Assembly: GCA_964016885.1 (NCBI GenBank)
Contig: OZ024747.1
Coordinates: forward strand, 22,134,001-22,198,000
Direction: 5' to 3'
Length of the DNA: 64,000 nt
Origin: Eledone cirrhosa
Taxonomy: Eukaryota
Every line of letters begins with the position of its first letter. The stretch's first letter is position 1. The notes below the pieces were generated by a model, which was not told where the DNA came from, ran no database searches, and saw only the letters and a list, made by a program, of their open reading frames with translations. The translations under genes were made by a program, and so were the position numbers. Positions 1 through 64,000 of this stretch are shown here, one piece after another.

Positions 1-10665: not shown

Positions 10666-11704
10666 TTATCATTTATCACGATAAATGTTTGATTGGTAGA
10701 GCAACGGACCAAATGCTTCGAGGTGTTTATTTGCATCTTTTTAGATTATAATTTCGAATCCCGACGAGGTCGACATTGTATTTCGGTCGTCTGGGCTCTA
10801 AAATAAAATATCATTCAGATACATGCGCCAATGTAATCAAATGACCCACCCACCTCTACGCAGGCCAGTCGTCAGGCTTTGGTCCTCGGCTTTAGAAAAT
10901 TCTGGGGTGGGAGGAGGAATTCTTTCGGAGTTAATTAACTACAAGAACAACAACTAAAATAAATAAAATTAAAATAAAACAGCAAACCCTTAAACTAAAT
11001 TCCCCCAAGGAGTATATCCTGCCTTGTTTTCCTTCTATTCCATATATTTATTAATCTTCAACGATTTTTCCTGTTTCACCAATAACTTCCTTCCTCACTC
11101 GGAAGACATTTTCTATCGTGTCTTTCCGCCCCACTTGCTAACTAAGCACCTCTTGAATTTTATATATATGTTAATTTTAATATATGTTAGTTTTAATATA
11201 TGTTAGTTTTAATATATGTTAGTTTTAACATGTTTCTGAATATTACGTTCGCTGGCTAAATAGCAAAATCAACTGAACATTGTAGAAATACTTTGCAATA
11301 TTTAGTTCCGACACTTTATAATCTAAATAAAAAAACTATCCCTCGAAATTTGGGTAAATTTATATTATTGTATTTTAAGGGTAGTAAAATGTATGTTTCT
11401 CTCATGTTTTTTTTTTAATGTGTTTTGAATGAACAAGGAACTTCAAAACCATCGTAATTTACTCGTTTTCTGAAGTTCCCCATCCGATAATTTGACAACA
11501 CCTGTCACGGAGTTGGATGTAATAATTGTTTCTACTTTGGATACAAGGCCAGTAGTATAAAAAGGAAGGGGTAAGTCGATTAAAACGACCCAGTGCATGT
11601 CAGAATGTGTTATGGACCGGATACCATTAGGAGGGAGGATTTGCCTCTTGAAGTTTATGGAGGATTTGCCTCTTGAAGTTTATGGAGGATTTGCCTCTTG
11701 AAGC

Positions 11705-12260
11705 TTGTGGGTGATGCAAGTTTATGCACCAAACAAGGAGTCCGAATACAGATCCTTCCTTGATGAAGTTACTGTAGCGTTAGATATAGTTAACACTGGG
11801 TTATATATCATAATGGGAAACTTCAATGCACATGTTGAAACTGACAGCCTGACATGGAAAGGAGTGATTGAAAAGGAACGGTGATACCGATCTAAATTCG
11901 AATGGAGAGGCCTTATTAGACTTCTGTTCTAGCAATCGACACTCTATTATGAAAAACATCAAGCACAAAGACATCTATAAATATACATGGTATAAGGAGA
12001 ACCGGGGACAGAGATCAATAATTAATTTTGTTATCGTCTCTGATCTCTTCGATTCTGTGCTGGATGTTCGTGCTGAACTGTCAACTGATCACCATCTAGT
12101 TATCTGCTGCTTGAGACTACTTAAAGCCAAAGAAGCCCACAAAACTGGCAGGTCCAGGTCGATCTACGGGATAAAGTGGAAAGCGTTGGTGGATAAGGAA
12201 GTCATGACCAGGTATGCAGATACTATTGCATCCAAAGTTAGAGAACTCACTGAGAAAGGT
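11705..12260 (+). mobile_element. RTE-clade LINE apurinic endonuclease fragment (degraded)
   Basis: VMQVYAPNKESEY..FLDEV...IIMGNFNAHV...NGEALLDFC...YTWY...RSIINFVIVS...STDHHLV are APE motifs (YAP, GDFNA, IDY, SDH), with frameshifts. Preceded by a 25-bp unit x3 (~11630-11705). Confidence 0.85.
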
Positions 12261-13044
12261 CTAAACAAACGCACACAGTCTGGACCAGTTTCTCATTAAA
12301 GTGTTCTGACGAAGGGTTTTCAGACTCAAAATATTAAGGACAAGTAAATAAAATAACAGGTGACATACAATCTTCGTTGCCTTCGAAATATTCCAAAATC
12401 GATCGTCCATTTTGTATTACATTATATATTTTTATATATTTAATTCAATTATACAAATTTGTGACCCATTTAGGTTCGGTGATATGCTCCTCTAAGGCGG
12501 CGAACTGAATCCTTAGAATTTCGGGTTGAATTCTTTGCGGTATTCGTTTCGGCTTTCAACTCCCTGAGTTCAAATCCCGCCGAGAGCAACTTTGCCTTTC
12601 ATCTATTTGAGGTCGATGAAAAAAAAGTACCAGTCTGAAGTGTGAGCTCTAGGTTACCTAGTAGCTAAAGGTAGCGCCAATTCCGTCATTGTTACCTTAT
12701 CTACACGGTCATCTCTAAAAAGCCCACTTTTTTACTATTTCTTCGTCTTCGTCGACTTTCACTTTTTGTAGTAACGGTGGTGTTTGTATCAATTTACTTC
12801 TATGATGGTTTATCTGTAAGATGGCAAAGGTATATCTATAAGATGGTAAATCAGTGAAGTTAAGTTCAATTGTCTTCTTCTGTAAACCGTCTAACTGAAG
12901 ATACGTTTTGTTTGGTGGCAACAGGACCAAATGTAAACGGATAAATAAATAAACAAAGGCATCACACACACACATACACACACACACGTATGTATGTTCA
13001 ACCATTGCTAGCTGGGAAAACATACGTTAAATGATATATATATA

Positions 13045-13438
13045 CGAGGGTAATCCCAAAAGTAAGGTCTCCAAAGCGATGGGGACGCAGAGAAACTGTT
13101 CGTACGGCTGTTGGCAACACTGTTGTGATTGGTGCTTCCTTCACTCCCAAACAAGCATGCGCGCGCTTCGCTGGGATGCTCAATCTTGGCTTGGCAGCCG
13201 TTGAGAATGGAGCTCTCGTTGAACGCTACCGCCAAGTGCGAATTTCGCGCAGTTATTTTATAGAGGGCAATCCCAAAAGTAAGGTCTCCTTCCGAGGAAA
13301 ACATGCGTAAAGATCGGCGGATCACTCTGGATGCTCTCTGCATTTTGGTTCCTGAGGTTTCCCGAAGCACCATCCACAGGATTTTAACGGAAAAGTTGCA
13401 ATATCGGAAGGAAACCTTACTTTTGGGATTTGCCCTCG
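13045..13438 (+). mobile_element. Mariner-family non-autonomous element with an internal second left TIR and a transposase HTH remnant
   Basis: TA|cgagggtaatcccaaaagtaaggtctcc ... ggaaaccttacttttgggatttgccctcg|TA. A second TIR lies at 13261-13289. ENMRKDRRITLDALCILVPEVSRSTIHRILTEKLQYRK resembles the mariner transposase segment before WVPHEL. Confidence 0.85.
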
Positions 13439-13506
13439 TATATATAAGTTTATCCCGGGTTCAATCGGGGGTAACCACAGTACATAGCCGAGCATAAATA
13501 TTTAAT

Positions 13507-13628
13507 ATAGAAATGGCTTCTACAGCACTAGAACTGTTTCATTCGGGAGAAATCACCAGGAAGCTTCCTGTGATTCCTGATGATTTCTCCCGAATGAAAC
13601 AGTTCTAGTCCTGTAGAAGCCATTTCTC

Positions 13629-13630
<2 letters not shown>
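13507..13630. ncRNA. Palindrome made of two back-to-back degenerate hammerhead motifs
   Basis: + strand: ttc CTGATGA tttctcccgaat GAAA cag-ttctagtc-ctg TA gaagc. - strand: gcttc CTGGTGA tttctcccgaat GAAA cag-ttctagtg-ctg TA gaagc (5-bp stem I, core A to G change). Confidence 0.65.
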
Positions 13631-13676
<46 letters not shown>

Positions 13677-13698
13677 TATTGTATTTTAAGGGTAGTAA

Positions 13699-13758
13699 GT
13701 TTATCTATATAAAAGGCAGTTTTAGTTCCCCGGGGAGGTACTTTATATACATATACGT

Positions 13759-13824
<66 letters not shown>

Positions 13825-13895
13825 CGTGAACCTAATAAACTCTTATTTGTACTGCCTCCCTATTTTTGGTCCCGTCTAAGTTTTAACTATATATA

Positions 13896-13957
<62 letters not shown>

Positions 13958-14015
13958 GTATATGTATATAAAGTACCTCCCCGTGGAACTAAAACTGCCT
14001 TTTATATAGATAAAC
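13699..14015. repeat. 65-bp inverted arms enclosing two (TA)n tracts and a 70-bp insert
   Basis: 13699-13763 versus 13951-14015 are reverse complements with about one mismatch. The insert 13820-13888 resembles the reverse complement of 3865-3928. Confidence 0.85.
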
Positions 14016-14189
14016 CGCTATACGGTATTAATACTAACCTTAATGCTAATTATGTGTAAGGGTAATAGAAAGGAGAGGAGTGTTACAAGAAAAACATCAC
14101 ATTTTATTTGTTTTCCTTACACTTGATAACATCTCTAGCCCCACCACTCTTCATATTCTTATGTCTGACACCCATCTCTCTCTTTCTGT

Positions 14190-14670
<481 letters not shown>

Positions 14671-14849
14671 ATTAGGGAACCGTGTCACGGGGGCTGAAAA
14701 TTGTTTTGTTTTCCAGACACTTAACTTTTGTGTGTTGTGGTAAGTCTTCGTATAAACAAACATACAGTTGTGCGTTCATTACATCTTTTAGATATACACA
14801 GAGTCTCATAGACATCGTTGCCGTCGTCACTGTCCCTCCACCGCCGCCG

Positions 14850-15210
<361 letters not shown>

Positions 15211-15527
15211 CATATTCTAATTAGATGTTTTTGTTTTATATAACAATGTAGTGGTAGTGGTGCTAGTTGTTTCAATTGAATTGGAAGAGAGTGAAAGCTA
15301 GAACTGGGCTGGTAAAGAGAAAGCAGAGATCTAAAAATATTTGAAATCTATTGAGTACAAACAACATGATACTCGTTGATGGCAAGAAACACATCATTAG
15401 CTTCTATCGAATTTGAACCATTTCATTGAGAAACTTTTACCTTGATTGGAGTAGTGAACCAGCAGAATCATTAGAGCATGGGCCATAATGATATGATAAT
15501 TGTCTCTACTTTGAATGATATGATAAT

Positions 15528-15742
15528 GGTTTCTTATATAGGCACAAGGCCAGTAATTTGGGGAGGGGAAAATCGATTAAATCGACCCCAGTGCGTGACT
15601 GGTACTTTATTTTATTGACTCCATAAGGATGAAAGGCAAAGTTAACCTCGGCGGGATTTGAGCTCAGATCATAAAGAGCCGTAACTCTATGCTGCAAAGC
15701 ATGGCGTCTGACCCTCTACCGATACTGCCAATCCACCGCCCT
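15528..15742 (-). mobile_element. Full-length abundant tRNA-derived SINE (long-tail subfamily)
   Basis: Same core as the other copies; TSD ctttgaat(g/a)atatgataat on both sides. The core gcctttcatcctt..ggggtcgataaaataaagtaccag resembles the MetaSINE domain as I recall it (not verified). Confidence 0.85.
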
Positions 15743-15922
15743 CTTTGAATAATATGATAATGATGTGGTTACTGTTGTGAGCCTTTACACTCCAAGTTCC
15801 AATCACTCTGACATCCATTGTCCTTTTCATTATTCTGAGGTCTGGACAGAGGATAGGCTCTGTCATGTTCAAAAGACCCTTAACACATGCCATCTGTCAT
15901 GACATTGCCCCTATAACTTCCT

Positions 15923-16238
15923 CATGAGTTATGGATTCATATATATATATATATATATACAGGGCTTATAAGAGGGTGGTCCAGTCGGTATTTTCTTCCG
16001 GGGGCTTAAGAGCTAAGATGGCCCCACAGCAACCATGCATCATGAGCTATGGATTCGTACATATATACAGGGCCTATGAGACTGGAGTCCAGCTGGTATT
16101 TTGTTCCAGGGGTGGGGGTAAGAGCTAAAATGGCCCCACAGAAACCATGCAACATCCATTTTGAGAAAAATATTTGCCTGCTTTGAGCCCCAAAGGAGTC
16201 TTGTACCACCTTGCAAAATTTTTCTTGGAGGCCCTGCA
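15923..16238. mobile_element. hAT-like MITE (CAGGGCC...GGCCCTG) with a ~118-bp tandem duplication of its left end plus flank
   Basis: catgag(t/c)tatggattc...atacagggc(t/c)tat occurs at 15923 and 16041. The right end ggccctg is at ~16230. Confidence 0.5.
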
Positions 16239-17254
16239 TGTATATACTTTGAGGTCGTTAAGATAAAGTAGCAGTACTTGAGTATTATGGAGGTGATTTA
16301 ATTGCCAATACTCCCTCCCAAATTTGTGTCACTGTGCCAGTGCTAAAAATCAATATTTTTCCTCTGATTAAATCCACTGTTATGTTCCCCTAAATTTGTG
16401 ACTTTATATCTAAATTGGAAATAGATGTAGGCATGGTGGTCTTCTTAAGAATTCACTTTGCAACTATTTGTTTTCAAGTTCAATACAACTATACAAGATT
16501 AACTAAACCTTTGTAAGTGAAATTTGATAGAAGGAAACTCTTTAGAAGCTCATCAGAAGTGATGTACTCAAGCTGAAGTAGTGTACCCAAGATCAAACAA
16601 TACACAAGCTTAAGTGATGTACTAAACCATCCAACTATGACCATCCCATCGTTTCAGGTAGGTTATTTTATAAGATAGGAGGGCTTGACAAATCTATGTT
16701 CTCTTTTTTTTCTTCTCTCAGATGATAGGGTATGATTTGTAGATTTGGTTGCCATTTGTTGCTTGCTGATCAGCCTAGAAGAAACTCCAGGTGTTTCTTG
16801 AGGGAGGTTTGGTTGTCAAGTACCTTTATCAAAGCTCTTGTATTTAGCTCAAGAAGGGGACAGTGACTTCTGATATATATTAAGCAGTGTATTAAAACAA
16901 AAGATTTATATAAAACAAATAATATAAATAAATAACTACTGTAACTACCAGATTAGAAAATAAACTCACAGACAAAGATTAAATTTAAGAGGATTTAGGT
17001 TCGGAAAATAAGAAATTAAAAAAAAAAATTAGTATCAATAAAAAGCAACAAAAAAAAAAAAAATAGCAAAAGAGAAAATTTAGGAAAATAAAGGAAAGGT
17101 AATGAAATTGCCACAAGAAGCTAAAAGGGTTAATAGTAGTATAAGTAAAGAACTAGTAGTACCTGTACCTATCTAACTATCTACCTGCCTCTCTCTATAT
17201 ATCTACCTACCTGTCTGTTACCTGTCTTTCTATATGATTACTGATCTAGTTATC

Positions 17255-18130
17255 TATCTGTCTGTCTGTCTGTCTGTCTATCTGTCTGTCAATCTATCTA
17301 TCTGTCTGTCTATCAATCTATCTGTCTGTCTGTCTATCTATCAATCTGTCTGTCTGTCTGTGTCTGTCTGTCTGTCTGTCTATCAATCTATCTGTCTATC
17401 TGTCTATCAATCTATCTGTCTATCTGTCTGTGTCTGTCTGTCTATCTGTCTATCAATCTATCTGTCTGTCTGTCTGTGTCTGTCTGTCTGTCTGTCTATC
17501 AATCTATCTGTCTATCTGTCTTTGTCTATCTGTCTGTCTGTCTATCTATCAATCTATCTGTCTGTCTGTCTGTCTATCAATCTATCTGTCTGTCTGTCTG
17601 TGTCTATCTGTCTTTCGGGGGTGTGTGCGACCCCCCAAGGCGCCTCCTCTCTATTGAGGATTTTGTTATAAATTTTATTTTTTGATATATTTTATTTTAT
17701 TTTTATATTTTGTTATTGCCTCCTCCTTATTGAGGACGCCTTTTTGTGTAAACTCCCCCTTTGTACTTGTCCCACTTTTGATGCCCTGGTGGCAAATAAA
17801 AGAAACATATCTGTCTATCAATCTATCTGTCTGTCTGTCTATCTATCTGTCTATCAATCTATCTGTCTGTATGTCTATCTATCTGTCTATCAATCTATCT
17901 GTCTGTATGTCTATCAATCTATCTGTCTATCTGTCTGTCTATCTGTCTATCTGTCTGTCTATCTGTCTATCAATCTATCTGTCTGTCTGTCTATCAATCT
18001 ATCTGTCTATCTGTCTGTCTATCTGTCTATCAATCTATCTGTCTGTCTGTCTATCAATCTATCTGTCTGTCTATCTATTTATCTGTCTGTCTGTCTCTTT
18101 CTCTCTGTTAATCTATCTGCCTGTCTATCT
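17255..18130. repeat. (TCTA/TCTG)n compound microsatellite interrupted at ~17615-17807 by a LINE-3'-UTR-like insert
   Basis: Direct reading. The insert ends ...ggtggcaaataaaagaaaca and runs back into tatctgtctatc repeats. Confidence 0.9.
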
Positions 18131-18661
18131 CTAAATATCCACCCCCCTCTCTCTCTCAGTCTGTCTATCAACCAATCAATAACCCAACTAACTTATCTAA
18201 CTATTATTTAAGTTAGTTATTTCTAAAAGTACTAATATCTATTTTTATAGTTTACTGTATTTCTTTCTTTCTTTTTTTTTTTTGGTCAGGGGCGGGGGGG
18301 GGGGGGGAAGTCACTCACTGCTTTTGTGATTTATTTATAAAGGAATATTACAAATCCGTCCTTTATTTAGTCAGAAGTCAGGTAATACTTATCAATGAAT
18401 CACCACCATGCACTAAATTTATTTTATAAGATATAATTTAGTACAGTTTGCTAAACTAGGTTCATTTAAGTTGCTACAACTGAATGGTTTATCATTTATT
18501 TATTTGTAATAGTTAGTCCCTGGTGGAGGGGCTTTTTAGGTCCACCTAGAGTGAAATGACAAAAGGTATTGAATCAGCAGAGTCATTAGAACATCAGATA
18601 AGGTGGTTATATTAACCAAGATGTGGACAAAAGGTCACTCTGTATTATCTGCCTCTTCTAC

Positions 18662-18920
18662 TGGAGGTGCATGGCCAAGTGGTAAGGGTGTTGGACTTCT
18701 GATCCTAATGTAATGGGTTCGATTTCTGAACTGGGCTGCATATTATGTTCACATGGCTCCAGCATACTCAGCTGAAAATGAGTACTAGCAATAGCTGGGG
18801 ATTTAACCCAGTGGTGGATATATGTTCTATCCAGGGGGAAGTCTTGTACTCTAAGTTCCTTCACGCCATGAAACCGAGATAAGTACCGGCTTGACAAGCC
18901 TTCTAGCTTAAGACAGACTT
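18662..18920 (+). mobile_element. tRNA-derived SINE (third family, diverged)
   Basis: tggccaagtggt (A box) and ggttcgattt (B box), followed by tactcagctgaaaatgagtac and a conserved-looking body. Confidence 0.55.
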
Positions 18921-19895
18921 TTCTACTGCTACTTCAATGACAACTTAATGTAATTTTTAATGAGGAGGAAAAGTTGATTATATCGACTCCAGTACTCAAC
19001 TGGTACTTTATTTTATCGTCCCTGGAAGCATGAAAGGAAAAGTTGACCTTGGGGGGATTTGAACCAGAACAAATACTGCTAAGTTTTTTTGTCTGATGCT
19101 CTAACGACTCTGCCAATCCACCCCTCAACAGCCTCTTATTATAAAAAGTATTACTTTCACTCAAGCCGAAGCGTGCACCTTCCCCATCATCCCCCCCCCC
19201 CCCACCTAGTCCTACTCTCTAAACACCAAAGAAAACAATTTTCTTAATCCTTCCTCCCCAGGACTTTAATCCCTCTAGAATTTCCTGCCTGTCTCATTTT
19301 CATTTATCACAAGACAATGCGAGAGCCTTAATGCAGTCGTTCAACCTGCTACAAGTAGCTGCTAATTCTCCCTCAAATCACACCCTACATTAGCTAATGT
19401 AGACTCTAGTATACAACACGACCAGATGGACACGGATGGAACATTTTTAATCATTTGTCTGCTTAATCAAGTATGACCTGGAGCTCAAGAGAAACAACTT
19501 ATATGCCTCAGATGATCAGGAGAGCCTTAACAAAGTCATTCGAACGACTAGAAATAGCACCCAAATATACCTCAAATCACACCCAATTATTTTTTAAACG
19601 GAAGGGCACATTGGTTAATGTAGTCCCTGACATAAGGTCACGGACGGAACGTCTTTGGTCAGAGGTTTGTAGTGGGTGAGTGGCTAAACAATAACAACGA
19701 AACGACCTCTCTGCCTGTAACTATTCACTTATCAACGCCTGTCTATCAACTCTGCATCTATTTACCTGTATTTACCTGTATTTACCTGTCTACGTGTTTA
19801 TCATCATCCAGCCATCTGCCTTCATCTATCAAAATCTATCACTTTTCTTCTCTAACCTTATCTACCTATCTGTTGTTTGCTTACCTGGTATATAT

Positions 19896-19932
<37 letters not shown>

Positions 19933-20022
19933 CATACACACACAAACACACACACACACACACATATATATATACTCGAAATTTTATTGGCATAACTCTA
20001 TTCATCTGAACTTTTATCCTTG

Positions 20023-20083
<61 letters not shown>

Positions 20084-20821
20084 CACACATACACATATAC
20101 GTGTGTATGTTTATGTGCATGTATATGTATTATATGTCTGTATGCGTGTGGCTGTTTGTCTATCTATCTTTCCACCACCCATTCAGTAAAATAATATTGT
20201 TGGCGAGGAGCAATCAGTGACGAGTACATAGAAAAGAGGGGATGTAGAGACAACAACAGGAAAGCGAAAAGGACAATAATTAGACGTAAGGAGAAAACTA
20301 CAGCGTGCCAGTTGCATCGTGCAACAGTGAGGAGACACAGCTATGACGGTGAGTTGTATTGGCATGGTAACGCAGTGTGGACGCTTTAAAAGAAAAAAAA
20401 TCAATGAATTGCATGTGTGTATGTGCATTTTATTTGTGCGTATGAGAATAGATTTCGATGCAAATTTGCCAGCAGGAACAAGCGGAGATGCATTCTTGAG
20501 TAAAGGGAGGAATGACGTATGTTTTAACTGTGTCAACATGTGAATCTTTGAAGTGTTTTGATGTGCGTGTGAGCGAGCGAAAGGATAAATATTTAAGGAT
20601 ATTCGTGTGTGTGTGTAAATATAAAAGAAATCGTTATTATATGTGATTGTGTGTGTGTGTACAAGCATTATCTGCTTGAAATTTATGAAACGAACGAGCG
20701 GAAACTTCGAAGTCACTGTCTCTTTTCTATACTCTACCTCACCCACCCAGAATTGGGTGCTTATTCAGTTAATGTTTATGTTTGAATATTTTAAACACTA
20801 CAGTATTTTAAACGTATACTC

Positions 20822-20886
<65 letters not shown>

Positions 20887-21867
20887 GGGTATTATACATG
20901 CATATCTTCATGCGAATGATCTTCTGCGAGTATGCATAGTAAAACCAAAACAAAACTTGTATATTTATTTATACGTACATTTACGTGTACCCTACCCTCT
21001 TAGGAATATACTGATATATATATGTGTGTGTGTGTGTGCGTGTAATGTGACATACATAAATCGAGAAAGAGGTGGAGAAAACAAATCATGTGATTAATGA
21101 CTAAAATATGTGTAATGTAACAAGTGATGTTTCAGTATTAATGTTTTCCCCATTAGTTCATCATTTAAGTTGTAGAAAATGAAACTAACAGTTTAGTACA
21201 AGCTCGATAACGTTCCCTTTTTTTCTTTATCTCTCTAACGTATCTCGTGTTCTGTTTATATTAAATATATTTTATTCAAGTCGAAGCGATAAACTTTAAC
21301 GTGGCTATATTAATAAGACATTGCGCTTTAGATGACGGGAGATAACTCGCTAATGACGCACTGGCTTTTAGAACAACGTAAATCCACAATTTAAGCGCTT
21401 GTATGTACATGTATGAAAGAAAATTAAAATTGAATCGACGAAAAAGACTTTTAATTGCCTGTTTCTAAATAAAAAATATATTCATTTAAAGCAATATGCA
21501 TACAGGTAATTTTTTTCTTGATATATTTAAAATATATTTTAGGTCGTATAAAAATAAATTACAAAGTTATTTATAAATGATGTTTGAATTTATATATTTC
21601 AATCGCTTACGTTACCAAGTAAATCTCATTTATCTGAATGTTCTCATGACATCATTGTTGCTTGGTCAAAGGCCAATTACAATGGCCATTGCTATGTAGT
21701 TATTCTACTATTTGGATGCCGCCCAGAATTTTTATTTTATGTTTAAAATTTAAAAGAAAAAAATAGCCATGTTAGCTAAAATTTAATAACAGCTTCTTAA
21801 TTATTTTTTAAAAGCAACAAATACATTTTTAATCTCTGAATCAAATTCTTCTACTTTTTTTTTTATC

Positions 21868-21965
21868 AGCCAATCAGCGAATTTCATTTATAAAAGTTTA
21901 GGTTGAGTAAAGGGTAAGTAGTATAGTTGGAATAGCCAAAAGGCAGCCATCTTTTTGCTTTCCGG
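21868..21965 (+). promoter_or_regulatory. Candidate promoter upstream of first exon A (CCAAT box, YY1-like and ETS-like motifs)
   Basis: agccaatcag at 21868, gccatctt at 21946 and ttccgg at 21960, about 300-400 bp before ATG 22258 in a repeat-poor, CpG-retaining stretch. Motif matching only. Confidence 0.4.
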
Positions 21966-22257
21966 TAGAGTAATAACAATCTTTAAACTATCTTTATTTT
22001 CAAGGTTCACTAAGCTGCTGGGGATGCTGGAAAGAACACTACTGACACATAGAAGAATAGAAAAGCCATGGATGAATATTTCGTTAGAATTATTGTTTGC
22101 TGGCAAAATTTTTCATTGATTACTCGTAGCCTGGGTGTTAGCCGGCTGGTGCATTCGTCTCCAGTTGTGTCGTGTGTTGCTTGACAGACGACACAGGCTC
22201 AGGCACTCACTCGGATTTACTCACAAAACACCTGCACACTAAACGGATGCGTTTATC

Positions 22258-22357
22258 ATGGATTTAGGAATAGACTTTCAGGATTATAGGGATCTGCAGC
22301 TTCCCTTATGTATTTTACAGCTGGACCCTGCAGATCGAGCAGTTTTAAGAATTGCAG
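22258..22357 (+). CDS. shot: Spectraplakin (short stop / MACF1 / dystonin / plectin family) alternative first coding exon A
   Basis: MDLGIDFQDYRDLQLPLCILQLDPADRAVLRIA + G|gtaagt, phase 1, with an in-frame TAA upstream at 22240. LDPA(D/E)RAV(L/I)RIA-DERD is the conserved N-terminus of dystonin, MACF1 and plectin-1c type isoforms. Confidence 0.88.
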
Positions 22358-23652
22358 GTAAGTTGGCAATGTACGAATGTGACATATTTATAACTGTTGA
22401 ATTCCATACATTTTTACCACTTGTAGCATCTATATAAGTATTTCTCTCTTTTAGACCTTATTTTGTTATATTGAGCACTTTAAATGTCAACCAACTAACA
22501 TTATTTTAGCGTATTAATATATTCCTAGATATTTCTCTAAATATTAAATAATTTAATTCAATTTCCGTTGCGTTTACGATGTTACTGTTTCACTATTAAA
22601 CTGAAAGTACACACTACACTCCCCTTGAAACAAATCTTCAAATGAAATTCTCTCATCATAATCTTTATTATATCTGTTAAAACTGTTAAGAATCAGTAAA
22701 TTTAAAAAAAAAAAACATCTTCACGATATAATTTCGTTATTCGCTTTCCCGTATATATTTTTTGCGTTGTAATTTAATGAGGTACATGTTGCACGGTGCA
22801 ACTGCATCTTGCTTCAATATCGGACAGTTGGAGGTTACTATCAATTTACAAGGGTATAACGTTCGTAATTTCCAAGCTGATATGTACATTTCCTTCCACG
22901 CCCATCTTTTATTTTTATTTTTTATGAAGCAACAATAATAACGTCGAAAACATTTAATAGTAATAAAAAAAAATTGATATTTTCAATGTAACATCTTGTG
23001 TTAGTAGCTACTTCGATTCTGTTTCTAGTCACGCCATCCTGCCTGTGCATCATTGATAGGAAGGAAGCTGCGAGAAGCCCATTCATAAGCTGCTTGTTTA
23101 ATAATACTCGTAGCCTAACCTGTTCTATCTATTTGGTCCGACTCAGCCTTCTCCCCGAAGCATACGCCAGTAGCGAGAACAACAGCAACATCTATTTTCG
23201 TTTCTCCTCGTTAATAAGACATCGTATCATTCCTGCCATATATCAACGTTGTTCTCGCTCCCCTCTTTCTCGGTTTGAAGAGGTTTTTTTACATCGACAG
23301 TTTTCATCGAGCTGGCTCTTTTGATCTCTATTCACCCATCGTCACCTCCCGAGAAAAAGAAATCACATTTTCCATCATGGTTTAGACCCCAGAATGTCAT
23401 GTATTCACTGAATCCAAATTTAATGACCGAGCGGGTAGAGGTTGGATAGTGACTTGTGGTATCTAAAACCTTTTGATCTAGCCAATCTGCACCCGTTTGT
23501 GTCTGCTAATGCGAATGGATATTTTCTGTGTATGTGGCCACCAATAGGGGTGTGCCCGGTGTAGGCGAATACCCAGATATTTCTGTATCAGGATACCCTT
23601 TGCTCGGATTTACCTTCCTAAGTAGCCCAGCAGAAACTATTTTGTTTCCATA

Positions 23653-23731
23653 ATGGATTTCCCTGGTTATATGGACCCTGAGATACCTGATGTGATGGTA
23701 CAGTATGAAGAAAATCGAAGAAAAGATACAG
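23653..23731 (+). CDS. shot: Spectraplakin alternative first coding exon B
   Basis: MDFPGYMDPEIPDVMVQYEENRRKDT + G|gtaact, phase 1 and in frame with the 23917 exon, with an in-frame TAG upstream at 23623. The YE...K.DERD ending recalls insect Shot-A-type leaders. Confidence 0.65.
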
Positions 23732-23916
23732 GTAACTAAATAATTGGTGATATTGAAGTAGACTAGAGTAGGTGTAACGGTTGTCTAGGTTCTAACCATA
23801 CTTTAGTTACACACACACACACACACACACACACACCTGCATGTTTGCATTCTGAAGAAAGTCATTAATTAATATAAAACTTAAACCTGCTAATTGTCTT
23901 CCTGTTATTATTTCAG

Positions 23917-23978
23917 ACGAGAGAGATGCCGTACAGAAAAAGACTTTCACCAAATGGGTGAATAAACATTTACTTAAG
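23917..23978 (+). CDS. shot: Spectraplakin common exon: start of the CH1 actin-binding domain
   Basis: tttcag|AC GAG AGA GAT GCC GTA CAG AAA AAG ACT TTC ACC AAA TGG GTG AAT AAA CAT TTA CTT AAG|gtatgt = (D)[20 protein letters not shown]. It is 62 nt, phase 1-0, like exon 2 of plectin, DST and MACF1. Confidence 0.96.
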
Positions 23979-24364
23979 GTATGTAGAAGTGTCGTGTCGA
24001 GTCACCGTACTCTGATTGTGACGGTTACTCTGCTTAAACAACTGTCATTACTTTGTAGGTACTATAATTATTTCCATCATACTACTACCGAAACAACTTC
24101 GCCGAAAAAATCCTTTTAACGACTATAAACAACTTTATTTATTTATTAACGATGAATCTCGATTCTGTCTTTAATTTCTGAATGCTCACCTCTTTCACTT
24201 ATACATAACATACACGCGCGCACACACACAGAACATCTGTTATGTATGCATGGGCAGCCTTTTTTCGATAGAGCTCATCATTAGGCGGACCGCATTCAAG
24301 GTAATTTTCGATAGGCATAAAGTGAAATAGACCGCAGTAGACCCTTTAATATTTTCGGACACTT

Positions 24365-24418
<54 letters not shown>

Positions 24419-24780
24419 TTTCCCTCAACGAATATAAGGTCACTCACTAGTCCAAATAAATTACTGTATAATATACATAATTGTATATAGCATATATCTA
24501 TAATTATATATACATAATCATTTCACAACGAATCAGCTAAAGGTTTAGCACAGAGATCCAGATCTGTCCAAGAATAACCCATGAACAAAAATCCTAACTT
24601 GGAACTTCGTTTAGATAAATATGGAGAGTTCCAGAAAAGATATAGAAAAAGGCTGAAAATTCCAATGGAATGGGAATGGAACAGCTTAAGATGAATGAAT
24701 GTTCTTAAAATAGATCATTTTCTAAAATAATGACGAAATAGACAATTTTGTTTTCATAATTACATTGTCATCTTTCTCCA

Positions 24781-24866
<86 letters not shown>

Positions 24867-25433
24867 ATGTGTGCGTGTATGTATAAAACTTTCCTTGGCT
24901 CGTATTTTTCTCACCCTTCTCACTGCCGGCGCCCGCCCGTGTGTATATATGTGCGTAAATACATCTGATTTTTATTGGTTTCATTTTCAATTTCGTATAT
25001 CATATGAGGTCTTAGTGATGGTGTCTCTCTTTCTCTTTTCCCACCTATATCTTCTTGATTATACACTCTTATCTCGCTTACTTCCCAACCTCTTTCTCAC
25101 ACTGTCTCACCCTTCTCTTTATCTATTCGAAAACTAGAATGTCAAGCGAGGTTTAGTCACAATTTTATATATATATATATATATATATAAAATATTTTAT
25201 ATATATATATATATGTAGTCGTGGTTGTTTTCTGTGTGTGTGTGTATATATATATAGTGTACGTGTGTTGAAATCGATCCTTCACTGTTTCCGAGTGTTA
25301 CTTGGCTTTATGGCTCTCTCTGATCCGATAAATAGACAACTCTATCCAGACGACACTTGATTGATTTTATTTCAGCTTAACTCGCCTTATTATACTACTT
25401 AGCACAATTATGTTTTCTACGAACTGAACGAGA

Positions 25434-25670
25434 GCCTCTCCGTTCTCCTTTGACCTGCTGGAAATAGTAACCAAGTCCCCTTATATCATAAACTTACTGC
25501 CTTATAAAAGAGACACATTGGGTAATATAGTCCTGTATATATTATGTCTGCAGGGCTTCTCCGTGGTTCTTTGACCTGCTAGAAATAGTAACCCAGTCCC
25601 CTTATATCATAAACCTACTGCCTTATAAAAGAGACACATTGGGTAATATAGTCCTGTATATAGTATGGCT
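25434..25670 (+). repeat. 121-bp tandem duplication of a dispersed repeat
   Basis: aaatagtaac..agtccccttatatcataaac at 25462 and 25583. Confidence 0.8.
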
Positions 25671-26161
25671 GTAAAGAGATAGGATGGTCACAGCAATATA
25701 GTTTTGTAAAGTTGATCTGGGTCTATCATAACAGCAACAACTTGCGTTTTCCAATTTCTTTGACAAAACCGGTTTAATTCAATTAATTGAAATGTTTAAA
25801 CCAGATTTCTGTTTTCTTAAGTACCAGCTATAATAAACACTTGTTACCTTTTCAGTATTTCATCGTGTTATAATTAATATATTTTGCCCATATACCTTAT
25901 ATCGTTTTACGTACGTCACTTCATTTCACTTGATGATGACGTGTGTGTGTGTTAGGGAGAAAGAGGGATTTTCTTTTATGTAGTAAATATAGTTTTGTTT
26001 TTATCGCGTTACCGTCTGATGTGGCGAGGGTAGAGACATAAATCATACGAGATACACATGTTTGACAACAACTACCATAATAGAATATAATGAATATACA
26101 CGTGTGGTTTTTTCTTCTCATGTCTTTGCTCTTCTCATTCTTTATCTTTCTATTTCAACTT

Positions 26162-26220
26162 TTATTTCTCATTCTATTTTCTGATGAAGGACCAGTGTCC
26201 GAAACGTTAAAACTTTTCCG
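26162..26220 (+). ncRNA. Penelope-type minimal hammerhead motif in a dispersed repeat; related degenerate copies at 59733-59790 (-), 51369-51405 and 12301-12342
   Basis: tttt CTGATGA a ggac-cagt-gtcc GAAA cgt TA aaac. The 59733 copy reads tctt CTGATGA aggactagtgccc aAAA cgta aaga and shares the upstream tatttctcattc flank. Confidence 0.6.
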
Positions 26221-26986
26221 ATTATTTCAAGCTTTGAATTAATGTTTCTTCGTTGTAACTGTGTCGTTTGCCTTGTTATTCCTGTTTATATTTTACACAT
26301 ACACACACACACTCATATATATATACGTATATATATATATGAGAGAGAGAGATAGAACACTGGAAGGTAATATCTGTAGTTGTAGAGCACTCAGTCCATG
26401 GGACTGAAGATCTGCATAAAGTGAAACAATTGTTCTCAGTATGGTGAATTAACTGTTGTGTTACTACTTCTATATATATATAACACACACACACTTCATT
26501 TAACATTTCACAGATTTTAGGGTGTCAAATGTTATGTAAACTCAAATGGCTCCCCTGTCTTGGTTCATCTTATTGATTAGTCATTATTAGTAATATAGAC
26601 AATAAGTTGAGATGTATTATCTAAATATTCAATTATATATTGGTGTGACACTTCATACTTCTCGTTTGCAATGCGTAACCAAAATATCAAAAAGAAAAAC
26701 ATAAAGGGGAGGGGGGAGCTTTTTATTTTAAAATAAAAACATGATGCCTAGCAGCTGTTAAACTGAGTATTGCAGATAATCGATATTATTATCAGCATTT
26801 TGATACTAAAGATTCCAAATTGCCTGTCTTTGGTGACATAACATTTGGGCATTCAATTTTAAGAGAATATTTTTGGCTTTCTATAACATCTAGTGTTTTG
26901 GTTTTGTTTCTTTTTAATGATTTTAGAAAATTTTAAATGGTAGTTAATAATCCTTGCTTTGAAACAGTTGCTTTTATTATCATTAA

Positions 26987-27331
26987 CCCTTTAGCATTTA
27001 AACCGGCCATATCTGGCTAGAATGTTCTTTCTGTTCAGACCAGCCATAACCAGCCACTCATGCTGATGTTAAAGTATTGTTCTCAAAATAAATAATTTCA
27101 AAATCTCATAGATTTGATATTATGTGAGGTAAAGCCTTTACCATGAAAATACAATAGTATATATAGAGTAATGTAAATGTTATGTGAGATATTATGTGAG
27201 ATAAAGCCTTTACCATGAAAATACAATAGTATATATAGAGTAATGTAAATGTTATGTGAGATATTATGTGAGGTAAAGCCTTTACCATGAAAATACAATA
27301 GTATATATAGAGTAATGTAAATGCGAAAGGG
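26987..27331. mobile_element. TTAA-flanked (piggyBac-like) MITE with an internal 72-bp triplication; unexpanded copy at 33515-33722
   Basis: TTAA|ccctttagcattta ... taaatgcgaaaggg|TTAA; aaagcctttaccatg at 27131, 27203, 27275. Confidence 0.8.
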
Positions 27332-27774
27332 TTAAAAGGAGGCAAATGCTGCAGTGAGTGTTGTCTTCATAACTCTACTACACAGTTGTACCTCTATGTC
27401 TCTATAATAAAAGGAAGGAATTGTCTTTATTTGTTTGTGTGTGCCAATGAGAAAACTGGCTTTCCTTATTCTCTCAGGTGGGATAACCCTCTTCTTGTTC
27501 ACCATCATCATTACTGTTTAAGGTCTATTTTCCATACTTGCATGGGTTTGACAAGTTGTTACTTTCTGAAGCTAGACTAGTCAGGTAATCATATCTTACT
27601 TATATGTTCCATTTTGGGCTTGATTCCCTTCTTAACACCAACAATACTACATCATATACTGGGAGCATGGTTAGATGCCCTTCCTACCACCAACCATTTT
27701 ACAGTGTGTACTGGGAAAATGTTATCATGACTCTAGCTCTATAAAATGTGTGTTTGAGGGAAGTAAATCTCTAA

Positions 27775-28110
27775 TTTAGGATGCTATGTACTATAACACG
27801 TTCTCCATCTCCAACCTTGTTGCTTTGACCACAAGCCTGGGCACTGCTGACCATAATGCAGAGGAGAGAAAGGTAGCCAAATGCCAGGACATGATTGACC
27901 ACTTCTTTCTGTCATTGACTGTCAAGACCTCTGGTGTCCTCAGACCCTGAACTGCCATTTTTCTCTGCAAAATTGGGTGGAGTGCATTCTACCTGAGGAA
28001 GAAGCCTTTTGAGGTGAAGTGGGTGGTGCTGGTTCTTCTTGTCAGTGCCATCACAAGTTTGTCTGCTGGACCCAGACTGAGATGTAGAGTCTGTCACCTC
28101 TCCTCCTTAC
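27775..28110 (+). mobile_element. Older degraded copy of the CRE-like LINE 3' end
   Basis: DAMYYNTFSISNLVALTTSLGTADHNAEERKVAKCQDMIDHFFLSLTVKTSGVLRP*TAIF aligns by eye with 9890-10190, and the downstream cagactg.g.t.tag tail is shared. Confidence 0.6.
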
Positions 28111-30583
28111 TTTTACCATTTAATTTTTTTCTCATTTTCTTTTTTTATTGCAAACATTATATAATTTAATTGAAATTTCTTGAATAAATATTTGGTAGTT
28201 TCAATTTACTTGTCAGTATATAATTCCACATTATGATTGAATCTACAGCTAAAGACACTTATTATTTCCTTCTTTCGGTAGTTAGTCAGTTATTGTATAA
28301 CCTCACCCCACTCTCCGCTCTCTATTCTGTTCTCATACAGTTTTGTTGCTTAAACTGTTTCACTCAGTTTATTGGCTGTTTGTCTGTCTGGTCACATTTG
28401 CGCATATGAATTATGATCATTGGGTGAAGATGTGCCAAGATTTCCAAGTAGATGGAAGCAGGCCTGGAATAGACCTGTCCAGCCTGTGCAAGCATGGCAA
28501 AACAGATATTAAAGCAGTATGATGATGATTTGGTGCATAGCTACATTTAACTTTGATGTCTAAACTGATTAAACCAGTATTATGCAGCTGTCTGACATAC
28601 CTACAAATAATAGCCAAATCTCCCTCAATTCTTATGTTTTGGGTTGCATTAAACATATATCTTAAAAACGGAAGGACACATTTAGATAATATAGTCCAAG
28701 ATATGCTGTTAGAATAAAGTCTGGTAGGTCACGATTGGAAAGCCTTTGATCCTATGTCTGTACAATCAGGATTGACTTGGAGGGCTAAACAACAGCATAG
28801 TAGTTTCACAAGCAAAGAGACAGCCTCTGTGCAGTCACTGCATTAAAAAGGAAGGTCACAACAGATGATGTCATCATCATCACCAGTTGATGTCTACTTT
28901 CCATACTTGCATGGGTAAGATGGAGTGTCACATCTTACTTGCACAGTCTGCTTTTAGTTTGGTTTCTATGGCGGTTGCCCTTTTATTATGACTTCAGCAC
29001 TATCACCTTACAAGGTAGACTGGGTGCTTTTTATTGTGGCACCAGCTCTACCACCTTACAGGGTGGACTGGGTGCTTTTTATCATGGCACCAACCCTACC
29101 ACTTTTTAGGGTAGGCTGGGTATTTTGTTGTGGCACCAACACGAATATATGTGTCTGTGTGTGTGTGTATACATTTAGTTGGTTGAAAGCTTTACAATAT
29201 CCAAAGTTTTATGTCATTTGTGCCTTACCATTTTGATATCAAATCATACCAATGTTAACTTGTAATTATTGAACAAAGTATGAGTGATAACATTTAGAGG
29301 ATTAAAATACTAAATTTGAGTCAATAAATTAACTATATCTCCTCTTTCTTAACCATTTATAGATGAAACCTGCTGAGTAGTCTACATTGTAGAAACCTCA
29401 GCCATTTTTATAAAATTCTGTAAAAGGAAATGTTATATGAAATATTGTAAAAAATAAAAAAAAAAAAATAATAGAATTGTAATTGCCTAAAACCATAACA
29501 TATATTCTTCAATTTCGTCTTTCTATTACAAAAATAGCAGGCTGATAGATTGATCTAATCATCTGCTAAGAGTTAAAAATGGAACATTATGTCTGCCTAG
29601 GCAAGAAGAATAATTTCCCTGAATCATTTAAAAAAATATATAGATATTTTTCTTATCAGCTTAAACAATAGTCTCTTCCTCAATCAAACCGTTGCTATTC
29701 TTTCATGAACTAATGTTCTTTGATGCTCTCTCTCCGTTATTTTATCATTTCATGTTTGATATTCAAACACAATACAAAAACATGAATATAAAAGAATCGG
29801 ATATTTATAAAATCTATAATCTTTATATAATAATAGGAAATCAATCATTAACATAATGGGATGATTTCCAAGTCTTGTAAGGGTGAATAGTTTTCTGTTT
29901 CTCTGGAGTTGACTATTACTTTTGTTTTTATTTCACATTTTCTTTGCTTTCCTGTTTTTTACAAGGATATGTGATGTAATAGAGATAAACTCATAATGTC
30001 CTATACCACATGAAACTACATTAACAAGGCAGTCTTGAAAAATAGAAAATAACTCTATGATTGCCTTACATTAAACATTAAAATCTTTATTAAAAAACTA
30101 CAAAATTTCACGATGATCTGTTCACTAGTAAAAATACTATTAATAAATATAAATTAACAAACCTGCTTTTATATTCCTTGCTAAATTATTACAAGATGTT
30201 CAGAGTCAACCTGTTTATTTTTGTTCAGTCTGTTTAAGCAGTCCATTGCTATTTAAACTGGATTGGATGCATGTAGTTTAGCAACTGGTCATTTCTTAGC
30301 CAGCAGATGTTCCATTCATATCTATCCTATCTTTCAGCCAGTATATTTCTGACTATGCTATCAAATGTGTTGAGCTTTCACTACATGATAGTAAAAGACT
30401 TTTCAGTTATATAGTTGTATATTGCTTCTGTTGTTTACAACAGTGACTGTGTCTCCCCAGTGTTGCCTATTTTCATTTAGTCTAGCCTTTCCATTGAAAA
30501 ATAAATGTCTTTGCCATTCCCACACCACAGCACCTGTGATGGAATGGGAACTACTTATCCTTCTGACAGTATTTCAGTACTCT

Positions 30584-30807
30584 TAACCCTTTCATTACTA
30601 TATTTCTAATGAAATATACTGTATTTCAATTAATTAATGAAGAATTTTGAGGGATTTACTAAAATTATAAATTATTTCATTGTTAAATACTTTTTATATA
30701 AAATTATGTTGGAAGATTTTGATATATATAGGAACCCTTTATAATGGTTGGTTTTGTTTCACAGAACCAGAGCCAGTTTTGGCTGGATTAGTAACAAAAA
30801 GGTTTAA
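30584..30807. mobile_element. Second TTAA MITE family (TTAACCCTTTCATT...); related copies at ~33283-33514, ~43623-43945 and ~49690-50112
   Basis: Shared body (taattaatgaagaatttt...ggaaccctt...) and ttaaccctttcat / aaagggttaa-like ends. Confidence 0.6.
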
Positions 30808-33800
30808 TGTTCAGATGCAATCCTCTATGATAATATAATCATCAACAATTTCCTTTAGTTTATTATTGCATTATTATCTATGTGAGAGTCTATATATGTG
30901 TTGTGTAAGTGATGTATAGAACTTGAAAATTCATCATTATCATATTGACCCAAAACATGTTAAAAATTTGAAATTTTGCCCATTTTCATCCAAGTTAGAA
31001 ACTAAAATTTCTTTAGAACCACTCACTTTCTTTCTTCCACCAAAACATACTGATATAGATTATTTGAGAGATTCTGCATCTGTTAAATTCTCCCACTTTT
31101 TTAATGAGTAAAAATTCAGTTATAGTGTCATGGTCCAAACACAGAAAATAACTAATAAGTCGGTCACAATAAATAATAGTTGAGAAAATTGGGTAAATTA
31201 CTTTTAGAGATGAAGAAAAGTGGACAATTTTCTCAACTATTACATATTGCAATTGACTGCTATTGTAGTTATTTTCTGCATTTGGAACATTCTAAGTGCT
31301 TCAATAATTCATAAGGTTTATTTTCCAATGATACATGTTTGTGCATGTGTGTGTCCGTTCGTCTGTCCCTCCATCCATCTTGATAGTTAGAAATTCAAAT
31401 TCTACCACAGACTTTTCATAGCTCCAAAATTTTACTCCTGTCTTTGGATAGCTAACCTTATATAAAATCATAAATTCATTCTACACTTAAAGAACTCTTG
31501 CTGCCAACAAACTTACCATTTATCCTATCATGCTTATTTAATCTTGAGTTTTTATGTTTTGTTATATAGGGATTGCCTACTAAAGCTTACGAATGCTCTC
31601 TTATATTCTATATTTCTGAGATTACTTATTACAACAGTCACTGGCAATACTGAGTGTTCAGAAAACTATATAGTAAAGAGGAAAACCTGTTTCCTATATG
31701 CCAAGAGGCTTTTAAGAACCCGTACTTACACTTGACTCCATGGGAGTAGTGGTATGAATGGGAAATCTCGAAATACCACTTGTTGACAGACCCATGTCAT
31801 CCCTGATCCTGCAGCTGTAATTATTTTGTATTTACAGGCATAATGTATCTAAGGCTACATTATCCAATATGTTCTTTTTTCAAGATTGTAGTATATGATT
31901 GGTGTGAACTGCCAGTAAAGCTACTGCATATAGGTTTTCTTATTGGCTGGTAGACTATCAGTAAATGAATGTTAGTATTGATCTTTAGAGAGTTGGAATA
32001 AACCAGTAAATGGGTGTGGTTGATTGAACAAATACTAGTTTGTTACTAGTACTTATTTTAGCTATTCTTGGAATGTTGAAAGGCAAAGTCTAATTTTAGT
32101 ATTATTGGAATTTGGAATTTAACAAAATACTGCTAAGTAAGGCATTTATATTACAGGTAACATCCCTTAATAATTATATAGCATATATTCTCAATAGTTT
32201 GAGGACCTGAAGCAATGGAAAATAAAATGTTTTACCCAGAAACTGAAACACTTGAAGCTGAGTAAACTAGGGGGTATTAGGGGGCAGTGATCACTAATCT
32301 GCAGACCTTTAAATTAACGGATGCAGCCCACTTGGAACATTTTGAATTCTAGAGAGTTCAGTGCCAATGATTAGATAATATTTGAAACATGTAGACAGAT
32401 TAAATTATCTTTTTCTTTATGGGCTTCCCATAACAATTATGTCTTTATAAATTGATGTCTGTGTGATTGCGCAATAGTATTTAAGCATGATTTCAAAAGA
32501 GCAGTTCTATAGCTATAGTCACTATACTGCTAGCATTGTGTGGTGTGAGTAGGAGGCTGATAGGTGATTGTTGTGAAGGAGATGTGAGATATGTGTTAGC
32601 TAAAGAGTGAAGTGGTTGGTGTGAGAGGTGGTGGAAGGAAGTGCTGGCAGTGTAGTATTAGTTCACTACTGACAACCAGAGACACAAACAATGAAAAAAG
32701 CTAGTGTGAGATGTGAAGAAAAGCACATTTATGATTATATTATATTATATTGTGGAAAATACAACTCATCCTGTCTCCATGTCAGAACACAGCTGATTTC
32801 TTCTAGTGAAGGAGAGAGAAAAAGAGAAAGAGATGTAAAGGAAGAATCAACCCCAGTACTGGACTAGTACTTTTCTTATCAACCTCAAAAGGATGAAAAG
32901 CAAAGTTGACCTCAGTGGGGTTTGAACTCAGAGCGCAGAGTGCCAGAACAAATATTGCAAAGCATTCTATCTGATGTTATAACAACTTTGCAATTCACCG
33001 TCTGTCCTGTATATATCTTGTTATATATCTAGCACAGCCCGAATCAAACATATTATAGCTGTGACTATCCCATCTTTTTTTGTCAATGTACATATTTTAT
33101 CTAGTGTGTTTGTGTCTTAGGGGGAAATTTGGGTGCTATTTTTTTAAGTACATATTATATATATTGGGTTGGTGTTGGCAACTGAATCTTATATCAAATT
33201 CATGTTCAAATGAAACAATTTGATTCAGATTTATATTTTATTATGAACACTTTAGTACATGGTGGTCTCTGACAGGTTACTGTTAACCCTTTCATTTCCA
33301 CATTACTAATAAAATGCCGTGTATTTGAATTGATTAATGAAGAATTTGAAAGGGTTTATTAAAATTATTTCATTAACAAGATGGTATTTCCAACATAACA
33401 CATGGTTCTTATATAAAATTATATTGGAAGGTTTTTAATTTACTTAGGAACCCTTTGAAATAGATGGTTTTTTTTCCATAGGACCAGTGGTGGTTTTCGG
33501 CAGGTTGGTATTAACCCATTAGCATTTAAACTGGCCATATCCGGCCAGAATTCTCTCACCTCTTTCTGGTCAAACTGGCTGTAACTGGCAACTCATACTG
33601 ATGTTAAGATATCGTTCCCAACATTAATAATATCAAAATCTCATAGATTTGATATTATGTGAGGTGAAGCCTTTACCATGAATATATAATAGTAAATATA
33701 GAGTAATGTAAATGCTAAAGGGTTAAAATGGTGGAGGTTGGATGACTTGTTGAATTTAATGTTGTGTTGAAATCCTGTCACAAGCAGTGAATTCAGTTTG

Positions 33801-34863
33801 TCTTTACCTTAGCCTAACACTTCCTACTCTGTTGTTGAAGTGATAGCAATACAAAGAGATTCCTTGTTGTAATGTGTTTGCTTCAAATATTTGTATATGT
33901 GTTTGGGAATTTGAGGAGAATAGACAGAGCCAACAGTCTTTTTAGGTAATTCTAGACAAAGATAGAGAGAAATGATTAGTAGTGCATCTTAATTGGTAGA
34001 GCATAGCGCAAAATGCCTTGTAGTATTTAGTTATATCCTCTGTTTCTAAGGTCAACTTTGCTTTTCATCCTTATGATATTGATAAAATAAATACCAGCCA
34101 AGTATTACTGGGATTGATACAATTAACTAGATTAGTGTTTCTCATGGGAGATGGGTGGAAGGCTGTGAGTAAATTGTCATGTTTATAAAAATTAAGATTC
34201 TTTTTTGTAGCCACAATTCATCATCACTGTTTTACACCAGTTTTCTATGCTTGCATAGCTTAGACAGTTTGTCTTGTTCTAACACTAGACAAGTCAAATG
34301 ACCACATGTTACTCATACATTCCATTTTGGTATGGTTTCTACAGCTGAATGCCCTTCCTAAAGCAGTGTGTACTGGGTACATTTTATCATGGCACCTGCA
34401 ATTTCTATAATAATACTATTTTGTCTTTTCATTAGTTAAAGAGAATAGGGGTTAACTAATATTAGAGGGTGAGGGTGTCAAGTTTGAAAAACACTGGATT
34501 AGCTCTTTTACCTTCTAAACTTATGGCCTGATACCTCTGTTTGAAATAAATGCTATTGGTTTGTGTTGCAGGAATGTTGCTGAGTGCTGTAATATATAAA
34601 TACTAATCATTGTGGACAGAGGCCATCATTAGTCTGACAATTTTAGTGACTAGCCTTTCAGTAATATTCTGTTTAGATACTTGTATGTTGTTTAGAATTG
34701 GTAGAGCATTGGATAAATTGTATTTAGTTACACATTTCTACATTCTGAGTTCAAATCCTGCCAAGGTCAATTTTGCCCTTCATCCTTCTGGGAGTCAGTT
34801 TGACTTTCCTCTCCCAAATTGCTGGCCTGGTGCCTGAATTGGAAATCATTATTTAGTCCCCTG

Positions 34864-35048
34864 GTGGATTGGCAGTATTGGTAGAGAGTCGGATGCCATG
34901 CTTTGCAGCAAAGAATTACGGCCCTTTATGATCTGAGTTCAAATCCTGCCGAGGTTAACTTTGCCTTTCATCCTTACGGGGGGTCGATGAAATAAAGTAC
35001 CAGTAATGCACTGGGATAATTCCTGGCCTTGTGCCAAAAGTAGAAACA
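34864..35048 (+). mobile_element. Abundant SINE (short-tail subfamily) inserted at the tail of an older SINE
   Basis: TSD attatttagtcccctg on both sides. Confidence 0.85.
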
Positions 35049-35239
35049 ATTATTTAGTCCCCTGTCAGTTCTGTTCAAGCAGACTTATAAAGATAAAACA
35101 TTTCAACAATGACCATCCCATATTTATATTTAGGCATGGTGTGTCTACTCATAATTACAATATGTAATAGGCATTTTTATTGTCCAATTCTGCAAAGAAA
35201 TGTAGGGATATTGTTGAGTCCAAGCTAGTTGATAAACAG

Positions 35240-35850
35240 TGTATCAAATATTCACATTGGTCTGACGCACGTCTTCAAGAATTTGTGGGTGTGTTGCCAA
35301 GAGGTGTATGCTTGTTTCATAAACCTCAAAAAGGCCTGTGATCACATTCCACAGGACTTGTAGAAGGTTCTGCAGGAGTATAGGATTCGTGGGCAGCTTC
35401 TTGTTGCTCTGAAGTCCCCATATGAATGCCCTAGTATTTGTGTTCAGATAAATTAAGTCAAAACCATCTGATGTGTGTGTATCAGACTCCACCAAGAGTG
35501 TGTACTGTCACCTCATCTGTTCATAATCTTCATGAACTAGATTGACATGTGCAGCCAGGCTGGAAGTGGTATCAAAACCGGTGGATATAGGATCAAGTTG
35601 GTTGGAATTTGCAGATGACATGGTACTACTAATATGGTTGGATAGGTTTACTATTGAATGCTGCACAGCAAGAATCAGTGCTGCAAAGACTGCGACACTT
35701 CTCTCAAAGTAGCTTATGCAGTGCATTATTCATGTGAGTGGAGTTCCACTGAAGCAGGTGGAGAAGTTCAAGTATCTTGAAACTATTTTCACAAATGATG
35801 GAAGGCAGGAGGCTGAATTAAATGTAAGAATTGCTGGTGCAGTAATGTGT
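35240..35850 (+). mobile_element. Degraded RTE-clade reverse transcriptase fragment
   Basis: Interrupted motifs QIFTL, VLSPHLFIIFMN, FADDMVL and VPLKQVEKFKYLETIFTNDGRQEAELNVRIAGA. Confidence 0.8.
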
Positions 35851-36315
35851 AGTTTTGTTTCATAATGGGTATTTTGTCCCATAAAAACAGGCAGTTCTGG
35901 ACAGATTGGTATCAAAAGGGATAAGCAAATAAGAGGAATATTTCTCTCAGATAAGAGTCTAGTATATTGCAGATATCAATCCAAGATGTTCTGGTAATTA
36001 CAGCTAGGTAAAGTGAATCATGTAAAAGTGAAGTGTACTCAGTATCATAGTTACTAAGGGGCAGCTCCTTGATATGTATTATGTTATTTGGGAGAGGTTG
36101 TTATTTTCAAACTCAAGGACCTCTCCAAGTGGCACAGACTCTATCTATGGCACTGAGTGTTTTCTTTTAAGGCTTGACAAAACGCATACAGTAGGTATGT
36201 ATTCACATTCCATGAAGTTTGTAACTCAATACCCAATATTCAGCCATTTTACCTCTAATACCTTTCTACACAGGCTGCCATGTCTTTCACATCATAGATG
36301 ACATGCATATATATC

Positions 36316-36371
<56 letters not shown>

Positions 36372-36602
36372 AAGTGTCCCAAAAAGTGTATACACACATT
36401 TATTAGAATGCCGTTGAAGTGTGTACTCTCATATATACATTTATATATATATACATGTATATATTAGAGAACATTATGACATGATTAAAGTAACCTAGTA
36501 ACCTGTTCTGTTAGGTTTTATTACCTCAATTGTAAACATTACTAGCATGAAGTGAACTAGTTCCCATAACACCAACATAACAGTAACATATTATAGTATA
36601 TT

Positions 36603-38091
36603 ATCATCATCATCATCATTTTACGTCCGCTCTTCCCTGCTTGCAAGGGTGGGACGGGTCTTATTCAGCACAGCATCTCTCCACTCGTCACGGTCCTTCG
36701 TCATCTCCACCGTGAGCTTCAGCGATCTGGGGTCTGTTCTCACCACCTCCGCCCATGTTTGTCGCGGTCTACCTCTACCACGTCTTCCTTCAACTGGCAT
36801 TTCCTGGCACTTCTTCACCCATCGGTCATCCTCCATGCGCATCACATGTCCATACCACCTCAGTCTCCTCTCGCGCACACTACATTCTATCCCTCTCAGA
36901 CACAGTTTCTCTCTCAACACATTCATGCTGGGTCGTTCATGCACATTTACACTGCACATCCAACGGAGCATGCTTGCCTCATTTCTCTCCAGCCGTCGCA
37001 TATCTTCTGCAGTTGCTGCCCATGTCTCTCTACCATGCAGCATCGCGCTCCTCACACAGGCATCATATAACCGGCCTTTTGTACGCAGGGAGAAACCCTT
37101 CTTCGTCAGCAGCTCCCTAAACTTCTTCGAACCCATCCTTATTCTAGATACTATGGCCTCGGAACACCCCCCTCCCATGCTAATCTGATCACCTAGGTAC
37201 CGGAAGCTATCCACCACTTCTATAGCACCCGCCTGCATTTGAAAAATGTGTCTATCAATGCAACTTCTACTGTCTAATTTCCCTGTACATCTACTACATA
37301 CGTATTTCTCCCTACCTAGTAGTTTGCCTGCTATCCCGCTACATCTCTTGTGTACCCAGGATCTGCATTGTGTGCATTTTATAGAATTTATGCAAGTTCC
37401 TTTTCTGCATATCGAACATGGCCATTTCCCTGACGGAATCAGAGTTTTGTCCTCTTTTCTACTCATCAACACTTTTGTCTTAGCTAGGTTCACTCTCAGT
37501 CCTCTTGCTTCCAACTGCTGTTTCCATAACCAGAATTTATTCTCTAGCTTCTCTACTGATTCTGCTATAAGAACCAGATCGTCAGCATAGAGAAGTTCCC
37601 ATGGACAGCCAGTCTTAAACTCCTCTGTTATGGCTTGGAGGACTATAATGAACAAGAGCGGGCTGAGGACCGAACCTTGATGTACTCCTACTTGTATCAG
37701 GAATTCCTGACTAAACTCCATTCCTACCCTGACTTTACTGATAGTACCTCTGTACAAAGTTTGCACTGTCCTCACAAGCCATTCCTCAACACCTAGTTTC
37801 CTTAGGGACCACCAGACCTCAGATTGGGGTACCCTATCAAAGGCCTTCTCTAGGTCAACAAAGGCTAAGTATAGTGGCTTATTTTTCTCTAAGAACCTCT
37901 CTTGTAATTGTCTCACCAAGAAGAGGGCTTCTGTTGTACTCTTCCCAGGCACAAAACCAAACTGCATCTCATCTAGTTTGACCCTTTCTCTAATTAGTTT
38001 TATGTAGTAGTTTATGAGAATAACCATATATAGCCTGATTGATGATGCGTGCAACCAGTTTAGTGCCTACGTCCCCTGATGCCTTCAGCAT
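36603..38091 (-). mobile_element. 5'-truncated RTE-clade LINE: RT domain with inserted PHD-like Cys/His finger, intact C-terminus and (GAT)n tail
   Basis: ORF 36621-~37995 has QFGF, AFVDLEKAFDRVP, GVHQGSVLSP, LLYADDL, CSIC..C..C..WVHKRC..C..C, FRYLG, RLRWYGHVMR and RGRGRP. A detached upstream piece, MLKASGDVGTKLVARIINQAI (38030-38091), indicates an internal deletion. Flanks attatagtata / attagagtata may be a TSD. Confidence 0.95.
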
Positions 38092-39483
38092 TAGAGTATA
38101 TATAATTAAAGCAACATTACCATGAACCATAATTATGAAATAGGAAAATAGAAATGAATAATTTTTTGATAAATGACCTCTTTAAATTTGCTATCTTGAA
38201 TGAATTCTTTCAATGGAGGAGTTTTTACTTTTTATAAGTTATATTACCAGTGTCGATCCATGCCTTTTGAATGAAATTGGATAGATGGGAACTGTTTGGA
38301 AGTCTGTTGGATATGCTGTACTTGTAATTCAAAGACCCAGCCTCCTGAAGCTCCATGAGAATTATGTTAAGGGTACATGTGTCTGTGGAATGGTCAATCA
38401 GTTAATTCCATGAGCAGGCAGGCTGTTCTATTGGACAAATAACTGAAGCACTCATCATCAAAACTGATGGAGGACTATTGCTTCTGTTTAGAGAATAAAA
38501 AACCGTTAGCAATTAACTAATTGTAAAATTCTTTTGCCAAGTAGAGGAGACAACTACAGTGAAATATATGCTTCACTAAGGGGGTCTAATAAGATGAAAA
38601 TGTGTCTGGAATTGTATCTCATAACATATGGTATATTGATTATTGTGTTGTTAACAGTACACATAGCCAAAAAAATAACCCAGTTCATAGTAATATTGAT
38701 CAATATATAAATATATTCCAACGGGGTGAAGAAAGACTAAACTGGTATTCTGTTAGTGACAAAAGCATGTTGAAAGAATATTTTATCAACCTTAGAAGTA
38801 TGAAATGTAAAGTTGACCTTGGTTGGATTTGAACTCGAACCAGAGAAAACCAGAACAAATACTGCAAAGCATTCTGTCCAATGTTTTAATGCCTCTGCCA
38901 ATTCACCACCTATCTTTAAGTACTAATGATGGAAATAATTTAAACATTGAGACACATTCAAACAAATTTGGCTGCTATTTCTAGTATATTGATCTCTCTG
39001 ATAGCTTCTGTTAAAATTGATAATGATATCTACTCTAATAGTTGTCAACTTTTTTTCTAATATATTCATATTTGGTGAAGTGAATTTTTTATTTTCTAAA
39101 ACTTCTATTTCTGTAACATAATGGGTTTTATTTATTTATTTTTTTAAAACTTCTACTGCTATTAGATAATGGGTTTTGTTAAAAGATTTCAAGATGTTGC
39201 ATCTAATCATCTCAATGTGAAGGTCACTTATTTTGATAGCTTTAGAGTGTGCAGTAAATCTACTATAAAATTATATACTGTGCAGAGCTGTCAGTCAATA
39301 TTGTTTGTATATTTAATAACATTAATAATTTGACCTTGATTTTGGAACTGTGCCAAATCTTACCTACCAACCACGCCACCATTGTGATGGGAAACAAATT
39401 TATTTTACATTTTATTTCTGCGTCATTATTATGCTCTTGTGACAAATTAAAAACGAAACAAAGCAAAAAATATATATTTTATG

Positions 39484-39698
39484 TTAACTCATACTGCAAT
39501 GATTTAGCAGAAAATATCTAAAAGATTTTTAAATTCAAATTTTTTTTAGTATCTTTGCCAGTAGACAGAATGTTATGAAAATGTTCAGTAAACTAGAGAG
39601 TTTAAATTTCAATGTGAAGCAGTTATAGCCACTGTTTTGTACTTTTCAAAAATGTCTTGTTAATGTGGTTTCATGTGGCACAGGATGGTAAGAGTTAA
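39484..39698. mobile_element. Third TTAA MITE family (TIR TTAACTCTTAACATCCTG); copies at ~39833-40052 (inverted), ~42684-42890 and ~46886-47144
   Basis: Shared aatgatttagcagaaaatatctaaaa and gcggtttcatgtggcacaggatg(t/g)taagagttaa segments. Confidence 0.7.
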
Positions 39699-41640
39699 TG
39701 ACTAAAAGAGTTGATATTTTCTCCATATCACTACTTCTTGTTTTTCACCACAGTCCGAAATTGTTTTAAGCATGAGACCAATACACTCCTCCCCCTACAA
39801 GCTGCAATTAAACACTTAAAGTAACTTTTGTTCCTAACATCCTGTGCCGCATGAAACCGCATTAGTAAGATATTTTTGAAAAATATCAAAACTGCACTGT
39901 GGCTGCATCACATTAAAAATTGAAGTCTTCACTTTAATACTGTAAATTTTCACTATGATCTGTCCATTAGTAACGATACTAATTAACATTTGAATCGGCA
40001 AACCTATGTTTAGATATTTTCTCCTAAATCATTACAGGATGTTAAGAATTAAATACTTTGTGTATTGTTTTCACTTTGTCAAAAGTGATCTACAGATTGA
40101 TGGTCTTGAAAGAGGAAACTTAGTTTAGCCATGCTATTTATATATTCCAGTAATGGGTAAACTGTGGCCTGCATGTCACATGTAGCCTGTGCCCCACATG
40201 CAGCTTATTTGGCTTTCTGAGTGGCACGCCCAATTTCAAAATTGCCTTGAATTGTTTAGTAGTGAGGCCCGCCTTATGATGAGTCATATCCAATGCTACC
40301 CACTGCTTGAACAAGTTTGCCCATGCTTAGAAACTCTTCTAATCCCTTTTATCACTAACAGAACACCAGCTTGGTCATCCTGTTGGAATATATATATTGA
40401 TCAATATTACTATGAACTGGGGTTATTTTGCTAACTGGACTGTTAACACCAATAATCAATATATCATATGTTATCTATGGCTGTCTGTCATATTTCTATA
40501 TACATGTGTGTGTGTGTGTGTTATTCAGTGCATGTCTCTGTGTGTGTTATTGTCTATGTCTGTGTTTGTTATTGTGTGAGAAGTAATGTGTGTGTATGAG
40601 AAATGACATACATGTTTATGTGGTAGTGTTTGTGTTTTTGAATGAAATGATATATTTCTGTGTTTTAAATAAATAATGTGAATTTAAAAGGGAGAAAATA
40701 AAGTGGCTTGGTTATGTAACACAACACCATAACATCCCAGCTCTAGCAAATAGGGTTTGCATAGGCAATATTAGTATTGATGACATGATAAATATATTCT
40801 GTAAAGTAATTGGTGATAGGAAGGGTATTTAGCTGCAGGAGGACTCTTCAGCCACGTCAAAGAGATGACGACTTCTCTGGTGTTGATGATATGGTAAACA
40901 CACTCAGTACACCCTGTAAAGTGGTTGGTGATAGGCAGGGTATCCAGATATAGAAAACTTGCCAAACTAAGAGTCAAGAGGACTTTTAAACTTTGAAATC
41001 ACTGCATGACATATTTACCATAAGCTGGTTCATGCCTCAGGAGTGAAATTGGGTTGATAGAAACATCTGCCCTGAGCATTCTTATTTATTCGGAGTGGCT
41101 GCTCTCTTAGACTGGTTGCTTTCACTATGGCTTCCAGAGCGTACATCTATCCCATACAGGAAATTTTACAATATTCATGAGCCTTTCGCTTCCTCTTCCC
41201 CTGGCTATCTTTACATGAAACAAAACAAAAACCCCTAAGTAAACATGTTTAGACACATATGCATATGCACAAATAAAATCATGCTTATATGTATATATAT
41301 GCAAACTCATATATGCATGCATGTACCCTCAAATATATAAATGTACATGCACATAAAGACTCAGTCTTGCTTAACCATTAATACATACATATCCATATAT
41401 ATGTATTCATACATGCAAGCTCAAATATTTTTATACTAAATGTTTAATAAGATGAAATAGGTGATCAATATTGAATGTTTTATGTTTGAAATATAATTGT
41501 AATTGATCTAAACACAATATTCTAAATATTTTATTTAATCATTCTTCCACAGAGATACCCTCTCTGGAATTTCTTCCTTACCTACATTGCTGATTTTACT
41601 ATTTGTTCCTTGGTCAGCCATGATCAAGCATATCTATAAT

Positions 41641-41858
41641 GGTTTCTTATATAGGCACAAGGCCAGCATTTTTTGGGGGAGGGGAAAGTCGATTAAATCG
41701 ACCCCAGTGTGTGACTGGTACTTTATTTTATCGATTCTATAAGGATGAAAGGCAAAGTTAACCTCGGCGGGATTTGAACTCAGATCATAAAGGGCCGTAA
41801 CTCTATGCTGCAAAGCATGGTGTCTGACCCTCTACCAATACTGCCAATCCACTGCCCT
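41641..41858 (-). mobile_element. Full-length abundant SINE (long-tail subfamily)
   Basis: TSD tatctataat. Confidence 0.9.
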
Positions 41859-42008
41859 ATCTATAATCAAAGGCATTCCACCCTGTTTTTTATTCAATGA
41901 AATTTTCTTTAAATTATGTTAGTTCCTCCCTATCCCTATTTTTTCCCATGGACAGGAGTCTACAGTTGTTCAAATTGAAGATTACCACATTCATTACATT
42001 ATTCTGAA

Positions 42009-42226
42009 AGGGCAGGGGATTGGCAGTATCGGTAGAGGGTCGGTCGCCATGCATTGCAGCGTAGAGTTTCGGCCGTTTATGATCTGAGTTCAAATCCCAC
42101 CGAGGTTAACTTTGCCTTTCATCCTTACGGGGTCGATAAAATAAAGTACCAGTCACGCACTGGTATCGATTTAATCGACTTTCCCCTGCCTCAAAATTGC
42201 TGGCCTTGTGCCTATATAAGAAACGA
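42009..42226 (+). mobile_element. Full-length abundant SINE (long-tail subfamily)
   Basis: TSD attattctgaaag; A box tggcagtatcgg and B box gagttcaaatcc. Confidence 0.9.
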
Positions 42227-42464
42227 TTATTCTGAAAGGACAATGTCTGAAAAAGGTTACAGGCAATATGCTTCCTCCTCAGAAACATAATCTTCATTTC
42301 CCTTTCTTGATTTTGCATACATATTCATATGTTAGTATAGGTTTGACTTTTCTGCAAATTCAGATATTTGCATATGTTGTTTGTTAGATCATCTGTGTAT
42401 TTTACAGTTGTATGTTCTTCTCACTGCTTGATCACTTCCTCTTTGAAGTTGAAGCTACAATAAT

Positions 42465-42650
42465 TGTTTCTACTTTAGGCACAAGGCCAGCAAATACCCA
42501 GTGCATTACTGGTACTTTATTTTATCGACCCCGTAAGGATGAAAGGCAAAGTCAACCTCGGCGGGATTTGAACTCAGATTGTAAAGGGACGTAACTATGC
42601 TGGAAAGCATGGCGTCCGACCCTCTACTGATACTGCCAATCCACCGCCCT
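42465..42650 (-). mobile_element. Full-length abundant SINE (short-tail subfamily)
   Basis: TSD gttgaagctacaataat. Confidence 0.9.
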
Positions 42651-43053
42651 TAACCGTTGAAGCTACAATAATGTCCACCTATTTTAATTCTTAACATCCT
42701 GTAATGATTTAGCAGAAAATATCTAAAAAATGTTTGATAATTCAAATGTTGTGAATGAGAGATTGTGAAAATTTGCAGTATTAGAGAAAAGACTTTAAAT
42801 TTTAATGTCATGCAGTCATAGTGTTGTTTTGTACTTTTCACAGAAATCTTGCTAATGCGGTTCCATGTGGTACATGGTGTTAAAAGTTAATAAGGTCAAA
42901 GTGAGACGGGTGCCACTTGCTGTATTTGAACCTATGGCTTCTTTACCAATAGTTCAACATCTCAAAATTATTTGAGTTTGTAAAATTCCAACTATAATCA
43001 TAATTCTATGGCTGCTTTCTTCTATACTGGCAAGAATTAGCAAAGGATTGTTG

Positions 43054-43101
<48 letters not shown>

Positions 43102-44638
43102 ATGTGCAAGACCAAAATTATGAGCACAGAGTTTGTGTATTGGCCTTGTGCCAGCTAATTTCTTGCTTGTGTGTGTGTTTATGTATGTAGGTATGTACTA
43201 CCTGGTCTCCTAGTCAAAGTAGGTTAGATTGTACTACTACTACAGCAACTCAACTACTATTACTACTATTTTGATGGCTTTCCCAAGCAGTCACCCATCT
43301 AGCTACCTGCCTTAACTTTAAAACAATTTAGCAGAAGGAAATTATGTGTTTTTAGCACCAGTTGCTGTAGCTAGTTACCATGTTATTTAAAGCATAGATT
43401 AGAAGGAACGTTCCAAGTATTATTTGTATATATGTATATTATTTGGGAGGCAGGGGTGGGAGAGAGTAATGTTACAGAACTAGACAAGAATAGTGTTTCT
43501 TGATGTATTGTATTTAGATTATTTGGGTTAAGTTCTACAGCAACAGGAAGAGATTTCATGAATTAGCTCTTCACTAGCAAGCATGATCAAGAGAGATGGA
43601 GCCAGTTGTTATCATTGAAACATTAACTCTTTTCATACCAAACTGCCTAAAACAGCCCCTGGTTCTATTAACACAAAGAATATTTTTTTATATATTTGCC
43701 TAAAAACCCTCCATCTTTATTTTAAGTAAGAACTTTGTAAAGTTATGTTTCAAATACCTAATTAGTAAGAAAGTTAGTTCTATTACTAAATATTTTCCAT
43801 CATAATTTTATGTAAGAAGCTTGTTATGTTTCATTCACCAGATTAATAATGAGAAAGTTATTTGCATTACTAAATCTTTCCAAATTCTTACTTATTTGAA
43901 AATCATATGCAATATCTTTTAGAAATATGATAATGTAAGGGGTAACCCACTAGCAAACTTGATTTGAAAGATGAGCCTGTTATTATCACTGAATCATTAA
44001 CTAGAATAAAGCAAGTTATAAAAGAATGGTGTGTAAAAGAACTTTGTTCCAGAAAGTTATTAAATCATTGTTATTAAATATTATTAAATCATTCCAAATG
44101 CATGATTATTTTTAAAATTTTGGGGAAATCAAAAGCATTTTTTAAAAATTATTATTAAAAATATGGTAATGAAATGGGTAACAGATCTTAGAATGACTGA
44201 GAATATGCAGATTTTAGATTTTTTTTTAATTGAAGGATATTCAGATTAGGTGATTTCCAATATTGATTAGTTTAGTGGGTAACATCAGTATCAATACTAA
44301 CTAGCTGAAAATACTTGGCTGTATTTAGTCTCTCTTGTCAATTATTGAGAGACTATGACATGTTTTTACAATCATTTCATTTAAACAAAAGACCTTTGTT
44401 TATTCCAGCGGGTAACTTTTTAATACTTAGTAGAATATATATTTATATTATAAAGAAGGTCATCTGACGTCAAGCTTTTCATTTACAAAAAAATTCATAT
44501 CCTTTTATATAATCCTCCAGTTTAGTTTATTGCAAGAATATCACTGTTGCTAATTTAAAGTGTTTATTGATTAGTCCACTCTTCTGAAGTTAAATTATTA
44601 TTGCATTAATTAATCTGGCATTTGTATTCAATAATAAT

Positions 44639-44932
44639 TGCTTCTACTTTTGGCACAAGGCCAGTAATTACCCCAGTGCATTACTGGTACTTTATTTTAT
44701 CAACCCCGTAAGGATGAAAGGCAAAGTTAACCTTGGCAGAATTTGAACTCGGGTCATAAAGGGCTGTAACTCTGTTACAAAGCATGGCGTCCGACCCTCT
44801 ACCGATACTGCCAATCCAATTCAATAATAATTGTTTCTACATTTGGCACAAGGCCAGCAAATACCCAGTGTATTACTGGTACTTTATTTTATCGACCCCG
44901 AAAGGATGAAAGGCAAAGTTAACCTCGGCAGG
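44639..44932 (-). mobile_element. Two abundant-SINE copies in tandem at one target
   Basis: Copies at 44639-44817 and 44832-44932, separated and flanked by three copies of attcaataataat. Confidence 0.85.
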
Positions 44933-45004
44933 TTATTCAATAATAATAAGAGTTTGTAAGCCTTATTGACTTGTACAAATCCTAGGTGACTAGAATCCTT
45001 CCTT

Positions 45005-45270
45005 GTGATGATAAAAAAACAAAAACTTTCCTGGTACAGTCATGTACCCTGCCATGCTCCCTGTCTAAAACCATCCTTCAGAACACAGTTGAGGGAGGAC
45101 AAAGAAGAGGCAAAGAAAATCTTTGATTGTCAACATTAAGGACTGGACAGGTCACAACACTGCAAACCTTCTATGCATGATGGTGTATAGAAACTATTGA
45201 CAAAAGCTGACTACAAAAGTATCTTGAGTAATCCCCCAACAACTGGCTGTACGAGTTGTGAGAACTTGAT
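45005..45270 (+). mobile_element. Degraded RTE-BovB-like LINE C-terminus
   Basis: KKQKLSWYSHV...LSKTILQNTVEGGQRRG...NIKDWTG. Confidence 0.65.
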
Positions 45271-47584
45271 GAGGGAGATTGACTTGAATTTCTGGGAATA
45301 GATATTTATAAAAAGCTCAGTTTCACTTGGTTTATGAAGTGTATTTAAGTCAGTTGAAACATTCTAAGCAGAGAGCTTCTACATGATCTCTCAACCTGTA
45401 AGAAACAGTTGCCAAATTCCCCTTTAAATCACACCCTACTACCTTAGAAGTGTTTTAAGGCCATCTTTAATGCTAAAGCAGTGGTTAGACTCGTGAGCCC
45501 CATGACAAGCTTCTCCACTTTTCCCTATCATCTTTATCCATATCTTTCTTGGTATTCTCTTCCTTTACTTATTGCATTATGTAGTCATAGATATACTGTA
45601 TCTGACAAAAAAGTGAAAGACCAAATGGTTTTGCTTAGAACACCTTTGACCATATGTCTGTTAGTTTAGGGCTCACCAAGATCTTCACAACAATGAATGA
45701 TTTGACAATACTAATGGATAGAAAGTTCTAGAGTATAGCTAATGTAACTAGAAAGGCAGAAGAAACCTGTATATACATAGAAGTTTAGCTCATTATATTT
45801 GAGTTAAGATAAACTACTTGGGGAAATACTCTTTCAACAAAATATTTCTTTTTAAATTGTTGGAAATGTTAAATTTAAAAAATAAGGTGGAAATAGTGAT
45901 TTGAAGAAATAATACAGTAAGAGAAATCGTGATAATTATAGCTTATAGAATAAGAAAATATATATGCAAATATAGGCAGCGAATTGGCAGTCATTAGAAT
46001 GTCGGATAAATTGCTTTATGATATTTGTTCTGGCTCTCTGTTCTCTGAGTTCAAATCCCACTGAGGTCAACTTTGCTTTTCATCCTTTCAAAGTTGTTAA
46101 AAAAAACTACCAGTCTAGATGGATTCTTCCTCTATATCTCTTTCTCATTTCCCCTCTCTCTCATCATCATCATCATCATCATCATCGTTTAACGTCCGTG
46201 TTCCATGCTTGCATGGGTTTGGACGGGAGTTTTCCCACTTGAGGCAAGAGTGGTTGTCTTGCTCGCATAGGACTGTTTGGCGGGTTTTCTACAGTTGGAT
46301 GCCCTTCCTAACACCAACCACATTTACAGTGTGGGGCTGGGAGGTTTTTACCGTGTTGCCTACACGTCCACATTACAGCGTGGACTGTCTGGCAGGTTTT
46401 CTACAGTTGGATGCCCTTCCTAACACCAACCACATTTACAGTGTGGGACTGGGAGGTTTTTACCGTGTTGCCTAACTCTCTCATTTCTATCTTTCTCTGG
46501 AAGAAATCTGCTGTACTCAGGCCTGGAGAAGGATGGACTCCACCAGGCTTTAAATGCCCAAGAAACACAGCATATCAATACAGCACCCCTACGACTCTAT
46601 CAGTAGTTACAGGACCATACATACATATGCAAATATAGAGAAATGGAGGAGAAATAAACAGGAATAGAGGAGCTAGAAGCTTTTATATATTTACTTTGAG
46701 GCTTCATATTTCTGACTCCAAATTCTGCTGAAGTCAGTTTTTCCCTTTCATCATTTTCAATGTTGATAAAATAACTACAAATATTATATAAAGGTCAACT
46801 CATTTAATTATATTCTTGCTTTGAAAAATATTGACCTTAACTAAATATGGGGAGCTTGTAACTAGAACGCATGTCTAGATTGACATTAACTCTTAATGTC
46901 CTGTACCATATGAAACCGATTTAAGAAAACATATTTGAAAAGTTACCCATGTTAGCGTGGAAGATGGACATTAAACAATGATGATGATAACAAAGCAGCA
47001 ATATGACTGCATCACATTGAAAATTTAAGTGTTTAGTGTAATATTGCAAATTTTCAGAATCTGTCTATTAGTAAAAATATAACATTTGAACTAACTTGTT
47101 TCTAGATATTTTCTCCTAAATCATTACAGAATGTTAAGAGTTAAAATAATCATTTAGTTCACAATAATTTAGCCATTTATGAAGATACTATAAACATTTA
47201 AATTAACAAACATTTTTAGATATTTTCTGCTAAATCAATACAAGATGTGAAGGATGCTGGCTGTCATTAGTTTTCTTCATCAATGATTCAAAATAACTCA
47301 TATACTTAGCAGAGTGGTCTGTGTGTGCCCTTGGTCATATATTAGGTATTTTAGGCTATTTTGGAGAGTGGGGTGAGTCAGATGAATCAAATTGGGTCAC
47401 AACCACACAATTTAGGTGTCTGTGTGTATGCATTTGTATAAAAATGGATTCCTTACTGTTTTATGTGTTAAAGGTATATGATTCATTGTTGAACAAGGTT
47501 CTATAAGTGCAAACTGTAACATTCAATGGCTTACAGAATGTTTCATTCATATGATTAATCTCTAGATTGTTCCCACTGATTCAG

Positions 47585-48540
47585 TTAGACTGGAAATATT
47601 GTTTACTGTAGTTTTGTTAGGGCTGAGTAACAAGTAGAACTATATTAGACTGGAAATGTTGTTTACTGTAGTTTTGTTAGGGCTGAGTAACAGGTAGAAC
47701 TATATTAGACTGGAAATGTTGTTACTGTAGTTTTGTTAGGGCTGAGTAACAAGTAGAACTATATTAGACTGGAAATATTGTTTACTCTAGTTTTGTTAGG
47801 GCTGAGTAACAGGTAGAACTATATTAGACTGGAAATATTGTTTACTGTAGTTTTGTTAGGGCTGAGTAACAAGTAGAACTATATTAGACTGGAAATATTG
47901 TTTACTGTAGTTTTGTTAGGGCTGAGTAACAGGTAGAACTATATTAGACTGGAAATATTGTTTACTCTAGTTTTGTTAGGGCTGAGTAACAAGTAGAACT
48001 ATATTAGACTGGAAATGTTGTTTACTGTAGTTTTGTTAGGGCTGAGTAACAGGTAGAACTATATTAGACTGGAAATATTGTTTACTGTAGTTTTGTTAGG
48101 GCTGAGTAACAGGTAGAACTATATTAGACTGGAAATGTTGTTTACTCTAGTTTTGTTAGGGCTGAGTAACAGGTAGAACTATATTAGACTGGAAATGTTG
48201 TTTACTGTAGTTTTGTTAGGGCTGAGTAACAAGTAGAACTATATTAGACTGGAAATATTGTTTACTGTAGTTTTGTTAGGGCTGAGTAACAAGTAGAACT
48301 ATATTAGACTGGAAATGTTGTTTACTGTAGTTTTGTTAGGGCTGAGTAACAGGTAGAACTATATTAGACTGGAAATATTGTTTACTCTAGTTTTGTTAGG
48401 GCTGAGTAACAGGTAGAACTATATTAGACTGGAAATATTGTTTACTCTAGTTTTGTTAGGGCTGAGTAACAGGTAGAACTATATTAGACTGGAAATGTTG
48501 TTTACTGTAGTTTTGTTAGGGCTGAGTAACAGGTAGAACT
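47585..48540. repeat. 60-bp minisatellite, ~16 copies
   Basis: ttagactggaaat(a/g)ttgtttact(g/c)tagttttgttagggctgagtaaca(a/g)gtagaactata, head to tail with no spacers. Confidence 0.97.
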
Positions 48541-50635
48541 AAATGCTGGACAAAAGTTTTATTGCTACTTTTTCCTTTAAAAGTTGTTAGAACTAGCCTA
48601 GTCATTAGAATGTGGTGTTAAATATCATAAAAATTATTACTGCTAGCCTAATCATTAGCTTGTCAAATTCATCTCATCACTGATTCACTTTATTTTGTGA
48701 CTAGGTATCCTGTGGAGGAACAGCTTATTACTGTTGATATCAAGGTGGCTCTGCAATTAATGACTGTTTCATTATAGTACAGTTCTTGGTTTACATCATC
48801 TCATAGCTTGGCCTCTTATCCAAGGGGAGAGAGATCTCAGATGATGGAGGCCTTGAAAATGTTTATAAGCCCCCAATAGACTTACTGACAACTTCTAAAA
48901 AAAAAAAAAAAGTTCAACTCTAAACCTAAAATCCCACCCATTTTAACACCTTTTGTAGGATTCATTCTATTGAAAATAGAAAAAAAGTCTGTCCCAAGCC
49001 CAGAACTTAACCCAATTTCATTAGTGTACAAGATGCCAGTCCATCACAGCTGCTGGTACTCATTTTCAGCTGAGTTGACAGGAGCAATGTGAAATGAAAT
49101 GTTTTTCTCAGTAACACATGCCATCCGGTCAATCTGACCCCTAGCAACTCTACCAATTCGTCATCTTCCTCTTTCTTTGATTATCTTATAAAACCCTACA
49201 GCATACAGTCATCCTTATAGGACATGGAGATCCTTCTGTTCTTATGTTAGTGAGTGATCTTATATTGAATTGGTTGTTGCCAATTCATATTTCCACAGTC
49301 TTAACATAAAACTGTGAAATGAGAAGCCTTGCACACAAAAGAATATTTAAATCTTCAATATTTTAAGCAAATCTTAAGTGTCACAGCTGGTTGAGTGAAT
49401 AGTTGGTTGATGGTCGATATGTTTTTATCCTGCTACTAGAGTTGAGTTTCATTGCAATTGTGTCTATAGTTAACCTTTTAATTTCAATTTTTCTCCCATC
49501 CATCTCGCTATCAACTAAAATTACTTACAAGTCAACAAGGAAGCTTATATAGAGTTTGAAACAAAACAAAAAAGACTGGCTGCTCATGTATGATAGACCT
49601 TTGGTCATTGCTTTTCTGGGTCAGTGCTAGCCTGAGGTTAAACAACAACAATAACTGATCAAGACCCACAAATTGACCTACTGTTGCCTTTTCATAAAAA
49701 CCTGGCCCAAACCAACCCTGGTTTTATGGAAACAAAATCACCCATTTTAAAGGGTTCCTGATTAAATTAAAATCTTCCAACATTATTTTATATGAGTTCC
49801 CGCCGAGGTTAACTTTACCTTTCATCCTTACGGGGTCGATAAAATAAAGTACCAGTAATGTACTGGGTAATTGCTGGCCTTGTGCCTAAAGTAGAAACAA
49901 TTATTTTATATGAGTACAATTTGTTACTACTTTTTTAATTATGAAATAATTTTAGTTAATCCTCTTAATACTTCATTAATTAATTAAAATAGAGTATATT
50001 GTTAAATTATTACTTTCTTAATTATGAAATTATTTTAGTAAATCCCTCAAAATACTTCATTAATTAATTGAAATAGAATATATTTCATTAGAAATATGGT
50101 GATGAAAGAGTTATCCAACAGAATCAGCTGGGTTTAGTAGTTATCTTAAGAGGGTTTGTTGCTTGAAGATCTTCTGCATATCCTGTTTGGAATTTTTGGT
50201 CAAGTGCCGACTGATTTCTTTCTAACATGTTCTCTGGCATCTATTATAGACCAGTTATAGAAAGTATGGACTTGGCAGCAGCAAAATCAAATATTTGTTA
50301 CCTACTTTATACTGAACACATACATATACACACTTATACACACATATTCATGTGTGTGTAGGTGTATGCAAGCTTATATCTCTATAGATTCACTCTACTA
50401 CTATCTTGTATATTTTGTAATTATGATGAGAAAGAACTAGTTTTCTTTGTTTACAAGGTGATAGCAATGTTTAGATGATTCATAGATAATCTTCCTGTAT
50501 TTGAAGTAATTCTTTCTGACCAGAATGAACCAGTCTTTCATTTGGTGTAACATATGTTTTCCATAGCTGTGTAAGAAAATAAATTTAAACTGATCCAATA
50601 TGGACCATATGTGCATGTGAGTATATATATATATT

Positions 50636-50677
<42 letters not shown>

Positions 50678-50702
50678 GTATATATATATTTGTGTGTATG
50701 TA

Positions 50703-50734
<32 letters not shown>

Positions 50735-51682
50735 AACAAGATTTGTTCAAAGAAAAATACTCAGGACAGGTGGTAACTCAGCTGTCATACCTGATTTAAA
50801 CAAAAATGTTACTATTGAGCTTTGCAGTCCTATTTTTAATCTGTTATGGTTATTTGAAAGTTGTAGTTGGCTGAGTTCATGTGATGCTGAATTATCAGCC
50901 TAATGGGCAGTTAGTTGGTTTCCAGTCCATATCTTGGCATTAGTACCCCCTAAGGAAAATAGTGATATGATGTGAATAGCCCAGAAACATTCTATGTAAT
51001 GCAACCTCAAAGGAAACCAACTAAACTTAAGCAAGTGTGAAACATAACAACAAACAATTTCCTGATATTCATAGCAAATATACCTAATTATTGATTTCTA
51101 ACTCAAACACACAGACATAAATCTAGTAGGAAGGAGTGTAGTCATGGGTCAAAGGTGGTAGTCATGGGTCAAAGGTGGTAGTGTTTCAGTGAATAAGACT
51201 TTGAAGATTTGTTAGAGAGCCTTTTTGGAGCAATGCAGTCTAGAATTGTTGTGTACATTTTAGCAGCAGCAGCAGCCCTGTCTTAGATGTGGGAACAGTA
51301 TTCCATTATGAGACTTAGTTGGGGGTAGAGACAGATCCAATCAGCAGAATCGATGGAAACTAGGGGTGGTTTCTGATGAAAGGGTCATCCTGAAATGTTA
51401 AATTTCTCTTCTTCCTCATGGCAAAACAATTTATCATTCTGTTAATGTGTATGGGGCTGAGCATTCTACAGACACATGTACTCTTAACATAATTCTAAGA
51501 GGGATTCAGTGAGACACAATGTGTAACAAAGCTGGCCCTTTCAAATACAGGTACATTTCATCTGACTGGCTTCCAAACAGTTTCCACCAGTCCACTTTGA
51601 TACTTGCAGTGGGATCAAACTCATGATTGCAGTGAAGCTTCTTATTTGTATATCTTCTGCATGAATTCATGTAAGTGTAGCA

Positions 51683-51759
<77 letters not shown>

Positions 51760-51936
51760 TATGCCAGGTTAGTATTACTCTTGGTGTGGCATGAAAACAG
51801 TTTTCACCCCTTTCTGTAAGTCTATATATGTATGTGTGTGTGTGTGTGTGTGTTGTGCATATCGTGCACTGTACATATTATGCAACGTGTGTATGTGTTG
51901 TGCACATCATGCACTGTACATATTATGTAATACATG

Positions 51937-52273
51937 TGGAGGCACATGGCTTAGTGGTTAGAGCATTGGCCTTGCAATCGAAAGGTTGTGAGTTCAATTC
52001 TCAGACCGGGTGGTGTGTTGTTTCCTTGAGCAAGACACTTTATTTCACATTGCTCCAGTTTACTCAGCTGTAGAAATGAGATGCTAGGGACTGAGGTCCT
52101 TATCATTCCACTGCAAAGTGGTCGTGTAGGTGCCACGGCAAAAAAGCACCCAGCACTCACTGTAAATGAGGTTGGTGTTAGGAAGGGCATCCAGCTGTAG
52201 AAATCAAGCCAGTATCAGTTCCCGTCCCACCCTTGCAAGCAGGGAAAAGCGGACGTAAAATGAAATGATGATG
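51937..52273 (+). mobile_element. tRNA-derived CORE-like SINE with an RTE-derived 3' tail; near-identical copy at 59178-59500 and a partial copy at 58905-59175
   Basis: Head tggcttagtggttagagc...gagttcaattc. Central ccttgagcaagacactt...ccagtttactcagctgtagaaatg resembles the MIR/CORE domain. The tail matches the 3' end of the LINE at 36603-36658. Confidence 0.85.
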
Positions 52274-52777
52274 TATATGTGTTGTGTACATCAGGCAACA
52301 TGTGTGAGGTGTATTGTTTCTTTGTGAGGAGTTGGCAGCTATTTAGTTTTTGAGCCGGAAGTGTATGTTATGAAGCCTAGCGATAATTATCTTCTATCAT
52401 AAATAGTCTCTACTTATTATAATGATTATGATAATGACTGTTAATATAAACACTCAATTCATTACAGTGAACAGATGTGTCTCATGACTCCAATGAATCA
52501 AGATCCTCAAAGAAATTTTGTAAGGGCAGAATGAGACAGCTTTTGAAGCCCAGGGGTGGGACTGGGAAAATTCAAGTAGGTGAAGGGATATTTTGAGGAT
52601 GGATATTAGAAATTCACAGGCCCTTCTTTTCATTTCTGGGCCTTGGACCTCAGACACGAGGGGATGCTGAAAAATTTCTGGGTTGATCGCTGCTCCAGAG
52701 ACCTGGTTGGAGGCCCAACTATCCGAGTTCTTTTCAACTTCATTAATATGCCCCTTCTCTTCTTGTTAAAAGATGAA

Positions 52778-52816
<39 letters not shown>

Positions 52817-53799
52817 GGTAGTAGTAGTAGTAGTAGTAGTAGTGGTGCCACGATAAAATGCATCTGGTACATGCTGTGAAGTGGTGAACATTAGGAAGGG
52901 CATCTCGCCATAGAAACCATGTCAGAATGGAATGCATGAGTGAGACACAGTCATCTGACGTGTCTAACCTCAGAGCCTGACAAACCATCTAACCTGTGCA
53001 AGTGATGATATACATTTGCAGATAAAACAGATCTCACAAAACAACAAAAATCTATTAAATTTGCCATTGTCATTATGGCAATACCAACTCTTACTTCACT
53101 TCCAATTGTTATATTTGTATTCAATTGAAGTTTTTAAAAAGGCCATTTGAGTAATATAATTATATGACTAGCTTGTACAGTTGATTTTTGTTATTGTTGT
53201 TGCTTGTATATTTAATAATTTCAATTGGACATAATTAATTTATCTAAATAATTGTATTGTCACTCAAAAGATTTATAGAAAATACTGTTGGAAATTATTC
53301 AGGTTAAGTTTGTTTATAATCGAACAGAATGCTTTGCGGTATTTATTTCAACTCTCTTCTCTCTGAATTCAAATCCCACTGAGGTCAAGTTTGCCTTTCA
53401 TTCATTCGAGATCAACAAAAAAAGTACCAGTCATGTACTTGGGTCAATTCTTTCTCTCTATCTCTTTCTCCCTTCCATTCTCCCACTCTCTATCCAAAGA
53501 AATCTGCTGTATTTAAACCTGGAGAGGAGATGGGTTCCTCTATGTTTTAAAAACTGCCCTAGAAATGCTGTATGTTAATACAACACACATACAACTCCCT
53601 AAGGAGTTACGGGATTATACATGCATATCTAGAATTACATCCAATGTGTGCTTCACTTTTTAAAATTACAGGGTATGATTTGAAAGAGATTTGGTTGGTA
53701 TTTCTAGTCAGTTGAGTGACAACTTTGAAGCTCCTTCTTGGTGCATTTATTAAACATATTTTCTACATGGAGGTGTAATTAGTCTTAAATGTGCTGGTA

Positions 53800-56700
53800 G
53801 TTGTGATTGTAGTAATGGTGGTGGTGTGATTGTGTTAGTGGTGGTGGTGCTGCTGCTGTTAGTAGTGTTATTTGTGATGGTAGTGCTGTTAGTAGTATTG
53901 TGGTAGTGGTGGTAGTGATGGTAGTGGTGGTCTTAGTAGTGTTGATTGGGATAATAGTGGTGTTAGTAGTGTTGTGGTGGTGTTAGTGTTAATTGCGGTA
54001 GTGGTAGTAGTGGTGGTCTTAGTAATGTTGATTGTGATAGTAGTGGTGTTAGTAGTGTTGTGGTTATGGTGGTGCTATTAGTAGTGTTGATTGTGATAGT
54101 AGTGGTGTTAGTAGTATTGTGGTTGTGATGGTGGTATTAGTAGTGTTGTGGTTGTGGTGATGGTGATGGTCTTAGTAGTGTTAGGTGATGGTATTATTAG
54201 TGTTATTTGTGGTGGTAGTGGTGTTAAATGTTGTGATTGTGGTAGTGGCAGTGGTCTTAGTAGTGTTATTTGTGGTAGTAGTGATGGTGTTAGTAGTGTT
54301 GTTTGTGGTGGTAGTGGTGTTGCTGTTTAGTAGTGTTATTTGTGGTGGTAGTGGTGTTGCTGTTTAGTAGTGTTATTTGTGGTGGTAGTGGAGTTAATAG
54401 TGTTGTGGTAGTGGTGTTGCTGTTTAGTAGTGTTATTTGTGGTGGTAGTGGTGTTAATAGTGTTGTGGTAGTGGTGTTGCTGTTTAGTAGTGTTATTTGT
54501 GGTGGTAGTGGTGTTAATAGTGTTGTGGTAGTGGTGTTGCTGTTTAGTAGTGTTATTTGTGGTGGTAGTGGTGTTGCTGTTTAGTAGTGTTATTTGTGGT
54601 GGTAGTGGTGTTGCTGTTTAGTAGTGTTATTTGTGGTGGTAGTGGTGTTAATAGTGTTGTGGTAGTGGTGTTGCTGTTTAGTAGTGGTATTTGTGGTGGT
54701 AGTGGAGTTAATAGTGTTGTGGTAGTGGTGTTGCTGTTTAGTAGTGTTATTTGTGGTGGTAGTGGTGTTAATAGTGTTGTGGTAGTGGTGTTGCTGTTTA
54801 GTAGTGGTATTTGTGGTGGTAGTGGAGTTAATAGTGTTGTGGTAGTAGTGTTGCTGTTTAGTAGTGTTATTTGTGGTGGTAGTGGTGTTAATAGTGTTGT
54901 GGTAGTGGTGTTGCTGTTTAGTAGTGGTATTTGTGGTGGTAGTGGTGTTAATAGTGTTGTGGTAGTGGTGTTGCTGTTTAGTAGTGGTATTTGTGGTGGT
55001 AGTGGAGTTAATAGTGTTGTGGTAGTAGTGTTGCTGTTTAGTAGTGTTATTTGTGGTGGTAGTGGAGTTAATAGTGTTGTGGTAGTGGTGTTGCTGTTTA
55101 GTAGTGTTATTTGTGGTGGTAGTGGTGTTGCTGTTTAGTAGTGTTATTTGTGGTGGTAGTGGTGTTAATAGTGTTGTGGTAGTGGTGTTGCTGTTAGTGT
55201 TATTTGTGGTGGTAGTGGTGTTAATAGTGTTGTGGTAGTGGTATTGCTGTTTAGTAGTGGTATTTGTGGTGGTAGTGGTATTTGTGGTGGTAGTGGAGTT
55301 AATAGTGTTGTGGTAGTAGTGTTGCTGTTAGTGTTATTTGTGGTGGTAGTGGTGTTAATAGTGTTGTGGTAGTGGTGTTGCTGTTAGTGTTATTTGTGGT
55401 GGTAGTGGTGTTAATAGTGTTGTGGTAGTGGTGTTGCTGTTTAGTTGTGTTATTTGTGGTGGTAGTGGTATTTGTGGTGGTAGTGGAGTTAATAGTGTTG
55501 TGGTAGTAGTGTTGCTGTTTAGTAGTGTTATTTGTGGTGGTAGTGGTGTTAATAGTGTTGTGGTAGTGGTGTTGCTGTTTAGTAGTGGTATTTGTGGTGG
55601 TAGTGGTGTTAATAGTGTTGTGGTAGTGGTGTTGCTGTTTAGTAGTGGTATTTGTGGTGGTAGTGGTGTTAATAGTGTTGTGGTAGTGGTGTTAATAGTG
55701 TTGTGGTAGTGGTGTTGCTGTTTAGTAGTGTTATTTGTGGTGGTAGTGGAGTTAATAGTGTTGTGGTAGTGGTGTTGCTGTTTAGTAGTGTTATTTGGTG
55801 TGGTAGTGGTGTTAACAGTGTTGTGGTAGTGGTGTTGCTGTTTAGTAGTGGTATTTGTGGTGGTAGTGGTGTTAATAGTGTTGTGGTAGTGGTGTTGCTG
55901 TTTAGTAGTGTTATTTGTGGTGGTAGTGGTGTTGCTGTTTAGTAGTGTTATTTGTGGTGGTAGTGGTGTTAATAGTGTTGTGGTAGTGGTGTTGCTGTTT
56001 AGTAGTGTTATTTGTGGTGGTAGTGGTGTTAATAGTGTTGTGGTAGTGGTGTTGCTGTTTAGTAGTGGTATTTGTGGTGGTAGTGGAGTTAATAGTGTTG
56101 TGGTAGTAGTGTTGCTGTTTAGTAGTGTTATTTGTGGTGGTAGTGGTGTTAATAGTGTTGTGGTAGTGGTGTTGCTGTTTAGTAGTGTTATTTGTGGTGG
56201 TAGTGGTGTTAATAGTGTTGTGGTAGTAGTGTTGCTGTTTAGTAGTGTTATTTGTGGTGGTAGTGGTGTTAATAGTGTTGTGGTAGTGGTGTTGCTGTTT
56301 AGTAGTGGTATTTGTGGTGGTAGTGGTGTTAATAGTGTTGTGGTAGTGGTGTTGCTGTTTAGTAGTGTTATTTGTGGTGGTAGTGGTGTTAATAGTGTTG
56401 TGGTAGTAGTGTTGCTGTTTAGTAGTGTTATTTGTGGTGGTAGTGGTGTTAATAGTGTTGTGGTAGTGGTATTGCTGTTTAGTAGTGTTATTTGTGGTGG
56501 TAGTGGTGTTAATAGTGTTGTGGTAGTGGTGTTGCTGTTTAGTAGTGTTATTTGTGGTGGTAGTGGTGTTAATAGTGTTGTGGTAGTGGTGTTGCTGTTT
56601 AGTAGTGTTATTTGTGGTGGTAGTGGTGTTAATAGTGTTGTGGTATTGCTGTTTAGTAGTGTTATTTGTGGTGGTAGTGGTGTTAATAGTGTTGTGGTAG

Positions 56701-57182
56701 TGGTGTTGCTGTTTAGTAGTTATTTGTGGTGGTAGTGGTGTTAATAGTGTTGTGGTAGTGGTGTTGCTGTTTAGTAGTGTTATTTGTGGTGGTAGTGGTG
56801 TTAATAGTGTTGTGGTAGTGGTGTTGCTGTTTAGTAGTGTTATTTGTGGTGGTAGTGGTGTTAATAGTGTTGTGGTATTGCTGTTTAGTAGTGTTATTTG
56901 TGGTGGTAGTGGTGTTAATAGTGTTGTGGTAGTGGTGTTGCTGTTTAGTAGTTATTTGTGGTGGTAGTGGTGTTAATAGTGTTGTGGTAGTGGTGTTGCT
57001 GTTTAGTAGTGTTATTTGTGGTGGTAGTGGTGTTAATAGTGTTGTGGTAGTGGTGTTGCTGTTTAGTAGTGTTATTTGTGGTGGTAGTGGTGTTGCTGTT
57101 TAGTACTGTTATTTGTGGTGGTAGTGGTGTTAATAGTGTTGTGGTAGTGGTGTTGCTGTTTAGTAGTGTTATTTGTGGTGGT
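53800..57182. repeat. G/T-rich minisatellite (60-bp major unit, 37-bp deletion variant), ~3.4 kb
   Basis: gtagtggtgttgctgtttagtagtgttatttgtggtggtagtggtgttaatagtgttgtg repeated. Degenerate at the left edge, homogeneous from ~54310. Confidence 0.97.
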
Positions 57183-57349
57183 ACAACAAAACACCAGAAT
57201 GAATTACCAGCCACCCAACAGTAGCAGTACAAAGTCAGTGTTAGTGGTGGGGGATGGTTTAGGTTTGTTTTGAAACACAATGACATTTAACCGAGATCTC
57301 TGTAAGAAGTTAATTAATGGCTACTGCTTGCCCTTTTACTTCACCTTTT

Positions 57350-57720
57350 TTGTGTTTACATATTGTTACCACCACCACCATCCTTCCTTCTACTACCTTT
57401 ACATAGTGTCACCACCACCATCTCCTTTACATATTGTCACTCACTCCACCACAACCAACCTCACTTTTACCTTTACATATTGTCACTGCTGCCACCACCC
57501 TCAATTCTACCTTTACATATTGTCACCTCCACCACCACCACCACCATTACCCCCCCCCCCCCTTTCTACTACCTTAACATATTGTCGCCTCCACCACCAC
57601 TACCACCCGCCTTTCTACCTTAACATATTGTCACCTCCACCACTACCACCCTCCCTTCTACCTTTACATATTGTTGCCACCACCACCACCACCACCATCA
57701 TACTCCTTCCTTCTACCATT
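57350..57720. repeat. Degenerate C/A-rich tandem repeat (ctacctttacatattgtca..ccaccacc)
   Basis: About 7 variable-length units. Confidence 0.8.
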
Positions 57721-58085
57721 ACAGGGTTCTTAAAGTAGTCTTACCTGAACCCATCATCAACTCAACTAGTTCCTAGCTCACTCTGCCAGTTACTGTCAGA
57801 TTTTTATCCAAGGGATTGTGATTCGTAAAACACATACACGCACACACACAGTTACATACTCTACCTCTTTCTTCTCCTCTTACTGCCCCCTTATATCTTT
57901 AGTATGAAGTTAACACGAAACCTTTTTTTTTTTTTTTGAAGGAGAGAACTATTCTCTCTCTCTCTCAATATTTCTATAGACTTCATTATATGACAAACTC
58001 CAATTTCCTACCCACACAGTCGTTTTTCTCACTGATTAACGGTATAAGTGTACACTCTAGTTTGTTGGGTTTGTATTTTAATAAT

Positions 58086-58257
58086 TGTTTCTACTTTAGG
58101 CACAAGGCCAGCAATTACCCAGTGCATTACTGGTACTTTATTTTATCGACCCCGTAAGGATGAAAGGCAAAGTAAACCTCGGCGGGATTTGAACTCAGAC
58201 CGTAAAGGGACGTAACTATGCTGGAAAGCATGTCCGACCCTCTACTGATACTGCCAA
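58086..58257 (-). mobile_element. Abundant SINE, short-tail subfamily (others at 49798-49902 +, 61349-61450 - and 63911-64000 -)
   Basis: Near-identical to 42465-42650. Confidence 0.85.
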
Positions 58258-60185
58258 ATACAGACTTAATTAAATTATTGATTGAGAAAATGACTGATCA
58301 GCTTCAATTCATAATTATATATGAATACACACACACACACACATACATACATACATACATACATAAATATATATACATCATCATCATAATTTTACGTCCA
58401 TTTTTCCATATATATATATATATATAATTATATATCAGAGAGAGCGAGAGAGAGAGAGAGAGAGAGGGTCCTTACTTCCCTACATTAACGCCATTCATTC
58501 ATCAACCATTTCACAGAATATACTGAGTTCATTTTATCATGGCACCAACACTAGAGAGGCAATCTGGTCTCCTGCAAAGCTAAACAGTCTTCACTACCCT
58601 ACATTATCTCCATTATTTCAAGATAATTATGTCCAAGAGTATGCTTAGAAACAAGAGAGTATGAATGTGAAGGGAATGCAGAATAATAGGATGGGGGACA
58701 TATGTATATATGCGGAGTGGGGAGACCCAAGATGACTTGGGATGAGGTGATAAAAGCCGACCTTACCCAACTACACCTCTCAAAGTCAATGACACACGAC
58801 CGTGACTTCTGGCGTCACGCAGTAATACAGGGTACCCGACCTCCCATGGGTACATGCTGAAGCATATAAACAATATGCCCCCCCCCCCCCCCCCCACCGC
58901 AAGGTGGTCGTGGAGGTGCCACGGCAAAAAAGCACCCAGCCCACACTGTAAAGTGGACGTGTAGGCGCCACGAAAAAGCACCCAGCACTCACTGTAAATG
59001 AGGTTGGTGTTAGGAAGGGCATCCAGCTGTAGAAATCAAGCCAGAATCAGTTCCTGTATGAGCAAGGCATGGTCAGCCGACCAGACACTGCCCACAACAG
59101 GACAACCCGTCTAACCCATGCTAGCGTGGAAGAACGGACGTAAAACGGTGATGATGATGATGATGATGATGATGATATGGAGGCACATGGCTTAGTGGTT
59201 AGAGCATTGGCCTTGCAATCGAAAGGTTGTGAGTTCAATTCTCAGACCAGGTGATGTGTTGTTTCCTTGAGCAAGACACTTTATTTCACATTGCTCCAGT
59301 TTACTCAGCTGTAGAAATGAGATGATAGGGACTGGGGTCCATATCATTCCACTGCAAAAGTGGACGTGTAGGCGCCACGGAAAAAAGCACCCAGCACTCA
59401 CTGTAAATGAGGTTGGTGTTAGGAAGGGCATCCAGCTGTAGAAATCAAGCCAGAATTAGTTCCCGTCCCACCAGGGAAAAAGCAGACATAAAATGAAAAA
59501 TGAAAAAAAAATGAAATATCAAGGGTGATGACACACGACCGTGACCTCTGGCACCACACAGTTATATGTAGGCTACAAAGCTTATTAGTTATGTAATAAA
59601 CAACATAAGATAATTATTTCATTTACCAGTGGTTTCTTGAAGGCAGATGTTATGCAAAAAAGTAAACAGAAACAACAAAGTAAACATATTACAGTAAAAA
59701 AAAATATAATAGTTTAATGTTTGATATAATATAGGAAAAGTCTTTACGTTTTGGGCACTAGTCCTTCATCAGAAGAGTGAATGAGAAATAAGAGGGAATA
59801 GGAAGATAGTGAGAAGAAGGAACACAATTTTTTTTTTTAAACCCATTTTTCCATTCTTGTATAAGTTGAATGGGTCTTTCTCAATACAGCTTCACTCCAC
59901 TCTTTACATTCTTTCAAGCTAATATACTTTCTATTCATATACACATAAAGACACACATCTTTAAATAATCTTCTTAGAATATGTATCAAAGCTACAGGAT
60001 TTGTTCTGATTTATTCATATTTTATAAACATGTAGATATATTTTTTTGTTAAAAATCAAATGGTAATGTATGATCTTATTATTCACATTGATACTGTTGT
60101 TATTGTTGTTAAGTAATATATATCAATGAGATAAATTCAATATCTCACCTAACAGTGGTCTCAACTTCCTTCCGATAACATGCAG

Positions 60186-60203
60186 CATTGGAGATTTTCT
60201 CAG
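60186..60203 (+). CDS. shot: 18-nt in-frame spectraplakin microexon (HWRFSQ), plectin exon 2-alpha-like
   Basis: cttccttccgataacatgcag|CAT TGG AGA TTT TCT CAG|gtcagt, phase 0-0, compatible with the 23978 donor. Plectin 2-alpha encodes HWRAE at the same position after KHL.K. Branch-like cctaac at 60148. Confidence 0.72.
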
Positions 60204-63129
60204 GTCAGTGTTTCAGGAAGCATGGTTTTTTATTGCTGTTGTTGTTGCTGTTGTTGTTGTGATGGTTAAGCATTATTGTCATTATTGGTTGTTTTTTGAA
60301 TTCTTGTAAATTTAAGTTTATTTTGCAGCATTTACTTAGATTAAAAAAATGACTTTAAAAAAAATATTTTTTATAATTTATCTTGCCCCTTAACATTAAA
60401 AATAATGTTTTGTTTGGCTTTTAAATATTTTCATTTTAAATTTAATTCTTTCTTGTGATTTTCATTCCACAAGCAATTGATATGCTTTGTATTGTGTATG
60501 TATGTATTTATATGTGCTCATGCATGTGTCTTGCTCCTGCTTATACTTTTGTGTGTGTGTGTTTTTATCAAGTTCTATATGTGTTTTTATCAAGTTCTAT
60601 ATATGGCCCATGGTTTAAAGGTTGTGAATATTTCATATTTGTTATTGATTTTTCTTTCCATTGTTATCAGTTTACTAATTCAATAAGATATTCTCTAATA
60701 ATTTAGCATGTTTAGCCTAAACTGTAGACAGAGATGATCAAAACAGACTGTTTCTAAATATTTGGTTTTTACACCTAAGTTCTTTAAATGTCACTAAACC
60801 TGATGTTATTTTGTTAATATTGTGGACTCCTATAAGAATATACTGGGGTAAACTTAACATATAATCATGCTCCTTGCTAAAAGGACAGCTTTGTGCCCAA
60901 GAAATAGAAATCCTTATTATTGACTTGACAAGATAATTATTTTACCAAATTAAATGTTATAAATGTTTCACCTAATATCCATAGATTTTTTGGTAAACTT
61001 TATTATTTGCCATTCCCATTATTTTTTAAAGTATAATGACTACCAAATACATGCTGTGATCATTTTATTTGAATATACATTTTGCTTGCAATAAAAACTA
61101 ACCCTATGCCTATCTAAAGAAACATTATTACAATTGTTAACTGTATTATAGTGGTAGCAAGAATGTTTACAATTTCTACTTTGTTTCAAAGCAAGCTTGT
61201 AACTTGATTTTTAACTCTAGATTAAGAAAGTTTTACTTGAGGTACCAATATTCATGGAAACTTCCTGTTCCCCATCCCCTAATAAATTAAAGACCATTTT
61301 AAAGCTTCATAACTGTTGTAACAAATTATTACTGTGGTAGTAATAATAGTTTCTACGTTAGGCACAAGGCCAGCAATTACCCAGTGCATTACTGGTACTT
61401 TATTTTATCGACCCCGTAAGGATGAAAGGCAAAGTCAACCTCGGCGGGATTAGAAGGTGGTGAATTGGCAGAATCATTAAAGCATCAGCCAGAATGCTTT
61501 GCTTCATTTAGCTACATCACTTTATGTTTTGAGTTTAAATACAGCTGATGTCCACTTCGCCTTTCATCCTTTTGGTGTAAATGAAATAAGTCCCAGTATA
61601 ATCAACTTTCCCCTTTCCCAAAATTGTTGGCCTTGTGCCAGTGTTAAGAATAATTGATACTATGGTAGTGGACTGGGGCAATAGACAGTAATTGGCCTTA
61701 TATGATGTAATATCTAGTTCAATGTTTCATGTTTCTTAGCTTAAATCTCATGAATGGCATGAAATAAGTACCACTGAATGAAATACTAGACTAATGGTTA
61801 TACTGCAACATGAAATAAAGTGTCTTGCTCAAGTACACAAAATGTCATGCAGCCCCAGCAATCAAACATACATGATTGTCTGCACAAAACCCTAACACTC
61901 TGACCATAATCTACTCAGTTGGAAAAATTGAGTTGTACCAACACTGGTGCTAAGCTATGTGGCCCTTCACTTTTCCCTTGGATAACATCAGTGGTGTGGA
62001 GAGGGAAGAGTAGCATTTATGGGCGACTGTTTGTCTTCCACAAAACACCTAACCCAGGCATTACATCCCGGAGAGAAACTTTTCAGGTGCAACCTTATGG
62101 TTAGTCATGGCCAAGGGGGACCCTCCCCTCTTTGTTATACAATATTACTACAGTCATTGTGTTGTGACCATAATTCTTGTTTCAATTTACCTGACTGTCA
62201 AAGTAGGTTTCATTTAATCTTCATGACTCAGTAATTATAATTAGTAGTAGCAGGGTCATCCAGCTGTAAAAAACATTTCTCTAACAAAAGAACATGGCTA
62301 TTTTCTTGAGAGAGAAAAGGAAAAAAAACACCCCCCCCCCCCCCAAAAAAAAAATCTAACCCATTCCAAAATTACCTTCTGTTTTCCAAAATTACCTTCT
62401 GCCTCATCAAAAGAAATCAATAATGAATGTGTTCATAAAAATCAGTCATCAATCACTCTTTTATGTGAATAATTTCCTTACTTCATTGCAAGTCCTAAAT
62501 TTCTCTTGAAAATGGGGTGGGGGAACAAGGTCAATTGGTTTAAATTAAATATCTGAGGGAAGGAGAATCATGAAAATTCTAAAGCCTCTTGAAGCAGAGT
62601 ATTATATTTGAACTAATAAAATACACATAATAACTATAATCATTATAAAAGAAGAAAAGGAAACACATTCCAGAGATTCCGGAAAAATTGAGTAAAAATA
62701 TTTTAGATTTTAAATTTCCAAGAATTTCTTATTCTTTTCATGACTCAGTTTTGTTTTTTGCTGACAGTAATGAAGGACAAGGACATTTCATGACACTTCA
62801 TATATTTTAGTGAATAGTCATCATCATTGTTTAATGTCCTTTCCCTGCAAGCAAGGGTTGGACGAGTTATCAACAGGCCAGACTGGTGGTACTCAAGCAG
62901 AGCTGCTGACACCTGTTATTTATTTTTTTAAATTTTCATATAATTGCTTGGAAATAATGGTTCTTTGCAACTATTCAAGTTCAGCCATTGTGTCTGGCCC
63001 CTGAACAAGGTATATAAATATGTTTGCCTGACTGACTGAGAACAGCTTTCATTCCTATTTCACATTTGTATGGTCAACAGCAAGAAGGGTAGTTCACTGT
63101 AAATTGGATCTGTCTTGTAGCAGTATTTG

Positions 63130-63515
63130 GTTACTGATTAGCAATGTGCGGTTAGCAATGTGTGGTTAGCAACGTGCGGTTAGCAGTGTCTGGTTAGCAA
63201 TACGTGTTACCAGCATCTGGTTAACGATGTCTGGTTAACAATGTCTGGTTAGCAATGTGTGGTTAGCAGTGTGTAGTTGGCAGTGTCTGGTTAACAATGT
63301 CTGGTTAACAATGTCTGGTTAACAATGTCTGGTTAACAATGTCTGGTCAACAATATCTGGTCAACAATGTCTGGTTAACAATGTCTGGTTAACAATGTCT
63401 GGTTAACAATGTCTGGTTAACAATGTCTGGTCAGCAATGTGTGGTTAGCAGTATGTGGTTAGCAGTGTCTGGTTAGCAATGTGTGCTTAGCAGTGTCTAG
63501 TTAGGAATGTGTGGT
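63130..63515. repeat. 14-bp minisatellite (ctggttaacaatgt) bracketed by a diverged ~35-bp direct repeat
   Basis: Homogeneous core at ~63290-63430. tggtcaacagcaa...actgtaaatt occurs at 63071-63105 and 63513-63547. Confidence 0.9.
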
Positions 63516-64000
63516 CAACAGCAAAAAGAGGCACTTTACTGTAAATTATACTAATATGATAGCAATGTCTAAATGTAAATAACCACTCTACTGTTGTTAT
63601 CTGGAGAAAATAGACAACATATGGGTTGACTATATAGGAATTTAATGGCTATCAATGTATGATAATAAAGTCAGATTACTACCATTGTGTTCTGTCTAGT
63701 GAAATCACTGCTTACCTTACTAAATAATCTTTTCTAATTTATGCATAAGGCCAGCAATTTAGGGTAAGGGATAAGTCGACCTCAGTACATAACTGGTTCT
63801 TTATTTTATTAACCCCAGAGAATGTAAAACGTCAGAAGAAATACTTCAAAGTATATCCTCTGATGCTCTAACACTTCTGCCAATCTGCCACCCTCTACCT
63901 TACTAAATAATTGTTTCTACTTTAGGTACAAGGACAGCAATTACCCAGTGCATTACTGGTACTTTATTTTATTGACCCAGTAAGGATGAAAGGCAAAGTT

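Follow-up and report, generated by a model that had tools for sequence, protein, structure and literature searches.

A probable ancient His-Trp cassette microexon in the actin-binding domain of an octopus spectraplakin and its likely kinship with plectin exon 2-alpha

An 18-nt open segment buried deep in a spectraplakin intron of the octopus Eledone cirrhosa raises the question of whether it is a genuine exon and, if so, whether it descends from the same ancestral exon as the alternative exon 2-alpha of vertebrate plectin. The locus was studied in a 64,000-nt stretch of genomic DNA (the window), to which the coordinates below refer unless another source is named; all features are on the forward strand. 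The host gene encodes tandem calponin-homology domains (CH1-CH2) and clusters with shot, plectin, DST and MACF1, and is thus an octopus spectraplakin. It has two alternative first exons, A (coding part 22258-22357, donor gtaagt, 33/33 residues identical to Octopus bimaculoides P0022) and B (coding part 23653-23731, donor gtaact, 23/26 residues identical to O. bimaculoides P0027). These are followed by a 62-nt exon (23917-23978, donor gtatgt) that encodes helix A of CH1, ends in KHLLK and is the equivalent of plectin exon 2. The host intron of 59,984 nt starts at 23979, runs to the end of the window (64000) and continues to G000:C7:22217962, where it meets a 90-nt, phase 0 exon (G000:C7:22217963-22218052).

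The candidate microexon lies 36.2 kb within this intron, at 60186-60203, and encodes HWRFSQ within CH1 of the actin-binding domain. It reads tgcag (60181-60185), 18 nt, gtcagt (60204-60209), in phase 0/0, and a CTAAC motif at 60149-60153 is the predicted branch point. The initial annotation had described a frame-preserving 18-nt exon with a gtcagt donor, TGC directly before the AG, a branch-like cctaac about 35 nt upstream and a depth of 36 kb, and each of these features was found as described. The segment has the properties of alternative coding microexons, being short, a multiple of three, bounded by canonical AG and GT, open in frame and placed between exons of matching phase.

A chance pseudo-exon inside a long intron would be conceivable given the 1,502 formal candidates for mini-exons in the host intron, defined as stop-free YAG..GT segments of 3-51 nt and a length divisible by three. 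However, the donor of HWRFSQ is the best of them all: at least 7/9 positions agree with CAG/GTAAGT, the U1 consensus, in 10 of the 1,502 candidates, and 8/9 in two, both of which end at 60203 and therefore share one donor. The HWRFSQ site is also the sole candidate that starts with His-Trp. As to the acceptor, the TGCAG type occurs at 50 of the 1,950 YAG sites of the intron, and CTAAY together with TGC at the tested positions at 11 of them, including that of HWRFSQ. A DNA search of the octopus' own genome with 601 nt around the exon recovered, apart from the locus, 17 short matches that are rich in AT and all lie outside the exon. Moreover, two other molluscs have annotated isoforms with the identical peptide, by which we consider the pseudo-exon explanation refuted, leaving it a negligible probability. 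Altogether, comparison of sequences supports the view that the alternative microexon is real and occupies the position of plectin 2-alpha.

The evidence for inclusion comes from automated RefSeq gene models, those of a second octopus species and of one abalone. HWRFSQ is present in O. bimaculoides and in the abalone Haliotis cracherodii (XP_071119797.1). In O. bimaculoides the identical hexapeptide occurs among the isoforms named "plectin" X1-X9 (XP_052827041-049), and the RefSeq proteins of this species comprise the short form (4/10), a longer form (3/10) and the skipped form (3/10), with both first exons occurring on all three. Consequently, the suggestion that the exon was hidden and likely missed by annotation does not hold for this close relative, whose RefSeq isoforms include it. 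The exon is skipped in another Haliotis protein.

The longer form is a 48-nt exon (60156-60203) that did not appear in the initial annotation. It arises from an alternative acceptor whose AG (60154-60155) directly follows CTAAC and lies 30 nt upstream of the short-form acceptor, and it adds ten residues before HWRFSQ in an open frame. It is represented in O. bimaculoides X1, X2 and X4, with 7/10 added residues identical to those of the window and 3/10 different, and in abalone XP_071119797.1, with 6/10 identical and 4/10 different. Based on the genomic sequence together with the database isoforms, three outcomes with common upstream and downstream exons were shown, namely skipping, insertion of 6 residues and insertion of 16 residues, the last through the acceptor 30 nt upstream and the same donor. 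Whether the third outcome is of use to the animal can be disputed. The long form may be a tolerated by-product whose ten codons look conserved only as splice signals of the short form (branch-point AG, pyrimidine tract, UGCAG), since the residues in common overlap precisely these signals: the codon after the branch-point AG encodes Trp, the Leu-Pro codons are rich in pyrimidines and Met-Gln is spelled ATGCAG. The three differences between the two octopuses and the weak tract of the distal acceptor (pyrimidine fraction 0.55) also speak for a by-product, while the exact 30-nt spacing, the open frame and the six identical residues found in both octopus and abalone, together with the modelling of the long form by RefSeq in both, speak against it; we regard it as a serious possibility of somewhat less than even probability.

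The initial annotation had also matched the exon to plectin 2-alpha by position and first residues, and this was borne out by the alignment of plectin structures: HWRAE occupies the same junction in PDB 1MB8 and 1SH5, and 3F7P is without the insert. As in plectin 2-alpha (mouse MmuEX0035673), the octopus exon is optional, sits at a phase 0 site flanked by the exon for helix A and the CH1 exon that follows it, and opens with His-Trp and a basic residue, in both cases Arg; the next exon is 90 nt in both mouse Plec and octopus. On the other hand, plectin 2-alpha has 15 nt and five residues, whereas the octopus exon has 18 nt, like other invertebrate inserts, and the last residues differ. The flanking introns are short in mouse Plec and of 36 kb and 24 kb in octopus, and a long form was not seen in the vertebrate rows, unlike in the octopus relative and abalone. 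Because of its length of 18 nt rather than 15 nt, the octopus exon is likely a homologue of 2-alpha rather than 2-alpha in the strict vertebrate sense. A second counterpart is the 18-nt exon DmeEX0009489 of Drosophila shot, which is preceded, near the 5' end of the gene, by an exon of 62 nt, the same length as the upstream exon in octopus. The insert was not found in any Drosophila protein among those retrieved, which leaves position and length as the only grounds for matching the fly exon; at this position other insects carry a His-Trp hexapeptide. The fly gene differs from that of octopus in its short introns and in a second, 60-nt neural exon within the same intron, a counterpart of which was not seen in the octopus isoforms.

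To what extent such inserts recur was surveyed at the CH1 exon junction in 447 fetched proteins, 345 of them scorable. His-Trp directly followed the exon end in 31 of the 345 and the long form was present in 4 more, and no His-Trp insert occurred in the 79 DST/MACF1-type rows. At this junction the priapulid Priapulus has HWHYVQ, spiders HWRYLE, insects HWKYLK, HWKYMK, HWNYFQ, HWKYSK or HWRYVK, the acorn worm Saccoglossus HWKHDE together with a skipped twin, and vertebrate plectins HWRAE or HWKAE. Only His-Trp is constant across all inserts, with five codons in vertebrates and six in invertebrates. The distribution from molluscs to priapulid, spiders, insects, acorn worm and vertebrate plectin favours the view, already expressed in the initial annotation, that the exon is ancient. 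The insert was not seen in the retrieved nematode, rotifer, flatworm, echinoderm, lamprey, crustacean, annelid, bivalve and cnidarian rows, which are mostly single gene models and hence weak evidence of absence. In a phylogenetic tree all 9 His-Trp-carrying rows and the abalone row fell in one spectraplakin/plectin clade (97/90), apart from the spectrin, actinin and dystrophin outgroups; as the tree compares His-Trp rows with outgroups only, it bears on the identity of the genes and says nothing about a single origin of the exon.

In principle, separate lineages could have gained unrelated microexons in one permissive intron, with selection at the end of helix A favouring His-Trp repeatedly. 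Other lineage-specific inserts did arise within this intron (a 20-residue exon in arthropods, CRS in Mytilus, HPSK in Acanthaster and HPCKK in chicken), which marks it as a hot spot where convergence is plausible, and recurrent exon gain at one position is described as common across bilaterians (bioRxiv 10.64898/2026.09.05.749416). The disparity of five against six codons and the differences past His-Trp point in the same direction. Nevertheless, His and Trp stand first in molluscs, a priapulid, chelicerates, insects, a hemichordate and gnathostomes, splicing needs no initial His codon, and the stand-alone invertebrate inserts (octopus, priapulid, a spider, acorn worm) always have six residues. 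Convergence is therefore regarded as improbable. Very probably, judging from the aligned inserts, the exon goes back to the last ancestor that protostomes and deuterostomes have in common, was cut to five codons and kept in plectin, and is not seen in DST/MACF1. Among the literature matches listed, no statement of homology of this exon across phyla was found.

Regarding its control, targets of the eMIC domain are described as carrying UGC close to the acceptor and CUAAY as branch point, along with a long AG exclusion zone and a long UC-rich tract. The octopus exon agrees with the first part of this code, as it has UGC near the acceptor and CTAAC. Its AG-free zone of only 30 nt, with the next AG directly after the branch motif, is unlike the long zones of eMIC exons, and the pyrimidine fraction between the two acceptor AGs is 0.64. 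A match to SRRM_C, which we take to be equivalent to eMIC, was found in the octopus' own genome (29.3 bits against a cut-off of 27, E 0.004), with a candidate next exon 21 kb on. Downstream of the microexon the three GCATG motifs listed in the initial annotation are present as candidate Rbfox sites, at 60220-60224 (17 nt after the exon), at 60522 within TGCATG (60521-60526), the sole full hexamer of the three, and at 60706-60710. Of 1,190 intron windows of 510 nt, a size picked post hoc, 1.3% attain three GCATG; at 1 kb the count is reached by 5.9% of 1,180 windows, and one full TGCATG is equalled by 16% of windows. The Rbfox motifs are thus weakly and marginally enriched.

Based on these signals, splicing of the short form would draw on CTAAC as branch point, on a modest tract of pyrimidines and on the UGC adjoining the AG. 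In neurons the eMIC domain of Srrm234 may increase inclusion, to which we assign an even chance, and Rbfox might act as a helper, which appears rather unlikely. The exon could instead be real and old and yet, in octopus, be alternative in muscle or broadly, driven by Rbfox or another factor and not a neural eMIC target. This possibility, which we find tenable though somewhat doubtful, is in line with the known counterparts: plectin 2-alpha is reported as part of the muscle isoform P1d (PMC10177080), the mouse 15-nt exon is classed as ASE and as neither eMIC nor neural in a published table, and the fly exon is eMIC-sensitive and not dependent (PMC8797185, table S2). The three downstream GCATG, one of them close to the donor, would fit as well, but their enrichment is marginal, and the UGC adjoining the AG and the CTAAC branch point conform to the eMIC code. 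From this comparison tissue control seems to have changed between lineages while the exon stayed.

HWRFSQ would follow helix A in the first calponin-homology domain, where His-Trp-Arg is predicted to lengthen the helix by about one turn and the remainder to extend the loop to helix B. AlphaFold models place the end of helix A at residue 57 if the insert is present and at residue 54 if it is absent. The models are mediocre, with mean pLDDT of 64.9 and 63.5 and values below 50 at residues 56-59, and a TM of about 0.45 to the plectin structures. They locate the insert, but their CH1-CH2 pose is poor, so that they give no inference on the open or closed state. In plectin, 2-alpha is included in muscle and brain; a review states that it enhances actin binding (PMC8464768), and 2-alpha with 3-alpha raised microtubule co-sedimentation (PMC7891324). 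No mention of 2-alpha was found in PMC4353693, and an unrelated one only in PMC3727937. By analogy with plectin, the octopus insert may raise actin binding, an effect that we consider slightly favoured. Taken together, the segment at 60186-60203 is with good probability an in-frame spectraplakin cassette microexon, likely derived from the same ancestral exon as plectin 2-alpha and likely tuning actin and microtubule binding in some tissues.

RefSeq models of a related octopus already contain the exon itself, and fly and mouse catalogues list what are likely its counterparts. A peptide start common to octopus and human plectin is an uncommon case, since no more than two neural exons were inferred to be ancestral to bilaterians in a survey of 20 species (bioRxiv 10.64898/2026.09.05.749416). 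In the same source the neural microexons of APBB1/2/3 and MADD are, like the octopus exon, short, in frame and conserved between protostomes and deuterostomes; they differ in that their inclusion is neural-specific across clades by measurement, whereas the counterparts of the octopus exon vary, from eMIC-sensitive in fly to ASE in mouse. Whether the octopus exon should be counted among the very few microexons that date from the protostome-deuterostome ancestor, retained within vertebrates in plectin only, rewired in its regulator and, in molluscs, turned into a three-state switch (0/6/16 residues) that octopus and abalone have both kept and in which short-form splice signals double as long-form coding sequence, is in our estimate evenly balanced. 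The comparison also links plectin 2-alpha, a vertebrate insert already studied biochemically, with an exon of the fly, where deletion is feasible and the role of the insert could thus be tested in vivo.

The 18-nt microexon encoding HWRFSQ is located at 60186-60203 (+), with the tgcag acceptor and gtcagt donor exactly as the initial annotation had claimed. The upstream exon (62 nt, 23917-23978, +) ends KHLLK at phase 0, and its best structure matches are plectin and MACF1. The next CH1 exon (90 nt, phase 0) starts outside the window at G000:C7:22217963 on the same contig, and therefore the host intron measures 59,984 nt. Within this intron, 1,502 formal mini-exon candidates (YAG..GT, a multiple of three, stop-free, 3-51 nt) were counted; ten had donors matching CAG|GTAAGT at seven or more of nine positions and two at eight, each of these two ending at 60203, and only the acceptor of 60186-60203 produced a His-Trp start. 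CTAAY (-48 to -18) combined with TGC (-17 to -3) was observed at 11 of the 1,950 YAG sites of the intron.

The exon is real, and it is not the hidden one that had been supposed, as it is annotated in Octopus bimaculoides, whose proteins are almost the same as those of this gene by sequence comparison, marking the source animal as an octopus. Among ten O. bimaculoides proteins, all automated gene models, seven include HWRFSQ: four carry it alone (X3, X6, X8 and one older model) and three (X1, X2, X4) preceded by ten extra residues, while it is skipped in the other three (X5, X7, X9). The extended version corresponds to a 48-nt form (60156-60203) using the AG immediately 3' of CTAAC. Two alternative first coding exons (22258-22357 and 23653-23731, +) match the O. 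bimaculoides isoform starts, and in those models each is found with the skipped, short and long forms. No published account of a mollusc long form was found in the literature searched; on balance, this form may well be functional.

Conservation was evaluated in 447 proteins, including other CH proteins and near-duplicates, retrieved by three word-seeded searches, one HMMER scan of representatives and three cluster look-ups. The junction was scorable in 345, the remaining 102 having the CH1 start missing or the pattern unmatched; His-Trp immediately followed the exon end in 31 of the 345 and the long form was present in four. Besides O. bimaculoides, the abalone Haliotis cracherodii (XP_071119797.1) has the same HWRFSQ and a ten-residue extension identical to the window at 6/10 residues; a different Haliotis protein shows the skipped form. 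Related peptides occur in Priapulus (HWHYVQ), spiders (HWRYLE), insects (HWKYLK, HWKYMK, HWNYFQ, HWKYSK, HWRYVK) and Saccoglossus (HWKHDE, with a skipped twin), as well as in plectins of sharks, teleosts, birds and mammals (HWRAE, HWKAE, HWKVE or HWWVK), where an insert was present in 15/53 plectin-type vertebrate rows vs 0/79 DST/MACF1-type rows. The link with plectin exon 2-alpha is stronger than could be demonstrated at first. HWRAE occupies the same place in PDB 1MB8 and 1SH5, being absent from 3F7P.

A tree built from 36 selected rows placed every carrier inside a single spectraplakin/plectin clade (support 97/90), separate from spectrin-, actinin- and dystrophin-like outgroups; within it the carriers occur on branches of molluscs, ecdysozoans, hemichordates and gnathostome plectins. 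Two observations count against conservation: other lineage-specific inserts occupy the same intron, and no His-Trp insert was found in the rows retrieved from bivalves, annelids, crustaceans, nematodes, rotifers, flatworms, echinoderms, lamprey and cnidarians. A recent preprint, in the portion available, emphasises recurrent exon gain and traces just two neural exons (APBB and MADD) back to the bilaterian ancestor; O. bimaculoides is among its species, and the spectraplakin family is unnamed in the main text available, though its supplements may include the exon (10.64898/2026.09.05.749416). A single origin of the exon is very likely. In the literature searched, no paper was found that describes counterparts of 2-alpha in different invertebrate phyla. 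At the same junction, Mytilus carries CRS, Acanthaster HPSK, chicken HPCKK and plaice HRRGPE, and arthropods a cysteine-rich peptide, either alone or together with the His-Trp peptide (other inserts: retrieved proteins P0054, P0064, P0085, P0175, P0267 and P0053).

The available part of table S2 of PMC8797185 lists in fly shot an 18-nt eMIC-sensitive exon, DmeEX0009489, and in the same intron a 60-nt neural exon. By coordinates a 62-nt exon lies upstream, as in the octopus, and the 60 nt fit a 20-residue arthropod insert located after the His-Trp peptide; from these coordinates and lengths we infer that DmeEX0009489 is the same exon. No Drosophila protein with the insert was found among the 447. 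In mouse Plec the same table portion places a 15-nt exon (MmuEX0035673) before a 90-nt one in class ASE (alternative, neither eMIC-regulated nor neural) and a subsequent 36-nt exon as eMIC-sensitive. Plec, Macf1 and short stop are unnamed in the main text of that article.

Regarding splicing control, the short form would employ CTAAC, 34 nt upstream, as branch motif, and a tract of 0.64 pyrimidines with UGC adjoining the AG used. A UGC close to the acceptor and a branch motif of this kind are described for eMIC targets in the sections available of PMC8797185, although the AG-free zone here is short. CTAAC is the branch point proposed initially, and the AG right after it is the long-form acceptor. 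The genome contains an SRRM_C match above cut-off, which we take to be the eMIC domain, plus a candidate next exon; these two pieces, 21 kb apart on another contig (G000:C22:28167743-28167880 and ~28146458, -; loci L023, L026), resemble a split Srrm234 C-terminal domain. Partial neural eMIC control is an evenly balanced proposition. An Rbfox contribution is rather doubtful: the three GCATG motifs, one a full TGCATG, are equalled in 1.3% of 1,190 intron windows of 510 nt, a size picked post hoc, and in 5.9% of 1,180 windows of 1 kb, and are less convincing than the donor and acceptor features.

According to the portions available of the respective sources, annotated spectraplakin isoforms differ in CH1 length and sequence (10.1101/122010), 2-alpha enhances plectin actin binding (a review, PMC8464768), the muscle isoform P1d contains it (PMC10177080), and microtubule co-sedimentation was higher when 2-alpha was combined with 3-alpha, reaching 52.0% in one construct and 36.5% in another (PMC7891324; see also PMC8391331, PMC11774597). 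In an otherwise identical pair of AlphaFold models, helix A ends at residue 57 with the insert vs 54 without it (pLDDT <50 at 56-59); the two-domain pose is unreliable. By analogy, the octopus insert may play a similar tuning role.

Downstream of the window (G000:C7:22134001-22198000 of a 3.0-Gb genome), the next 200 kb contain the remaining CH1, CH2, spectrin-repeat-like exons and two giant open frames of 4,184 and 2,546 codons (G000:C7:22298072-22310623 and 22320812-22328449, +), likely large alternative exons. Between CH1 and CH2 lies another optional exon, 45 nt long with AG/GT ends (G000:C7:22235121-22235165, +; locus L006); 8/15 of its residues equal the O. bimaculoides insert, a conservation far below that of HWRFSQ. 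Inside the host intron, an open frame of 481 codons (36624-38066, -) has motifs suggestive of a non-LTR retroelement reverse transcriptase, and long low-complexity tandem arrays at ~54100-57100 give repetitive open frames on both strands.
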